Assembly (NCBI GenBank): GCA_964036045.1
Contig: OZ038379.1
Span: forward strand, 23,188,001 to 23,252,000
Reading direction: 5' to 3'
DNA length: 64,000 nucleotides
Origin: Eutreptiella sp. 'Long Island Sound 2002'
Taxonomy: Eukaryota; Protista; Euglenida
This document shows positions 1 to 64,000 of the stretch, one piece after another. The position numbers and the translations under genes are program-made. The first letter of the stretch is position 1. Every line of letters begins with the position of its first letter. The notes below the pieces were generated by a model. It ran no database searches. It worked only from the letters and a program-made list of their open reading frames with translations, and had not been told where the DNA came from.

Positions 1-865
1 TGGATTGTATCATCAATGTTTCTGTGCTTATAGTCCGTGTTTGACAGCCTTGAGGGTCTGCTGGTAGGTGGATGGTGGTTTTTGGGTGGTTGGTTTTTTT
101 TTTTGAATGATTTCCCACCAACTGGGTGTGGACTTGGATGACAAAACCAACCCCCCAAATGTGGTCCAAGTAGGCCCCACTGAAGTATGAGCGGAATAAT
201 TCTGATTTACCTTCTCAAAATGGGCAGGCTTTTCCTACAATAGTGCCACTTCTATCACACGAGACTGGAGGGACCCATATGGTCTGAAACTGTTTTTGAA
301 AAAAAATGGTTTTGTTGGGTTCACAAGGAGGAGCCCCCCCCCCCCCCCCAATCTTAGACCCCCTGCTCAAAGACATCACTGCCCCCCTCTCCCCGAGATT
401 ATCTACCCACCTATCCCTGAGTGGATTTCCTCCTGAAAAGGTGAACATGTACATACACCCGGAAGTACCAAACGGCATACTCATTCGGCTTTTATGGGGC
501 ACACACACACCTGGTGTAACCCCCCAAAGTAGCACCCCCCCCCCACCCGCCCCAGACGAGCCCTCTCTCCCCCAACGAGCATCTGGGCCACTTCTACTTT
601 TTTTTGGGGGGGGGGGCATGTGCACGCGAGGGCTCAGCACAGTTAGCAATGGTGTGTTTGGGGGACCAGGTGGGACCCTTCCCATGCCATGCTTCTTAAA
701 GGGGTGGAGGGGCTTACAGAGGGGGGCGCTTTGCCATGGCATGGGAGGGCCCGCCCCCCAGAAATGTGAAGTGGTGCTGGCCCTGTTGGTGGCGGGCACC
801 ACCAGTTTGGGCGAAGTGCGCCCCTCCTCGCCCCCACCTCCCACGGACTCTGATGTTCGGTGCAG

Positions 866-1195
866 GTCAAACTGAAGCAGGGGTTTGCCGTACGGCGTGC
901 GGGCCCCCGGATGGACGAGCTCAAAAGCTGGATGCATTTCGACTCCGCCGCTGCCGTCCACTTGGACCCGGTTCTGGGGATGGCGGACCGAACTGGCCTC
1001 GTGTCGTTCGTGTTCGCGAACGAGCGGGACGCAGAGCGCGTGGCCGGGGCCGGGGTGCAGGAGGAGAAGCAGTTCACGCGGGACGCCAACGCGATCCATG
1101 TGGCGGCCGAGGCCCACGAGGACGACGCCGTTGTGGTCTCCGAGAGCGATGAGAGCGACGGCAGCGACAAGGACGAGGACGAGGACGAGGATTGA
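866..1195 (+). CDS. Terminal exon of a gene starting upstream of the window; unknown protein with acidic C-terminal tail
   Basis: tgcag|GTC acceptor at 864-865; open GC3-rich frame VKLKQGFAVRRAGPRMDELKSW...SDKDEDEDED to TGA at 1193-1195; the sequence upstream is poly-C/G-rich and intron-like. Confidence 0.75.
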   Translation, partial: VKLKQGFAVRRAGPRMDELKSWMHFDSAAAVHLDPVLGMADRTGLVSFVFANERDAERVAGAGVQEEKQFTRDANAIHVAAEAHEDDAVVVSESDESDGSDKDEDEDED

Positions 1196-2141
1196 GGAAG
1201 GCCCCTGAGGCCGTCGTCGACGAAGTCGGTGGATGAAGAGGGACGAGGGGACGGTGGCGGGGCTGCATGGCCTGAAAGCCGCGCGGCTGAGCAGTAGAGC
1301 CGTGTGGCGTTTGGTCACGGAGTGCCCGTGGGCTCGTGCAAGCGCCTTGCGGTCCAGACCGTACGTGTGATGGGGATGGACGCAGAAGTGGACCGATGGG
1401 CAGAGGGGCCGACCATCCTCCTCAGATCATGCGGTGCATGGCCTTGTGCCTCGATCGTTTGTAAGCAGGACTTTGTCGTCCCACCCCCTGTCCCACCACC
1501 TCCGCGAGCACGGCCTTGCCCAAGCACCGGTTTGACCGCTGTTCCCTGGACCCGACGGTGCGCGGCGGGTGTGCGTTCCGCTGCACGTCGCGTGCGACCA
1601 CCGCAGTGCATAGGGCCGTCCGATGGCGTCCCCTGACCCGGCCTGTGCTCGGGCATGGGGAGGGCGGTCGCATCGACTCGCGTTGCCTCGAAGCGGCACT
1701 TGTTTTCCCACACTGCCCCCACTGCCCCTTCACCGCACAGCCACGGAGACGACGGGGGGTGCGCACGGGATGCAGCCAAAGGCCGGGTGAAGGCCACGAC
1801 CTCGTGCCCGGCGCTCGACAGACTCCGACTTGAGGCAAATGATGTCATTTCTCAATCATTTTGTCCCGGACCCCCGACGCCTCGCGCCCATCCTCCTCAT
1901 GCCCAACCCCCTCTTCGCTGATTCCTGGGACATCCCTTCCACTTGGGCTGTCAATGTGGTCCGTGACGCCCCCTCACCAGATCACCCCCCAGGACCCCCT
2001 CTCTTTTTCCTCTTCGTTCCTCAAGGGTCTCTGGTCGCCGACGTCGCAGGGCAGATGTGGCAGGGATGAGCGGCGTGCGCACTGGTTTGGGTGTCCGGGA
2101 GGGGGGAGGACCGCAACAGGTATCAGTACAGCCAACTGACG

Positions 2142-3175
2142 ATGGTTGACCCCCAGAGGGTTGTGGCTCCGCCGCCCGGACAACCGGCGGCAGTTCACTG
2201 CCACGGCACGTCAGTTGATCATTATCCGCTGGTGGTCTGTACTTTCATTGAACCACTGACCGCCGGCAGGTACCACTCGCTGTCGGCTGCGCAGCGCGCG
2301 AACACAGAGGAGTGACAGAGTTCCTACGGCATGCGGCCCTGCCCCCAAACCTCCGTCACACAAAGGGCTGTGTCGCCACAGGCCATGTAAATCTGCGTGG
2401 TGGTCGGCCCCAGAGGCGCCGAAGCAAGACTTCTTTGAGGTCTTATTGACACGGGAGGACATCGCAGAGCTCTTCCCGGTGAGTCGCCGGGGTCCCTGTT
2501 GTTGCTGGGAGCTGGAGGGGCAGAAGAGAGACGACCAGAGAGATACGACTGGATGGTCTGCCAAATTTACGTCTCCGCGGTTTCAGGCTGAACCTCCCAG
2601 GCCCTGTCTGGGCAAGTACCGAGGCCAGGGCATTGGATGCCCCTCCACCCCCCGCAAGAGTCCCGCTGAACAACTCAGCGCCACCGCTCCAAGCGGCAAA
2701 TTTTTCACCCTTTGGCACAAAAGGTCGACCAGAAGATGTCGCCCTGGAGTCAGAGGAGAGGGACAAGGCGCAAGTTGCCCTGCAGTGGCGGTGAAGCAGG
2801 CAAGCGAGGGATTAGAAATGTGAGGGCACAGCCAAGAAGGGTAGAGGGGCCAGTAGGAGGAGGTTGGGGGCAGGGGGGCACGTTGCAAGAGGCGCGGGAG
2901 CCATGAGCACAAGCAACCAGATGCATCCAACATTGTCTGGTAATGAGACCGGCTGCCGTGTGGCGCTGTGACCAGGAAAGGGGAGGAGGGGGCAGAACCC
3001 CCCCACTCACCCTCCCCTTGGACCACCCCCCCGCCCCTCCGCAAGTGGAGCCCGCCCCCTGCAAGTTCTTGGGCAAACCGTACAAAAGACACATCGCAGG
3101 CTTAACCCAGTATTCAATCGCCTCATGTCTCGGGACCAGAACCGCCAGGTGCACGGCTTTGTCAGGCAACAGTGA
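2142..3175 (+). CDS. Tentative small multi-exon gene (exons 2142-2269, 2382-2478, 2587-2723, 3046-3175), product unknown
   Basis: Consecutive GT-AG introns (2270-2381, 2479-2586, 2724-3045) give matching phases 2, 0, 2 and a continuous frame MVDPQRVV...APKQDFFEVLLTREDIAELFP|AEPPRP...; perfect GTGAGT donor at 2479. No recognisable domain; the last acceptor (AAG) is weak. Confidence 0.35.
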
Positions 3176-4349
3176 AGACCTCTCTGGTGGCACCGCTTGC
3201 ATGCGTTATCTGACCGTTTCCATACTGCCCCTTCTGCCTCTCATGACTGCCCCACATCCCTCAACTTGTTTTGACACAAACCCAGTCTCGGGGGATGTGC
3301 CTCTGGGACTTGCTGCACCGTCACATGGGCACCACGAAGTTGCATTCCTGGGGCGGATTGGAAGGGCCGTATGAGCTGAGAGCATGGACATTCCACCAGC
3401 CAGACAGAAGGAGAGAAGGTCAGGTGCACAGTGCAACCCCACCCCCCTCCACCGGGGTGCTGGACATGACCAAGGGCACGTCGCGCATTCATCTCATTCT
3501 GATAAGAAAAATGCGATGGTTTGAGCTTGTGCTGGTACCTCCTCCTCTTTGTCCAAACATCGCGGGGTGCCGGTTTCCACAACTGTTGGAACCTTGAAAT
3601 GAAAGGCTGCTTTTCCCGGTTCTGGGGTTTGTCATAGCGCTTGGTTTTGTTTTGCATGTTTCGCAGGTTGCAGATGCTGTTTGCTGCGTGTATCCGTGCT
3701 GCAGCACAACAATGTTGTGTTGTCTTTGGGAACCTCGGCAAGATGATGAAAGAGTGGAAACTGTGCATAAACCGCGGTGTCCAAACGGCATGGGGTTTTT
3801 TTCGGTGTTGGTCCATTGCTGCGGTTTAGACCAGCAAAGGGGGCGAATGTGAGACCAGGGCGTTCGTCCACCTGCGCCATTTCCCCCTCTCCCAAAGGCT
3901 CCCCCACCCCCTTTTCACCTGGCACATTTTACCGCCCCCAGGCCTCTTTTTTTCAAGCCAAATCCTGTCAACATGTGCCCAATGCCATCATCAGGAGTCT
4001 CCATGTGGTACCACAGCCTGGCGTTACCTCTTCAGCATCAGCCATAGAAGCATGTGGCTGTAACTCTCTGGAGGAAGCCTCTCACGTGTGTTTCTCAACA
4101 CGCCCAGACGCTGAATCTGAGATGTTGTATGATTTTACCCTGCGTTCCGTGCCTCAAGCCCCTCTCCGAGACCTTTACCTTGACCCTGATGTGCCCCAAT
4201 GCTGACCGTGCGGTGAGACGCCCACTGCTTTCTTTTACCTTTCAAGGCCCCCTTTCAGGCCCTGAGTCACCTCACGCGGGTCCACGTACGCATCACCGTT
4301 CCAAGCACGCCACCTCCGACCCGTTATTGTGCTTGGTCTTTATGCCTAG

Positions 4350-4800
4350 GGGGCGCCTTAAGCGCAGTGCGCGCGCAATGCAACTATTTGGGCGTCTGGC
4401 CGTACTGGAGACCCATACTTTGAGATTCTAGGGGCCCCTAGGGGCATCATGGTGCCCCCTAGCGGAGGTTTTGACTTCTGATTTTGTCCCCCTTTGTTTG
4501 GGGATCCCCGAGAATGCAGGGGTGATGTAGCATTTCCGCCCTCTTTTGGGCCCCAACCTTCCGGTGCTATTGAGGAAACCGGGACAATATTTTGTGACAC
4601 ATTACGTGGATAGCATGTAACCACAACAATTGGGTGCATACATGGCTCTTTGATGCTTGGGCCTTGGGGTCAGACACTTCTAGGAAATCTGGACTTAGTG
4701 TTGTAATGTGGTCTTCTTTTGGGTGCGAGATTTGTGGGCATTTGGAAGGAGGGCATTCCAAAAGTAGCACACAACGCAAGGGCTCCCTCTCATATTTGCT
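4350..4800. mobile_element. Copy of a dispersed repeat family (related segments at about 34670-35400 and 36320-36560)
   Basis: Shared strings: gtgcaactatttgggc(g/t)t(c/t)tggccgtact (about 4378 and 34705), gcaggggtgatgtagc (about 4516 and 36326), ccttccggtgctattg (about 4557 and 36544), tccaaaagtagc (about 4757 and 35360). Confidence 0.55.
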
Positions 4801-5996
4801 TTGTGACTATTTGGTAAACAAGTAGATCTTGTTGCACCAAAAAGCCGTGCCTGCTTGGTGGCACGGGGGAGGGGCCCCATGACCGCCTCTTAGGTGGCCC
4901 ACTGGACTCCCAACAAACGCTGTGAAATTGTCCCCACGCTAATGATGACTCGGGATGCTTATGCCCTGGATTTGTAAATGCGTAAAGTCTCTTTAGCAAA
5001 AGGGCTACCACTTTGTAAAAGCGCAAAAAATGTTGAAGACTAGTTAAAGCTATAAAAAATCTCCATTTTTGTGGTGTGCGCGTGCTCTTTTGGCATTGCA
5101 CAGGGTGTTGCCACATTGCCAACCTAGCCTTTTGGCTGTCTAAATATGAAAAAGGCTACGAGCCACGTAAACATTTTTTGAAGCTTTGTAATGCTTGCAG
5201 TGCGCTTTTTTTTCCACGGCTGCATGAATGAGCAATTTGCACCAATTATCGTCGGTTTTGGCAATTTGGCTGCAAGATGCCGACATTTTTTGCTTCATAA
5301 TTGCGTTCAGTGTCAAAAACTACCTAGATTTGGCATGACTTGTCAAAATCTGACCTGGTAGGCCCAAGTTGTGAAAATTTTCAATTTTTATGCAGTTGGC
5401 CATCTTGGCCTGTTTCGCATGCCGTTTGTGGCTCAACCCCAGCTCCACCAATGAGCCAGGACACTTCCCCGCTCAAATAGTGTCCAAAAGATGTGAAAAA
5501 CATCATGGTCCCCCCCCCCTCCCTTTCACATGTAGCGGGCCACAATACTAAAACGTGGTACTCAAGTTGGTTCCACACTATCATTTGTACAGCTTTGCCG
5601 GGTGCTATATCCTAGCCCAGGAACCAAACGTTTGTGTGCCCTAGTCCCGTATGGGGCCTACACAAAGTTTCCAAGCAATTTTACATGGGTATGATGTTTT
5701 AGGCTATATTTTTTGGGGAATGTCACGACCCCAGCCTATCACAATCTTGGGTATCCCCATTGGTGTTCCGGTTGCATCCCCAGCCTTCCATACAAGTTCA
5801 CCCAAGGATATTTGGTTAGTTTGCACCTAGAGGGATGGGAAAGGCTAACCATGCTTCAGTCCTATTGGGCCCTAGCTTTACACGGGGGGGGGGGGGTATT
5901 TTGGTTAAAATTGGCAGTTTTGGTTCCGTAGGTCCAAGTGTCGGGGGTTGTTCTACGACCTATCGTGGAGTCAGAAGGTGAGGCTAGGCTTGTTTG

Positions 5997-6104
5997 AAAG
6001 CCGATGACAGCCACTAACAGGCCATTTTGCACTTGTCACAGGCTGTTTCAAAGCCGATGACAGCCACTAACGGGACATTTTGCACTTGTCACAGGCTGTT
6101 CCAA
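5997..6104. repeat. 53-bp tandem duplication (2 copies)
   Basis: aaagccgatgacagccactaacRggMcattttgcacttgtcacaggctgttYc starts at 5997 and 6050, with about 3 mismatches. Confidence 0.95.
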
Positions 6105-7113
6105 ACTCATTTCTTGCAAAAACCAGGTTTTCCAAGGCTATTTTTGGGCCAAATCAGAGCTGAGTTTTTGGCCATCTACGTAGTAGTAGGGTGCGAAGCC
6201 CAAGTTTCACCACATGTTCAACCAAGTATATCTGAGTCATTTGGACCGGGAGGCATGAAAGCCAGCCTGATTTGGCCACATGGGGTGATATTATGAACCA
6301 GTTCTACGGTAAGGGGGTTTGCCATGTGGGCCAAAATTGGTGTTTTTTGCGTTCGTGGCCCCTAGTATCAGGGTGGTGTTTGCGGTGTTTGGACATAGTT
6401 GAGATAGAATCCCAACTTAGGCTCGTTTTGAAGGTGGCCTCACCCTGTTTAAGAGCATGTTAACCTTTTTCCACGGGGGTTGAGTGATGCCATCAAACAT
6501 GTCACTTTGACAGTCTTTTACAGCTAAAGTTTTTCAAGTTCTTGGCTGTTTTCAATATTTTTGCGTTACTTTTGGATACAAGGAGCGATGTTACACAGGC
6601 AAGAAGGCAATTACTGTGAACCTTACCACCATCCGTCAGTGTTGCTTGACACAACCCACTTCAAGACCCACAAAAAGGCAGAAGTGTGATGGATCCGCAC
6701 CTTACCACCCAGCTAACAGTGTCCCAACAAGAAATGTGCTACAACATGTGCTCGCATGCCCATGCGGTGCTAGCAACCCTTGAAATGACACGTCACCGGA
6801 CAACATTCTTCAATGCAAAGTAGTTTTCCCACACTCCAAGCTACTAATAGATACGGTGGGGATTGCTTGTGGACATGGTGCGGCCAAAAGGTATTGAAAT
6901 AGTGTTGCAACCTTGTCCGCTTTGGACTGCCAATAATTGTCCACATTGGGAACCTGATTTCACGACATGGCCTAGCATGGGAATCTAGCATCTGAATTGC
7001 ACCATGCAATTGCCCACACCAATGTACAACACTAGCTTCTTGCAACACTTCCCAAGACTAGTGTCCACACAACACAGAACAATTGGTATTTGGCAAAGTG
7101 GTACTGTTAATGC

Positions 7114-7350
7114 AAAATGGTATCCAAAGCATCGTTGTTATTGAAATGCTGCCTCCGAAGCGGCATTTGCAATGCAAAATGGCATCCAAGCCGTCACTGT
7201 TATTGAAATCTTGCATCCAAAACGGTACTGTTCATGAGCAATGGCATCCAGAGTCGCACTGCTATTGAAATCCTGCATCCAGAGCGGCACTGTCAATAAA
7301 GAAATGGTATCCACAGTGGCGCACTGGTAACGGCATTGAAATTCAGCATA
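7114..7350. repeat. Degenerate minisatellite, about 62-bp unit x4
   Basis: aatggYatcc recurs at 7116, 7178, 7240 and 7303, each followed by a related ...ttgaaat... segment. Confidence 0.8.
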
Positions 7351-7762
7351 TCCCTAGGGGAGAGAGCACCGCACCTACCAAGAAGAAAATGATACAAAAA
7401 GCACCGGCAAAATGACCGAAAAATAACTGGGGGAGAAAAAGAAAACAGGAAAGTAACAATGCAGTCCAGAACCCAACAGGGGCCACCAAGGTGCATTCTT
7501 GTCAGAGGCTCTAAAGTAAGATTTTTCGCCAGGGTTTTATTCCAAAGCCCTGCGTGGTGTGTGCACGGTGCTCTGCCCCCTCAAAACCTCCCAACCAGCG
7601 GCAATGCATGCTTCAACTGTGTAGCGCACCATTGCATTGCATTACAAAGGTCGAGCTGAAGCAAAGTTGGCAACACACCTCCTCAACAGCGGTCCAACCG
7701 GGGCAAATGTTGTGCACATGAAAGATCGTTTGGCGAGCACTGTAACATACTCGCACTGACCC

Positions 7763-9194
7763 ATGTCCATCTCTGTTGAAAGTCTGCGCACGCAGCTGGA
7801 GGAGCGCCAGCTCTCTGAAATCGTGAGTGGGAACCCTGAGCTCTTGCAGTGCATTCGGGAGACCCATTCCGAGTTCCAGGCCGCAGCGGACGCAGTCCCT
7901 CTCGAGAAACTGCTGCCGGACCTCGCCACACCTCGCCGCAGAGAAGTTTCCACAGCGAAGAGCTCCCACTCCTCCCAGCGAGCACAGCGGCTCGGCCTCG
8001 GCTGCCGCGGCAGCGCCGGCCCCCTTCGGCTGCGGTAAAGACGGAGCTTGGGGCTCTGCATGTGCTCCGCTCGCTGCGGCTGTTGAGCGCACCAAGGCCC
8101 GAATCCTCGCGGACGTGCAGGATGGCACATCGGAAAGCATGGAGCGAGCTGTGGCAGCCGCGCTGGGCCTCGTGGCCGTGGGTCGCCTCTACAAGCACGT
8201 GGAGCCGCGCCATCAGTTCAAACAGCTCACTCTCCCTGGCCACCAGGGCCTTGTTCAGTTCGCCGTGCAGGACTTGCTTCGGGCCGCCGCACGCGCTCGG
8301 AGCGGGCCCCTCGCAGATGCAGCGTGCAAGCTCCTTGTCGGCTCCAGCTCCGACCGCCTGTGCGACCACGAGGTGACGGCATTCTTTGACGTCCGCAAGT
8401 GCCGCGGCCTCGACGATGGGTGGGCGGCCCCGCCCGAGGACGCGGACATGTACGGCATCGGCTGGGCCCTCCTCGCCAATCCGGGCGAGACGACCGGGGC
8501 GCTCAGTGGGCTGCGAGTGCTGGTCATGCTGACGGCTGCAGAGCGATGGCTGGTGGCGCAGGTGGCGCTGGCTCTGGCGGGCCGGGCGGTGTGCGGAGCC
8601 GGCGATGGCTCCCACGTTGGCCAACCCGCCGCCAGCCCACTGCGAGACGGTCTCACACGGTGTCTCTCGGACCCCCAGACCGGCGAGCTGCAGGGCGTGC
8701 TGGCAGCCGTCGCAGTCGTCGGCATGTTGCAGCGCTGCGAGCACCCCGGCGTGCTGCTCCGCTCCGGGCTGGGCGCGGCGCTGGTGAAGGGCTGGCGGGA
8801 CAGCACCCGTCCTCTGACCTCGGCGCTGTGTGCGTATGCGCTCGCCGATCTGAGCCAAGAGTCTCGCCAAGCGCACTCGGCTCCGTGGCGGTGGGTGAAG
8901 ACGGAGGAGGAAATCGACCGTGAGGTACCCCGTGGGTTTGAAGATGACCCTGAGAAGCTGGAGATATATCGTGCGCAGCAGAAAGTTCAGCGGAAATCGG
9001 GGCTGCTCATGAAGGAGGAGTACGAGGCGGGGGTCGCCATGTTCTGCGCAGAGCTCGAGGCGGCAGGCGTCACCGGGTCCGATGCCATTCACCCTGCACG
9101 CGTCCTGATAGGCTCGTTGGTACTGACGTCGGCGGGTGGTACCAGAACTCCTTCACTAACGCGCTGGGGGCAAACCGACGCGAGTTCCGGGTAA
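7763..9194 (+). CDS. Alpha-helical (ARM/HEAT-like) protein of about 430-475 aa, with a frame break near 7930-7990
   Basis: Two overlapping coding-like ORFs: 7763-8038 (MSISVESLRTQLEERQLSEI...) and 7827-9194 (Ala/Leu-rich helices, e.g. ELQGVLAAVAVVGMLQ...LTSALCAYALADL). Joining them needs a +1 shift or an intron. The fold call comes from the sequence pattern only. Confidence 0.6.
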
Positions 9195-12100
9195 CTGACG
9201 GCGTTTGTGGAGTGACCAATGGCGGTTGGCGATTCCTTGATGGCGGTTGGTGGGTAGCTGACGTAGTCAGCAGTTGTTATTGGTGCCCTTGCTCCACCTT
9301 GGGTCCACAGCCGTCTCCGAAACTTCATCTCTGGGTATTCGGTAGGAGATACGCCTGGCAGGCGTGAAGGCGATGGTTATGGGTCCCATTTTGTGTGATA
9401 CACACGGACTTCATGCCGCAGTACGCCTGCACACAGACTTCCTTTGCGGATTGCTCTGGCGTCAGAACACCTCAAAAAGGGAGGGCGCTTCCAGAAGCCC
9501 CCCCCCCCCAGTGACTGCAGTAGCAAAAGGCCCCGGATCTGGACTGCCAGAATGGACACGCCCGTAGACTTAGTTGATTCCGACACCATGACTCAGAAGG
9601 TGCACCATGACAAAAGGTGTGCTGACGACTGAGCGACGAAGAAATCTGAAGGGCCCTGTGGTGATAGTAACAGGCCGTAAAGAGGGCATGGGGGGGGGGT
9701 GAGGTCTACAAACAAGGTCATGATTTCGATGCTCATGCGTTGCCGTCCGCAGCAGCACGAGGCCGGTCAGGCGTTCGTGCACGACTCCGGCCGACGGCAG
9801 CGGTCCCTCCACACGCTTTGCTGGCGTCGCTTGACAGCGTTGGGCCTAGACCCTCGCGCCGATGAAGGTCAAAGGTCATGAAACCACTGAGGCGCGGTAC
9901 GGGGGTAGGTTGCCAATCCCGGGGGCCATGGAGGAGCAGGCGCAGCCTAGATCCAGCCGATCGGAGTGAGCAGGCTCACAGAAATGTGGAGGCCCGGAGG
10001 GGGGGGGGGGGGGCAAAGAAGGGGTGAAGAGTGTAGATAGTGTCGGAGGGGGTGCATCGGGCAGTGGGTGCTGAGGGAGAAGCAGCAGGCGGTCGCAGAT
10101 GAGCCAATGCTGGGCCTGTGGGAGCCTGTGAGAGAGGGCGTAGGGGGCGGATGGGAGTCGGAGGGTGCGACAGAGGACGTCGGGGCGGGGCACGGATGTC
10201 GTGCAGGGGGAGGGGGGATGGAGGGCGTTGCGGGGGGATGCCACAGTGGAAGTGGTGCCAAGGCAAGAGTGTGACACCGCATCAACGGGGGCGTCCGGGG
10301 CGGGGGGTCCAGGAGACCCCAACACACTCACTTCAAAAATGATCATTGTGTCGCGCTGACTATTTTGAGTACATGCAGAGTGAAAATTTTTGTCAAAGTT
10401 CGTATCCGGCGCCTTTGCGGCCCTGTTTCATTGTTCTCTGGTGAGATGTATGGATCCATTGGGGCGAGGGGGCAAAGCTCAAGTGTTCTTATCGACCACC
10501 CACGGCCCGCGGCCCCATTTGCCCTGCAAAAGTCCGACTCAAGAGATAGACAGAGCAGCGCGAAGCTGCCGCCTTGTGAAGTCATACAGTGCACCCCCGG
10601 AGAATGGCACACGGTACACAGCACTTACCTCCAACGACATTTCTAACCGACAGCAACCGCCCCCCCACCGTTTTGCCCCTTCCCCCGCCCCATAGCGCCT
10701 TCCTAACCCCTCCTGAGACCTCGCTCTGTGCCCCCTCCCCTTTTAATGCATCCCTGCCCCATCCCCTCTGGACCCCGCAAGCTACGTCGCCACAGTGGCT
10801 GTTCTGCTTCTGACGGGTGTGCCCCGGGCAAGCAAGGCCTCAGGAAGGTTGACCACGCCTCCACCACGCGACTACCCGTAAAGATCGCCGTCGCTATGAT
10901 CTTTCCGCACCTTCTCTTTCTCCTTCTTCCTTGTCTTCTTGTTCAGCCCCTTCTCCTTCTCCTCCTCCTTCTGGTCTTGAACAAATCACTTCGTGTTTCT
11001 TTTTTGTCAGGCCTCGATCGTCAAAGAATCTTCAAGGCTGAGCTTGAGGCCAACGAGCCGGGGCTCTACAATGAGATGGCGTAGCTGCGCCAGTTCATCC
11101 CACTCCTCGCCGCTCCCATTCACTTCACCTCCATCACAGTCTCCAGCCTTCTACTTCCAGACATGCTGCCAGTAGAAATGCAACGGCTTTGAATCTCTGA
11201 GAACCTGCATCTCGCCGTTGTACACACGGTGGCTGTCGGAACCACGGAGGGCGCCCAGCTGTAGCCTTTGATCCCCTCACCCGCCTCAAAAGGGCCATAA
11301 TGTTTAGAAGGTCCGGATCACATTTGGTCCAATTTGACGCCAACGGCGCTGGAAGTACTTTTTTTAGCATATGGTGCGGGCTAAAATTTCGATTTTGCCC
11401 CGTGTGTGTGTCCTCAAAATGCTCAGAATTTCATGGGGAATCCAAAAATGTATGCAACAGTTGAACAATTTTCCTGGCCCCTGACATCCCCCATCCAGCC
11501 CCCAAACCTGGCTGCTGGGACCCGACCCCACATATGTGCGTTCAAAATGATCAGTGCGACAAGGGGATCATTTTGAGGTATGTATGTTGGTACCCGGGAC
11601 CCCAGCCCGGCTCCCCCCCCTCCCCTTTCAGGGGGCCAAAATGCTTAAGGGGTGTCGGGTCAAGGGCTGCACCTGGGCGCCCCCCATGCTCGCAATGTAC
11701 AGTCGTGGAACGGGATGCTGCCTGGTGACATGGCATGGCTGTGCATTAACGCTGCTCACCACGCACGCTTGAGTAAACCCCCCCCCCAAATTTAGCCCAA
11801 CCTAAGAACCACCCCAAAGATAAGAACCCCCTGGGGGTTTCCATGGAGCGTGCCAAAGATAGGAACCAGCTTGGTCTCTCACAAGCGATTTAGGCCAAAG
11901 CTGGGGAACATTGCAATTGCCAGGATCTTCTTTTTGTGCCCCAATTACTTAGCTTGGCGCTTTGCAGCTGGCAGGTTGTAGACAGGATCATCCAAAGGTT
12001 CAGCCAACCGCTCAATCACCTCCATATCTGAGTCCTCAAATATATTCGAGTCATCCGCATCAACAGAGTCTCACTCAAACTGTGGGTGCACGACTCAAAA

Positions 12101-15100
12101 GTATCCATTTATTCTGGTGACAGTAGGAGGGTTCATGGGCAAGACACTAAATAGGAACCATCCCCCAAAATAAGAACCCCCACTGCTACTGCCAGCTAAA
12201 GCCAAGAACAAATTCTTAAATTTTTTTGGGGGGTTACAGTATTACACCTTCATAATGAGCATTTACGGCACCTTTGACGCGGTTGACTGGGGAGGCAAGC
12301 TCGAGGCAATGGAGATTCCGGCGTGTTCTCCGCGGCCTGTCCTCGTTGCCGCCGCCCATGCAGCTGTACAAGCAGTTCGCATGGCGAACACGCGACGGGC
12401 AGCCCTGCGCCTGCGACGCGCCGCACACTAGTCCACGTGCCACCGGCGGTCCCACCACCAATGGTTGACGTCGCTCCCAACCCCCCTCTGTGCCGTAGGT
12501 CCATTCTAACGAGAAAGCTCTTGCTGACACGCTGATTGCGCCACTCGCAATCCGGACTCGGCCTCGTCTCAGCGGCGACTCATGCATGCGCTCAACGGGG
12601 CCCAGTGCCTTCGCCAATGGGCCCAGGAGATACCCCTGAAGGCCACGTAGGCGAGTTAATGGATGGGAAGGCCAAGCCGGGGGCGCTCCTTGATTGTCCC
12701 TCGAGGCGGCACAGGTGGGGCTGCCTTGGGCTTCTTTCTCTGCCTGAGACACTTGGTCTGTCTAGAGGTCCTCAGGATCTGCCAAGCACTGCTCTGTCCT
12801 GAGAACACCTGATGCGCAACGACAGTATTAAGAACAGCCATCATTTGCCTTGAATTGAACAGAGGCGCCGGACTGCATAATTACTGGTCGATGGCCCTGG
12901 CAACGGAACCTCCAGCTCGACCCCCCCCCCCCAACAAAAAACAAACACCCTCGGGAGGGCTCTATTGACTCCTGTCCCTGCGATTGGAACCCTAGCCTCC
13001 CAAGGGTGTGATGTGGGTGTCATTTGCTCTGGCCCTCACAGTACCCCGCATTGTGAGCACGGTACAGGGGTTTGCACGTCCACGACTCACGATGTATCTG
13101 AGAGGGGGGCTCGTCGACGCTCTGCCGTGAGGATTTGAGAGTATTTTGTACCTCATTTGGGCCTCCAGCAGAGCCCCCCAGCCCCACCCAGACAGTGATG
13201 CCGACCCTGGTGCACACGCCAGTAGCCAAGCCCCTCGGCCATTGGTGTGTTGCATCTTGCTGACCTGGCCTTGTGTTGGATTCAGTGCCAGGACATTGGC
13301 TTCCGGGCCACATGAGTTGGTGACAGTGGAATGTATCTGACAATGGAGATTTGCTGCCCGTCTTGAGGGACTTAGAACGGTGCCGAATTTTGTATCGATG
13401 AGGGTTATACTGTCACAATGCTACCCCCCCCACGTCCTTGGCCAAATCCAATTCACTTCATTTTTCGCACAGTTTATTTCGGTGCAAGCAGAATGTGCAA
13501 CCATCATCAGCAGACATCAGAGGGCTCTGGGCAAAGATAGAAGCTGCTAATTGCACCCTTACACATCCCCTCATGGCTGCACCATCACAACAACACCAAC
13601 CTAACCCCTCGTGATGGGTGCCACAAAGTCCATGTTGCAGCCCAAAACGCACTTTGGCATTTAAAACAGAGCAGCACCCTACCCTACCCTACCCTACCTT
13701 AGGGGGTGCAAAACACCCCCCCCCTCCCCCTACCTACCTACCTGGACCCAGTTTCCATTGCAGCATCCCCTACTCCGAGGTATTGTATCCAATGAAATTA
13801 GGTCCCAGCTTTGGCCAGCTCCCACCCGCCGCCTCGGGAGCTGCGGGGAGCAGGGTAATTGGGGCGTCGAGCGACAAGGAGTGGGGGGAGGGAGGTGAGG
13901 CGATTCGCCGCTATGGCCCGGAACACCAAGCGGTGTAGGGCCATCAAGGGGGTGAAATCCGGGGGAGTAGTGCTCATGCTCATGATGTGAACGGGGGGCA
14001 CTGTGGATGGGACATGGCTATACACGGAGCTACCGGTGACAGGGCCTGCATCCGGCCACTGGAACCGGCAAACCGGTGAAGGGGGCCTGCGAACTTGAGG
14101 AAAGCATATGGTGGGAGCCCCTTGGAACCCTGGACAGCCCCTGTTTGGCCTTTCTGGACATGTACCGGGTGGTGGTAAACAGGGGGCCACAACGGCGGGG
14201 TGCCTACACCTGCACCGTGGCCCGGAGAGGGGGGATGGCCTTCGCTCTGGTGGGGCTGGGGCACTTTGCTCCCTCCTGCCCCTGGTGCCACCTGTTTCGA
14301 TTGGTGGCATGCTTGCGGCTGCTCTGCCGGCCTCAATCGTTCTTCAGCCGGTGGTGCAAGCGGGCTGTAACCGAGTGGGGAGTCGTGATCTTGTATGGGG
14401 ACAGCCGGTTCGTGATGCGCATCATATCCCCGGAGTGGGACGCCCCCCACTCCCAAGGGGAGGTGCGGACGGTGTGTGTGGGGACTGCACGCGTGCGATT
14501 GCAAGTTCACCCACAACAGAGGCCGGAGATGGATGCGGCACAACGCATGGCGCCCTGGGTCATGAACTTCTGAGACGGTCTGCACCACAAGCGCGCCATG
14601 CCTACAGCCCCTGCCCTCCGGGTGGTGTGTTACCAAACCCGTGCCGGCCAAGTGTTTGATGTGGCGTAGCAGTTGCCGGACAACACCTCCCCAGGTGCTC
14701 CGGACATGGCAAGTGCGCCCAGTGGCGGCAGGGCTGCAATGGCGTGTGCGAGAAGGGGGCCGTCATGGCACTGGTGCCCTCGGGGTATACTGGGATTTGG
14801 ACAAGGGCTTGCCATGCCGGTTCCCTCCGGTGGTCCAAGAGGCGCCCTTGGCTTGGTGGACGCCCCGGCAGGGCTATTCTTGCAACACCTGGACTGGGTT
14901 ATCTGCTATGCTCCACAGTACCCATACGTGGGATTGTATGAGCCCCATGGTGGGCGTAGCCACCGGTGAGTAACCCACCTTCAGGGCTCAGTTGTGCTCA
15001 CGTTGCACATGGCTGGATATCAGGTGCACGTGGCCTATCGGCTCCTCGGATCGGCGCTGGTGCTGACCCGGTTGGTTCAGTCTATGAGACACCGAAGACA

Positions 15101-15283
15101 TCATGTGTGCCCCAGTGGTGGTGGTGGGTACAGGTGTGCCGACTGGAGGGGAGGCCCTCAAGTGCCGCAGGCATGAATGCCCTTCGGGTAGTACCCTGCG
15201 TGCCTGGGGTCAGTTTCCAGCCCCAAAAGGTCAGCAACACCCCTGGGCAGGGGTGTCTTTAAGAAGCCCCCAATCTTTTTTAG

Positions 15284-15456
15284 TTAAGGACAGCCCTTAA
15301 GGACAGCCCCCAGGCACCACCAGCCGCCAACCACCAACTGCCAACCGCCACCAACCACCAGCCGCCAACCACCAACCGCCACCAACCGCCACCAGCCAGT
15401 AACCGCCAACGGCCAACTGCCACCAACCACCAACTGCCAACCACCAACCGCCAACC
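15284..15456. repeat. TTAAGGACAGCCC x2 followed by a degenerate (CCAA/CCGCCA/CCACCA)n array
   Basis: 13-bp tandem at 15284-15309, then about 140 bp of ccaccaaccgcc-type units; explains the Trp/Gly/Leu shadow ORFs on the minus strand. Confidence 0.9.
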
Positions 15457-15836
15457 TGCGAAGTAGAGAAGGTCCCATGACCATGAAGCAGAGAGCGTCT
15501 CTGTGAACGTCCTGACCAGGTGTGGTGCCAGGGCCAGGGTAACACCCCCTTTCCGGGCCAGGGGTGTCGGACCAGGTCCAAGCAGAGGAGACGATGGAGG
15601 GAGAGGCAGCACCATCATGTGTAGCTGGGGAAGGCCCTCAGGGTCACCAAACCACAGTGTGGGCCGTGAGGCACCATGGGGATGTCCGACGGTGCTGAAG
15701 ATTGACCGCATCTCCTCCTGCACCGACTCCTCCCCCTCCTCTGTGTGCGTGCACTTGCGTGTGTCTGTGCATGTGTGTGTCTCTGTGTATATGTCCATGT
15801 GTGTCTGTGTGTGGGCCTTCCCGCGTGCGTGGGTGA

Positions 15837-15872
<36 letters not shown>

Positions 15873-16574
15873 CACCCCGGTGACGATGTGACCTGATTGA
15901 ATGTCTTCCTCATCCCTGAATGTAGGTAAAACTGAATGTACCAGATACGTTCAATGGTGTGGTGCTGTCCTCTTGTCCTGGGCCTGGGTGGGGGACAGGC
16001 AGAGATGATGGCTCGGCCCAGAGCCTGTGATGGAAGGCATGCTTTTGCCTGGTGATACCCCTGTCGTAGTGCTAGATGAAGGGGGCTGACTTGGGGCTGG
16101 GCTGGGCTGGGCTGGGCTGTGCCAGGCTATTTGCATTTGGCTGTGTCCTACAGGCCTCTGCACCAGCGGCGCTGGCAGTGGTGCTGAACATGGGCTGGTC
16201 CTGACCCTCATCTCCGTACGTCTTGTACTACAGAAAGGCACCGAGCGCAGCCAGACAATGGCCATGTGCTGACTGTGCCTGACGAGAATCTGTGCAAACA
16301 GGCCTTCTTGACTGCTGCCCTCGTCTTGGCTGGTGCCCGTTTGTTGTGTATAATGTGTGTGTGTGTGTGTGTGGTACTTACACAATCCCCCCCGTTTCTT
16401 TTCAAACACTAAACACTGAAACGCGCCGCAAGTGTGGGAAGCTACGCCTCGTGTTGGGTGAGGCTGGTGCTGGTGCGCAACCCACAACCCAGGTACCGAC
16501 AGGGTTGCAGGCTTATGCGTATGCCCGTGTGTATGCGTGCTTCATGTGCTACAGAGAGGCTTTTTGTGGCTGAC

Positions 16575-16873
16575 ATGCTTCGGCTCTCTGGACAAAGGGT
16601 CCGTTTGTCAGCTCCTGTGTTTCTGGGCTGTCCTGGACGCAGCAGATGGCTCTCTACACCCCCTGCACAGCAGCTGATGCAGGCCATGACCAGCGTGTTC
16701 CCTGGCCTCACGAAGCTCAGGCACACAATGGACGACCATGTGATTGGCCACGACGACATCAAGGAGGCCATGATGCTTAGCCTGTTGGCGCGCGAGCACT
16801 GCTACCTTGAAGGCCAACCGGGCGTAGCCAAGACCATGCTCAGCGAGATTGTCAGCATCTCCACGGATTTGAG
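16575..16873 (+). CDS. AAA-vWA gene exon 1: predicted mitochondrial presequence plus RavA/MoxR AAA+ N-terminus with Walker A
   Basis: MLRLSGQRVRLSAPVFLGCPGRSRWLST (Arg-rich, no acidic residues, R-x-L-S cleavage-like), then HVIGHDDIKEAMMLSLLAREHCYLEGQPGVAKT (Walker A GxxGxxKT); donor AG|GTTGAG, phase 2. Confidence 0.85.
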
Positions 16874-17699
16874 GTTGAGACCGAGCCTCTCCTTGCCCCT
16901 CCCCCTGCCTTGCCCCCCCCCCCCCCCCCCCCCCGCCCTCCTGTCACAAGAACATTCGTGCAGGTGCACCCCCTGCGCCCGCCGTTGGCACAACTGACCA
17001 ATGGAGGGATGCGGAGTGCAGGGAGGTAAGGATAGAAAGCACCAGCAGAGCAAGGGCATGAGGTGGTGAGAGGCCAGTGGGTACCACCATGATCAAGGGA
17101 AAGGGCTCATCGGAAGGACAAGGGTTGGCGGCGAGAGGCCAATAGACGCCTCCAGCTCCAGACAGCAATCCACTCATGCATAATGCCATTCCCCAACCCC
17201 CGGTGCCACTCATTCATAGCAACTGGGTGGGCTGGGCTGGAGAGTGGCATTGAAACCCGGGGCCAAGAGCGTTTCTGGTGCGGAAGAGAGAAGCGCTGCG
17301 TTTCGCAGAGTGACATGACCTCTGATCTCTATGGCCTCTGATCAAGCAACATTCGATAGCCGTCAGGCACACTGCAGCGGATTGTGTGCTCTGTATCTGC
17401 GAGCTAAGCCCCGGAGGAGGGTCTATAGGCCACAAGAGACCACCACCAGCCTGGCCACGCCCCTCACCCACACACCTCGACGGAAAAGCCAGGGGGCATT
17501 TTCATTTGTGGGGCTGGGCAGGAGGTCTCCTCTGAAGTATCTTGCATACCACTAATTTACATACGCCCACACACCTGCCCATGCACACGCGCGGGCACAC
17601 GCGCACATGTCAAGCATAAGTTGCTTATTTTTTTTTGGCATATGTCGCACGTGGAAAAAAAAGATTTGAAAATGCTGTGGCACGCGACGTGCGCTTTTT

Positions 17700-17885
17700 T
17701 TGTTATGCGACCTACACCTCCCCCACCAAAGTGCACTGGACCTACACCCAAAAAGAAAATAGGAGACTTACACTTTTTAAGAATGATTACGTGATTTATT
17801 CTTTTTTTCTGGCGCAACCTACATCCAAAAAAAAAAGTGCACGCGACCTACCCCCCCCCAAAAAAACTCCACGCGACCTACGCCA
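17700..17885. repeat. Cluster of five (C)GCGACCTAC-like motifs separated by A/C runs
   Basis: Copies at about 17707, 17738, 17814, 17842 and 17872, inside intron 1 of the AAA gene. Confidence 0.75.
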
Positions 17886-20611
17886 AAAAACAAAAAGGAA
17901 CACCGCCAGCATTTTCTTGGTTTAGGACTCCCGTGCTTGGGTGTGGCCCGTGGAGTTGGGGTGATGGACTCCTATGCTTTGGTGTGGCCATCAAGGAAGC
18001 CTGGAGGACATTGATGTTCTCTAGACGCCTTTGCTGAAAGGATTCATCCGTCAAGCATTGCACATCATCAATGCGGCTCGCTTTGTCTGAGTCCCCGGCA
18101 ACATCCCGGAGAATGGATGGGAGGAGGAAGTGACTTGCTAGAAAGCTGCGGAATCTCCTCCTACCCTAGCCTCCATCTCCGAGTGCCCCCCCCCCCCCAT
18201 CTAAAAGGGTTTTTCCTCCATTCCCGACCCCCCCCCAAAAAAAAGTGCATGCGGCTTACGCCTCAAAATTGTTTTGGTACAAACGTGACATATGCACGAA
18301 ACAATGCACGCAACATACGCCAAAAAAAAATGGGATTTATGGTTTTTTCTGCAATTGACCCATGCTTTCCTCCACACATGCCGGTCGTTTACACAAGCGG
18401 CCTAGGACAACATGCGGATATGGGAGCCGTGGAGTGGGAGGCACTTGCCCCACCCCTTCCAAGGGTTCCAAGGGATGCATCCTCAAAGTCAGGTGGGCAC
18501 AAGCCTATGAAGGCTCGTGTGTAAGGGATTGGTTGCGGAGTTCAGGAGCAGGGTACAAGGCACTCCCACACTACCCCATAGGAACGTGGTTTGGCTGAGA
18601 AACTTCTTAGGTACCTGTGCAGGAAGAGTGTTAGAGGAACCCCCGGTTGAAGATTAGGGCTCCTCATCCAAGCCCCCGAATTATCCACCAAGCAGCTCTG
18701 AACTCGACAAAGAGTGCGCTCTACTCGGCGAAGAAGTCTCGTGGCCCTCGCAATTTTATGAGGGGGGTATGGAGTCCATGGGATGGGAAGGAGGCGATTA
18801 AGGTCCGATCCAAGCCAAGCTCTTGGGCACTAGGTGGCTCCATGTACGCTTGCCGACAAGGTCTCCCACCTCTTCACCCTACAACCAACCACTTGTGAAC
18901 CAGTGGCTTGGACCTTAGTAGGTTGGTGCCCTCTCTAGTGTGAGACCATCCACAGCCAGCAGAAGGTCATCTTGTGGTAGGAATTTTGGGCCAATCCTAG
19001 ATCCCAGGGGAATTTCCGGCGTGCAGAGGAAGCAGGCCCTACTACTCATGGGTAAGCCTTGACCGCATCAAGTGCTTTAACCTCACCCGTAGGCGCTAGC
19101 TAGCGGCCGAGTCGGGCATTGATCGTGGCCCTGTCGCGCTATGGTACCGCAAGTTGAATAGGGCGTTCGAGTTGAAGGGCAACGTGAGAGCCCGGTTGCA
19201 GGCCATCAATGGCATACTTCAAGATCACTTGCTCATTCTGGTGCTGATCAACATACTCACCACTACCATTACGGTTCACGTCTTTGCAGCCAAACCACCC
19301 CTTGTAGCCACAACTGCAACTGTGGGGCAATGCTGCCAACATGCAAGTGATTGGCTCCACCCTGGTGGGGGTCCACCTCTTTGCGGACATCATGGTCTCC
19401 ACGGAAAGGATATCCCGGTGTCCCGGGACCTTGGGCAGCTAGAAGTGGGGATGTGCCTAGACCACAACCGCTCTGCTTGGCCATTGATGATCAAGTGCAT
19501 GGCACTTAGCATAAATACCATCAAGAGGGTTGCCTGAATGTGTGCCTTCACCACCGGGTTGTTGGTGATGGTAGCGGGGTTGTGGCGAGTCACGCTGCTT
19601 CTATTTCCATGTAATGGACCTATCTCCCCATTTGGCCACCATTGACTTCTGTTTGGGCGAAATACCCCTATGTCTCACTCAACGTGTGGTAATTTTCGAC
19701 GTTTCAATTCCCTTGGCCGACTAGCATCCGCGATGCTGACGGATTCCTCCACGGCCATGCTGGCCGCCACCCCATCCATGGGCTGGTTGATATTGGGCAC
19801 ATCCGGCGGGAGGCCACACATCTGCGCAATGCCGGCCGTGGGTTTCGTTGCGCCCCGCGGGAGGCCTGCCAGGCGCTCAAACTCGGCCGTCACGTTCGGC
19901 AGCCATGCCCACAGTCTAGTCTGCATTTCCCGAACTGCATCCAAGATACACCAATCCAAGATGCACAAGGTATATGGACCGCTTGAATTTGGGACGGCCA
20001 TAAACTAGACTAAACTATGTCCAAACCTTGCTAAATGAAGCGACAAACACCCGGCATGCTAGCATCAATTATCCAAGAATGAGGTCATGCAACCTCATAG
20101 GGAATGGTGCCGGTGGTACCTCCGCTTTGATTTGTGGGAGAGAGCAAGCAATGACGAAGCATGGTGAACCAAGTGAGACGATTTGCCCTCGAGTGCCATA
20201 CAGATAGGAAATTACATGTGCTGCACATGCGTTGGGGCTGGATGCATATGTTGTGGTCTGCTCATGTCTGCCATCTTTATCACCCGTAGAGACAATATCG
20301 ACATGTCAATGGAGGTGAGGAAGCCAACTAGGAATCAAAAGTTAGTAGGTGCTAAAATGCGAATGAAGTGTCATGCGAGTGTAACCAAAAGTACAAAAAA
20401 GTTATATGAACATTATATGATTTCTCCCCCCGAGTGTCACGCGAGTCACTCGTGTGAGCCACAAAAAAAAAACAGTGCACCCCTTCAAAAAAATTCAAAT
20501 TGCTTATTTTCACTTCCAATCCTGCCCCCCCTTTTGGGCATTACCGGGTTACTTTGCCATTGTGGCCCAAGCGGAGGCCTTAAGGAACCCAAGTTATTTT
20601 GTTATACCCAC

Positions 20612-21005
20612 TTGTGGGCCACTGCTATTTTTCTCCCCCGCTTTGAAACGTTGGGGACTACCCAAACAACACAGGTTATGTAGCTGATCTGCGCATCTAT
20701 GGGCTACTGCTGATTTTCTCCCCTGCTCTGAAGTGTCCCCCCCCCCCCCCCGATGGCAGAGGTTACGGCGCCAATCTGCCCACTTGTGGGCCACTTCTGA
20801 TTTCGTCCCTCGCTTTGAAGCGTTGGGGACCCCCAAACGGCAGCGGTTGTGGAGCCAATCTGCCTATTTGTGGGCCACTGCTGATTTTCTCCCCCGCTCC
20901 GAAGCGTTGGTGACCCCCAAGACGGCAGGAGTTACACAACCAATTTGCCCTTTTGTGGGCCACTTCTGATTTTCTCCCCCACTTTGAAGCGTTGGGGACC
21001 CCTAA
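20612..21005. repeat. About 85-bp tandem array x5
   Basis: ttgtgggccact(g/t)ctgattttctcccc-gct(t)tgaagcgttggggac-like unit starts at 20612, 20697, 20784, 20868 and 20953. Confidence 0.9.
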
Positions 21006-21429
21006 TCCGCCCACCCTGCACTTGTGCCCAAAGCAATTGCAAGCGGTACTTGTGGTGCACACATTGCGGTGGATGCGCTTTTTCCTTGGCTACCACCGAT
21101 TGTCCCGCCAAAGGTGGGGTCACTCGCAACACAGATCTTTGGGTTCGCCATCCTGTTGATAGAGAGCCTACCCCCCCCCCCCCCACACCCCTTGTTGCAC
21201 ATGACAATGTCACCAACACGGCATTGGTGGAACTGACTCTTGCCCGCCCCAAAAAGCAGCGCAACGTTCACACAAGGGCGCACACTTCTTGTGCCCACCA
21301 CCACTCGCACCACGCGTTATGGGCATCTCAGGAAGCCCCCTTTTCCAAAGGATGGTTCCGAGGGGGTCCCAACCCCACAAGAGAGGTGCACAAAGAATGA
21401 CCCCACGCCGCAACGCCGTCTTGAAGGCG

Positions 21430-21936
21430 CAGGTCTCCAAGCTTGGATGGATGATGGATGACCGCCGTATTTGTGCCTACCAAGAGGTTGTTTGGTGCAC
21501 CGGGGAGGTCCTTGAGCAAAGGGCCTGGTCAAAGGCCTTGGGCTGGTGTGCCGACCTCAAGGAGCAAGTGGACAGTTGTGATCCCACCATGTCACCAAAG
21601 CCTCATTGGTGGCAGCATTCATTTTTTGTGACAAAGAACGATTGTTCGTCCAGGGTGCATTGGTTTGTTTTGGGGGAAGTTGTTGAGCCCCCCATGCATT
21701 TATATTTGTGGGATACCAAGGGAAGTGAGTTGTACATGCGGCCTCTTGTTCAACAACTTCGTGACAAGGGTATCCCACTAACTGCCAACCCTTTGGGTTT
21801 CCAACGATTTGATGGTTGGACTTGCGGTTATCAATCCCTATGTCTGCTGCAGCAGTTGTTGCAGATGGACTTCGATACCGATTTGGGCAGGTTCATTGTT
21901 GAACGCATGCCACCAGCCTTTGTGACGCATGTTTAA
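21430..21936 (+). CDS. Ulp1-like (C48/SUMO-type) cysteine protease domain, probably transposon-borne
   Basis: Catalytic pattern in the correct order: VHWFVL (His, 21658), YLWDT (Asp, 21712), GFQRFDGWTCGY (oxyanion Gln 21802, Cys 21823), matching the H..D..Q-x-D-x-x-x-C-G signature of clan CE proteases. Confidence 0.7.
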   Translation, partial: QVSKLGWMMDDRRICAYQEVVWCTGEVLEQRAWSKALGWCADLKEQVDSCDPTMSPKPHWWQHSFFVTKNDCSSRVHWFVLGEVVEPPMHLYLWDTKGSELYMRPLVQQLRDKGIPLTANPLGFQRFDGWTCGYQSLCLLQQLLQMDFDTDLGRFIVERMPPAFVTHV

Positions 21937-22704
21937 GACATTGTGAACAACGCTCCCTAGGTGCCATTCCCGTTTTTTTTTGGGTTTCCGTTGCCCTACC
22001 CCCCTCTCTCTACTATCACAACAACTACCCTATCGTACAATGCGTTTTTAGGTGCAATATATCCAATTCAACGGTTCCCGCTCAACCCCTTCCTCTCTTG
22101 TTCCGAGTGCTCCTTGCCTTCTGCTATCCACTAATCTTTAGTGTGTTTGCCCCTTCCTTCACCATCCAACCATATAGACCCTAACCCACCAACTAATCTG
22201 TTGTACACTTGCTACTTGTGGTGTATTCAATGCCCATTTGGTTGCCCCTCCTATCCCTGTTATCATCCATGTGCCATGGTTCCATTGCCTTGCCCATGCT
22301 TGGAGTAACCAAATTATCCGTGGGAGTGAGTTTGCCTCAGTTCACCTCTCCAAGTAGCAATTGCGGTCAAATTGGATCTTTTCCCCTTAGCACTCGCGTT
22401 GACACCCAAAAAGTTCGGGGGGGGGGCTTTCGCACTGACACTCAAAAAAAAGTTTGTATTTTCTTTTTTGAGTGTCACACGAGTGCACTCGTGTGGCACC
22501 TGTCAACACTCGCGTGACACTTCCCCCCAGAACTGCAAGGTCCAACTGGTTTGCATCGAAGTATGCGTCTCTGTCTTAGAGGGAGGAGAAAGTGAGGGAA
22601 ACAGAGGCGGGGGAGGCAAGGCGATTCTGTGCATCGAACGTGCTCTGTAACGATGATCACCCTCTGTGAAATAGACTGCCATACCCACATGCCCCATCGT
22701 GCAG

Positions 22705-23245
22705 GTACTGGTTCTACCAGATGCACCGGGACACACGCATCAGCGAACTTGTCGGCGAGTCCGTGATCATGCGCTCCAAGGAGGCGCATGGCGAGATCCT
22801 GAAACACGACTACGTCAGGGGCGGCATTTTGACCTGTGAACTCGCAGTGCTCGACGACATCTCCCGGGCCCCGGGCGAGGCCCTCAATGTGCTCCTCCGC
22901 GTGCTCAACGAGCGCAAGTTTGGGTCCATGACGTCTGGGAAGATCCCGCTCATGTCGGCCATTGCTACCGGCAACCCCGTGGGTGAGGCGGGCTACTTCG
23001 GGGATCCACTGGACCCCGCGACCCTGGACCGCTTCACACTGCAGGTCCGCGCGTCAGGCCTTGTGCAGCGGAGCGATTGGAGTGACGCCGCCAAAGTGAT
23101 CGATCTCTACGCTGCGCCGCGCGCGGCCAACGTGGATCGGGACATCGCACAGGTCCACCGGTCGCTGCTGCACGACGCCTCAGCGCTCGTGCCAATGGTC
23201 AGTTTTGGGCCGGAGCCCAAGCGGGTGCTGCTGCGGCTGCTGCAG
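22705..23245 (+). CDS. AAA-vWA gene exon 2: AAA+ core (Walker B, sensor I, Arg finger)
   Basis: gcag|G TAC TGG (phase 2, matches exon 1); FYQMHRDTRISELVG; ELAVLDDISRAPGEALNVLLRVLNERKF (MoxR/RavA-like); SAIATGN; LDPATLDRF; donor CAG|GTGCTG, phase 0. Confidence 0.93.
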
Positions 23246-24058
23246 GTGCTGTTGTGCCCGCCCGGCGCCTTCTTGAGCTCCCTTTCGTTTTTCGGTGCAG
23301 GACTGATGTGCAGTACGCAAAAGGGGCCTCCAACGGACCCTGCCCCGAGGGAGCCACGCCACACAGCGCCAAAGACACTGCAAAATGGGCGAAAAGGAGG
23401 AGGGACACCGCCCCACACACTCCACACCCTTTGCTCTACCCCACCTCCTCGCCCCCTTTGATGGTGATTCTAAGTCCATGAGCGCATCCCCCCCCCCCCA
23501 CACACGCACACAGGGGCGCACGGGCAGTCGCCCTCGGAGTTGTCGCACACTAAAGTCTGTGGTCTGTGAGGCAGGGGGATGGAGCACACACGCATTGGGT
23601 GTGCACCATGTGGCAGGGTTACGGGTGCAGGGAAGTGAAGGGTGGCTTCGGCAGGGCCCTGTGGTGGTGTGGGTCGGATGTCATGGGGGGCGATGACTAC
23701 CGTGAGAGCCAAAAGGGGCCATGATCAAAAAGGAGGGCCTCTGGCTGGTCCAGAAGGATCCCAATGGCGGGGCGTGTCTAGTACACGGTGATGCAGTGGC
23801 TGCAGCCACGGCGACATTCCGAGGACCCCGCCGCCACTGTTCGTGAGGGGCACAACCTCCAGAACAACGGACCGTTCCCAATCGCGTGGCCATGCGCTCG
23901 CTTTGCCCGCAGCCTCGGGGGTCGCGCGGACGGCCCCTTGGCCGCCCTTGGCGCTGGGCGATGCGGGCGGGGCCGACCCGTTCTGGGAGGGGTTTAGGGG
24001 TGGAGGTGCCCGCGCGCCTTCGCCTGCTCGCACAGTCCTGGCGATCACGTGTGACCAG

Positions 24059-24327
24059 GTGCTGAAGGGTGACTACAACTTGACCGACGACACCGCGCTC
24101 TTGACGGACCGCACGTTCCTCGTCAAGGCCGTCACGGTAATGAAGGCGCGCGCAATCCTGTGCGGCCGCCCGGTCTGCGAGCCCGAGGACCTCGCGGTGC
24201 TGCGGTACCTCACGACCTTCCGCGTGCCAGAGCACGTGCATGAGCAGATCGACAGGATCATTGCGGACGTGCTTGCGGAAGAGCCTGCGCCGCCGGTGCC
24301 CGAGGGCGCGTCTTGCCATGAAGACGG
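24059..24327 (+). CDS. AAA-vWA gene exon 3: AAA lid/helical domain (3' end may be 24309)
   Basis: ccag|GTG CTG AAG phase 0; LTDRTFLVKAVTVMKARAILCGRPVCEPEDLAVLRYL resembles the MoxR/RavA lid (sensor II region); two phase-2 donors are possible (GTCTTG at 24310, GTCTGC at 24328). Confidence 0.85.
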
Positions 24328-24900
24328 GTCTGCCACCTGTCATGCCTGCTCCGTGTGTGCCACTAGCGTCCGGCAGGGACTCCATGTCTCGTAAGGATTT
24401 GGTCCTGTGCTATGTACCCACTCAGTAATACCTGCCCATGTCGCACACACAATGTTCCGCTGTGCCCATTGCATGACCCGGTGGGACTTCAGCTGCACCC
24501 CGGTTGAGGGGCGGTTGTACGGAACGTGACGCCATGAGGAGTCATGCAGCCCCCTCCTCCTTTCCGGTGGCCAGGTTTCTGCACCAAAACAGGCATTTCA
24601 CATGACGGCAGGTAGGAACCCCCCCACCTTTTTTTTGGTGGGGCCAGTTGCTACCGGGTAACTACTCTTGCCAAGCGACCTCCCGAGGAGCCACTCTTGG
24701 ATTTTTTTCGCCACGTCAGAACGCTACAGCAAGTGTAAAAGTGTCACGGGGACATGATTATTGCTGAGTCTGGCCCGCTGGTGCGTTGGCATGGCCAACA
24801 ACTGCACAAACATCACCACTGGTGCCTGCATGGCAGCCCAGAGCGGTCGATACTCGAAAATACGGTTACGCTGCAAAAGCGGTATCCGCCCCCCCGAATA

Positions 24901-25240
24901 CCCTCAAGAAGCGTGCTGCCACAGCATCAACACATTCCCGTTCAAAGCGGGAGGACAATGCGCCAGAACGCACTTCCGCTGACCCGTGCTCATCTTCTTC
25001 CGGCTGGAAGATGGATCTGCGCACGGCGCACGATGCGTCCCCGGCGACACGAAAGAGGAAGGCATTCGTAGAAGACACACTTTCGGCGGTTTTGGGCCTC
25101 ACACAATTGCACGGCCTTTAACGCTCCGAAGGTGAGACTGATCCCAGACAAACAGGTCACCTCATCGGCATCCTCTCGGGACGTTGGGAGGTTGTGGTAG
25201 CCGTGAACTGAGACTGCCCGGCCACTGGGCCTTGCACGCC
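24901..25240 (+). repeat. 340-bp inverted repeat, left arm (in intron 3 of the AAA-vWA gene)
   Basis: Reverse complement of 29707-30046; I found no mismatch by eye, and both arms give the same peptide RPKTAESVSSTNAF...VAARFLR in the ORF track. Confidence 0.95.
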
Positions 25241-25281
25241 CTCTTTCGTAATTGCAACTTGGCTCCCTCCCCTTTGCTCAG

Positions 25282-25636
25282 ATCAGAGACGCCGGAGGAC
25301 GGCCGTGCAAGCGGCACTGACCAAGACGCGAGCAGTGACGTGATGCCGGCGCTGCAGCAGCCCCAGGGCAGTGAGGAAGGCGTGGCCGGGGCTGCAGAGG
25401 CCGGGCAGGCCGGGGAGCAGGTGGGCGTGGACCCGGCGGACCGTGGCAGTGATGCTGCGGGGCAGGGCCCGGGGTCGCCGACCCCGTACGAGGGCACGAG
25501 TGACAAGGCGGCGCCGCCCAGCGCGGGGCCGCAGGGCAGTGTGGGCGAGCAGACGGCAAACGATGGGGCCGACAACCAGCGCCAGGCGCCGCCGGACCGG
25601 ACACCGCCCCCTCCAGCGGACCGCAGCGAGGAACAG
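25282..25636 (+). CDS. AAA-vWA gene exon 4: acidic/Pro/Gln/Gly-rich disordered linker
   Basis: ctcag|A TCA GAG phase 2; SETPEDGRASGTDQDASSD...PPDRTPPPPADRSEEQ; donor CAG|GTCTTT phase 0, matching exon 5. Confidence 0.75.
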
Positions 25637-26481
25637 GTCTTTTGCCCCCTCACTTGCCCCGCTCCTGCCCCCTGCCCCGAGGCCAGTCGCCCCATCTACA
25701 CTGACCAGTTTCTCTTTCAGTCCTGCGTATTTTGTAGACCCGTGATTTGCATCGAATGTGTGCACATGGGCGTTGCTGGTCATCCCCGCCCCCCCGCTGA
25801 CCCCCCCCCCCCACACAAAACTGCACTCCCACCATTCCCCCACTACTCACCCCCGCTTACAAATCGCCTTGAGCCCTGACGTGTGTTTGGGCGTGTTAGG
25901 GCCCCTATGCCTCACGGAAGTGCAGAGGGTCTGAGTTCCAACGTCTACCGGGGCGGTGCGGTGGGCACGTTCCGCGGAGGCCATACGTCAGGTGCGCACG
26001 GATGTGGGTGCCTGGGACTACTGCGTCCAATCGCACACGAAAGTGGGGGGGGGGGCGTTCGACGAAAGCTGGCCTCACTGCACGTCGATAGTGCGAGTGC
26101 GGGGCTGTAGGATGTCATGTGACCCCGAGTCACTCATCCCATTGGGAGTTGACGCGGGCCGGTCAATCATCAAAAAAGGGGCCCGGGGACCCACAAGGGC
26201 AGACCCTTTGGTACAACTACGAGCACCGGTTTCGCGGCACGCCCGACTGGCGGGGCAGACAGAGGGACAGCGGGGCTTTGGGAATTTGGAAGTTCGAAGG
26301 GCCATGCCCCTCCCCCCCCCACAGGAACGCTGCGGGAAGGGGGTTTGGGGGGAAGGGGGGGAGAAGAGGTCGCCAGTCCCGCACTTGCCGGCGCCCGGCA
26401 ACGCTCTGTCGGGGGCGCTGAGGTCCCGCTCGGGACGAGGGCTGCGTACAAGACACTGGCCGTACCCCCCGGGTCCGTCAG

Positions 26482-27477
26482 GTCCTGAACGACGACCGCA
26501 AGTCCCGCACCGACGACGATGTGGAGGACCGCGCCCAGCGCACCAAAGCGCGGAACCTGCAGCCGCTGCTGCGGTGCATGCGGGGCCATCTGGAGCGCGG
26601 TCGCACGGACCCCATCGACCACCCGGCCGGCGTCCCGCGCGGCTGGGCGCGCCCCGACACGCTCGCCGGCCTTGAGGACGCCGACCCGGTCGAGTCGTTC
26701 CTGTGGTGCACCGACCCGACGCCGCAGATGCCGCGGACCGCGCGTCGCGTGCGCTCGGAGACCGCGGGACGCGTGGCGATCCTGCGGGACACGAGCATGT
26801 CCATGTACGGCATGTGGAACCAGTGGGCGTCCCTCCTGTGCACCTCCGTCATGGAGTTGGCCCAGCGCCAGAAGATGCGCGTGGGCTACGTCGAGTTCAA
26901 CTCCCACGCGAAGAAGTACGTCTGCGAGAAGCGCCGCAGCTTCTTCACGCGGGAGTACAACCGCCTGGAGGACCGCATCGTCCGCGGCAAGTGCGAGGGA
27001 CTGACCAACTATGAGGCGCCGCTCGCCATGGCCCTGGAGGAGTTCGACGCGCAGCTGCCCCGGCACCGCCGCGCGCGCACGGGGCCCGGCGGCGCGGCGG
27101 AGCCCAGGCGGCACACGGACCAGCACATCCTCTTCATCACCGACGGGCGCGCGACGTCCGGCGACCGGAACGTGCGGAAGGAGATCGCGTTGGCGCAGGA
27201 GCTCGGGGTCGCGGTGCACACGGTGTTCATCGGATACACCCAGTGCCCGAAGGTGCTGGACGACATGAGCAGGACCACGAACGGCAGCCGGTTCATCGCG
27301 TACTTCGACACCGACACCAACGCCGTGCAGGTGGTGGAGCGCGACGCATTGCACCTGCAGAAGATGTACGCGCAGAGCGGCAAGGACGAGGAACTGCGAA
27401 ATCTGGACCGCATGGCGCGTCTGTCCCCCGTATTCCAGCGCTTCATCCGCAAGAAAGTGCAGGAGAGCGAGGCCTAG
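26482..27477 (+). CDS. AAA-vWA gene exon 5 (terminal): von Willebrand factor A domain with intact MIDAS (ViaA/CoxE-like)
   Basis: gtcag|GTC CTG phase 0; MIDAS elements ILRDTSMSM (DxSxS), EGLTNY (Thr) and ILFITDG (Asp); very high GC3; TAG at 27475-27477. Confidence 0.93.
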   Translation, partial: VLNDDRKSRTDDDVEDRAQRTKARNLQPLLRCMRGHLERGRTDPIDHPAGVPRGWARPDTLAGLEDADPVESFLWCTDPTPQMPRTARRVRSETAGRVAILRDTSMSMYGMWNQWASLLCTSVMELAQRQKMRVGYVEFNSHAKKYVCEKRRSFFTREYNRLEDRIVRGKCEGLTNYEAPLAMALEEFDAQLPRHRRARTGPGGAAEPRRHTDQHILFITDGRATSGDRNVRKEIALAQELGVAVHTVFIGYTQCPKVLDDMSRTTNGSRFIAYFDTDTNAVQVVERDALHLQKMYAQSGKDEELRNLDRMARLSPVFQRFIRKKVQESEA

Positions 27478-29706
27478 TGAGGGGGCTCCACGGGCCCGAA
27501 CGGGCTGTTGTTGGGTGTGGGTCGGGGTTCGGGGCTGGGTCCGCCCCCTGAGAGGCCCCGTGAATGCCTCGTGATCGGGAACGGGGTAGTGGAGTGGTTG
27601 GGTGGTCTTTGTGCCCCATCCGGTCCGGCTCCCCGACGGTACCTGCCCAAGCCTCTGAACACGATGGGGCAAGTGACTCAGGACACCGCGCATCCCCCGG
27701 GGGGACTGGGGACCTGGTCCTTCCGGGGGGGCAAGGGAACTCAAGGGACCAGCGTGCCTGGAGCGTGTGGTCTGTATGCCCCCCCCCCCCCCGCACTCCG
27801 TCCTGCGCTACCGTTGGGTGTTGCCCTGCAGCAATGCTCCGTGCGTTGAACTGGGGCAGGGGCTGCTGGTGCACGGCGCACACACTGCGCTTGCACCCCC
27901 CTCTCCCTCCCTTCCCTTACAGGGGCCCCCGCAGGCCCCACCCCCTTAGACCAAATTTGTGGTCGCCACGGTCTCGTGTTGGAGTTGTTGTACCTGTTCA
28001 GAGGGGGTCCCCTTCTCATTCTTTCTCGTCCCGGACTGTGTTGCTTGCTTGGTTGCCTTGATGGACTCCTGGGAAATGCAGAACAGCAGTACGGCAGGAT
28101 GAAGGGCGGAAGGGCAAGAGAGGCACTGCCGGGATGACCTGCCCCCCCGATTGACCCGCCAATCGGATCTGGATTTAGCCCTGCGTGACCCCTTGTCCCC
28201 GGAGTGCCTTCCTGTGCAATGCCCGGGTCACTTGACCGAAACACTTTGGAAAGAATTGGTGCCGAGAAGAAGGCTTGAAGGCAGCAATACAGTTGTGTGT
28301 GTGAAGACCCTGCCGCTCCCCATACACCCCCCATTGCTCGTCCCTACTCTGCCTGGCCGGGCCCATACCTACTGGACACCGCAGGCTGAGGTCTGTTTCT
28401 GTAATATCTGTGTTAGTGCGTGCTCATGTACTGCCAATGGGCGGCGCGTGTCCTACGCCTTTTCAAGGATCCTCGAGGCGTATGGATGTCGGATGTCACA
28501 GTCTTCCCAGGCGAATGGGGGAGTGCCGCAGTCAAGCGTTCCCCTTTGTCGCCCAGCAGCTCATGCAGCGAACATGAACAGATATTTGGCGACGTCCAGT
28601 GCCGCTTGCAGCGTAAAGGGGACCCGGTGGGAAATGTGATTGTGAGGGCTGCTGAATCATTGCCCAGCCTTCAACCCGGGTACTTAATCTTGATGTATTC
28701 GTCCTCTGGGAACGGAGAACGCTTTTCCCATCCGCCCTCTTGGCGGTGAACACCTCATCTGAGCACCCGCCATGTCGGAGGCCCCGCCCTTCTTTCAGCA
28801 CCACCGGGCGGTGCAACTGTCAGTCCCTGCTCGAGGGGGTGCTTGCACCAAAGGCAGGGTGGTCGCGGTGCACAGTTTCTCGTCCCTCCCAATCAACCAA
28901 TCAAGAGGAGAGTTGTTGAGGTCGCACGCGGGTTGCCTTGCCGTCAAGCACTGCCATGAAGATTGAAGCCGGACAAAGCGAAGATTGCGCATTGGCGCGG
29001 CTACACGATAGCCACAGCCAAATGCCTGCCACGTTCCTCCCTCTGCTCTTCTCAACCGAAAGTGTTCTCCGTGCGGTCGACTGTTTTCGGCGTTTGATAT
29101 TTCGCTGTGATTAGCTGTGTTTCTGCACAATACAGTGCGGTACCCGAGTGTTGTCGAAGATGGGGATCGTGATTTGCTGTATGCAGAGACGCACAGATGT
29201 TTCGACAACAAGAGCTGTGATAATCAGTGGCAGACTGTGAAGGTGAGCTGGGGATAAATGGGACTGGTGGAGCATCGAACACGGCCATTGGGAGGTACAC
29301 ATGATGCATCGTTTTCTTCAGTTTCCGTGCAGCTCCATTCAGTTTGCGTCTTTCGTAGCCCTTGGGGTATTAAGCCGACTGGCCGAGTTGCTGCTGAAGC
29401 GCGCAGGCCCGCTGCGTGGCAGCCGCCGGTGCACGAAGCAGTTACAGGGCGCAACGGCACGCTACGCGGCGGTTGCATAGCCCATTCAATGCCCCAGATG
29501 AAGCATTTGCTGACTGGCACCCGCCAGTCCGTTTTTCAACGTCCGTGTTTCCTGAACGTTGCAAAAAGGCATCGTGCTTTACCACCACAGGAGTCATGGC
29601 TGGGTCGATGCAGCCCTTGCGTACGACGTCTCCAGTTCATCTCATCACAAATGCTCACACACACAGCCATTGCAGCAGTCGGCCTGTGTCACTTCGGGAT
29701 TTGTCA

Positions 29707-30046
29707 GGCGTGCAAGGCCCAGTGGCCGGGCAGTCTCAGTTCACGGCTACCACAACCTCCCAACGTCCCGAGAGGATGCCGATGAGGTGACCTGTTTGTC
29801 TGGGATCAGTCTCACCTTCGGAGCGTTAAAGGCCGTGCAATTGTGTGAGGCCCAAAACCGCCGAAAGTGTGTCTTCTACGAATGCCTTCCTCTTTCGTGT
29901 CGCCGGGGACGCATCGTGCGCCGTGCGCAGATCCATCTTCCAGCCGGAAGAAGATGAGCACGGGTCAGCGGAAGTGCGTTCTGGCGCATTGTCCTCCCGC
30001 TTTGAACGGGAATGTGTTGATGCTGTGGCAGCACGCTTCTTGAGGG
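29707..30046 (-). repeat. 340-bp inverted repeat, right arm (2.2 kb downstream of the vWA stop codon)
   Basis: Reverse complement of 24901-25240; identity stops abruptly at both ends. Confidence 0.95.
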
Positions 30047-33000
30047 GTCATTTTCTCTACCTCCACTCATTCTGACAAGGCCACGGAGGACGGCCACGGA
30101 GGACGTGGGAAAGCAGGACAAAGTGGTCTACGCGGCTGAATGCGGTCACTGCACGTGCTCCTCCCGGCGGGCACACCTCATGCGGCGACTCGTGCGTTTC
30201 AGAGGTATCCCCACGATTCATACATCCATCAGAGGGGCATCGCCACATCCCTTCGGTTGCGTTCACGCGCTCCTCCCACGCAGCGGCCCCTGAGTCGGTG
30301 CAGAATGCAGCAGCACTAAAAGATTCCCACCCTTTGCCCCTTTGCTTTGGACCCCCCCTCCTTTCCCTTTCAGAGCGTGCGCAACTTCTTGTGTACACGT
30401 GCCAAAAGTGCAACTCGATCAACGTGGTCTGGCTACGGCTGAGGTGTGGGAACGATTGGATGATGGGTGTGGCCCCCCATAACCCTCAACAACCCCCAAG
30501 CACCCTCGCCGAAGGTGACCGTTATGCGTGTCGGCCTCGGCATCAGGAGCAAGGGATCACTTGCAAGGGATCACTGTGGTGCGCATGCATCAGTGCATTG
30601 CAGGCACGATACGCAGTTCACAACGCCTGCCGCCTGCAGTGCCGGGGCACGCTGCATTGAGGGACAGGAGTTCGGTGTCACACCGTGCCGAGAAGGGGAG
30701 TTGTGGCCGAAACCGCGTGCCATCGCGGTGCAACTGGCAAATGGCACGTGTCAGCCCATTGGTCCACCCGTGCGGTCTCTGGGTTGTCCCTGACGACACC
30801 TCATGAAGGCACTGGATCTTCATGCAATACATGATGTGCAGGACAGTGTAATGCAATGGTATATCAGCCACAGACATACCTCCTGCCCTCTCTTATCACA
30901 GGTAACACCTCGTGATCCGGAACCCCCCCAGCCCTGTGTTGATTTCCCATATCAGAAGTGGTGCAGAGCATCAGCCTTCGCCTCACTCTGCCCATGTGTC
31001 AGTGATTACTGGAGCCACATCAGAATACAATGTTCTGAGTTGGTCTCGCTTCGGCGGCAGTGATATACTGCAACACTGCGCATCAGATGTGATGTGCACC
31101 ACGCTCCTCGCGTTTGGATTTGCTTTGGCAATGGGCATTCGATGGAGTTGTGTGGCACGCACTACCGATGTGAAGTCCCACAACCGTTCCCCGTTGCCCC
31201 CGTGTAATTTACCGCTGGTTTGTACATACGGCCTCTCTGGGGATGCCTTTGCGTGCAGTGCGCATGCAGTGCACGGTTCTTGTACCGCTGGAAATACCGG
31301 GCCCCTCTTTTTGAGCTTTCCGAACCCGCTCGCTTCAATTATCACGTACAGCCAAAGGCCCGAACAGTCATCAAACTCCAGGCAGCGACAGCAGCAGTGT
31401 GTTGATTTCGTTTGGATAGAGGGATACCCTCTGCATCTGGTGCTCCTGGGAGTTCATCGTTTTCATGGGTGTACGGTTTGGGTCCGAGCAGCAAACGTGC
31501 ACGCAGTGCGCATGCAGTCCAGAGTCATCCCCGATGTACATCAGACACATCAGGTGTAGAGACCACCAAATTCCATAGCACTACAGCTTCTGTCGCCCCC
31601 CCCCCCCCCTCCCCGCAGTGCCGGTACTTCCAATGCACCTGGGAGGTCATTTATCTCAGTTGTATCGACAGCGGTTGCCCTGGCCGGTGCTGATAGTGCC
31701 TTCATGGTATCCTTATTTTTATTCCACCCCAAAACCCTGGTCCATCAGAGCGGGGGTATACATACCGGATCACTATGGTGGGTTTTATGTTTCACCCTCA
31801 ATTCATTCTTTCGCCTTTATACCCTCCCCTCCCCGCCTGCGCAAGATAGATACCCTTTCTCGATACCCTCGTGTAGTGACACCAACCGTCCCAAGGGGGG
31901 GGGGTTAAGGCCGAATGAGTGCTTTGCTTTGCAGCCCCCTCTACGGGTCGTTTGGTGGAGACCTGATATTGTGTCAAGTCGCAATATATGAGCACGGCGC
32001 TGATAGCTGTTGAGCCAGAGACGAGATGACGCGGAGCACACTATACATAAGAGGAATGATGCCAATTTGTACAGCTTTGGTTGGTCTGCCACTCGTGGTA
32101 GTGGCACCTGCCCCTGTGATACAGTCTGAAGTCCTTCCCTTTCGAAATTCCACACATGTGGACGAGCCTCACTCGCCCGAGCGCACCTCATGTGTGCCGT
32201 CGTGTCACGCCTGACACTCGCACGAGCGCGCGCCGAGTGTGCCCTCGTGACACGCTTGACAATCATCTGGCACCAGAACGAAAAAGTTCGAAAAAGATGG
32301 CACTTTGTACGGCCATGAAGTCCCTGCGTCTTTGTTATTACTGCGATGGGTCTATGGCTGACAGCGTCTGTTGGCAGAGACACGCAATCCATCAGCACCG
32401 CCCATTAAAGCCCTTCCCCTCGCAAGCACAGCCGTGTCCGAGGAGATGATTGCCGTCTGGCCGCTTTTTGGCCCCTACGTTTTGCGGTCAACGATGTTCA
32501 ATCAGTTGGATGTGAGGCTGTGTCACCTTCGAGCAGATTGCGCATTGGTGCTGCACCCGAGCCTGGCAATTTCTCGTGGATCAAGTGTTTGAGTTTGCCC
32601 ACTTCACTGCAACACGACACTGCGGTGTGGGTACAAAGTCGCGGCTTCGGATGTGTGGACGCAGAAAATGAAGGCTTCTGCACGGGACGTGTTTTGTAAG
32701 GGACGTCCAACGGTGGGGCCAGCAACAATATCACGGCTCATCGAATGGCCCTTGTCGCAATGATTCCGCCCCCTACCCCCAACAGAAGATTACGACCTGC
32801 CGTCATTTTGATATCCGCAGGGCGAAGGGCGAAGCAGGTTCAGGCATGCGTCGTGCATGCATGCGATGCATGCCGCGGTGCCTGCGCACACAATCCTCGT
32901 CTGATCCTTGTTTGCATGTGCATTGCCCGTGCTGACGCGAGGGACAACACATGCGTATCGCATAATTCATGGGGACTGCTCGCCGCATGGCTGTGCAGCT

Positions 33001-35019
33001 CAATATCTCAAGGGCAACCTCTACATCAGTGGGGTGCCCATGGGGGGTACGTCGTGGCATGTCGTTGAAGGCCATCAGCAGAGCATATGAACCGGATCTT
33101 TTGCAATGGCTCAGCAGATGTGTCGGTGTCGGTGTCGGTGTCCAGTGAAAGGGCCGTCCGGTGAAAGTTAGTGTGAGCCCGGACTCGTTCCCGGTGTATC
33201 TGTTGTAACTGGACATTGTTTGTACTCCTTCGTTGGCCTTTTGCCCTCCTGGGGACATGGCGGCGCGGCATGTATTCCACACACAGAACGCAGATTGTGT
33301 GGCGTCGTCATATCCGCCACATGTATCCAAGTCTTTGCTCGAAAGCCCGATGGACGCAAGCCCGACCACAACATCCAATGCGGTCCAGTGCTTACTGGAA
33401 GAGGTCGTCAGCGCAACACGCAACAGCAACCGCCAGCCTTCACTCCTTCTGCAAGAGAGGGAAGAGAGACAACGGGCGGTTGGCGGGTCGCCCGCCCCCA
33501 GTGTTGCACAGTAGTGTGGTCCTGGGGAGCACCGCCGAAGTGCAGATGTCTGGCCACCGGGGAATGTTTGGTTTGGGCAACGAAGGCAAACACAGACACG
33601 CCGTGATGCCTGCTATCCGCATGCACACGGTTGGCTCCCACCTCTCAGCATTCGTTAGGCTCCACACCCCATTCCACGGTGAGCATATCTTATAGCACCA
33701 GCTGAGCTATTCGCCGCGTGTTTGGCCACGAAGTCCTGTCCGCCGGGAGGTGGTATTGCACCAAGCCGTACAGTCACACCCAAGCGCGTCGTGTTCGATT
33801 GTTCCTGCCAGGAATGGCGTTCAGCTTTGGCTTGCACCTTTCCGACTCCCAATTGGAATCCTCTTGGTCTATCTTGCCTTCCTTCGCTGTGCCTGTTGGT
33901 GCAGTACTAAAGTACCTCCTAGTGAAGCACAATCCATGAACCAACATCTTTGCCTTTTCTTGCTACATTGTCTCTGTGCAGAGGGGAAGTTGGTCTTTTC
34001 AAGGCAGACTGTTCGTGGTGAATTGGGACTCGAAGGGCGGGGTGTGGTGCGAGGGAGGGGGGGCAGCGGCACAGCCCAAGACAGAGCAACGAGAGAAAGG
34101 AACGAATGCAGCAAAGATAATGAGGACAAGGAGGGTGCGTACACACGCACTGTAGGCACATTGTGCAAAGTTTTTCTATGTTGGTTTCAATGGGAACTGG
34201 TTTTTGCCCCATTTGGGGTAAAGTAGTAAGCAAGATAATGCAACATAAAATCGTCGGTGAAGCTGCCCAATGCCACCTTTGTGGCAAACAGAACCTGCCC
34301 AACTCCACCATCCAGAACCCTCCATAAATTCCTGCTGTAGTTGTATTAAGAGAGGTACAATATCCGGAGACATCAAAAAGTGTCGCATTGTGGCACACTG
34401 TGCAACAACACCCCCGAGGACGGAAAGGAACATAAGCGACAAATGAGAGAGGAAGGAGATAGAGGATCGAGACGTGCAAGGCACCAGTAATTTGCAAACA
34501 GAGCAGCAGCATGGAAAGGGATGAAAGCAGAGGCTACATAGTTGTCCACAAGCTTTGTGATTTGTTTGTGTTGCCGAGGGAACATCTTATCCGGGGCAGA
34601 GGCATCAGAGATAGTAAACCGCACCCCAACTTATGCAGTTTCTTATGATGGATATTAATTTTTTGCAAAGATATTAGGGGTGCCAAAGGGGGCACACTTA
34701 GCGTAGTGCAACTATTTGGGCTTTTGGCCGTACTAGACCCATTATTTGGGATACTAGGGGCATCATTAGTGGTCAAAGGTACCGGCCTAGGGAGTCGATG
34801 GGTGCCGAGGGCGCCCAATTGTCCACAAGCACCAGAACCAGTACCCTTAGCGCTTGAGTTGAGGTGACGGACACACAACGAAGGGGCAACGAGAGAAGGA
34901 ATACGAAAAAGAGGAGTGCTGAAGCCCAAAGACCTCGCCCCCAAGACAATAGGAGAAGATCCTTAGATGGTCGCCATCATGCACAATGTGATGAACATGG
35001 TTATCCATCATGTACATGA

Positions 35020-35055
35020 TCATGATGATGCATAATGATGATGATGATGATGATC
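35020..35055. repeat. (ATG)n microsatellite
   Basis: atgatgatgcataatgatgatgatgatgatgat. Confidence 0.85.
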
Positions 35056-35649
35056 AAGATCGAAAAATTCGAGAAAATAATCGAAGGTCAGAATTCACCC
35101 GCCGACATTATATACAAGGTAATTATGATGTTTGGGTGTTTGGCGCCTCTGCCATTATCTCAGATTCAGGTCTAATTTTGGGAGATTTTGGGCAATTTTG
35201 CATGATTTGAGACATGCTTCGACTAATGAGGTCGTCCTTAGGAGCGCTTATGTGAAGGGAAGGTAGCTTGCATGTGTCTTCTGCTAGGGTAGTTTGGGTG
35301 ACCTAAATTTAGGGACGTTTGGAAGGGGTGTACCTAGGGGCTCTTCGGGGGATACATAGTCCAAAAGTAGCGCGCAGTGCGACGGCGCCCCCAAAATATG
35401 GCAAGACAAGACACAACCATCACATGGACCAACTACACATAAACAAGAGGCTATCAACAACAATACGACAAGCAACAAGCACACTTCTCACCATACCAAT
35501 CTCCTTACTCTCATCTAAGTGTCTTCAGTGACAAAGCAAGCATCAAAATTGGTGTTGAGGGGTGTTTGTGTTTGTGTGTGTGTGTGTGTATGTGTGTGTG
35601 TGCCTGAAACACAAGGACCAGATAAGGCAAAAGGCGGAGCATTGTGTTG

Positions 35650-35885
35650 CCCTACCGTGTCCTTCATTGTCCTTCAGTGCCTTTCCATGGGCTTCAATGT
35701 GCTTTGGTGCACCTCAGTGTCCTTCAGTGCTGCTCAGTGTCGCCCACCTTCCGTCAGCATCCTTCATCGTAGTTCAATGTGGTGCAGTGCTTCCGTTCGC
35801 TCTAGCGCACTTCAGTGTCCTTCAGTGTCCTTCAGTGTTGTTTGGTGTATTGTTCTTCAGTGCGCTTCAGTGTCTTGCAGTGGGC
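35650..35885 (+). repeat. Degenerate about 10-bp TTCAGTG(T/C)CC array; resumes at 37455-37480
   Basis: Many ttcagtg units, e.g. ttcagtgtccttcagtgtccttcagtg at about 35811-35837. Confidence 0.85.
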
Positions 35886-35899
35886 CGCATTGTCTCTTA

Positions 35900-37449
35900 C
35901 CCCCGCCCCCCCTTGCAATAGCCACGCCTCTGTCCAAGCTATAGTAGGCGTAGGGATTGTATTCATTTGGTACCTAATTTTAATTCGGTACCAAATGTAG
36001 TGCAGCCACATTGGGCATGGGTTGTATGACAAATTTGCCAGTTACATAGGGTCATGGACACATTAGGGAATGCTGTGCACGCAGTGCACACACACACACA
36101 CACACACACACACAGTGCGAAATTTTGGATGTCCGCGAATACCCGGACCCTATTTTTGGCCTCTTTTGACAAGTTCTTGGTTTCATACTGGGTTTTGTTT
36201 TGGCGTCCCATGCATTTGGGATGTGGCACATTTGACTTGTCACCCATTTTGGCCCATTTTCAACTATTTTTATCTATTTTTCATCCCCCACATTGAACTC
36301 TCCCCACCATGGGGACCCCAAGAAGGCAGGGGTGATGTAGCCATTCCGCCCACAAGTGGTCCCCCGAGACGGCAGGGTTGATGTAGCCATGCTGAGTGAC
36401 AAAGGAAGCCGGAGCATCTACGTTGATCGCTTCTGGGGGCAAGTGCTAAGGAAGCCTTCGGGGAACGCAAGGCCGCCCTGAGCTCTACTTCGGTGGTTGT
36501 AGTACCTATGGGGAACCTAACCGTCCTGTGTCTTCGACTCAACCTTCCGGTGCTATTGTTTGGACAGGCTCTACAACAGAGCTGCATGGCCATGTGCATA
36601 TTTTACTCCACCGTACTCAGTTTTGTATTCGCAGGTGGACTAGGTATCAACCCTATGGACCTTGGCCTCATGTGCCTGAGTCCATGTGGGCAGAGGAGGA
36701 GGCAACCATTTCGGAGGAGGAAAATGATGATGGTGTTTGTTGCCAGTTGTGTGGCCACCGTCTTGGTGATATGTCCGAGTGTGGCACTTGCCACTTGAAA
36801 ATGTGTGCATCTTGCATGCCCCTGCATAGTTGTACCTTACAAGGCTCAGTGTTTTGTTCATGGGGACATTGGAGCACCAATTTGAAGGCAGTTTCATTGT
36901 TATTATGTGGGTTTTGTTGCTTCGCCGTGCTATCAGACAGGTGATACGTAATCTTGGGTGAGGATCCCGGCATCTGTGTGCACACTGCGTGCATACTGCG
37001 CACACAGTACAACAACTTCCCCATTTGTTGTGAGTGTACTTTACAAGAGACCACATGCAAGGCAATTTCATTCCCAAGAACTTGAAGTTGCCCGAGCTCG
37101 CAAACCTCGGGCAAAGGCGTCTTCAAGTGGTGAGCATGTGCAGTTGTTCCGCATGGTGTATGATTGCAAGAAGGATTTCCAAGCTGAATATTTTTAGGCT
37201 TCTCATGCCTCATTGCTTGTAGGACCATGGGTGTGAACCTGAAGTTTCATGTTTCAAAACACTTTCTTGTGTTTTACATGCTTTTGGGAACGGGCGCCGA
37301 GGCCAAGGCGCACTCATACCGTGCACTCGCTCAGGTGTGTGTCGGTAGTTGTATGTGTTGCACGCAAGCCACGCCCTTGTCTAAGCTACAGTAGGCGTAG
37401 GGACCGTATTAATTTGGTGTTTTTGCGTAGCTATTGCAAAGGGGGGGGA
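35900..37449. mobile_element. About 1.55-kb TA-flanked TIR element nested in the TTCAGTG array
   Basis: Left end TA|C-rich-TTGCAATAGCCACGC; right end GCGTAGCTATTGCAAA-G8-A|TA; the host array continues on both sides; internal Cys/His zinc-ribbon remnant. Confidence 0.65.
36738..36833 (+). pseudogene. Transposase-type C-terminal Cys-rich zinc finger remnant
   Basis: CCQLCGHRLGDMSECGTCHLKMCASCMPLHSC = CxxC..CxxC..CxxC..H after an acidic tract; resembles piggyBac-type C-terminal Cys-rich domains. Confidence 0.5.
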
Positions 37450-37774
37450 TACTGCCATTCAGTGCCCTTCAGTGCGCTTCAGGTATTTGAACAACTTCTC
37501 CAGGAAATGGTCCACCTTTGAAGCCCTTGCAAATACTGGCCCTTGGTGGAAGTTGCTGGCGGAAGAGTTATGGCAGGGTGTCAGGCCCCCCTTGGGTGAG
37601 CTCACATGCAACCAGTGCAGCAACAGGCTGAAAGATAACAAATTATTGCAGACCAATCCCAATTGTGCATGTGGCTACGCTGCCCAAGTTCCATCTGCAG
37701 TGTCAGGTACAGTTTTGGGCAAAAGCATAGGCGCCAACAGCAAGTTGCCTCTAAAAAAGCTGAAATGGTCCGCT

Positions 37775-37890
37775 GAAGCGTTCTGAAGCACACTGAACGG
37801 CACTGAAGGACACTGAAGCGCACTGATTGAAACGGAAGGACACGGAAGGACATTAAAGGACATGGAAGGGCACTGCAGGGCACTCAAGGG
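37775..37890 (-). repeat. Inverted copy of the TTCAGTG array (GGACACTGAA units)
   Basis: cactgaacggcactgaaggacactgaagcgcactga...; reverse complement of the 35650-35885 unit. Confidence 0.85.
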
Positions 37891-38219
37891 CTCCATGAAA
37901 GCTTACTGTCTGCTCCTTATTTGCATGCAGGAATGGGGTGAGGAATACTTCACCATGCTGGCACATCCCATTGTCTAGCCACATTACAGGTGCAACCCGT
38001 GGACCCATACCAATTGACCATGATAATCCTACCACTGTCTCGATTCAATAAGTCGCTTCTCTTTTCAAGCAATTTGTTTGGGTCCAGTTTGTGAAGTCCT
38101 GTGCGCTTCCTTGGTTGCCTTGGGTGTCAATACCTGGGCAATGAAAATTAGGAGAGACTTGGTACATTGCTCGATAGTTCCGGTCTCTAGATAGAGCACT
38201 CCAAATTGACATGTACTCC

Positions 38220-38475
38220 CGTCGCCAAATTGGTGACGGACCGCCCCAAATTAGGAACGGATCCCCCTCCTGCCCTCTGTTGCCAAATTAGCGACATTGG
38301 CGATATTCCACCCCAAGTAGGCAACAGATCACTGCTGTTGCCAAATTGGCCATGGACCACTACAAAATGGCAGCAGCTCACTACCACCGCCAAATTGGCG
38401 ACACACGACTCCTCATTGGTGTTGGCTCACTCGTGCCGCCACATTGGTGACGGACCAGTGCAGACTGGCGACGGC
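38220..38475. repeat. Cluster of about six CCAAATTGG(C/T)GAC-like motifs
   Basis: ccaaattggtgac, ccaaattagcgac, ccaaattggcc, ccaaattggcgac, cattggtgac and actggcgac within about 255 bp. Confidence 0.75.
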
Positions 38476-40788
38476 TCACTCATGTTGTGGTAACTCATTT
38501 TTATGACATACTGCTATGAATTTTGAAGAGACAAGTTGCTAGGGGTGCTTTGGGGTCCCAACAACGAAAAACAATGTGTTTTTTCCATCGGTGACTGTGT
38601 GAGACCTGGGCAATGGCGGATAGTCCCACACCTTTTGGAAACTCATTTCTCTGACATATTGCATGTGTCTTTGGGGCGTGGTGGTATTTGGGTGCGTACA
38701 TTGCCACCCTTCCTGGTGTGAGACATTGTGAGTTGTTGCAAATGGTTTGCTGGGCTGTTGCAAGAAATTGAAGAGATTGTGCCTGATGTGGGGCACAAGA
38801 GTCAATGTGTCATTTGGTCAAGGCTTGTAGGGGCGGAGTAAAGCGGAACACAAAGAAAGAGGACAAGAGAGGAAGAGGCGCCGGCGATAGGATCAAGCGC
38901 ACGCTTGGTTGCAAACAGCACACGACCAATGGAGATGTGCGGATGCCCTCTCGGGAACAACAGCTCCAGAGGAGGCTGAACCGATGGTATTCGAAGTGCA
39001 CATAGTGTCCAGCTCGGAAGAGGTGTTAATGGACACTACAAGGTAAGATGTGGACGTGGTCATGTATGTGGTGCTGAGAGATGCAATAAGACACTGCAAT
39101 TTGGACGTGGCGTATTCCATGGCGTGTACCACGCTAGAGTTCTCACCACAAACACACGTTTAGTTGGCAGCAATTGCCACAAGTTTAGAGTTTTCCCCGA
39201 TGCACCACGCTGGGGCCTTTGCCGGATGGGGAATAGCGCAGGAAGCCATCGGAATGGACTTGGGAATGGACTTGGCGTTGCAAGTGGCGGGCACACTCAT
39301 GGAAGGGTGGCAAGATTTATCCCCAGCGTGTACAACATTTGCCTGGTCGCCGGCGGTGGAATATTGTGCATTTTTGCGAGGCTAGTTGATCGATGTGTTG
39401 GCCTTGGGTGATCTGCCAGACTTTGGCAGACCTGTAAGCCAAACGGTGTAGGGGTGGATAGGAGTTGAGAGCAGGCAGAGAGTAGGCATCTCAACACTGC
39501 ATCGCCCCCAAGCGCGGGAACGCCTCCAGCTTCTGTGGGTCACTCCACTGATTGCGGTCCCTTAATTCATACCCTACCATGGTGGCGGTGATGGGGGGGA
39601 AGGCAGGGGCAACAAGTGGCAAAATGGTGATCAGCATCCCCAGAATACCATCCCCAGCCTCAAATTACAGATAATGGAACCGCCATGGTTCCAAAAGTTG
39701 TCGCAACAACACCTCGTGCTATTTTTGACATGGGCACCATTCTCATGGGTGGTGCATGGGTCCGAGACCGTTGGAGTTGGCAAAAAGCGTTGTTTCTGCA
39801 AGTTTTTTGCCATTGAATTAGGTTGAATGCCAACCCATGAAACAAACCAAGCTGAGATGGATTCAGACAGTACAAGAGAATTTGCATAATCAGGGGCATG
39901 GGCAGCTCACCACATAGCGCCCTCACAGATAACAATCAATGAAACATCGCTGGGTCAAGTGGCCCGGCCCCAGTGTGCACCGGTACTGGTGCAGAGCAGC
40001 AAACGCCGCTGCTCAGGACTGTGCAAGACAAGCAAACGAGATGAGATGGACTGTAGCCAATTCCATTTTGGTGTGTCCTCACACTACCACTGCCTTTCTA
40101 CTGCTCTCAGGCTCGCACATGTCTTGTATCTGTTGACTGTTGCCATCATGGTCCCTGGCCCGCCCCTGACTGCAGGCAGTTGGTTCAAGTCGAATAAGCC
40201 TCTGGTATGCCCCTCGTCATGGGGAGGGTGTGGAGGACGGAACTGTGGGCACCGTAACCGCTCCCTAAATCTTCTGTGGGGCCGTCGGTGCCACACATGT
40301 ATAGGGCAAGGGGCGGAGTCCCCCGCCCCCTCAGGAAATGTGAGGCCTGTCAGCACTGGCAGGGGAGTGAACGCCACGGAGGCAGGAGGCTGCAGTTGTG
40401 TGCAGCGGGACAGACAGTCCACTGTCACCTCCAAGACTGCACCCCCTTTCCCTCTCTTCCCGCTCCCCAACTGCAGCTGATCTGATGTCCATGGGTAAGG
40501 ACCCGGAGAAACACCTACGGATGTGCCTTGTATGCAATGAGCATATGCGACCGCCCCCCACCTCTTGAATAGACCTGCGCTTGCCTGGGTGTTCCGTCAA
40601 GGCTGGTTGGGCATTGTGCAGTACGACTGGTGTCCATTGCCATGTCCTTTGTGTGATCTGCTTTTGTTGGTTGCAATCATTCGTGAAGGCAAAATCCGGC
40701 ATTCTCTCCGGTTCCCCTCGGGGCGTGCATGAATGCAGCGCGCGCGCGTGCATGACACTGTGCATAGGCATGCACCTTGGCACATCTG

Positions 40789-41049
40789 CATGCTGCATGC
40801 ATGTGTGCAAGCATGCATCCATGCGTGTATGTGGGTATGCATATGTGCAGGTATGCATGTCTGCGCATCTGTATGCATGTTTGCATGCAAGCACATACTC
40901 CTTATGACTGCAAGTATGTACATACAGGCATGCACGCCTGCATGTATGCATGTATGCGCGTATGCATGCACACAGACATACAAGTATGCAGCAGTCACAC
41001 GCATAGCCTAATGAGCGCTTTCTAACCAGCATACTGCCAATTCCCACCC
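40789..41049 (+). repeat. ATGCAT-rich dispersed repeat, copy 1
   Basis: Collinear with 44792-45090 from catgctgcatgcatgtgtgca to ccagcatactgccaat. Confidence 0.9.
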
Positions 41050-42708
41050 AGGCGTCTGCACAGTGGGGCCTGATGTGGGTCATGTGGTGATTTAGTCTGT
41101 AGATGCCTTGCGGGCGGGCGGGTTTGGCACACTCCATCTGCCATGATACAGATCACGATCGCTTTTTGCAGCATTCGTGGCATATGAACCTCCAGCTGCA
41201 GGTGGTGTAGGAGCACCAACATGTGCAGGTGCCAGTGCACCCTTTGGGAGCCGCAGCCACGGAGGAAGAGGCGGAGGGTGTCCACGCGACTCTCTTGGCG
41301 GGTTATCGGTGTTTGGGGGCCGGTTGGCTATCGTGTTTTGGGGTAGCGGACGGATTGCCGCGGTGGATGGGCCACATCTAGTGGGCGCAAGCATTGGAGG
41401 CTCCCACGTGACGCTGCCGGATCTCCTGGAGGAGGTAGTCTTTGTGTAGGCTGCATCGTGGTACCTAGGGCACCTTCAGAGCCGCGCTCTTGTGGTGGCT
41501 AAACCCCCAAACGGCTGGTGGCAAGTTTACGCTGTACCTCTGCTAGTGCACCTTGACAGGTCATACTAGGCAAAGCTGTTTGTGGCTTGGGTGGTCCTCC
41601 GGGTGCGTGGTGCCCATCACACATTGTGGAGCCAGCGGGTTCACCAACAATAAAGGCAACATTGACGGGGCTCAATCGCGCAACCTGGAGTCATCCCCAC
41701 TTTTGGACGACCTATTGTAGCGTGTTGAGGCCTTAGTGGGTGACTTTGACGCCCTGGGGCACCTGTACCCCGACCGGGCCAAGTGCTTTCCTGGATGCCA
41801 TGCTTGACAAGGTGGCCTAGCCGCGGGTGGGGTGGGTACAAAGTTTGCGGGAGCTGCGGATGTGCTCCATCCGTAATGGGGTCTAGTTGCACGACCCCCC
41901 CCCCCCCGTCACTAGCCCCCCTTGTCACTGCCCCCCCCCTTTGCAGAATAAAGAAACATGGCCCCCCTAGCCGCTGGTCCCCCCCTTCATAAGTGAGAAT
42001 CATGCCCCCCCACCCCACCCCCAGGAGCAACACAATGCACAGTTAGAAAGGGAGGAGCCAATAACTAACAGAGCAGAGAAGCTGCTATACGTATAGACGA
42101 GCTGTACATAGCAATGTGATTGGGAGCGAAGACTCTAACGGGGCTGAGCATCTATGGTTCGAGACCGGTATTGCCCTGCTGTAGACCCGCTCTATGCTGT
42201 TGAATGTGTTTGCCCCCCCCCCCCGTCGGGGGCTTTTTGCCTAAAAGCAACCGTCGCCATGCATTTCTTGGCTCCACATTGTTAGAGGATGCGCATGCAA
42301 AAGTATTTTGCTCGTACAATTGATACTTAATGCGTAGAAGTGTATTGTTGAGGGTTTGAGGTTTGAGGTGACAACTGTTAATTCTTAGAGGGCTATGGTT
42401 GTAAACTCTTGGAAAGCCTTGGAATGGTACAAAACTAAATCTGCAATGTTTTGTCTATATTTCACTCTCTTTTGCTATTTCTCCTTTGAACATGCAATTT
42501 TCTCCTTTGTCTCTTCGTTTGTGTATCAATGCCAACCTACAAGTGCAGTACCGGTGAGGTGGTGCCGTGTAAAATCTTGAAGGTGAACCATGATGGCACC
42601 ATGAGTATTTAGTACCTCCGCAATGGCAAGTGGACACCACATTGCACCACCGGGGCCGACAACATTGTTGATGATGAAGATTTTGAGGTCTCGTATGAGG
42701 ATGTACCC

Positions 42709-43230
42709 ATGACATCAGATGGGAGGACTCAGGCAGAAGCTTGTGGTGACGTCCCGGATGCGGCTTCCAAGGCCCATTCAGATTCATCTTCCGATTTTGA
42801 CTCAGATTTTGATGTTGATCCTAGGATGGGACCTCTCGTAGAGTGGTTGGATAGTGACGACGATGGCGTTTTGCAACAACGGAGTCAGTGCGGTTCTGAT
42901 TCCGATAGGGATGGGCCGCCACGCAAGGTCCCACGCTTCCCTGGTCAGTCCCTTCTCCGATGCAAATGAATTGTGAAATGTGCTCGCAAATACAGCAACG
43001 CCAAGGCTTTGGAAGAATATGGATTGGTGTTGACTACTCTGAAGCGGTAGAAAAGGAAAGGGGCACTATATACAGATGCCAACCCTACGAAGAGGACTCT
43101 CCATCGGGGTAAGAAGGCCAAATACGAGATGGCCCAGTCCCTCACAACCAAGTGGATCAAGCAACGGCGTGCTACGGGTGCCATTGTGACCAAAGACGAA
43201 GTGTTTTTTCAAGCAAGTCTGAGGCCACCA
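42709..43230 (+). pseudogene. pogo/Tigger-like (Tc1-mariner) transposase N-terminal remnant with HTH and CENP-B-like domains
   Basis: One frame with two in-frame stops: ...LLRCK*IVKCARKYSNAKALEEYGLVLTTLKR*KRK...RGKKAKYEMAQSLTTKWIKQRRATGAIVTKDEV, matching the pogo-type 'tl.rW.k' and 'Wi...r..G..vt' motifs. Confidence 0.65.
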
Positions 43231-44791
43231 GTTTCAATTCATCTTTGCTCAAGTTTCCAACAACTCTTGCAATCAGCTTCATCCACTGCCACACAAAGTA
43301 TACAGCGTTGGAACTTTTTTAAGCAGGCCCGGGGCCATCAATTTCAACCATTATTCTTCCAAAAAATTGCAGTGGCTCTTCTTTTGTGTTTGTTTGGTGT
43401 TTTGTGTGCTTCTGTGCGCAAAGAAGGAAAGAAATGTTGGGTGAGATGGGGCATGTAATGCATGAATATAGAACCTTGCAAGGATAATACCACGTTTTCA
43501 AGCAATGGAGTATACAAAGTACAAACCGATGAACAGGCACAAATGTTGATAGCAACCAAAAAAAATTGCCAAGATGGGCTCTAACAGCATCACAAAGATG
43601 TAGAAGGTGTGAAGGATACATCCAAACAATGCTCCAATTACGTGCACAAGCCCGGAAAATGCATGCACAAAATTTTCCACAGTAAAACTGATGACATTGC
43701 AAGTCGTTGCCCCCCCCTCGGAGCATGTTGCTAGCCCCCCCACCTGGAATGAAGAAACATGGCCCCCCTAGCCATGGGGGGGGGGTGGTAGACCGCCATG
43801 TGCAAGGCGCCGTCCGGTGGTGGTGGATCCGTCATCGGGGGCCCAGTGCCCCCCGTGAAAATCCTTGGACAGCTACCGCGCGGTGGTGGACCAAGAGCTG
43901 TTATGGCGGGGGATGCACATGCGTACGGTGGCCTGTCTGGTGCCAGCATCCCTGGATATCGACCCTACCAGCATGCTACAAAATGGTGTTGACCGGGGAC
44001 ATTATAGAGAGCTGGCCCTGGCTGCACCTCTCTCACCTGGCGGTGCATGCTCGGGTCCACTATGTCCAGGCCGTTACCCCGGTGTGGTCCAAGATGCGGA
44101 TCTAGTGGTCATCAATGGTCCGAGTGGCCTCTCTTGCCAACACCTGGTGCGGGTCATCCAATATGGTCCTCTGCATCAGTACCTTATGGCCGCCCGGGGG
44201 CTGGCCATCTTTGAGATTTGGTACCGGCCACTTTGCGCATGGCTGGGTTTTAGGCCCGGGTTACGTACCAACTATCGGGGCTTGCGCTTCAGCCAGCCAG
44301 GTGATGACTTGGGGCACCCGTCGCCCTGAGGTGTGGACCTTTGGAGGGACGGCACCAGGGAGGGGGGTGCACCACAGCCCCATAAGGGCTTCATGGCTGT
44401 GAGCACCAGGTCTCTGCGCGTTGCAGGAGTGCAGGACTGGTTGACAAACTAGGCCCCTAAGGCTAGCCAGCCAAACACCGCCCATCGGTTGTACCTGGCG
44501 GACTCAGGGCTGACCCGTGCATTGTGAGTCATACACACCCCTAGGGGGGCTTGCCGGGGACCGGAAGTGGAGCCAGGGTTGTGGACACGCCCCCGCTACC
44601 GGGGCCCAGGTGGAACCCACGACACTATTGACCTAGGGTGATGGGTGGGTCGGGTGCTTTTCGGAAGAGCCAAATAGGAGAGCTTCCGCCATGATGCTGA
44701 GTTGGTCAGGCCCAGGGGGCCACCCCACCGGCGACCACGTTTCCTAGCCAGTGGCACCGGTAGCACTTAATGGGCTGCATCCCCTCCTCCT

Positions 44792-44969
44792 CATGCTGCA
44801 TGCATGTGTGCAGGCATGCGTCCATGCGTGCATGTGGGTATGCATATGTGCAGGCATGCATGTCTGCACGTCGATTTGTTTGTATGCATGCAAGGGCATA
44901 CTCCATATGACTGCAAGTATGTATGTAAGCATGCATACACATAGGCATGCACAGCTGCATGTATGCATG

Positions 44970-45008
<39 letters not shown>

Positions 45009-45090
45009 ATGCGTGTATGCATGCACACAGGCATACAAGCATGCGTAGCTGAATGGACGCTCTCGGACCAGCATACTGCCAATCCCCACA
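44792..45090 (+). repeat. ATGCAT-rich dispersed repeat, copy 2 (with an expanded (TG)n)
   Basis: Direct repeat of 40789-41049, with a TG tract at about 44972-45004. Confidence 0.9.
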
Positions 45091-46927
45091 CCCGCACACC
45101 GTATGATCGACTGTGTTCGCTCGCCGTCGTCCTCATTCGTTTCTCACCTTGCAGATGCTTACACTGCTGAAGGCCTGCATTCTCGGCGCTTTCTGCATGG
45201 CACTGGCTGTGTGCCTGCTGGAAAGCCAGGGCATGACGTCCGCTTTTGCATTTACAGCGATGTCCCGCAGCGCGACAGGACCGCCCATGACGGCCCGCGT
45301 GTCTGCACATCCCAGGTGTGAGACTGCTGTGAGACTGCTGTGAGACTTGTGTGAAGTTTAGACGGGAAGTAATGGCGGTATCCCACCCCTGCTCGCCAGA
45401 GACTTACATCCACTGCTGAGCGCTCTGCTGTCACATTGACATTGACAAGGTCTGCAGTAATGACTGCCATTTTGGGCAGTTATCGATGGGCTCCGGGGAT
45501 GACACCCTTGGCCGTTCTCTATGATGGGGCCACGAGTGCCAAAACGGGCACTCCTCGGCTGTTAACCTTCGTGCTGCATCTGGAGCCGCATAAAAATCCT
45601 CTTGCAAACGTTCGCCGCCTGCGGTGCCGGAGCCCATTCACTGGCGCCATCAGCTGAGCCCCTGCTCCGAACATCCGCTTTGGATGTTTTTTTTTGTGTG
45701 TGTGTTGGGGAGGGGGGGGGGCTGTCGGCTGAGATATGAGATATGGGCAATCACGGGTAGTGCCATCTGTGGTACCAACCCACTGCGCCTGTGCGCAAAG
45801 ATGGGTTTGTCCGGACACGTCAGATACTGTGTCAAGTCAGCCCCCTCATCGCTTTAGCACTGCGGCACATAATGTTTAAGGAGCTCAAGGACCTCTTGGG
45901 AGTATGTTAGTGCGCCGGGCGCGCCGGGCAAAGTTTTCCCACGCTTTGGTGTGGCCCCTCGAGTTGGGGTTAAGGACTCCCACTCTTCAGTGTGGCCACT
46001 TGAGTGGTCCGTCACGCACAAGGAGGGGATTCTTTGATTTTGAGGTGGGTGGCCATGATGAGGCCTACAAGGGCAGGGTGCATGTGATCGTCCCATTTGT
46101 TGGGCGAAAAAATGGGAAATTATGTGATTGCCAACAGCCATACAATGTGCTTGTGCTTAGGGTTCCTGGGCTAGAGGAGGGAGTGATGTTTGGGGGTAAA
46201 GCATTGTGATAGATGGCCGGAACATTCATTTGGATGCCGGGCGCGCCGGGCAAACGTACCTTCTTTGTTCCCCTGCCCCCGGGACGTCCTGAAAGCGAAT
46301 GAAGAAGTTGGTGCAAAGTGTTTGGGAGTCGACACCGCCCAAACTCTTGTTGGTGACCGTCCTCCCCCGTGAGGCCGTGGATGCTCTTTCTACGTCAATG
46401 ATGCGCTGATCCCTGCGGCTTTCAACGTTGATGTCGGGTTTGCCCTCGACTCAGAGGGAGCCCTTGTTCCTCCCGCATGGCACACACTGCACGTACCACA
46501 GGGCGTGCACTGAGGTAGGCCATAACTTGAGAACTTTTCAAATGAAACTCAGCGGCTGTGACGCACCCAAATTGTTCAGACACAGCAACGACGCATGTTC
46601 TTGGAGACCTGCAGTCCCCTACACAAATGAGACCTCACTAACGAGTTTCAATTGTAACGCCTGAGCACCATTTGCCTTCCACGGCCTGTATCTGCCAAAA
46701 GGCCACCGCATTTCTTTGGTCAAGGACGCACACGATGGAGGGCTGGACCCCTTTTTTGATAAGAAGCAACGCGTTAACCCACACAAGGATTGGATGTGCT
46801 TCCGGGGCCAACAACATCCGAATTGAGTTGAGCGACCGGTTGAAGTATGGTCCCGGCGGCAGCATCATAGACATGGGGGGGGGGGGTCGCGTGCGCTTTG
46901 CGAAGTCTGACAGGCGTGCCTAAGGAC

Positions 46928-47461
46928 ATGCCCTTCACCCGCGTGCCCGTGTCGTATTCGACCCCAACGTGCCACACACCCCGCGCTGCGCACAGGCTCT
47001 CCACTTCCCTTTCTGCGTTGGCGCCCCGGCCGGCGCCCCACGTGCCCCACGGGCCCACCGCTGTTCAGTTCGCCACAGCCCATCCCTCGGCCCCGGGCAG
47101 CAGCCCCCCGCGCTGGCCTTCGCCCTCATTTCTCATTCCGTCGGCTATGTGTCTGCTCACTGCTGGCGCCGTGGCGGTCAGGCTTGCGGTCCGTCGCCCG
47201 CGCCCGTCGCCCCACGTCCCTCACTATTTCAGAGCGGGCGCTGGGCAGCCCCTTTTGCGGGTGCTGGGCCCTGCCACCCCCGTGTGGCGCATGGCACACA
47301 TGGGCACCGCCCCGGGAGGGGGCGGGGCGGGCCTGCTTACGCCGGAGCGGCACGGCCGTCCAGGACCCCGCCGGTGGGCCACGCTGGATATTGACGGGGA
47401 CTGCGGTGACGAGGATCCCGCAGCGCTGGCGGAACGCACACGTGCGTGGGCGGCTGCGGAG
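46928..47461 (+). CDS. Probable first exon of the transferase gene: S/T/P/A-rich leader with one hydrophobic segment followed by basic residues
   Basis: gacag acceptor at 46912-46913 then ATG at 46928; MPFTRVPVSYSTPT...PSFLIPSAMCLLTAGAVAVRLAVRRP...AERTRAWAAAE; strong donor GAG|GTGAGG, phase 0, compatible with 50822. Confidence 0.5.
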
Positions 47462-47824
47462 GTGAGGCCTGTGACTGAGGGAGTGCAAGGCGGGCAGGTG
47501 ACGGAGAGGGACGGGCGGAGTGCCCGGGCGCTCCCCAGGGGGTAGGGGGGTCTCAGCTGGGCTAAGGCATAGGCGCTCTCCTTACTTCCCCACCACCCCA
47601 GTATGGATCGCAGGGCCCCGGGACAACGATGAGGACGGATCAAGAAGTTCAAACGAGGCACACCGGGTGTGAACTGTCATACACTTATTTTGCTGCAGGC
47701 AAAATTTCACGAGCCAACACTCATTTCCGTCCGCGTGTGTGTTGGGGTGTGGCTCTTCCCATGGCATTGAGAACATTGCACGTGCCATGGGACAGATCCG
47801 TTGCTTTGGTTTGCCTTGCGCTGT

Positions 47825-47890
47825 GCTGGTGGTGGTGGTGGTGGTGGTGGTCATGGTCATGGTGGTGGTGGTGGTGGTGGTGGTGGTGTC
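47825..47890. repeat. (GGT)n microsatellite
   Basis: About 20 GGT units interrupted by catggt. Confidence 0.95.
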
Positions 47891-48539
47891 GGCAGGGGAG
47901 GGGCTTTTCGCTTACTGCTGCTGCATCACTATTGCTGGGTCGGTGCCCACGCACAGAACACCAACATGCCTGTTATCTTCCACCAGAAAGGTACCAGTGG
48001 GCTTTTTGGCCACTGACGAGCTTTGTTTTCTGTATGTGCTGACGCGTGCCAGCGCTCTGCAGTTTTCTCGTCGCAGTCCGACACACACATCAACACAAAT
48101 GGTGACACCAACAAATGCACCAACAAGCACAGCAACACGCATACCCACACGCAACCCTTCTACCACACCCTTTGGCACACCGGTATACACACTGATGCAC
48201 ACACACACCATTCTGCACAGTTTCAAACCAACCTTAACAAAGCAACATTATGTTGTGCCCGTTGCAAGTTTTTGCCCCCCCCCCCCCCCGGCAAAGGTAC
48301 AAACGCTATTAACCAGAAAGCAGGGCTCCTAAGTAGCCGGGATTTTGGTGACCTTCGGTGACCAGTGGTTTGGCAGTTTTTTTACACTCGGTACCTGCGG
48401 TGACCGGCACTTCACAATAGAAGAAGTGAAACAACACGGGACATGCAAAAGCGATAGAAAAACATTAAGGGTGAAAACAAACAATGTGTCCCACAAAAAA
48501 ACAGCTGCAGGTACCAATTTGTACAGCATAGGCAGCACA

Positions 48540-49002
48540 CAAACACAACTCTTGAAGGTCATGGTGGCTGCCATGGAGAAGCTGAAGAAGTATTTGTTTA
48601 AACGTATGGATGCTGCCAAACAATCACGTGTGTTGGACCCAACACAACTTGGGACCATGTCTGACATCACATTGTATCCTCATGTCATCCCTGCAAATGT
48701 GTGCCTCACAGTTGAACAGAGTGGGAAGTGGAAGTTGTATCTTGACATTGTGCAGCCAAGCACATAGCAGTCCAACGTACTGGGCTGGTGGGAGGGCATG
48801 CGTGAACGCCTGCCTCTGTGTGCAAGTGTGCAAGGCGTACATTGGCCATCCCTCACACCTCATGCGATCTGGAAAGGTCATTTTTGATGTGGTTTCACCA
48901 TCGACCTACAATGCAAACCCGAACGGACAAGAACAATGCCGGAGGATATTCCGTTCGTCACTGATTCAATTGTTTGCTATGGCGGAGGCACTACTCCATT
49001 AA
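48540..49002 (+). pseudogene. Possible hAT-like transposase C-terminal remnant
   Basis: MEKLKKYLFKRMDAAKQSRVLDPTQ resembles the hAT 'Kl.kY...a.vLDP' block; a downstream frame has ...CRRIFRS, a weak ERxFS-like match. Confidence 0.35.
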
Positions 49003-50821
49003 AACAAAATGACACATATGCTTTGTCTGTGCCCTGCTGCATGCTGTGCTGCTTCTCAGAGCGCACCCTCTTCTTGCTTAATTGGTGTATCAAACCATCC
49101 AAAAGCCTGCAAAGAATTAACAAAAGCCGGGAAGAAATATCAAGAACCATCTGACAACCTTAAGAAAATGACAACATGGATCCAGAAACCCTTTGTAGAG
49201 TTATTTACAATTGTTTTACAGTTTTTTTTTTTACTTTTTTTCACAGTTTTTTCACAGTTTTTTACAGTTTTTTTTTTACAAAGCTGTCGAAATGGCCGGT
49301 GCATTTGGTGCCGGCTACTCAGGAGGCCTGAGAAAGCGGACATTTGCTGGAGATTGCGGCGGCAAACAATGGAAACCAGACTTTCATTGGTCTACGGCAT
49401 CCACAGCAGAAGTGTCTTGAATGCAGAGGCCTGAAATGGAGTGGCAGCCGTTGTCCGCACTGGGGGCATGTGGGTCTGACGGGGGAGAGCACAGGGCCGA
49501 ATCAGTGGTCTGTTGGTGTGGGGCTGCATGTTCCATTCCACAGAGGACTGCAGGAGGGAAAGCCTAAGGGGCCTTCCGGAAGGCAATGGCAACGCGGGGG
49601 GGGGGAGTGGCTTGCCCCCCCCCCCCACACACACCACCCCCCCTATCCTCGCTCCTTCCCACAAATGGCCTCCCTGAGCTCAAAGACCAGGTCACACGAA
49701 ACCCATGGCACTGGACACTGGTTGTGCCACACGGTAGTTAACTAGCCTTTATGGAGCACCTACAACATATTTACAACAGTACATCGGATCACAGGGTCTG
49801 TGAAGCTCTCAGCTGAGGTAGTGCAATATCTTTCGGGCACTCATGCGGTGACAATGGCAGCACGTTGCACAGGATATTGACCCTCAGTTGGCAGTTTGGG
49901 CATTCTGAGTTGCAGGGTCGCAGGTGGTGGATTCCCGCGATGCTCACACTTACGGGCTCATCACTCCCTGCGAGTGTGTGCATTGGATTGAGTGTCGCAT
50001 ACAATACCACAAGGCGGCACGGATCGCATGCACACCTCAGAGAAAACCACTCGAGGACAAGACCAACCAGACACATACACTCGCAACATCTCCCCACGTC
50101 TGTATCTACGCCCCAGCGGAAGCCAGAGGGGACATGGTCAAATCTGTTGTGTGACCCTCTTGTGTTGATCGAGGTCGTTTGTGTGTCTTAGAAGTGGGTG
50201 AGGGAAACCCTCACCCAGAGTACCATCTGGTGAGCAGGCTTCGCTGGCTTGCCCTGGTCTGGACCAAAGTAAGAAAGAAGAAGAGGTGGGGCAGGCAAAG
50301 CGCAGTTGGGCGGGTCGGAGACGAACGTTGATCCCGCTGCGATTGCATTGTACTGCGCCCTCGGCGTCCACACCCTCGACCCCTGGACTCTGTCTTCGTG
50401 TTCTGCGTTGCTCGTCTTTCGCACTCACGGTGCCCTGGCGTCCGTTGCGGCACATCTGCTGATGGTTCGCATTTTATTGTCATGTTGAAGGCAGCCCCAG
50501 TGGCTCTGCACATGAGGCTGCGTTTGGAGCGACCCTCTGGAAGGATGACGGGGCCCCTTGCGCATGACAGAGCAGACGGGCACGCCTCAGCCCCGCCTGA
50601 GGGGAGATGTGCTGCTGAGTGCTTGTTGGACGGCAGCGCGCCTTGTGTCTGGGCGTACAGTGCGACGTCCGTCAGATGAGCAGGGCTGCACTGATGCTTC
50701 CGGAATCCTGCGATTTCTTGAGCTTCGACGTCGTACCTCACGAACACACCGCCGGTTGCGCGGGCCTCCGCGAAGATGTGCGTTACACTCGGGCCGCGTT
50801 GTGTGTGTGTGTGTTGTGCAG

Positions 50822-51097
50822 ATGGAATCGCGGGGCCTCAGTGCGACGCCGACCGGTGGAAGCGATGCCGCGGACCCCACGGAGCCTGCAGCAGCTGTCG
50901 TGGCCGAGCCCGTGGATGATGCAGCGACCGGCGAGCCGTATCCTTTCCAGACGGTGTACACCGACGGCAACATTGTGTTCGAGGAGGACGACGATGGTGT
51001 CGTGATGCTGTCGTGGGGCAGAAAGAGCAGCCTGTGGATGGGGTTCCGCAACCCATTCAATCCACTGGAATTCGGATTGGAGTACTTCCAGACGCAG
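50822..51097 (+). CDS. Spermidine-synthase-like SAM-dependent transferase, exon
   Basis: tgcag|ATG; ...NPLEFGLEYFQTQ (resembles 'p..l.feY.q.m' upstream of motif I in SpeE-like proteins); donor CAG|GTCTGC, phase 0. Confidence 0.8.
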
Positions 51098-52265
51098 GTC
51101 TGCTGGGCCTGGGAACGCCCGTGGCACGGCACATGTTGTGCCACGCGTCCAAGCACGTTCCTGTTCAACACGGTACATAAAGTATTTGGAGGCAATGCCT
51201 GGGCAACCGCGTATTTAGACATTTCCGCATCACCGCACCGTTGCACATCTTTGAGCTCTCACCCAATTGATCACAGGGATTGAACCATGTTTCTTCCGCA
51301 CACTCCAGGGCGGCGATCACATGCTTTGGCGGGGAGCTGGGCTTCTGCCAAGCTTCTCTGGATGGGCCGGCGGTGGATGCTTGCGCCACGAAAATACGGC
51401 AAGTTATTATGTGCCGTGGGATCGTGCAGCTATTCCCTCTCGAAAATTTTTTTAACAGAAGCCATGAACAGTGACTCAGTGACGGCGTTGGCTGTCTCCG
51501 TCAGCGAGTTGGGGTCCCGTCAATGAGCCCCTTGCGGAGGAGCGGTGGGGGGTTCCGGCGAGGCGGCTCTATTGCAACAGACATCCGAAGCAGATCGTCA
51601 GACGGGGGGGGGGGGGTTTCCAGTGCCTCCGAAACGTGGGCTCCTGCCGGCTGCAGTCCATAGACAGCACGGATCTGTTTGTCAGGGTGAGCTCACTGCA
51701 TTATCCTCCTGGGATACGGTCAACCTGAGTACAGCTCCAACACTTGCTGTTGTCACTCTCGGTGCGTCAAAACCTACCAATTAGGACCCCTCCCCTCCTT
51801 TAGGTGTGTTGCTCCTTACACAAAGCCACTTCTTTGTGACAGACACTGCCCAAGCAGAAGTGGCAGAGTTGCCTACATTCGCCATTTTGGTTGCTGGAGA
51901 CTGCAGCTGCATCTTCGTCCCTGCCCTTGGCAACCTTTTCCACATTTGCACCGTTATGCTTGCACGTCGTTTTTTGTGCTGCAAATCTGCGATTTGGCGG
52001 TTTGTTCCTCTTGCTGCCGCGCATTTATTGTGTTTGCTGTCTACCTGTGCACCATTCAGCCGTTTTTCTGTGGTGGCTACGGGTGCACATTGAAGGTTTT
52101 CACGCCACGGAAAACTTGCATCCGGCAAAACCTGCTGCGGCTCGAGATCGCACGTTGCACTGTATTACTCACATGTGCGGGCCTCGAGTATCTGATGCCT
52201 GGCATGTCGCCAATTTGGCACAGAAGTCCTCTTTGAATACTTGGTTCGTGTTTGCCTGCCTTTAG

Positions 52266-52394
52266 GTCGCCATCGGTCTCACTTCCGGGCACCACAAGCG
52301 AGCGCTGATCTTAGGGCTGGGCATTGGCGCAATTCCCGCCACTTTGCGTGCCATGTGCCCTGATATGGACATCGACATTGTGGAATTGGATCCG
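52266..52394 (+). CDS. Spermidine-synthase-like transferase, exon with SAM-binding motif I
   Basis: ttag|GTC; KRALILGLGIGAIP...MDIDIVELDP; donor GTAGTT at 52395 (alternative GTCTGC at 52401), phase 0. Confidence 0.9.
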
Positions 52395-53458
52395 GTAGTT
52401 GTCTGCCCACACCGGACCCCAGCCTGTCCCACATTCCGGCCTGCCCCTACACTTCATATGCCTCCTCACCGCCGCGCCCTGTCCCTATTTCCAGCCCCTG
52501 CTGCACTCCCGTCCAGATCCGTCTCCCGTCCAGATCCGTCCCCCTGCCCCTGTCCTTCTTCTTCCCCCACCCGTACGCTTAGGCGTTGCACCAACCAACC
52601 AACCTATGCCAACCCCTCTAGCCATCTTTACCCGTGCGAATGCCGGCGATATTTACAGATTTGGCTCTAGAATGAAGTTCCAGAGCCCATGACAAGTGCG
52701 ACACGATGCTCAAATCCGAAAGAAACTGCTTTGGGTTGCTGGCTGCCAAGAGATTTCCGCTGCACTGGTGCAAGTGCTGGTCCAACAGCCTAGAGGCGAC
52801 AGTCGGCAGCAGGATTCCCTGTAAGCAAACAGATACATTCTGATTCCTAGTGTTGCTTGGACAAGGGTGTTGCTTACGCGCCGCAACTTGCGTTATACAC
52901 GTGTGGACATGATGTACTATTCTGAAAACCAAGAGGTAAAACACGCTACGAATGCCCTCTTGGCCAACAGAGCTGCCTTGACACAAAATATGAACTTCGT
53001 GCTTCTCAAAACCAAGGTATCAGGACGCACACATAGCACACAGCAGAACGAATTGAAAAACGCACCGCCAAAATCAACGGTGCAAAAATTGCCGGAACCA
53101 ACGCCCAGTGTTGCTTGGACATAGGCGTTGCTTGGACAAAGGGGGGGCGTTGGTTCCGTCAATTTCTGGTCATTTACCGTTGCTTGTACAAGGGGGCGGG
53201 GGGGGGTGATTGATTTGAAGCAATGTCTTCAGTTTCTGTGGAAAGCATGCCTAGATTTTGACCCGGGAGTTAGGGAGCAAGCGGTTTTCCATTGCTCATA
53301 GCTGCAGCCACAACCGTAGCCAACCTCCATCGGAAGGGCACCCAAGCCCTGTGCCCAGCACGAAGTGGCTGCGGCTGCTTCTGCTGCTACTGGTGCCGTT
53401 GTTGTTGCCAACCTCCACTGTACCATCCTTCTGTAACTGGCAACCCTGCCAATTTCAG

Positions 53459-53554
53459 GCCATCATTGAGGGAGCCGCCAAACATGTGGACATGACTGAG
53501 GATCACCGCATGCGGATCCATGAGGCCGATGCTGCAGAGTTTGTGAAACATGAG
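53459..53554 (+). CDS. Spermidine-synthase-like transferase, exon
   Basis: tcag|GCC; AIIEGAAKHVDMTEDHRMRIHEADAAEFVKHE (matches 'R.rih.aDa..fv'); donor GAG|GTGTGC. Confidence 0.9.
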
Positions 53555-55082
53555 GTGTGCCATTTGTGGTTTGAACTGCAGCTCAGTGGTGTGGGATGCA
53601 GCCTCACGTGCGACGCTGGACCGCCTGAAGGGTGCGGCACTGTGCAGCACCAACAGCACTCGCTAGAAACAACTGAGATCACCAGCTGCGATGTGCCACT
53701 CCCGTGCACCATGCACAGTGCAGTGTTGGAGGGAAAAACTCTGCCAGGATTTACGTGTTCCCTTGACATCCATTGCAACGGAACACTTGCCATGCTCCAA
53801 GAATTGAACGCTTGCCATGCTCGAACCTCCGTCTGAAACGTTTTCCGGGACCAAGTGTCAAGAGGCGAACGTGCACACAAACTGGACACACCGCTTCCAA
53901 CCCCAGTTGCCACCCCTTTGGGTGAACTTTGACTCGTGCACCAATGCGCATGCCACACGTGGCTGGCTCAGCCTACACGCCCGTATCGCATGCAAAGAGT
54001 TCTACACCCGCATCCCGGTCCCAGCGCAACTTTGAAAATCAGGATTCGAGTGATCTCACGAGAGTCGCGTTCGCTCGTGGCGTACGACGGTCGGGTGTCA
54101 CAACCGGCCGCCCCTGAGAAGCAGGAACGGTGGAGCCAAAAGACTATTTTTTTGTTCGTGTCAGAGTTCGGGGAGTACCTGAAATACATTGACGACGTTT
54201 TGTTGTATTGGGCGGTCGTGGGAGATGCTGCAGTTGTGGGGTGGCAGGCTGTGGAGTGTTCAGAGGCCAGCAAAAGAGTCCGCATGCCTAAAATGCCTGT
54301 ACCAATTTTGTTGGTTTGAACAGAGTCCACTGGTTTGCTTTGCCCAAATCTTTTGTGATGTTGGAGGGTGGACCGACCAGACTTGTGGCAGACTGAAGGG
54401 GGGCTGCCCACCCCCCGTGTCCTCCTCCGGATCAATCTTGGTCAAGGAATGACTGAATGTGAGGCCTGTCCGCCCTGGCAGAGGAGTGGTCATTGTCGGG
54501 GTAGTGCACCGCCATCGAGAGCGCTGGGACAAATGTTCAGAGTAACATGACTGCAGCTGCGGCGCTCTTAGCCGAGTGGGGGGCTATCGTCGCATGCTCC
54601 AGGTCGCCGGCGACCACCGGCATCAGAGCAGTCTGGCCGGCGAGCGGTGTGCTTCGTGGACCTCGATCAGCCAAAGCAGGGCACCACAAAAGATGAAGCA
54701 CTGGAAATAGGTACCCCACGGGACCGCACCGGCCTCTGTGGAGGACCCCTCAGCCCTCAGCCGCAGGTCAGGCTCTCTTCGGGGAAAACGAAGTTTTTGT
54801 GCTACAAAAGATTTTCCGGGCCTTTTTTGGTGTGCAAACCCTTCGGTCTCAGCCCTCCCCCCCCCCCCCGCCCGCCCGCCGCCCCCGCGGCGCTCAAGCA
54901 CAGGCCTGAGCCCTCCTGAGTACCCCATGGAACGGGGCAACTCAGCGGTGGAGCATTCCGCCAGTGCTCAAGAGGGACCGAGTGCGGCAGACCTCCGCTG
55001 TGGCGAGTCGCGGACGCCTCAAGACTGGCGTGAGGGAGCGGCATGTGCATGTGCATGTCCTGGGCCGTGTGGTGCCCCTCAG

Positions 55083-55172
55083 GACCAGCAGCATCGGTAC
55101 GACCTCATCATCCACGACTGCTTCGACCTGTCGGGCATACCTGCGGTGTTCCATCACCGGGACTTTTATGTG
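55083..55172 (+). CDS. Spermidine-synthase-like transferase, exon
   Basis: tcag|GAC; DQQHRYDLIIHDCFDLSGIPAVFHHRDFYV (YDLII.D.FD motif); donor GTGTGC. Confidence 0.9.
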
Positions 55173-57783
55173 GTGTGCCCCTCGCTCTGCCATGGCTGTG
55201 TAGGGGAGGGCAGGGGAATAGAGGGTTTGGGGCCATGCAGAGATCATCCAGTTCACAGCGTTGTAGGATCGGTGCTACAGGGCAGCACTCTGATATGACG
55301 GCCCCAGGGAGGGCTGCCGGGCGCGGTCCGTGGCCGCAGCCCTAATGCCACCCCCCAGAGTTCCACTTACTCAACTCAGCATCAGTGGAGGGGGGGGGTT
55401 GGGGGGTTCCAGACCCCCCCCCCCCCCTCAGACCCACCCGTCCCCAACCCCCCGTAAGTGATTGGGCCAATTTTCGCTCCGCGCCTTCGGCCAATCAAAA
55501 ATTTTCTCTGGTGCCTTCGGCGCCAATTAGTTTAGACTAACACTCAGCACCACTGGGGGGCTTGACCCATCCACCCCCCTCGGACCCACCCACCCACCCA
55601 CCCCACCCCGCCTTTAAGTGGAACTCTGCCCCCCCCCCCCCCCCCCTTTGCCAGGAATATTTGATTTCCTCCTGTGCCAGGAGGGTGAATTTTAGTTTCG
55701 CCGCATTCGTGTATACCTGCAATACTCAGGATTTCATGGGGACCTCAAATATGAACGAAAACCACGGGAAATGAATTGGACCCCCCCCCCCCCCCTGCGG
55801 GGACTCTGATACGGCAGGGGTATGTCGCCACGTCTCTCTACTCCCTCACCTCACAAGTACTCAACCAGTACCCTTCAGGAGGGGGTTGCCCTCTGAGCCC
55901 CTCTGTCCACGGTCCTTCGCGCTTTGGGCTCACTCCAGCGGATCTGCCATGGTGAGTTTCCCTGGGCAGTAAACTGCTCGGCACGGCCTACGGAACCTTC
56001 AAGATGTCCAGCCCCCCCCCTTCAGCGCAGGGCCACCCTGTCATCTGGACGGTCAAGGAGTACCCCTCACCCCGATGGGCTCCCGCTGCAAGTTCACCTG
56101 GCGCGCCCCTCTGGGCTACAGTCATGGAGACAGGTGCAGGCTTGCGGACAGCCCTGTGCAGTTTTGCAGGTTTTGCCTTGGGGCTCGGAGGCCACCTGAC
56201 CCATCACTCCGGCAGCCTCAGCATAGGACCCCCCAGGTCCCGGCACAACCTTTGTAAATGGTCTTCGCTCACTGTTTTGAATGAGTTGCCTATCTTCTCA
56301 TTCACACGAATTTCGCATCAATGTGGGCGAAACTCATGCGAATTTGTGTGAAATTCACGTGCATTTGGGTGAATGAAGCCCAAATGCACACAAATGGCGT
56401 GAATGACCAGATATGCCGTTGTGTTCACAAAGGGTACACGGGCACAACCAACGCCCGTGACCATCACCCAGGGAGCAATGGGGTATGTCAACATGCCCAA
56501 TCCCGGGCATCCACCTTGTGCCTTGTGGCGCTGAGGTGCTTGTGCCCTCCTCGTCTTTGTTGCATATTCTTTGCAATTGCTCCGCGCAACACAGTACCAC
56601 TAGCGAAGAGCATTGGTAACCTTCATGGCCATTTGCAGCGTGCGGTTCGTGGTGGTGGTGGTGCTCCTGCTTGTGCTGTGTGTTTTGGCCCCCTCAATGC
56701 ATGCCAATTTGTGGCATGTGTCTAGTATCCTGAGTAGAAATAACCGACGAGATGCTTACCACAGGCCTGAATGAAATGTGTCAACACGGAAGCTCCTTGC
56801 CCTTGCAAGCTGCTACCTGGTCCCTACTTCTGAGACAGGTAGGGGGGGTTCATGCAACCTGACTAAGACACCACAGAGTTCACTTTCTTCCTGCAAAATC
56901 TCTTATACTCCGCAGGGCACGCCGAAGGAAAAGCATTGCATGACTAGATGACCCACCATCTACTGCCAACCCTGTCCATCTGCCGTCTGTTGACAGTCAA
57001 CTACCAATCCCATGGGACGGCAACCCATTCGGGTCAAGCGCCAGTATCTTGGACTTCTGGGTTCCTCACCCTGGCAATGCCCTGTTAACACTCCAGTGGT
57101 GTGCTGGGGTTTGAAGCAGTGAACCTCGGATCCCACACCATGCATTGTGGTATTGGCACAGCACCGCCATGGCTGGGGGCGGGCACAATGATAGTAGACC
57201 AGGATTGCTCAGAACTTGGACTGCGTTGAGGGGCACCGCAGGAGGGGGGGGGGGAGTTCCCTCTCCCTCCCTCCGTCTGTCCATCCGTCCTCTCAAAAAC
57301 CAATGAATATGCACTGGAGGCATTTTTTCGTCGCATTTGGGTGCGCAAATTTTGCACCCAGAGACCCCCTCCTTGCCCGTGCCCCACTTTCACAAGCGAT
57401 GCCTGTGATATGCACATTGGGCAATTCATTGCAACCCATTCAGTCCGATAGCAGCCCCAATGCACCACTTGGGGTCACTTCACGAAGCACATGGTACGGC
57501 CACTGCCAAACAGAACGCCGGGAATGCGTCTTTCTAACCGAACGTCATGACGACGACATGCCTCCCGGGGACGTTGGAACGACCGCCACTCTGTTGCCTG
57601 CCATTTTTGTGAGGTTTGAAAACAAATTGCGAACGCCGGGGGGGGGGGGGGGGCATGAGGTCCACTCCATACGGCGCTTCAGGAGACAGTCCCTGAGGGC
57701 CACCAATCAGCGCAGTCCAGTACACGAGTCCTGCGGGTGACAACCATTTTGCCCCCAGTGCGCCCCCTCACATCAACCCTCAG

Positions 57784-57849
57784 GACGCCTTGAACTGCCT
57801 CCAACCCGGGGGAGTCTTCAGTGTGAACCTCATCTGGACTTTGCTTGAG
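57784..57849 (+). CDS. Spermidine-synthase-like transferase, 66-nt exon
   Basis: tcag|GAC; DALNCLQPGGVFSVNLIWTLLE (L.PGGv..vN motif); donor GAG|GTACGC. Confidence 0.88.
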
Positions 57850-58604
57850 GTACGCAACTGCCATTCCCTCTGCACTCGCCTGCCTCTGCCCCCGTCCTTA
57901 TGCCGCCCGTCATCCGGCCGGAGGAGGCACGCCTTTCGGTGCCCAGTTTGAGAGAATGTTCCTTGAAACAGGGGATACGCTGGGTATTTTTCCGGCCTGA
58001 CCCTGGATACCCCCTGATTGGGCACCGAGGGCCCTGCCGCAGCCTAAGGCGGGGCTTAAAAGCGGAGGCAGCCCCCCCCCTCCGATCGCAACGCGCCATT
58101 TTCAGCCAAAAATGACTTACACTTTTTTGAGATAGCGCCCGTTCCAGTCGCTTCGCTACTGATCCCCCTGCCAGCGCATGAATCCGTGTGCTGGCTTTGG
58201 AGGGGGGGGGGGGGCTTTCTGTTTTGCGGCATCAAGAACAGCCCTGGCCCCTGGGCAGAGAGGGACCCGACGGTGGACGGTGATCTCGGCGTTTTCAAAG
58301 CCAAATCTCGGAGCCTCGCACCTCCGAAGCCCAAAGGCCGTTGATTCGGGGGCCCGGAGAAGGGGCCGGTAGGGACCCCCAAGGCCCTGTGTGAAGGCAA
58401 GTTTCTCCGAGCCCTTCCTCCCTCTTTACTGAACAAGGCAGCAAACCTTCAGGGGGTGACACGCAGGGGGACACACTTGAGCACATGGTGCAGATACCCG
58501 ATCGTCATAGCCCAGTGGATTAACCGCACCTCTTCTGTCCTGCGGAGGATGGTTCGAACCCCGAGGGGGATAGTGATACACCGAACGTCCCGAAAACCCC
58601 TTTT

Positions 58605-58609
<5 letters not shown>

Positions 58610-58650
<41 letters not shown>
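58610..58650. repeat. (GA)n microsatellite
   Basis: About 20 GA units with GA-rich degenerate continuation to about 58745. Confidence 0.95.
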
Positions 58651-58653
<3 letters not shown>

Positions 58654-59845
58654 ACGCAGTGGGAAAGGAACGGAGAGGAGAGAGAGAGAGGGTGGGACGC
58701 AGGGGAGAGAGCAGGAGAGAAAGAGAGGGAGAGAGTGGGACAGAGACCCACAGAGCAAGAGTCGGGGGCTAACCGGCGCAAAGGGAGGGTGGTGGGTTCG
58801 AGCTGATGTCATGCAACATCAGCTCATGTACAAAGAGCCACCGCCTGTGCAATGCGGGGCCCTTCGCAGTAAAGGGGGCGCCAGCGGCCGTGCTCACAGA
58901 CCGCGATGCACCTCCACCCGCCCTGTCAGCACACGTTCGCGTCCCAGACATTCAAAAGCATTGCGCACTGCAATCGCAAGGGGTTGGTCAAAAGTGTTTG
59001 GCGTGCCCCAGCAAACACAACACACTCCATTGCCTTTGCGGCCGGCCGGCCGTAAGGATCTCGCTCCTCAGACATGCACGCAAGTGACTGGTGCCGCTGG
59101 CACCTACTCGGCTGGGACTTTGGCCACCGTCTACCCTGCCGCAGCTTACACCGCCGGGTACACTGGTGTGGGCGCACTTGTCGCCCCCGGTGATGCTCAT
59201 TTTGCTGACCAGCGACAGGCAGCACAGGACAGCCAAACAGGAACGTCATATATGGCCCCGACCAGCCACGACACCGACACAAGTATTGAGCACTATTGCC
59301 CACTGTGTACAGCGTAGGGGGATGCGTTTGCTGCGTCAGGGGGATGGGGATGACATGGGAAGCTACAGACTGTTGCCAGTCTCATGTCCTCGGCGGGTGG
59401 GAAAGGCCATAGGAGTACCACCCCCCCCCCCGACCGCAGAAGTGACCGCCGGTGTGGCCAAGGGCTGTTTGCGTGTCGTCACGGGGCCGTTGCGATCGTG
59501 ACGGTCACTGGCGATGTGAACACACGCATTCCGATGTGGGCACTCCACAGCGCTTGCGACCTGGCGCCCATGGGCAGAGGTGTGACGCCCGTCCGGCCCC
59601 GTGCTCCCCCCCCCTTGTGGAGACGGGGGGCGCCCGAGGCACCGCCCACCCTCACGGGCGGGCGGGCGGGCGGGGGGCGGGGACCGTGGGATCGCCGCCC
59701 CCTCGGCACACGCACACACCGGCGCGCACACGCACATGCCCCACGCTTTTGCCGTTAAGTCGCGCTTCCACAGGCCCTCACAAGTGCCCCCGGGGGGTCG
59801 TGGGGGCACCGACCACGGCGTCACTTGTGTGCGCCCTCTCCGCAG

Positions 59846-60115
59846 GCGCAGGTCATCCGCGAGCACATGTTGGAGCTGCTGGAGAACCCGCTGGCGATCC
59901 ACTGCCAGACGGCCACCAACTGCGCGATCTTCGGCCGGGCCAAAGGGGATGACCCCCTGCACCACCGCGACCTGGTGAGCGCCGCGATGGACGTGGACGG
60001 CGAGTGCCGGCTGCCGTATTTGGTGACGACCCAAGTGGAGCGGGCGCAGAGTGCGTTTGAGCCGCAGACGTGCTCCGATGAGGCTCTGCTTTGGGAGGGG
60101 AGGGTCCCGGACTAG
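59846..60115 (+). CDS. Spermidine-synthase-like transferase, terminal exon (may start at 59852)
   Basis: cgcag|GCG CAG GTC; VIREHMLELLENPLAIHCQTATNCAIFG...; TAG at 60113-60115; GC3-rich. Confidence 0.85.
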   Translation, partial: AQVIREHMLELLENPLAIHCQTATNCAIFGRAKGDDPLHHRDLVSAAMDVDGECRLPYLVTTQVERAQSAFEPQTCSDEALLWEGRVPD

Positions 60116-63100
60116 CCCTGCCTCCGCAACCGCCGACAGTGGACCATGGGTCGCTACACCGGGAGGACGGCAGACGTCGGGAGGACGGCAGACGTGGGAA
60201 ACGAATTTCAGGGGCAACGCCGACACGGGGGGGGGGGGGGTCCATAAATGCCTAAAAACGTAGGAGGGCGTTTGGGGACGGACAGAAGGGGGGACGGACG
60301 CTCAGCGCGGAAGGGAGAGGGGACCGGTCCTACCGTGCCCCTTCAAGCACAGGCTTGTGCCGGCAAAGGCGGTTACTGGCGGGTGGGAAACTGTGTGGGT
60401 TATAAAACGACAAGAGAGGGTGCGGGCGGAAGCGGTCCCGAAGGAACGAGGGTGCATCACCCCCCCTCACGCCGGCCTTGGGGTAGGGGCCCGCAGGTGC
60501 AGTGTCGGTGATTACGGGTGTGGAAGGGGGATATTTTGTGCGTTTTGCTCACTCGTCCGGCTCACTGTCAGTTGGAAGCACAGGCTCTGGGGGGCAGGGC
60601 CATTGTGAGTGGGGTGTGCATGGTCCTCCCGCTTGTTCGGCCCTGGGATTGGGCGCTAGACACGTACACTGCGGGGCTACTGGGCAGAACTTGGATGCGG
60701 GGCCAAAAGTTGTGTGCACTTTGGACCTCGTGTTCGCACAGGTAACGGAGGAATGAAGAAATGGGGGCTGGTGGGGGTTAGGGACGGCTAGCAGCCGCAC
60801 CTTGTGACGCATTCTGCAGCAATTTCGGGGCAGGCGAGGGTCATCGATGCCCATTGCACATGCCCACGCGCATTGAGAAAGATGCGCGGTTGCGACTCTC
60901 GGGAGGTCGCCCAGCCTCATGTGGAAGGGATGATGGCTGCTCTGTGGCGTCATGTTTGGCAGCTTTCGGGGGACCAGGATCCAGACTACAGACATTGTGG
61001 CCAGAAATCGGTGTGGTCAGTTGGTTTGTTGTGCAGGTGTAATCATAGACAGTGTTGTCTTGGGTGTAAGCACAGGTCGGGCGATGGATGTTGTGGTAGT
61101 CTGTCAGGTTTGACAATCCTTGAAAGCGGTCTGAACAACGGATGTGATTTGTGTTGCAACGCCAAGGAACTCGTCGCCGTGGCAATGGCTGCAACGGAAT
61201 ACACACTGAACCCTTGCTGTTGCTGCTTGGGGCAAGAGATGCAATGTACAAAACGGTCCCTGCAGGTGGCAGCAATCTAGGCCCTTTTTTGGCCCAATTT
61301 TTACCTGCCTTTCAACAATCAGAAGCCATGTCACCACAGAAGGGTCTGAAACCTTGAAATATGGATTCCCCGCCCTAAGACGTGGTGTTGGCAGATTTTG
61401 TAGGTCATGGCTCCTTGAGTTCGGCCTGTCAGCCGCTCCTGTCCGGAATTGGGGCATTTAGCAACCCTCGCCCCCCAAAAGCGTGTGTATATGCATATGG
61501 TACTCAGAACATATCGGGGTCTAAGAAGAAATGCTCCTGGAGACCCAGTTGCATTTATGCTTTTCCATTATGCCATACAAGTGAACGTGTGGTGCCATTC
61601 ACTTGACATTGTCCCAGGGTGCACCCATTGGGCTTTGGTGCCACAATCAACGGACTGCCATGGGCTGCATATGCAACCATTTCCGAATCAACATCCAACG
61701 GAAGCTCTTGCTTTGCACTTCAGTTGATATCGATTCAGTGAGGATCATGTGATTCAAAAGATATATTTCCTCATGCAACCATACCTTTCAAGAAGAGTCG
61801 TGACTTGCACCAGTGGTCACTATGTGAATTTGTCCGTGTACATTGTAAGTTGTGGAATTTCTTTTGCTACAATGGCAAGTGCAACAAAATATAATCAGGG
61901 TACTTCCCGCTACAACAACAAAAAAAAATTACTCAGGTTACAACGGAACAAGAATTGGTATTTGCGTTTACAGCAGAAAAGATAATTTGCCTTGACTTGC
62001 AGAAAGAATTATTTAGGCCTCCATTCCAAGCGAACCTGCCCAATTGGTGGAGGGACATTGGATAATTGACGGGCATATTGCGTGTTGGCTTGATCAAGGG
62101 TTTTGCAACACGGAAATTGACGGCCCATGTGCAAGAGGGATCAATCTAATGGAGCCATTAGGTTCCCCAACCCAAATTGTGAATGATCGCAAAGGGAAGT
62201 GGCGAATCATACTACAGACAAACCCATGCAAATCCATTTGATCATCCGTGTCAACCACGAAAGTGTGGTGACGGTGCCAAGCCATAGTCCAAGCCAAGTC
62301 ATATAACGGACAAGAAGAGTCCATCACACACACAAGTGTATTCGGCGGTGGGCTTGCTCTGGGGCATAAAAGCTAGTGGGTTTGGGCATGTGGTGGCTGT
62401 GTTACAGGGTGTACAGGGTGGCGAGACTGCCCTCCCCCGTTACTCCCCTAGCTAGGGGGTGCAGCACAGGTCGTCTCAGACGTAGGGTGAGGGCAGAGCC
62501 CCTCGCCCTCGGCGGCTCCCTAGAGGGAAGAGGGGCAGGGCACGCCATTCGCGGTCCACTCTGAAGGAAACCCTGTCCATCTTCCAAAGTGATGCAAAGA
62601 GCTTTAAAGACAACCCTTCCACAAAACCTCCAAGAATTAGGATTATAGCTGCCACAGCCCCGGAGAATATTAAGTTCAAAACTCCTAAGGATGAAGTCAT
62701 CAACTCTTTCTCAGTGTGCAAGCACAATGCATGAAGAATGTGCGCTGCACCGCGCATGAATCTTCATGGATCCAGGGTCGAAGTTGCACACATCCACCGA
62801 AACAGGGGAATTCGGGAAAGGGCCCTCCTTGGAACGACTAGCCCAAATTTCCAATAAATTGTCGCCTCTAGGTAGATTGGAATTCGTCACCACCTCTACT
62901 GGTAGTGTCATTGGATGCACAACCTCTCATGTGGATTGTTGCATGCCATAAAATCATTGCATGCAATGTACACTTCTTGTGCACAACTTACTTACTATGG
63001 GTCAACATCTCTACATGCAGCTCAATGAGTTTCCACCACAGGCAATAGTATGTTATTCTGTTTGAACATGGGGACTTTTGGTAAACATACAGTCTCGGGA

Positions 63101-64000
63101 CATCAACATGGATGGTGTCCTCCCACCATCACTACTCCCTCAAAACGCTCCATCCACTGCCAACAACTGAGTTGCACCATGCAAAGGGGAAATGAACAGT
63201 CTTTTGTTGCTAGAGTTAGAAGGTCAACTCCCTGTGAAGCAATAGTGTATGTGGAGCTTGGCACTCCCCTTTTTCTTGGCATCCCATCCCGGCTAATTGA
63301 GCTCCGCAATATTTCACCAATTTTGATGCTTCAACAAGGATAGTGAGACGGTGATGCTTCAATAGCCTCATTCGCAAGTGTTTTCCTCGCCGTTCACCGT
63401 CCAACACTGCCCTTCATGCATGTTGGTACATTATTCACAACAAATAGGTTGGATAGTCGGGGATTGTTCCGTGATTCTAGACAACCGTATGAGCAAAACA
63501 AATACTCCTCACATGCAACCCATTGGCTAGCATACTGGGGGGGGGGGGTCCACACAGGGTTTATTCTGCGGGGCAAATTCCGTTTTCGCATTTTTTAGGA
63601 GAAGTGCGGAATTTTACACATGCGGAATTGTGCTTGTGTCGGCCACCATACCACCTGTTTTGAACGCCCAGAGTTATTTGAGTGCCTGCAATGCGGTACA
63701 TATAGGTTTGGACCTTGAATGAGTTGTACATCAACCTTCAAAATGTCACCAAATAATGCACTGGTCTTTTTAACCCGCAAGAAGGTACAACCGTGGGAGT
63801 ATGATTTGCACTTTTGGCATGAAGAGGTCATGGTTTCTTGTATTCTCGGGGTTTTTACCAAAATCATAGGGCCCGACGTTTGTGTGTTCCTTGATGTTTT
63901 TCAAGGTACACGCCCTAGACCGCTTTCTCGTTCGCAACCCAATAAGCCACCAAACTTAGGCCGCGGTGTCCAAGTTGGTGAAGCATTCACAGACTGTGTC

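Follow-up and report, generated by a model that had tools for sequence, protein, structure and literature searches.

A putative single-chain RavA-like AAA+/vWA protein, probably mitochondrial, in the alga Eutreptiella sp. 'Long Island Sound 2002'

The window, the whole stretch of DNA analysed, is 64,000 nt of Eutreptiella sp. 'Long Island Sound 2002' (GCA_964036045.1, contig OZ038379.1, 23,188,001–23,252,000, forward strand); positions below are those of the window. It contains a gene of five exons on the + strand, with a spliced coding length of 2,460 nt, which encodes 819 aa and has a single stop codon, at its end. The four introns are all of the GT-AG type, with donors of the form AG/GT and acceptors of the form CAG/ (the slash marks the point of cutting). 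This spliced model agrees with an earlier note, made from the sequence alone, which had proposed five phase-consistent exons and a product of about 815–820 aa. RNA evidence consisted of contigs from three estuary metatranscriptomes. An Rfam scan of the 64-kb window gave no match. The features of the locus are listed below.

16575..16873, +, exon 1: carries the start codon, the presequence-like extension, the first part of the AAA+ core and Walker A; supported by frame, AG/GT donor and an RNA loose end matching its 3' bases
16575–16652, +, presequence-like extension (aa 1–26), R-W-L/S-T pattern
16812–16835, +, Walker A GQPGVAKT, exon 1
16874..22704, +, intron 1, 5,831 nt, containing repeats (20607–20992) and an ORF (21289–21936)
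22705..23245, +, exon 2: Pfam AAA_5 and bpMoxR; RNA contigs 22703–23143
22724–22825, +, helix-2 insert, exon 2
22841–22864, +, Walker B LAVLDDIS, exon 2
22958–22975, +, sensor 1, exon 2
23024–23044, +, Arg finger LDRF, exon 2
24059..24327, +, exon 3, AAA lid: AAA_lid_8; RNA joint; stops at the lid/linker border
24098–24118, +, sensor 2 LLTDRTF, exon 3
24212–24238, +, FRVP motif, exon 3
24901..25240 (intron 3) and 29707–30046, left and right arms of a perfect inverted repeat of 340 nt, flanking exons 4 and 5
25282..25636, +, exon 4, linker: acceptor confirmed by RNA, donor predicted
26482..27477, +, exon 5: helical segment ahead of the vWA domain, followed by a conserved hairpin and the vWA with MIDAS; Pfam VWA match; RNA contigs 26694–27482; stop codon 27475–27477
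26620–26655, +, conserved hairpin with tip HPAGVPR, exon 5
26785–26805, 26998–27012 and 27133–27147, +, MIDAS D-x-S-x-S, T and D, exon 5
27478..28400, +, 3' UTR or read-through, mostly covered by overlapping or abutting RNA contigs in all three runs

The Eutreptiella gene is genuine, nuclear and transcribed, and two of its four splice junctions are shown by RNA. At the exon 1–2 junction, an RNA loose end at 22703 consists of the final bases of exon 1 in all three metatranscriptome runs. At the exon 3–4 junction, for which the earlier note had named RNA as the check on its model, a GT..AG joint from 24327 to 25282 is present in one of the three runs, and extends 57 nt into unique sequence past the inverted-repeat arm. 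From this joint, the donor of exon 3 lies at 24327/24328. The open frame of exon 3 runs to 24390, 63 nt beyond the donor, and retention of intron 3 would end the frame after 21 codons. The predicted exon 2–3 junction follows gap-free colinearity with homologues. As no RNA contig lies over 25455–26636, the predicted exon 4–5 junction follows the reading frame and canonical sites. RNA contigs also lie on the left arm of the inverted repeat; these continue into the sequence flanking the right arm, indicating that they derive from the right-arm copy, and they were dropped as evidence of inversion.

Comparison of the single exons with Pfam gave matches to bpMoxR for exon 1 (2e-6), AAA_5 (6e-9) and bpMoxR (9e-7) for exon 2, AAA_lid_8 (PF17868; 3.5e-5) for exon 3 and VWA (1e-8) for exon 5, with no match for exon 4. 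For the AAA part, each Pfam family matched one stretch, all on the same AAA module, in the exons and in ten full-length homologues. The module carries Walker A (residues 80–87), Walker B (LDD; 146–153), sensor 1 (185–190), an Arg finger (207–213) and sensor 2 (294–300). A single AAA+ module with all of the motifs, a helix-2 insert and AAA_5/bpMoxR matches is characteristic of the MoxR class. Across the family, Walker B has D-D rather than D-E, which suggests that hydrolysis may be slow or regulated.

The linker is about 150 aa long, acidic and Pro/Gly/Ala-rich (D+E 33, K+R 10 and P 20 in aa 355–505), and the equivalent stretch in homologue P0005 has a pLDDT below 50. An AF2 model of exon 5 (pLDDT 86.6, pTM 0.82) matches the vWA fold. 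Within this Rossmann-like fold lie the five metal ligands of a MIDAS, D591, S593 and S595 (D-x-S-x-S, 591–595), T663 and D709, in columns that are invariant or near-invariant across the family. Overall, 77 of the 78 family columns with at least 90% conservation are kept in the Eutreptiella protein. Pfam, motif residues and composition all agree with the AAA+ module, disordered acidic linker and vWA domain with full MIDAS described in the earlier note.

In sequence, the closest relatives of known structure are RavA and MoxR. A PDB profile search matched RavA (3nbx) at 6e-27 and MoxR 2r44 at 6e-24, and midasin only at 5e-8; hhalign against Escherichia coli RavA gave 99.2% probability over 274 columns. 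The structure also matched MoxR 2r44 (TM 0.75), YeaC and MoxR1. Single exons gave almost no matches in NCBIfam. With five full-length family members, RavA was the sole notable match, and a putative cobaltochelatase was matched weakly. The cut-off of 681 bits for the RavA equivalog PRK13531 was not reached, either by exon 2 (16.4) or by five full-length members (28–50). The PDB profile search, hhalign and NCBIfam are in accord with the earlier reading of the AAA half as RavA/MoxR-like and not ChlD-like. The longest structural alignments of exon 5 (approx. 255–315 columns) were with vWA domains partnered by AAA+ modules, namely those of ChlD/BchD, ViaA, NorD and Rea1. Stand-alone vWA domains aligned over approximately 185–195 columns, and some inter-alpha-trypsin-inhibitor chains over 240–295 columns with an rmsd of about 16.

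Bacterial homologues begin at query residue 40, and the Eutreptiella protein thus has a 39-aa extension relative to them. Its N-terminus has a net charge of +5 in the first 30 residues, the first D or E is residue 53, and there is a cleavage-like pattern, R24-W-L/S-T. A hydrophobic signal-peptide core is absent (best 12-residue Kyte–Doolittle mean, 1.18). Most eukaryote orthologues with a complete N-terminus have a basic extension of 24–85 aa with few or no acidic residues, and about half show an R-x-x pattern followed by S or A; weak presequence features were seen in Hondaea P0240 and JGI P0272. The basic extension is missing from bacterial members. At the level of pattern, the extension, its basic and hydroxylated residues, the lack of acidic ones and of a hydrophobic signal core, and the cleavage motif are those of a presequence, and the protein is probably sent to the mitochondrion. 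The mitochondrial presequence proposed previously is thereby strengthened in silico. No proteomic or imaging record of mitochondrial presence was found in the literature searched. In algae with complex plastids, plastid import requires a signal peptide. Hondaea, a non-photosynthetic labyrinthulid, also has a family member, and this argues against a plastid-bound role.

The same fused architecture is found in hundreds of bacterial proteins, from Tectomicrobia, Nitrospinota, Dadabacteria, SAR324 and Poribacteria, and also in dinoflagellates, a haptophyte and labyrinthulids. A diatom cluster (Atlas) has the same AAA and lid families. Transcriptomes provide orthologues encoded in a single ORF (MMETSP P0005, Gymnodinium smaydae P0273 and dinoflagellate MGD P0274). 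The fused state is the common form in bacteria that have the family, and database names of relatives are generic ('AAA family ATPase', 'MoxR-like ATPase', 'ATPase RavA'). The eukaryote members form one clade (support 100/99), which indicates that the fusion is older than the transfer from bacteria. The bacterial origin suggested in the earlier note is consistent with these homologues and the single eukaryote clade. Its further proposal, of an undescribed system special to this protist, does not hold, as the fused form is common in the bacterial family and occurs in protist relatives; nor, for the fused family, does its premise that the vWA partner of a bacterial MoxR ATPase comes from a gene of its own. 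No paper on the RavA-like/vWA fused family was found in the literature. Searches on MoxR with dinoflagellates, and on VWA8 with MoxR and protists, gave no mention of it, and those on RavA with diatoms gave author-name matches only.

No conserved partner or client was found among the bacterial gene neighbours, for which the related-loci search was based on a 12-row alignment. sdhCAB and mdh adjoin the gene in two related Tectomicrobia-like contigs only, other loci being different, and this neighbourhood was therefore given no weight. Genes for YceG, a glutamate-kinase-like protein, a GST, a thioesterase and GyrA recur, but on the opposite strand and in closely related Dadabacteria-type genomes only; they were rejected as conserved neighbours for these reasons. 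No ChlH- or CobN-like gene was present among Pfam-annotated neighbours, the remaining fetched loci being compared by ORF clustering only. Neither a vWA-MoxR-associated (VMAP) gene nor a beta-propeller gene was found in the bacterial loci, where the neighbours are housekeeping genes. PADLOC gave no family match beyond one marginal one, and a tblastn search of plasmids with a distant family member gave no match.

Bacterial relatives keep a run of A9–A11 at the lid/linker border. In these, an AAA ORF is followed by the run and then by a downstream ORF in the -1 frame, where other species have a fused gene. With such a layout, slippage would generate both AAA-only and AAA-vWA products. Clades that lack this run carry a separate AAA-only paralog, which in some bacteria is adjacent to the fused gene. 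Frameshift-joined 'magnesium chelatase' genes have been reported from Pseudomonas, Burkholderia, Delftia, Herpetosiphon and methanococci (Antonov et al. 2013, PMC3711429), and share this poly-A recoding layout. Judging from the bacterial relatives, the working particle may mix AAA-only and AAA-vWA subunits. The run is absent from the Eutreptiella gene, and in the alga the fused product is the only one evident. It is conceivable, if something of a long shot, that the family needs the two products in a set ratio, obtained in bacteria by A9–A11 slippage or a second AAA-only gene, and in the alga by a switch at the corresponding position in the protein, through retention of intron 3 or flipping of exons 4 and 5 between the 340-nt repeats.

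Taken together, the protein may best be read as a single-chain RavA-like MoxR-class AAA+ ATPase that is mitochondrial, remodels a client and carries its own vWA/MIDAS adaptor on a disordered, acidic and Pro-rich linker (probability about 0.6). The basic, acid-free N-terminal extension would act as a matrix presequence, perhaps cleaved after L26. The AAA+ modules would assemble into a hexameric ring. The MIDAS metal of the vWA arm could then bind an acidic side chain of the client, while the hairpin that precedes the vWA fold would touch the ring pore, so that ATP hydrolysis would pull the client. A pulling model of this kind, with MIDAS and hairpin, has been proposed for NorQ-NorD and extended to RavA-ViaA and CbbQ-CbbO (PMC9976466). 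The client, the weakest step in this scheme, might be an enzyme complex of the mitochondrion that depends on remodelling or on the loading of a cofactor; by analogy, action on respiratory or metallo-enzymes is possible.

Several other explanations must be weighed. The protein might be a 'D-like' subunit of a class I ATP-dependent metal chelatase (ChlI/ChlD or CobS/CobT type), working with an AAA-only partner and a metal/substrate-binding subunit. It has the architecture of ChlD, the whole-chain Foldseek matches are to ChlD/BchD and Rv2850c, and the weak NCBIfam match to a putative cobaltochelatase, the AAA-only paralog adjacent in some bacteria and the poly-A layout reported for 'magnesium chelatase' genes (PMC3711429) all point in this direction. 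However, identity to ChlD is 14–15%, with a TM of approximately 0.3, and the lid is AAA_lid_8, not AAA_lid_2. Pfam Mg_chelatase falls below its cut-off in exon 1 (E 0.014; 15.2 bits against 20.3), and in homologues it is near or below it, reaching at most E 1e-5. Walker A is intact, RavA and MoxR are nearest in sequence, and the Pfam-annotated neighbours lack a ChlH- or CobN-like gene. A chelatase role is therefore considered unlikely, and ChlD orthology was rejected on Pfam, NCBIfam and identity. Similarly doubtful is a real but non-mitochondrial protein, either cytosolic or directed to the plastid, e.g. as a CbbQ/CbbO-like Rubisco activase. Rubisco is a client of MoxR/vWA pairs in some bacteria (PMC5437159), and two orthologues have poor presequence features. 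A signal-peptide-like hydrophobic core is lacking, however (mean 1.18), and Hondaea is non-photosynthetic. The 60 best PDB sequence matches include no chain of CbbQ, and NorQ, of the same CbbQ/NorQ group, matches at only 2e-5. The Rubisco activase was set aside on account of the presence of the family in Hondaea, the lack of a signal peptide and the absence of CbbQ from those 60 matches.

It is very improbable that neighbouring AAA and vWA genes have been read as one, or that the contig is misassembled at the inverted repeat, even though the exon 4–5 junction lies outside RNA cover and a perfect 340-nt repeat flanks exons 4 and 5. RNA links exons 3 and 4 and is anchored in unique sequence 57 nt past the arm, the exon phases are consistent, and in orthologues from transcriptomes and many bacteria a single ORF carries both halves in this order. 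Pfam bpMoxR (PF20030), the best or second-best Pfam match, was defined for MoxR-vWA conflict or defence systems, and membership of such a system would account for the match. A role of this kind is hardly to be expected here, given the single marginal PADLOC match, the housekeeping neighbours and lack of a beta-propeller/VMAP partner in bacterial loci, and the organelle-type extensions of the eukaryotic clade.

MoxR ATPases occur widely together with vWA partners, but clients are established for only a few pairs; in the literature consulted, bacterial pairs are treated as separate proteins (PMC10743472). The present family is a compact, self-contained RavA-like/vWA form common to major marine protists and little-studied marine bacteria. 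If mitochondrial, it would be amenable to knockout in a transformable relative, which could be a diatom should the Atlas diatom cluster turn out to be orthologous, and this could reveal which respiratory or metallo-enzymes fail. The natural series in bacteria (fused; joined by slippage; fused with an extra AAA-only gene) may inform on the number of adaptor arms per MoxR ring.

Among known systems, RavA aligns with the AAA+ core and lid, sharing LD[DE]I..A......LN.LL..LNER, SDR in the lid and a lid of the AAA_lid_8 type (in exon 3 and most of ten homologues). Identity is approximately 20–24%, Walker B is D-D here, and the alignments end at about residue 283–301 of the 498 of RavA, with no counterpart here of the triple-helical/LARA C-terminal part. 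The vWA domain with MIDAS aligns with ViaA (hhalign 81.6%, 17% identity; Foldseek match also), but over ViaA 308–462 only, leaving the N-terminal domain of ViaA unmatched. RavA and ViaA are encoded by two genes in E. coli, in contrast to the one polypeptide here.

ChlD/BchD, the best whole-chain structural matches (Foldseek), have the same order of AAA, acidic Pro-rich linker and MIDAS vWA, but the likeness is of architecture only, as the identity and TM values above indicate. The AAA of ChlD is of the ChlI type (Mg_chelatase and AAA_lid_2), whereas AAA_lid_8 is found here. In plastids and bacteria the partners of ChlD are ChlI and ChlH, while the present family occurs also in non-photosynthetic organisms. 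With NorQ-NorD and CbbQ-CbbO the proposed working principle may be shared, with contact between MIDAS and a carboxylate and a vWA hairpin at the ring (PMC9976466), and NorD is one of the proteins whose vWA gives a long structural alignment with exon 5. Those systems differ in that the genes are separate, each hexamer takes a single adaptor, and the adaptors have large N-terminal domains. In sequence, the AAA half matches NorQ at only 2e-5.

VWA8 and midasin are likewise eukaryotic, and carry dynein-related AAA_5 modules together with a MIDAS vWA at the C-terminus of the same chain. VWA8 has about 1,900 aa and midasin about 4,900 aa, with several AAA modules each, as against one module in 819 aa here. 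This single module sets the protein apart from both, as had been stated in the earlier note; VWA8 is absent from the top 30 Swiss-Prot structure matches. VWA8 is a mitochondrial matrix protein of animals (PMC10743472), and the Eutreptiella protein, if mitochondrial, would be a small counterpart of it.

On the + strand between 16.5 and 27.5 kb, five open stretches have frames that can be joined via canonical introns:

16575–16873, +, exon 1, open frame and splice site
22705–23245, +, exon 2, open frame and splice sites
24059–24327, +, exon 3, open frame and splice sites
25282–25636, +, exon 4, open frame and splice sites
26482–27477, +, exon 5, open frame and splice site

The spliced gene is 2,460 nt and encodes 819 aa; its only stop codon is the terminal one. 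Each of the four introns is GT–AG, with donors of the form ...AG↓GT and acceptors CAG↓. Parts of 22600–27600 are held in 11 public runs, and three estuary metatranscriptomes (X1–X3) and an unlabelled run of a related organism (X8) were aligned to 22500–28400. In each of X1, X2 and X3, a contig starting at 22703 extends upstream into the exact last bases of exon 1, which marks the exon 1–2 junction. The earlier note had asked for RNA across exons 3 and 4, and an X3 contig contains this GT..AG joint (24327 to 25282), anchored by 57 nt of unique sequence; by this joint, the donor of exon 3 lies 63 nt ahead of the end of the open frame. The exon 2–3 junction is backed by gap-free colinearity of the protein with bacterial and eukaryotic homologues. 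As no RNA contig from X1–X3 covers 25455–26636, the exon 4–5 junction is predicted from frame and splice signals. RNA contigs span most of exon 2, portions of exons 3, 4 and 5 and approximately 900 nt past the stop, at a low depth of 2–6. The five-exon gene of the earlier note is therefore real, on the evidence of the frames, the GT–AG introns and RNA for junctions 1–2 and 3–4.

X8 contigs span introns as well as exons, so this run is DNA-like and is probably DNA. One X8 contig omits 48 nt (at 27072–27121) in the loop that links MIDAS elements two and three, and diverges at 27053 and 27143; either the loop varies or there is a paralog. One X1 RNA contig matches exon 2 to 22980 and then switches to a similar but different coding sequence; it is probably a chimera that takes in sequence of a related species, or of a paralog, from the estuary sample. 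Upstream of the gene is a CCA/CCG-rich tandem array (15286–15470, period 10–17 nt). Intron 1 contains a 215-aa ORF with a cysteine-protease-like look (21289–21936), near which lie 130-nt direct repeats (20607–20992).

Pfam assigns bpMoxR to exon 1, AAA_5, bpMoxR and AAA_3 to exon 2, AAA_lid_8 to exon 3, no domain to exon 4 and VWA to exon 5. Walker A, Walker B, sensor 1, the Arg finger and sensor 2 are complete, as are the five MIDAS ligands, and Walker B is D-D in every family member inspected. In an alignment of 72 family sequences, 78 columns reach a conservation of 90% or more, and the protein keeps 77 of these. Residues 355–505 are Pro-, Gly- and Ala-rich, with 33 acidic vs 10 basic residues. 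An AF2 model of P0005, a eukaryote orthologue derived from an MMETSP transcript, has a confident AAA and lid (41–375), a disordered linker (389–523) and a confident vWA.

The AAA half of the family profile matches RavA (6e-27) and the MoxR structure 2r44 (6e-24), with midasin (5e-8) and NorQ (2e-5) far behind; no ChlI/BchI chain is among its best 60 matches. With hhalign, this half aligns with E. coli RavA over 274 columns, lid motif included, at 99.2% probability. The proposal of a RavA-like AAA and a vWA in one chain is borne out. NCBIfam gives only a RavA match far under the cut-off and a weak 'putative cobaltochelatase' match. In structure searches with the P0005 model, the AAA part alone matches MoxR, YeaC, MoxR1 and RavA, and the whole chain matches ChlD/BchD and Rv2850c, at 14–15% identity and a TM of approximately 0.3.

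In a sequence search of the PDB, the vWA profile finds nothing beyond generic vWA domains. The AF2 model of exon 5 (pLDDT 86.6) gives longest structural alignments of approximately 255–315 columns, which take in helices and a hairpin ahead of the vWA core. The partners in these are ChlD/BchD, ViaA, NorD and Rea1, all vWA proteins working with AAA+ rings; some inter-alpha-trypsin-inhibitor chains also appear, but with an rmsd of approximately 16. Stand-alone vWA proteins (capillary morphogenesis protein 2 and CLCA1) align over approximately 185–195 columns. At the hairpin tip, a Pro is invariant and an Arg nearly invariant across the family. This hairpin may correspond to the 'finger' that has been proposed in NorD (PMC9976466).

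A HMMER search with exon 5 against 1.84 billion representatives found just 199 proteins at E ≤ 0.001, many of them 590–930 aa with the match C-terminal. Ten such proteins all contain a MoxR-type AAA (AAA_5), and bpMoxR, AAA_lid_8 and a C-terminal vWA family are each present in nine. A profile search of a 5.8-billion set gave 379 matches, mostly bacterial and approximately 630–690 aa, named 'AAA family ATPase', 'MoxR-like ATPase' or 'ATPase RavA'. Bacterial groups, assigned from a scan of species-representative genomes and nearly all uncultured, are Entotheonella/Tectomicrobia, Nitrospinota, Thermodesulfobacteriota/Dadabacteria, Poribacteria, Ignavibacteriales, SAR324 and Zymogenaceae. Bacterial members share with the Eutreptiella protein an identity of 53–58% in the AAA half and approximately 40% in the vWA half. 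Eukaryote members include those of Hondaea fermentalgiana (two copies), Emiliania huxleyi, Durusdinium trenchii, Gymnodinium smaydae, dinoflagellate MGD and an MMETSP transcript. The ESM Atlas has a eukaryotic cluster of 61 members, 'ATPase RavA family protein', in which diatoms are commonest and the Pfam families listed are the AAA and lid ones. No paper on this fused family was found in the literature. The suggestion of a special, undescribed system is weakened, as the family is broad and present in databases under generic names.

In an IQ-TREE phylogeny (44 rows and 626 columns, with a distant, GC-rich fused group as the root), all 17 eukaryote rows form a single clade (support 100/99), which adjoins a bacterial clade (89/99); the bacterial origin that the earlier note gave as a possibility holds. 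The Eutreptiella protein groups with E. huxleyi and two unnamed eukaryote sequences. Further dinoflagellate sequences fall in other subclades of the eukaryote clade, which implies that paralogs arose early or that the gene moved between eukaryotes. Fusion is the state of the outgroup and of most bacteria in the ingroup, so it arose before eukaryotes acquired the gene. The 44 rows include no alphaproteobacteria; this favours lateral transfer over descent from the mitochondrion.

Bacterial members start 4–7 residues ahead of the conserved core, and most eukaryote members with a complete N-terminus carry 24–85 additional residues. In the Eutreptiella protein, residues 1–30 have a net charge of +5, and no Asp or Glu occurs ahead of residue 53. 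In windows of 12 residues the Kyte–Doolittle mean peaks at 1.18, which is too low for a signal peptide. R-W-L↓S-T conforms to the R-3 rule for cleavage by the matrix processing peptidase; many orthologues begin MLR, and R-x-x↓S/A occurs in approximately half of the orthologues checked. These features argue against plastid import in a complex-plastid alga and are consistent with a mitochondrial presequence, which, with its extra residues, charge and R-W-L↓S-T pattern, stands as a prediction.

In 26 bacterial loci the gene looks 'split'. ORF 1 (AAA and lid) always stops 5–8 codons past a run of A9–A11 at the AAA-lid/linker border, and the linker and vWA ORF lies in the −1 frame, open from the run onward (loci with the run: L008–L049, L055, L001, L003, L005 and L006; e.g. 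L022:5931–5940). 'Fused' genes also keep the run at the same place, 21–22 codons past the FR[VI]P lid motif, in Tectomicrobia, Nitrospinota, Poribacteria, Abyssobacteria and one member each of Thermodesulfobacteriota and Ignavibacteriales; in nine fused loci scored, both shifted frames reach a stop within 0–11 codons. In 513 kb of bacterial loci, 38 of the 49 runs of at least nine A or T are at this border. SAR324, Myxococcota and Acidobacteriota-type loci lack the run and have a separate AAA-only paralog directly downstream. This layout, or the paralog where the run is absent, suggests that AAA-only and AAA–vWA products are made on purpose. The arrangement looks like dnaX-type recoding. Experiments on other bacteria and on archaea have demonstrated such recoding for genes that carry the annotation 'magnesium chelatase' (PMC3711429, PMC5009743), so the principle is already known; the likeness drawn here is to the kind of recoding.

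Eukaryote members have a Pro-rich stretch in place of the A run. In the Eutreptiella gene the equivalent point is approximately 10 codons ahead of the end of exon 3, and retention of intron 3 would close the frame after 21 codons; no sign of an alternative product of this gene was found. A perfect 340-nt inverted repeat brackets exons 4 and 5, with its left arm in intron 3 (24901–25240) and its right arm (29707–30046) 2.2 kb beyond the stop codon. RNA contigs on the left arm run on into right-arm flanks, so the transcribed copy is the right one; no sign was seen that the bracketed segment inverts.

No conserved partner was found across the bacterial neighbourhoods examined, and PADLOC returned no defence family apart from one marginal match. 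In two Tectomicrobia-like contigs (L001 and L005), the fused gene is head-to-head with a 2-hydroxyacid dehydrogenase, malate dehydrogenase and sdhCAB block, and a short-chain dehydrogenase and a PHP-domain gene come after it; this neighbourhood carries little weight, being confined to close relatives.

The gene offers a way into a MoxR system of marine protists that is probably mitochondrial, and the fused family opens the question of the number of adaptor arms per MoxR ring. In the best-supported reading, by analogy, the MoxR-type AAA+ modules would assemble as a hexameric ring, the tethered MIDAS domains would bind a carboxylate on a client, and ring movements would be transmitted to this client via the vWA hairpin. 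The same mechanism has been proposed for NorQD, CbbQO and RavA–ViaA (PMC9976466, PMC9489729), and the gene belongs among the MoxR/vWA remodelling systems, already a known kind.
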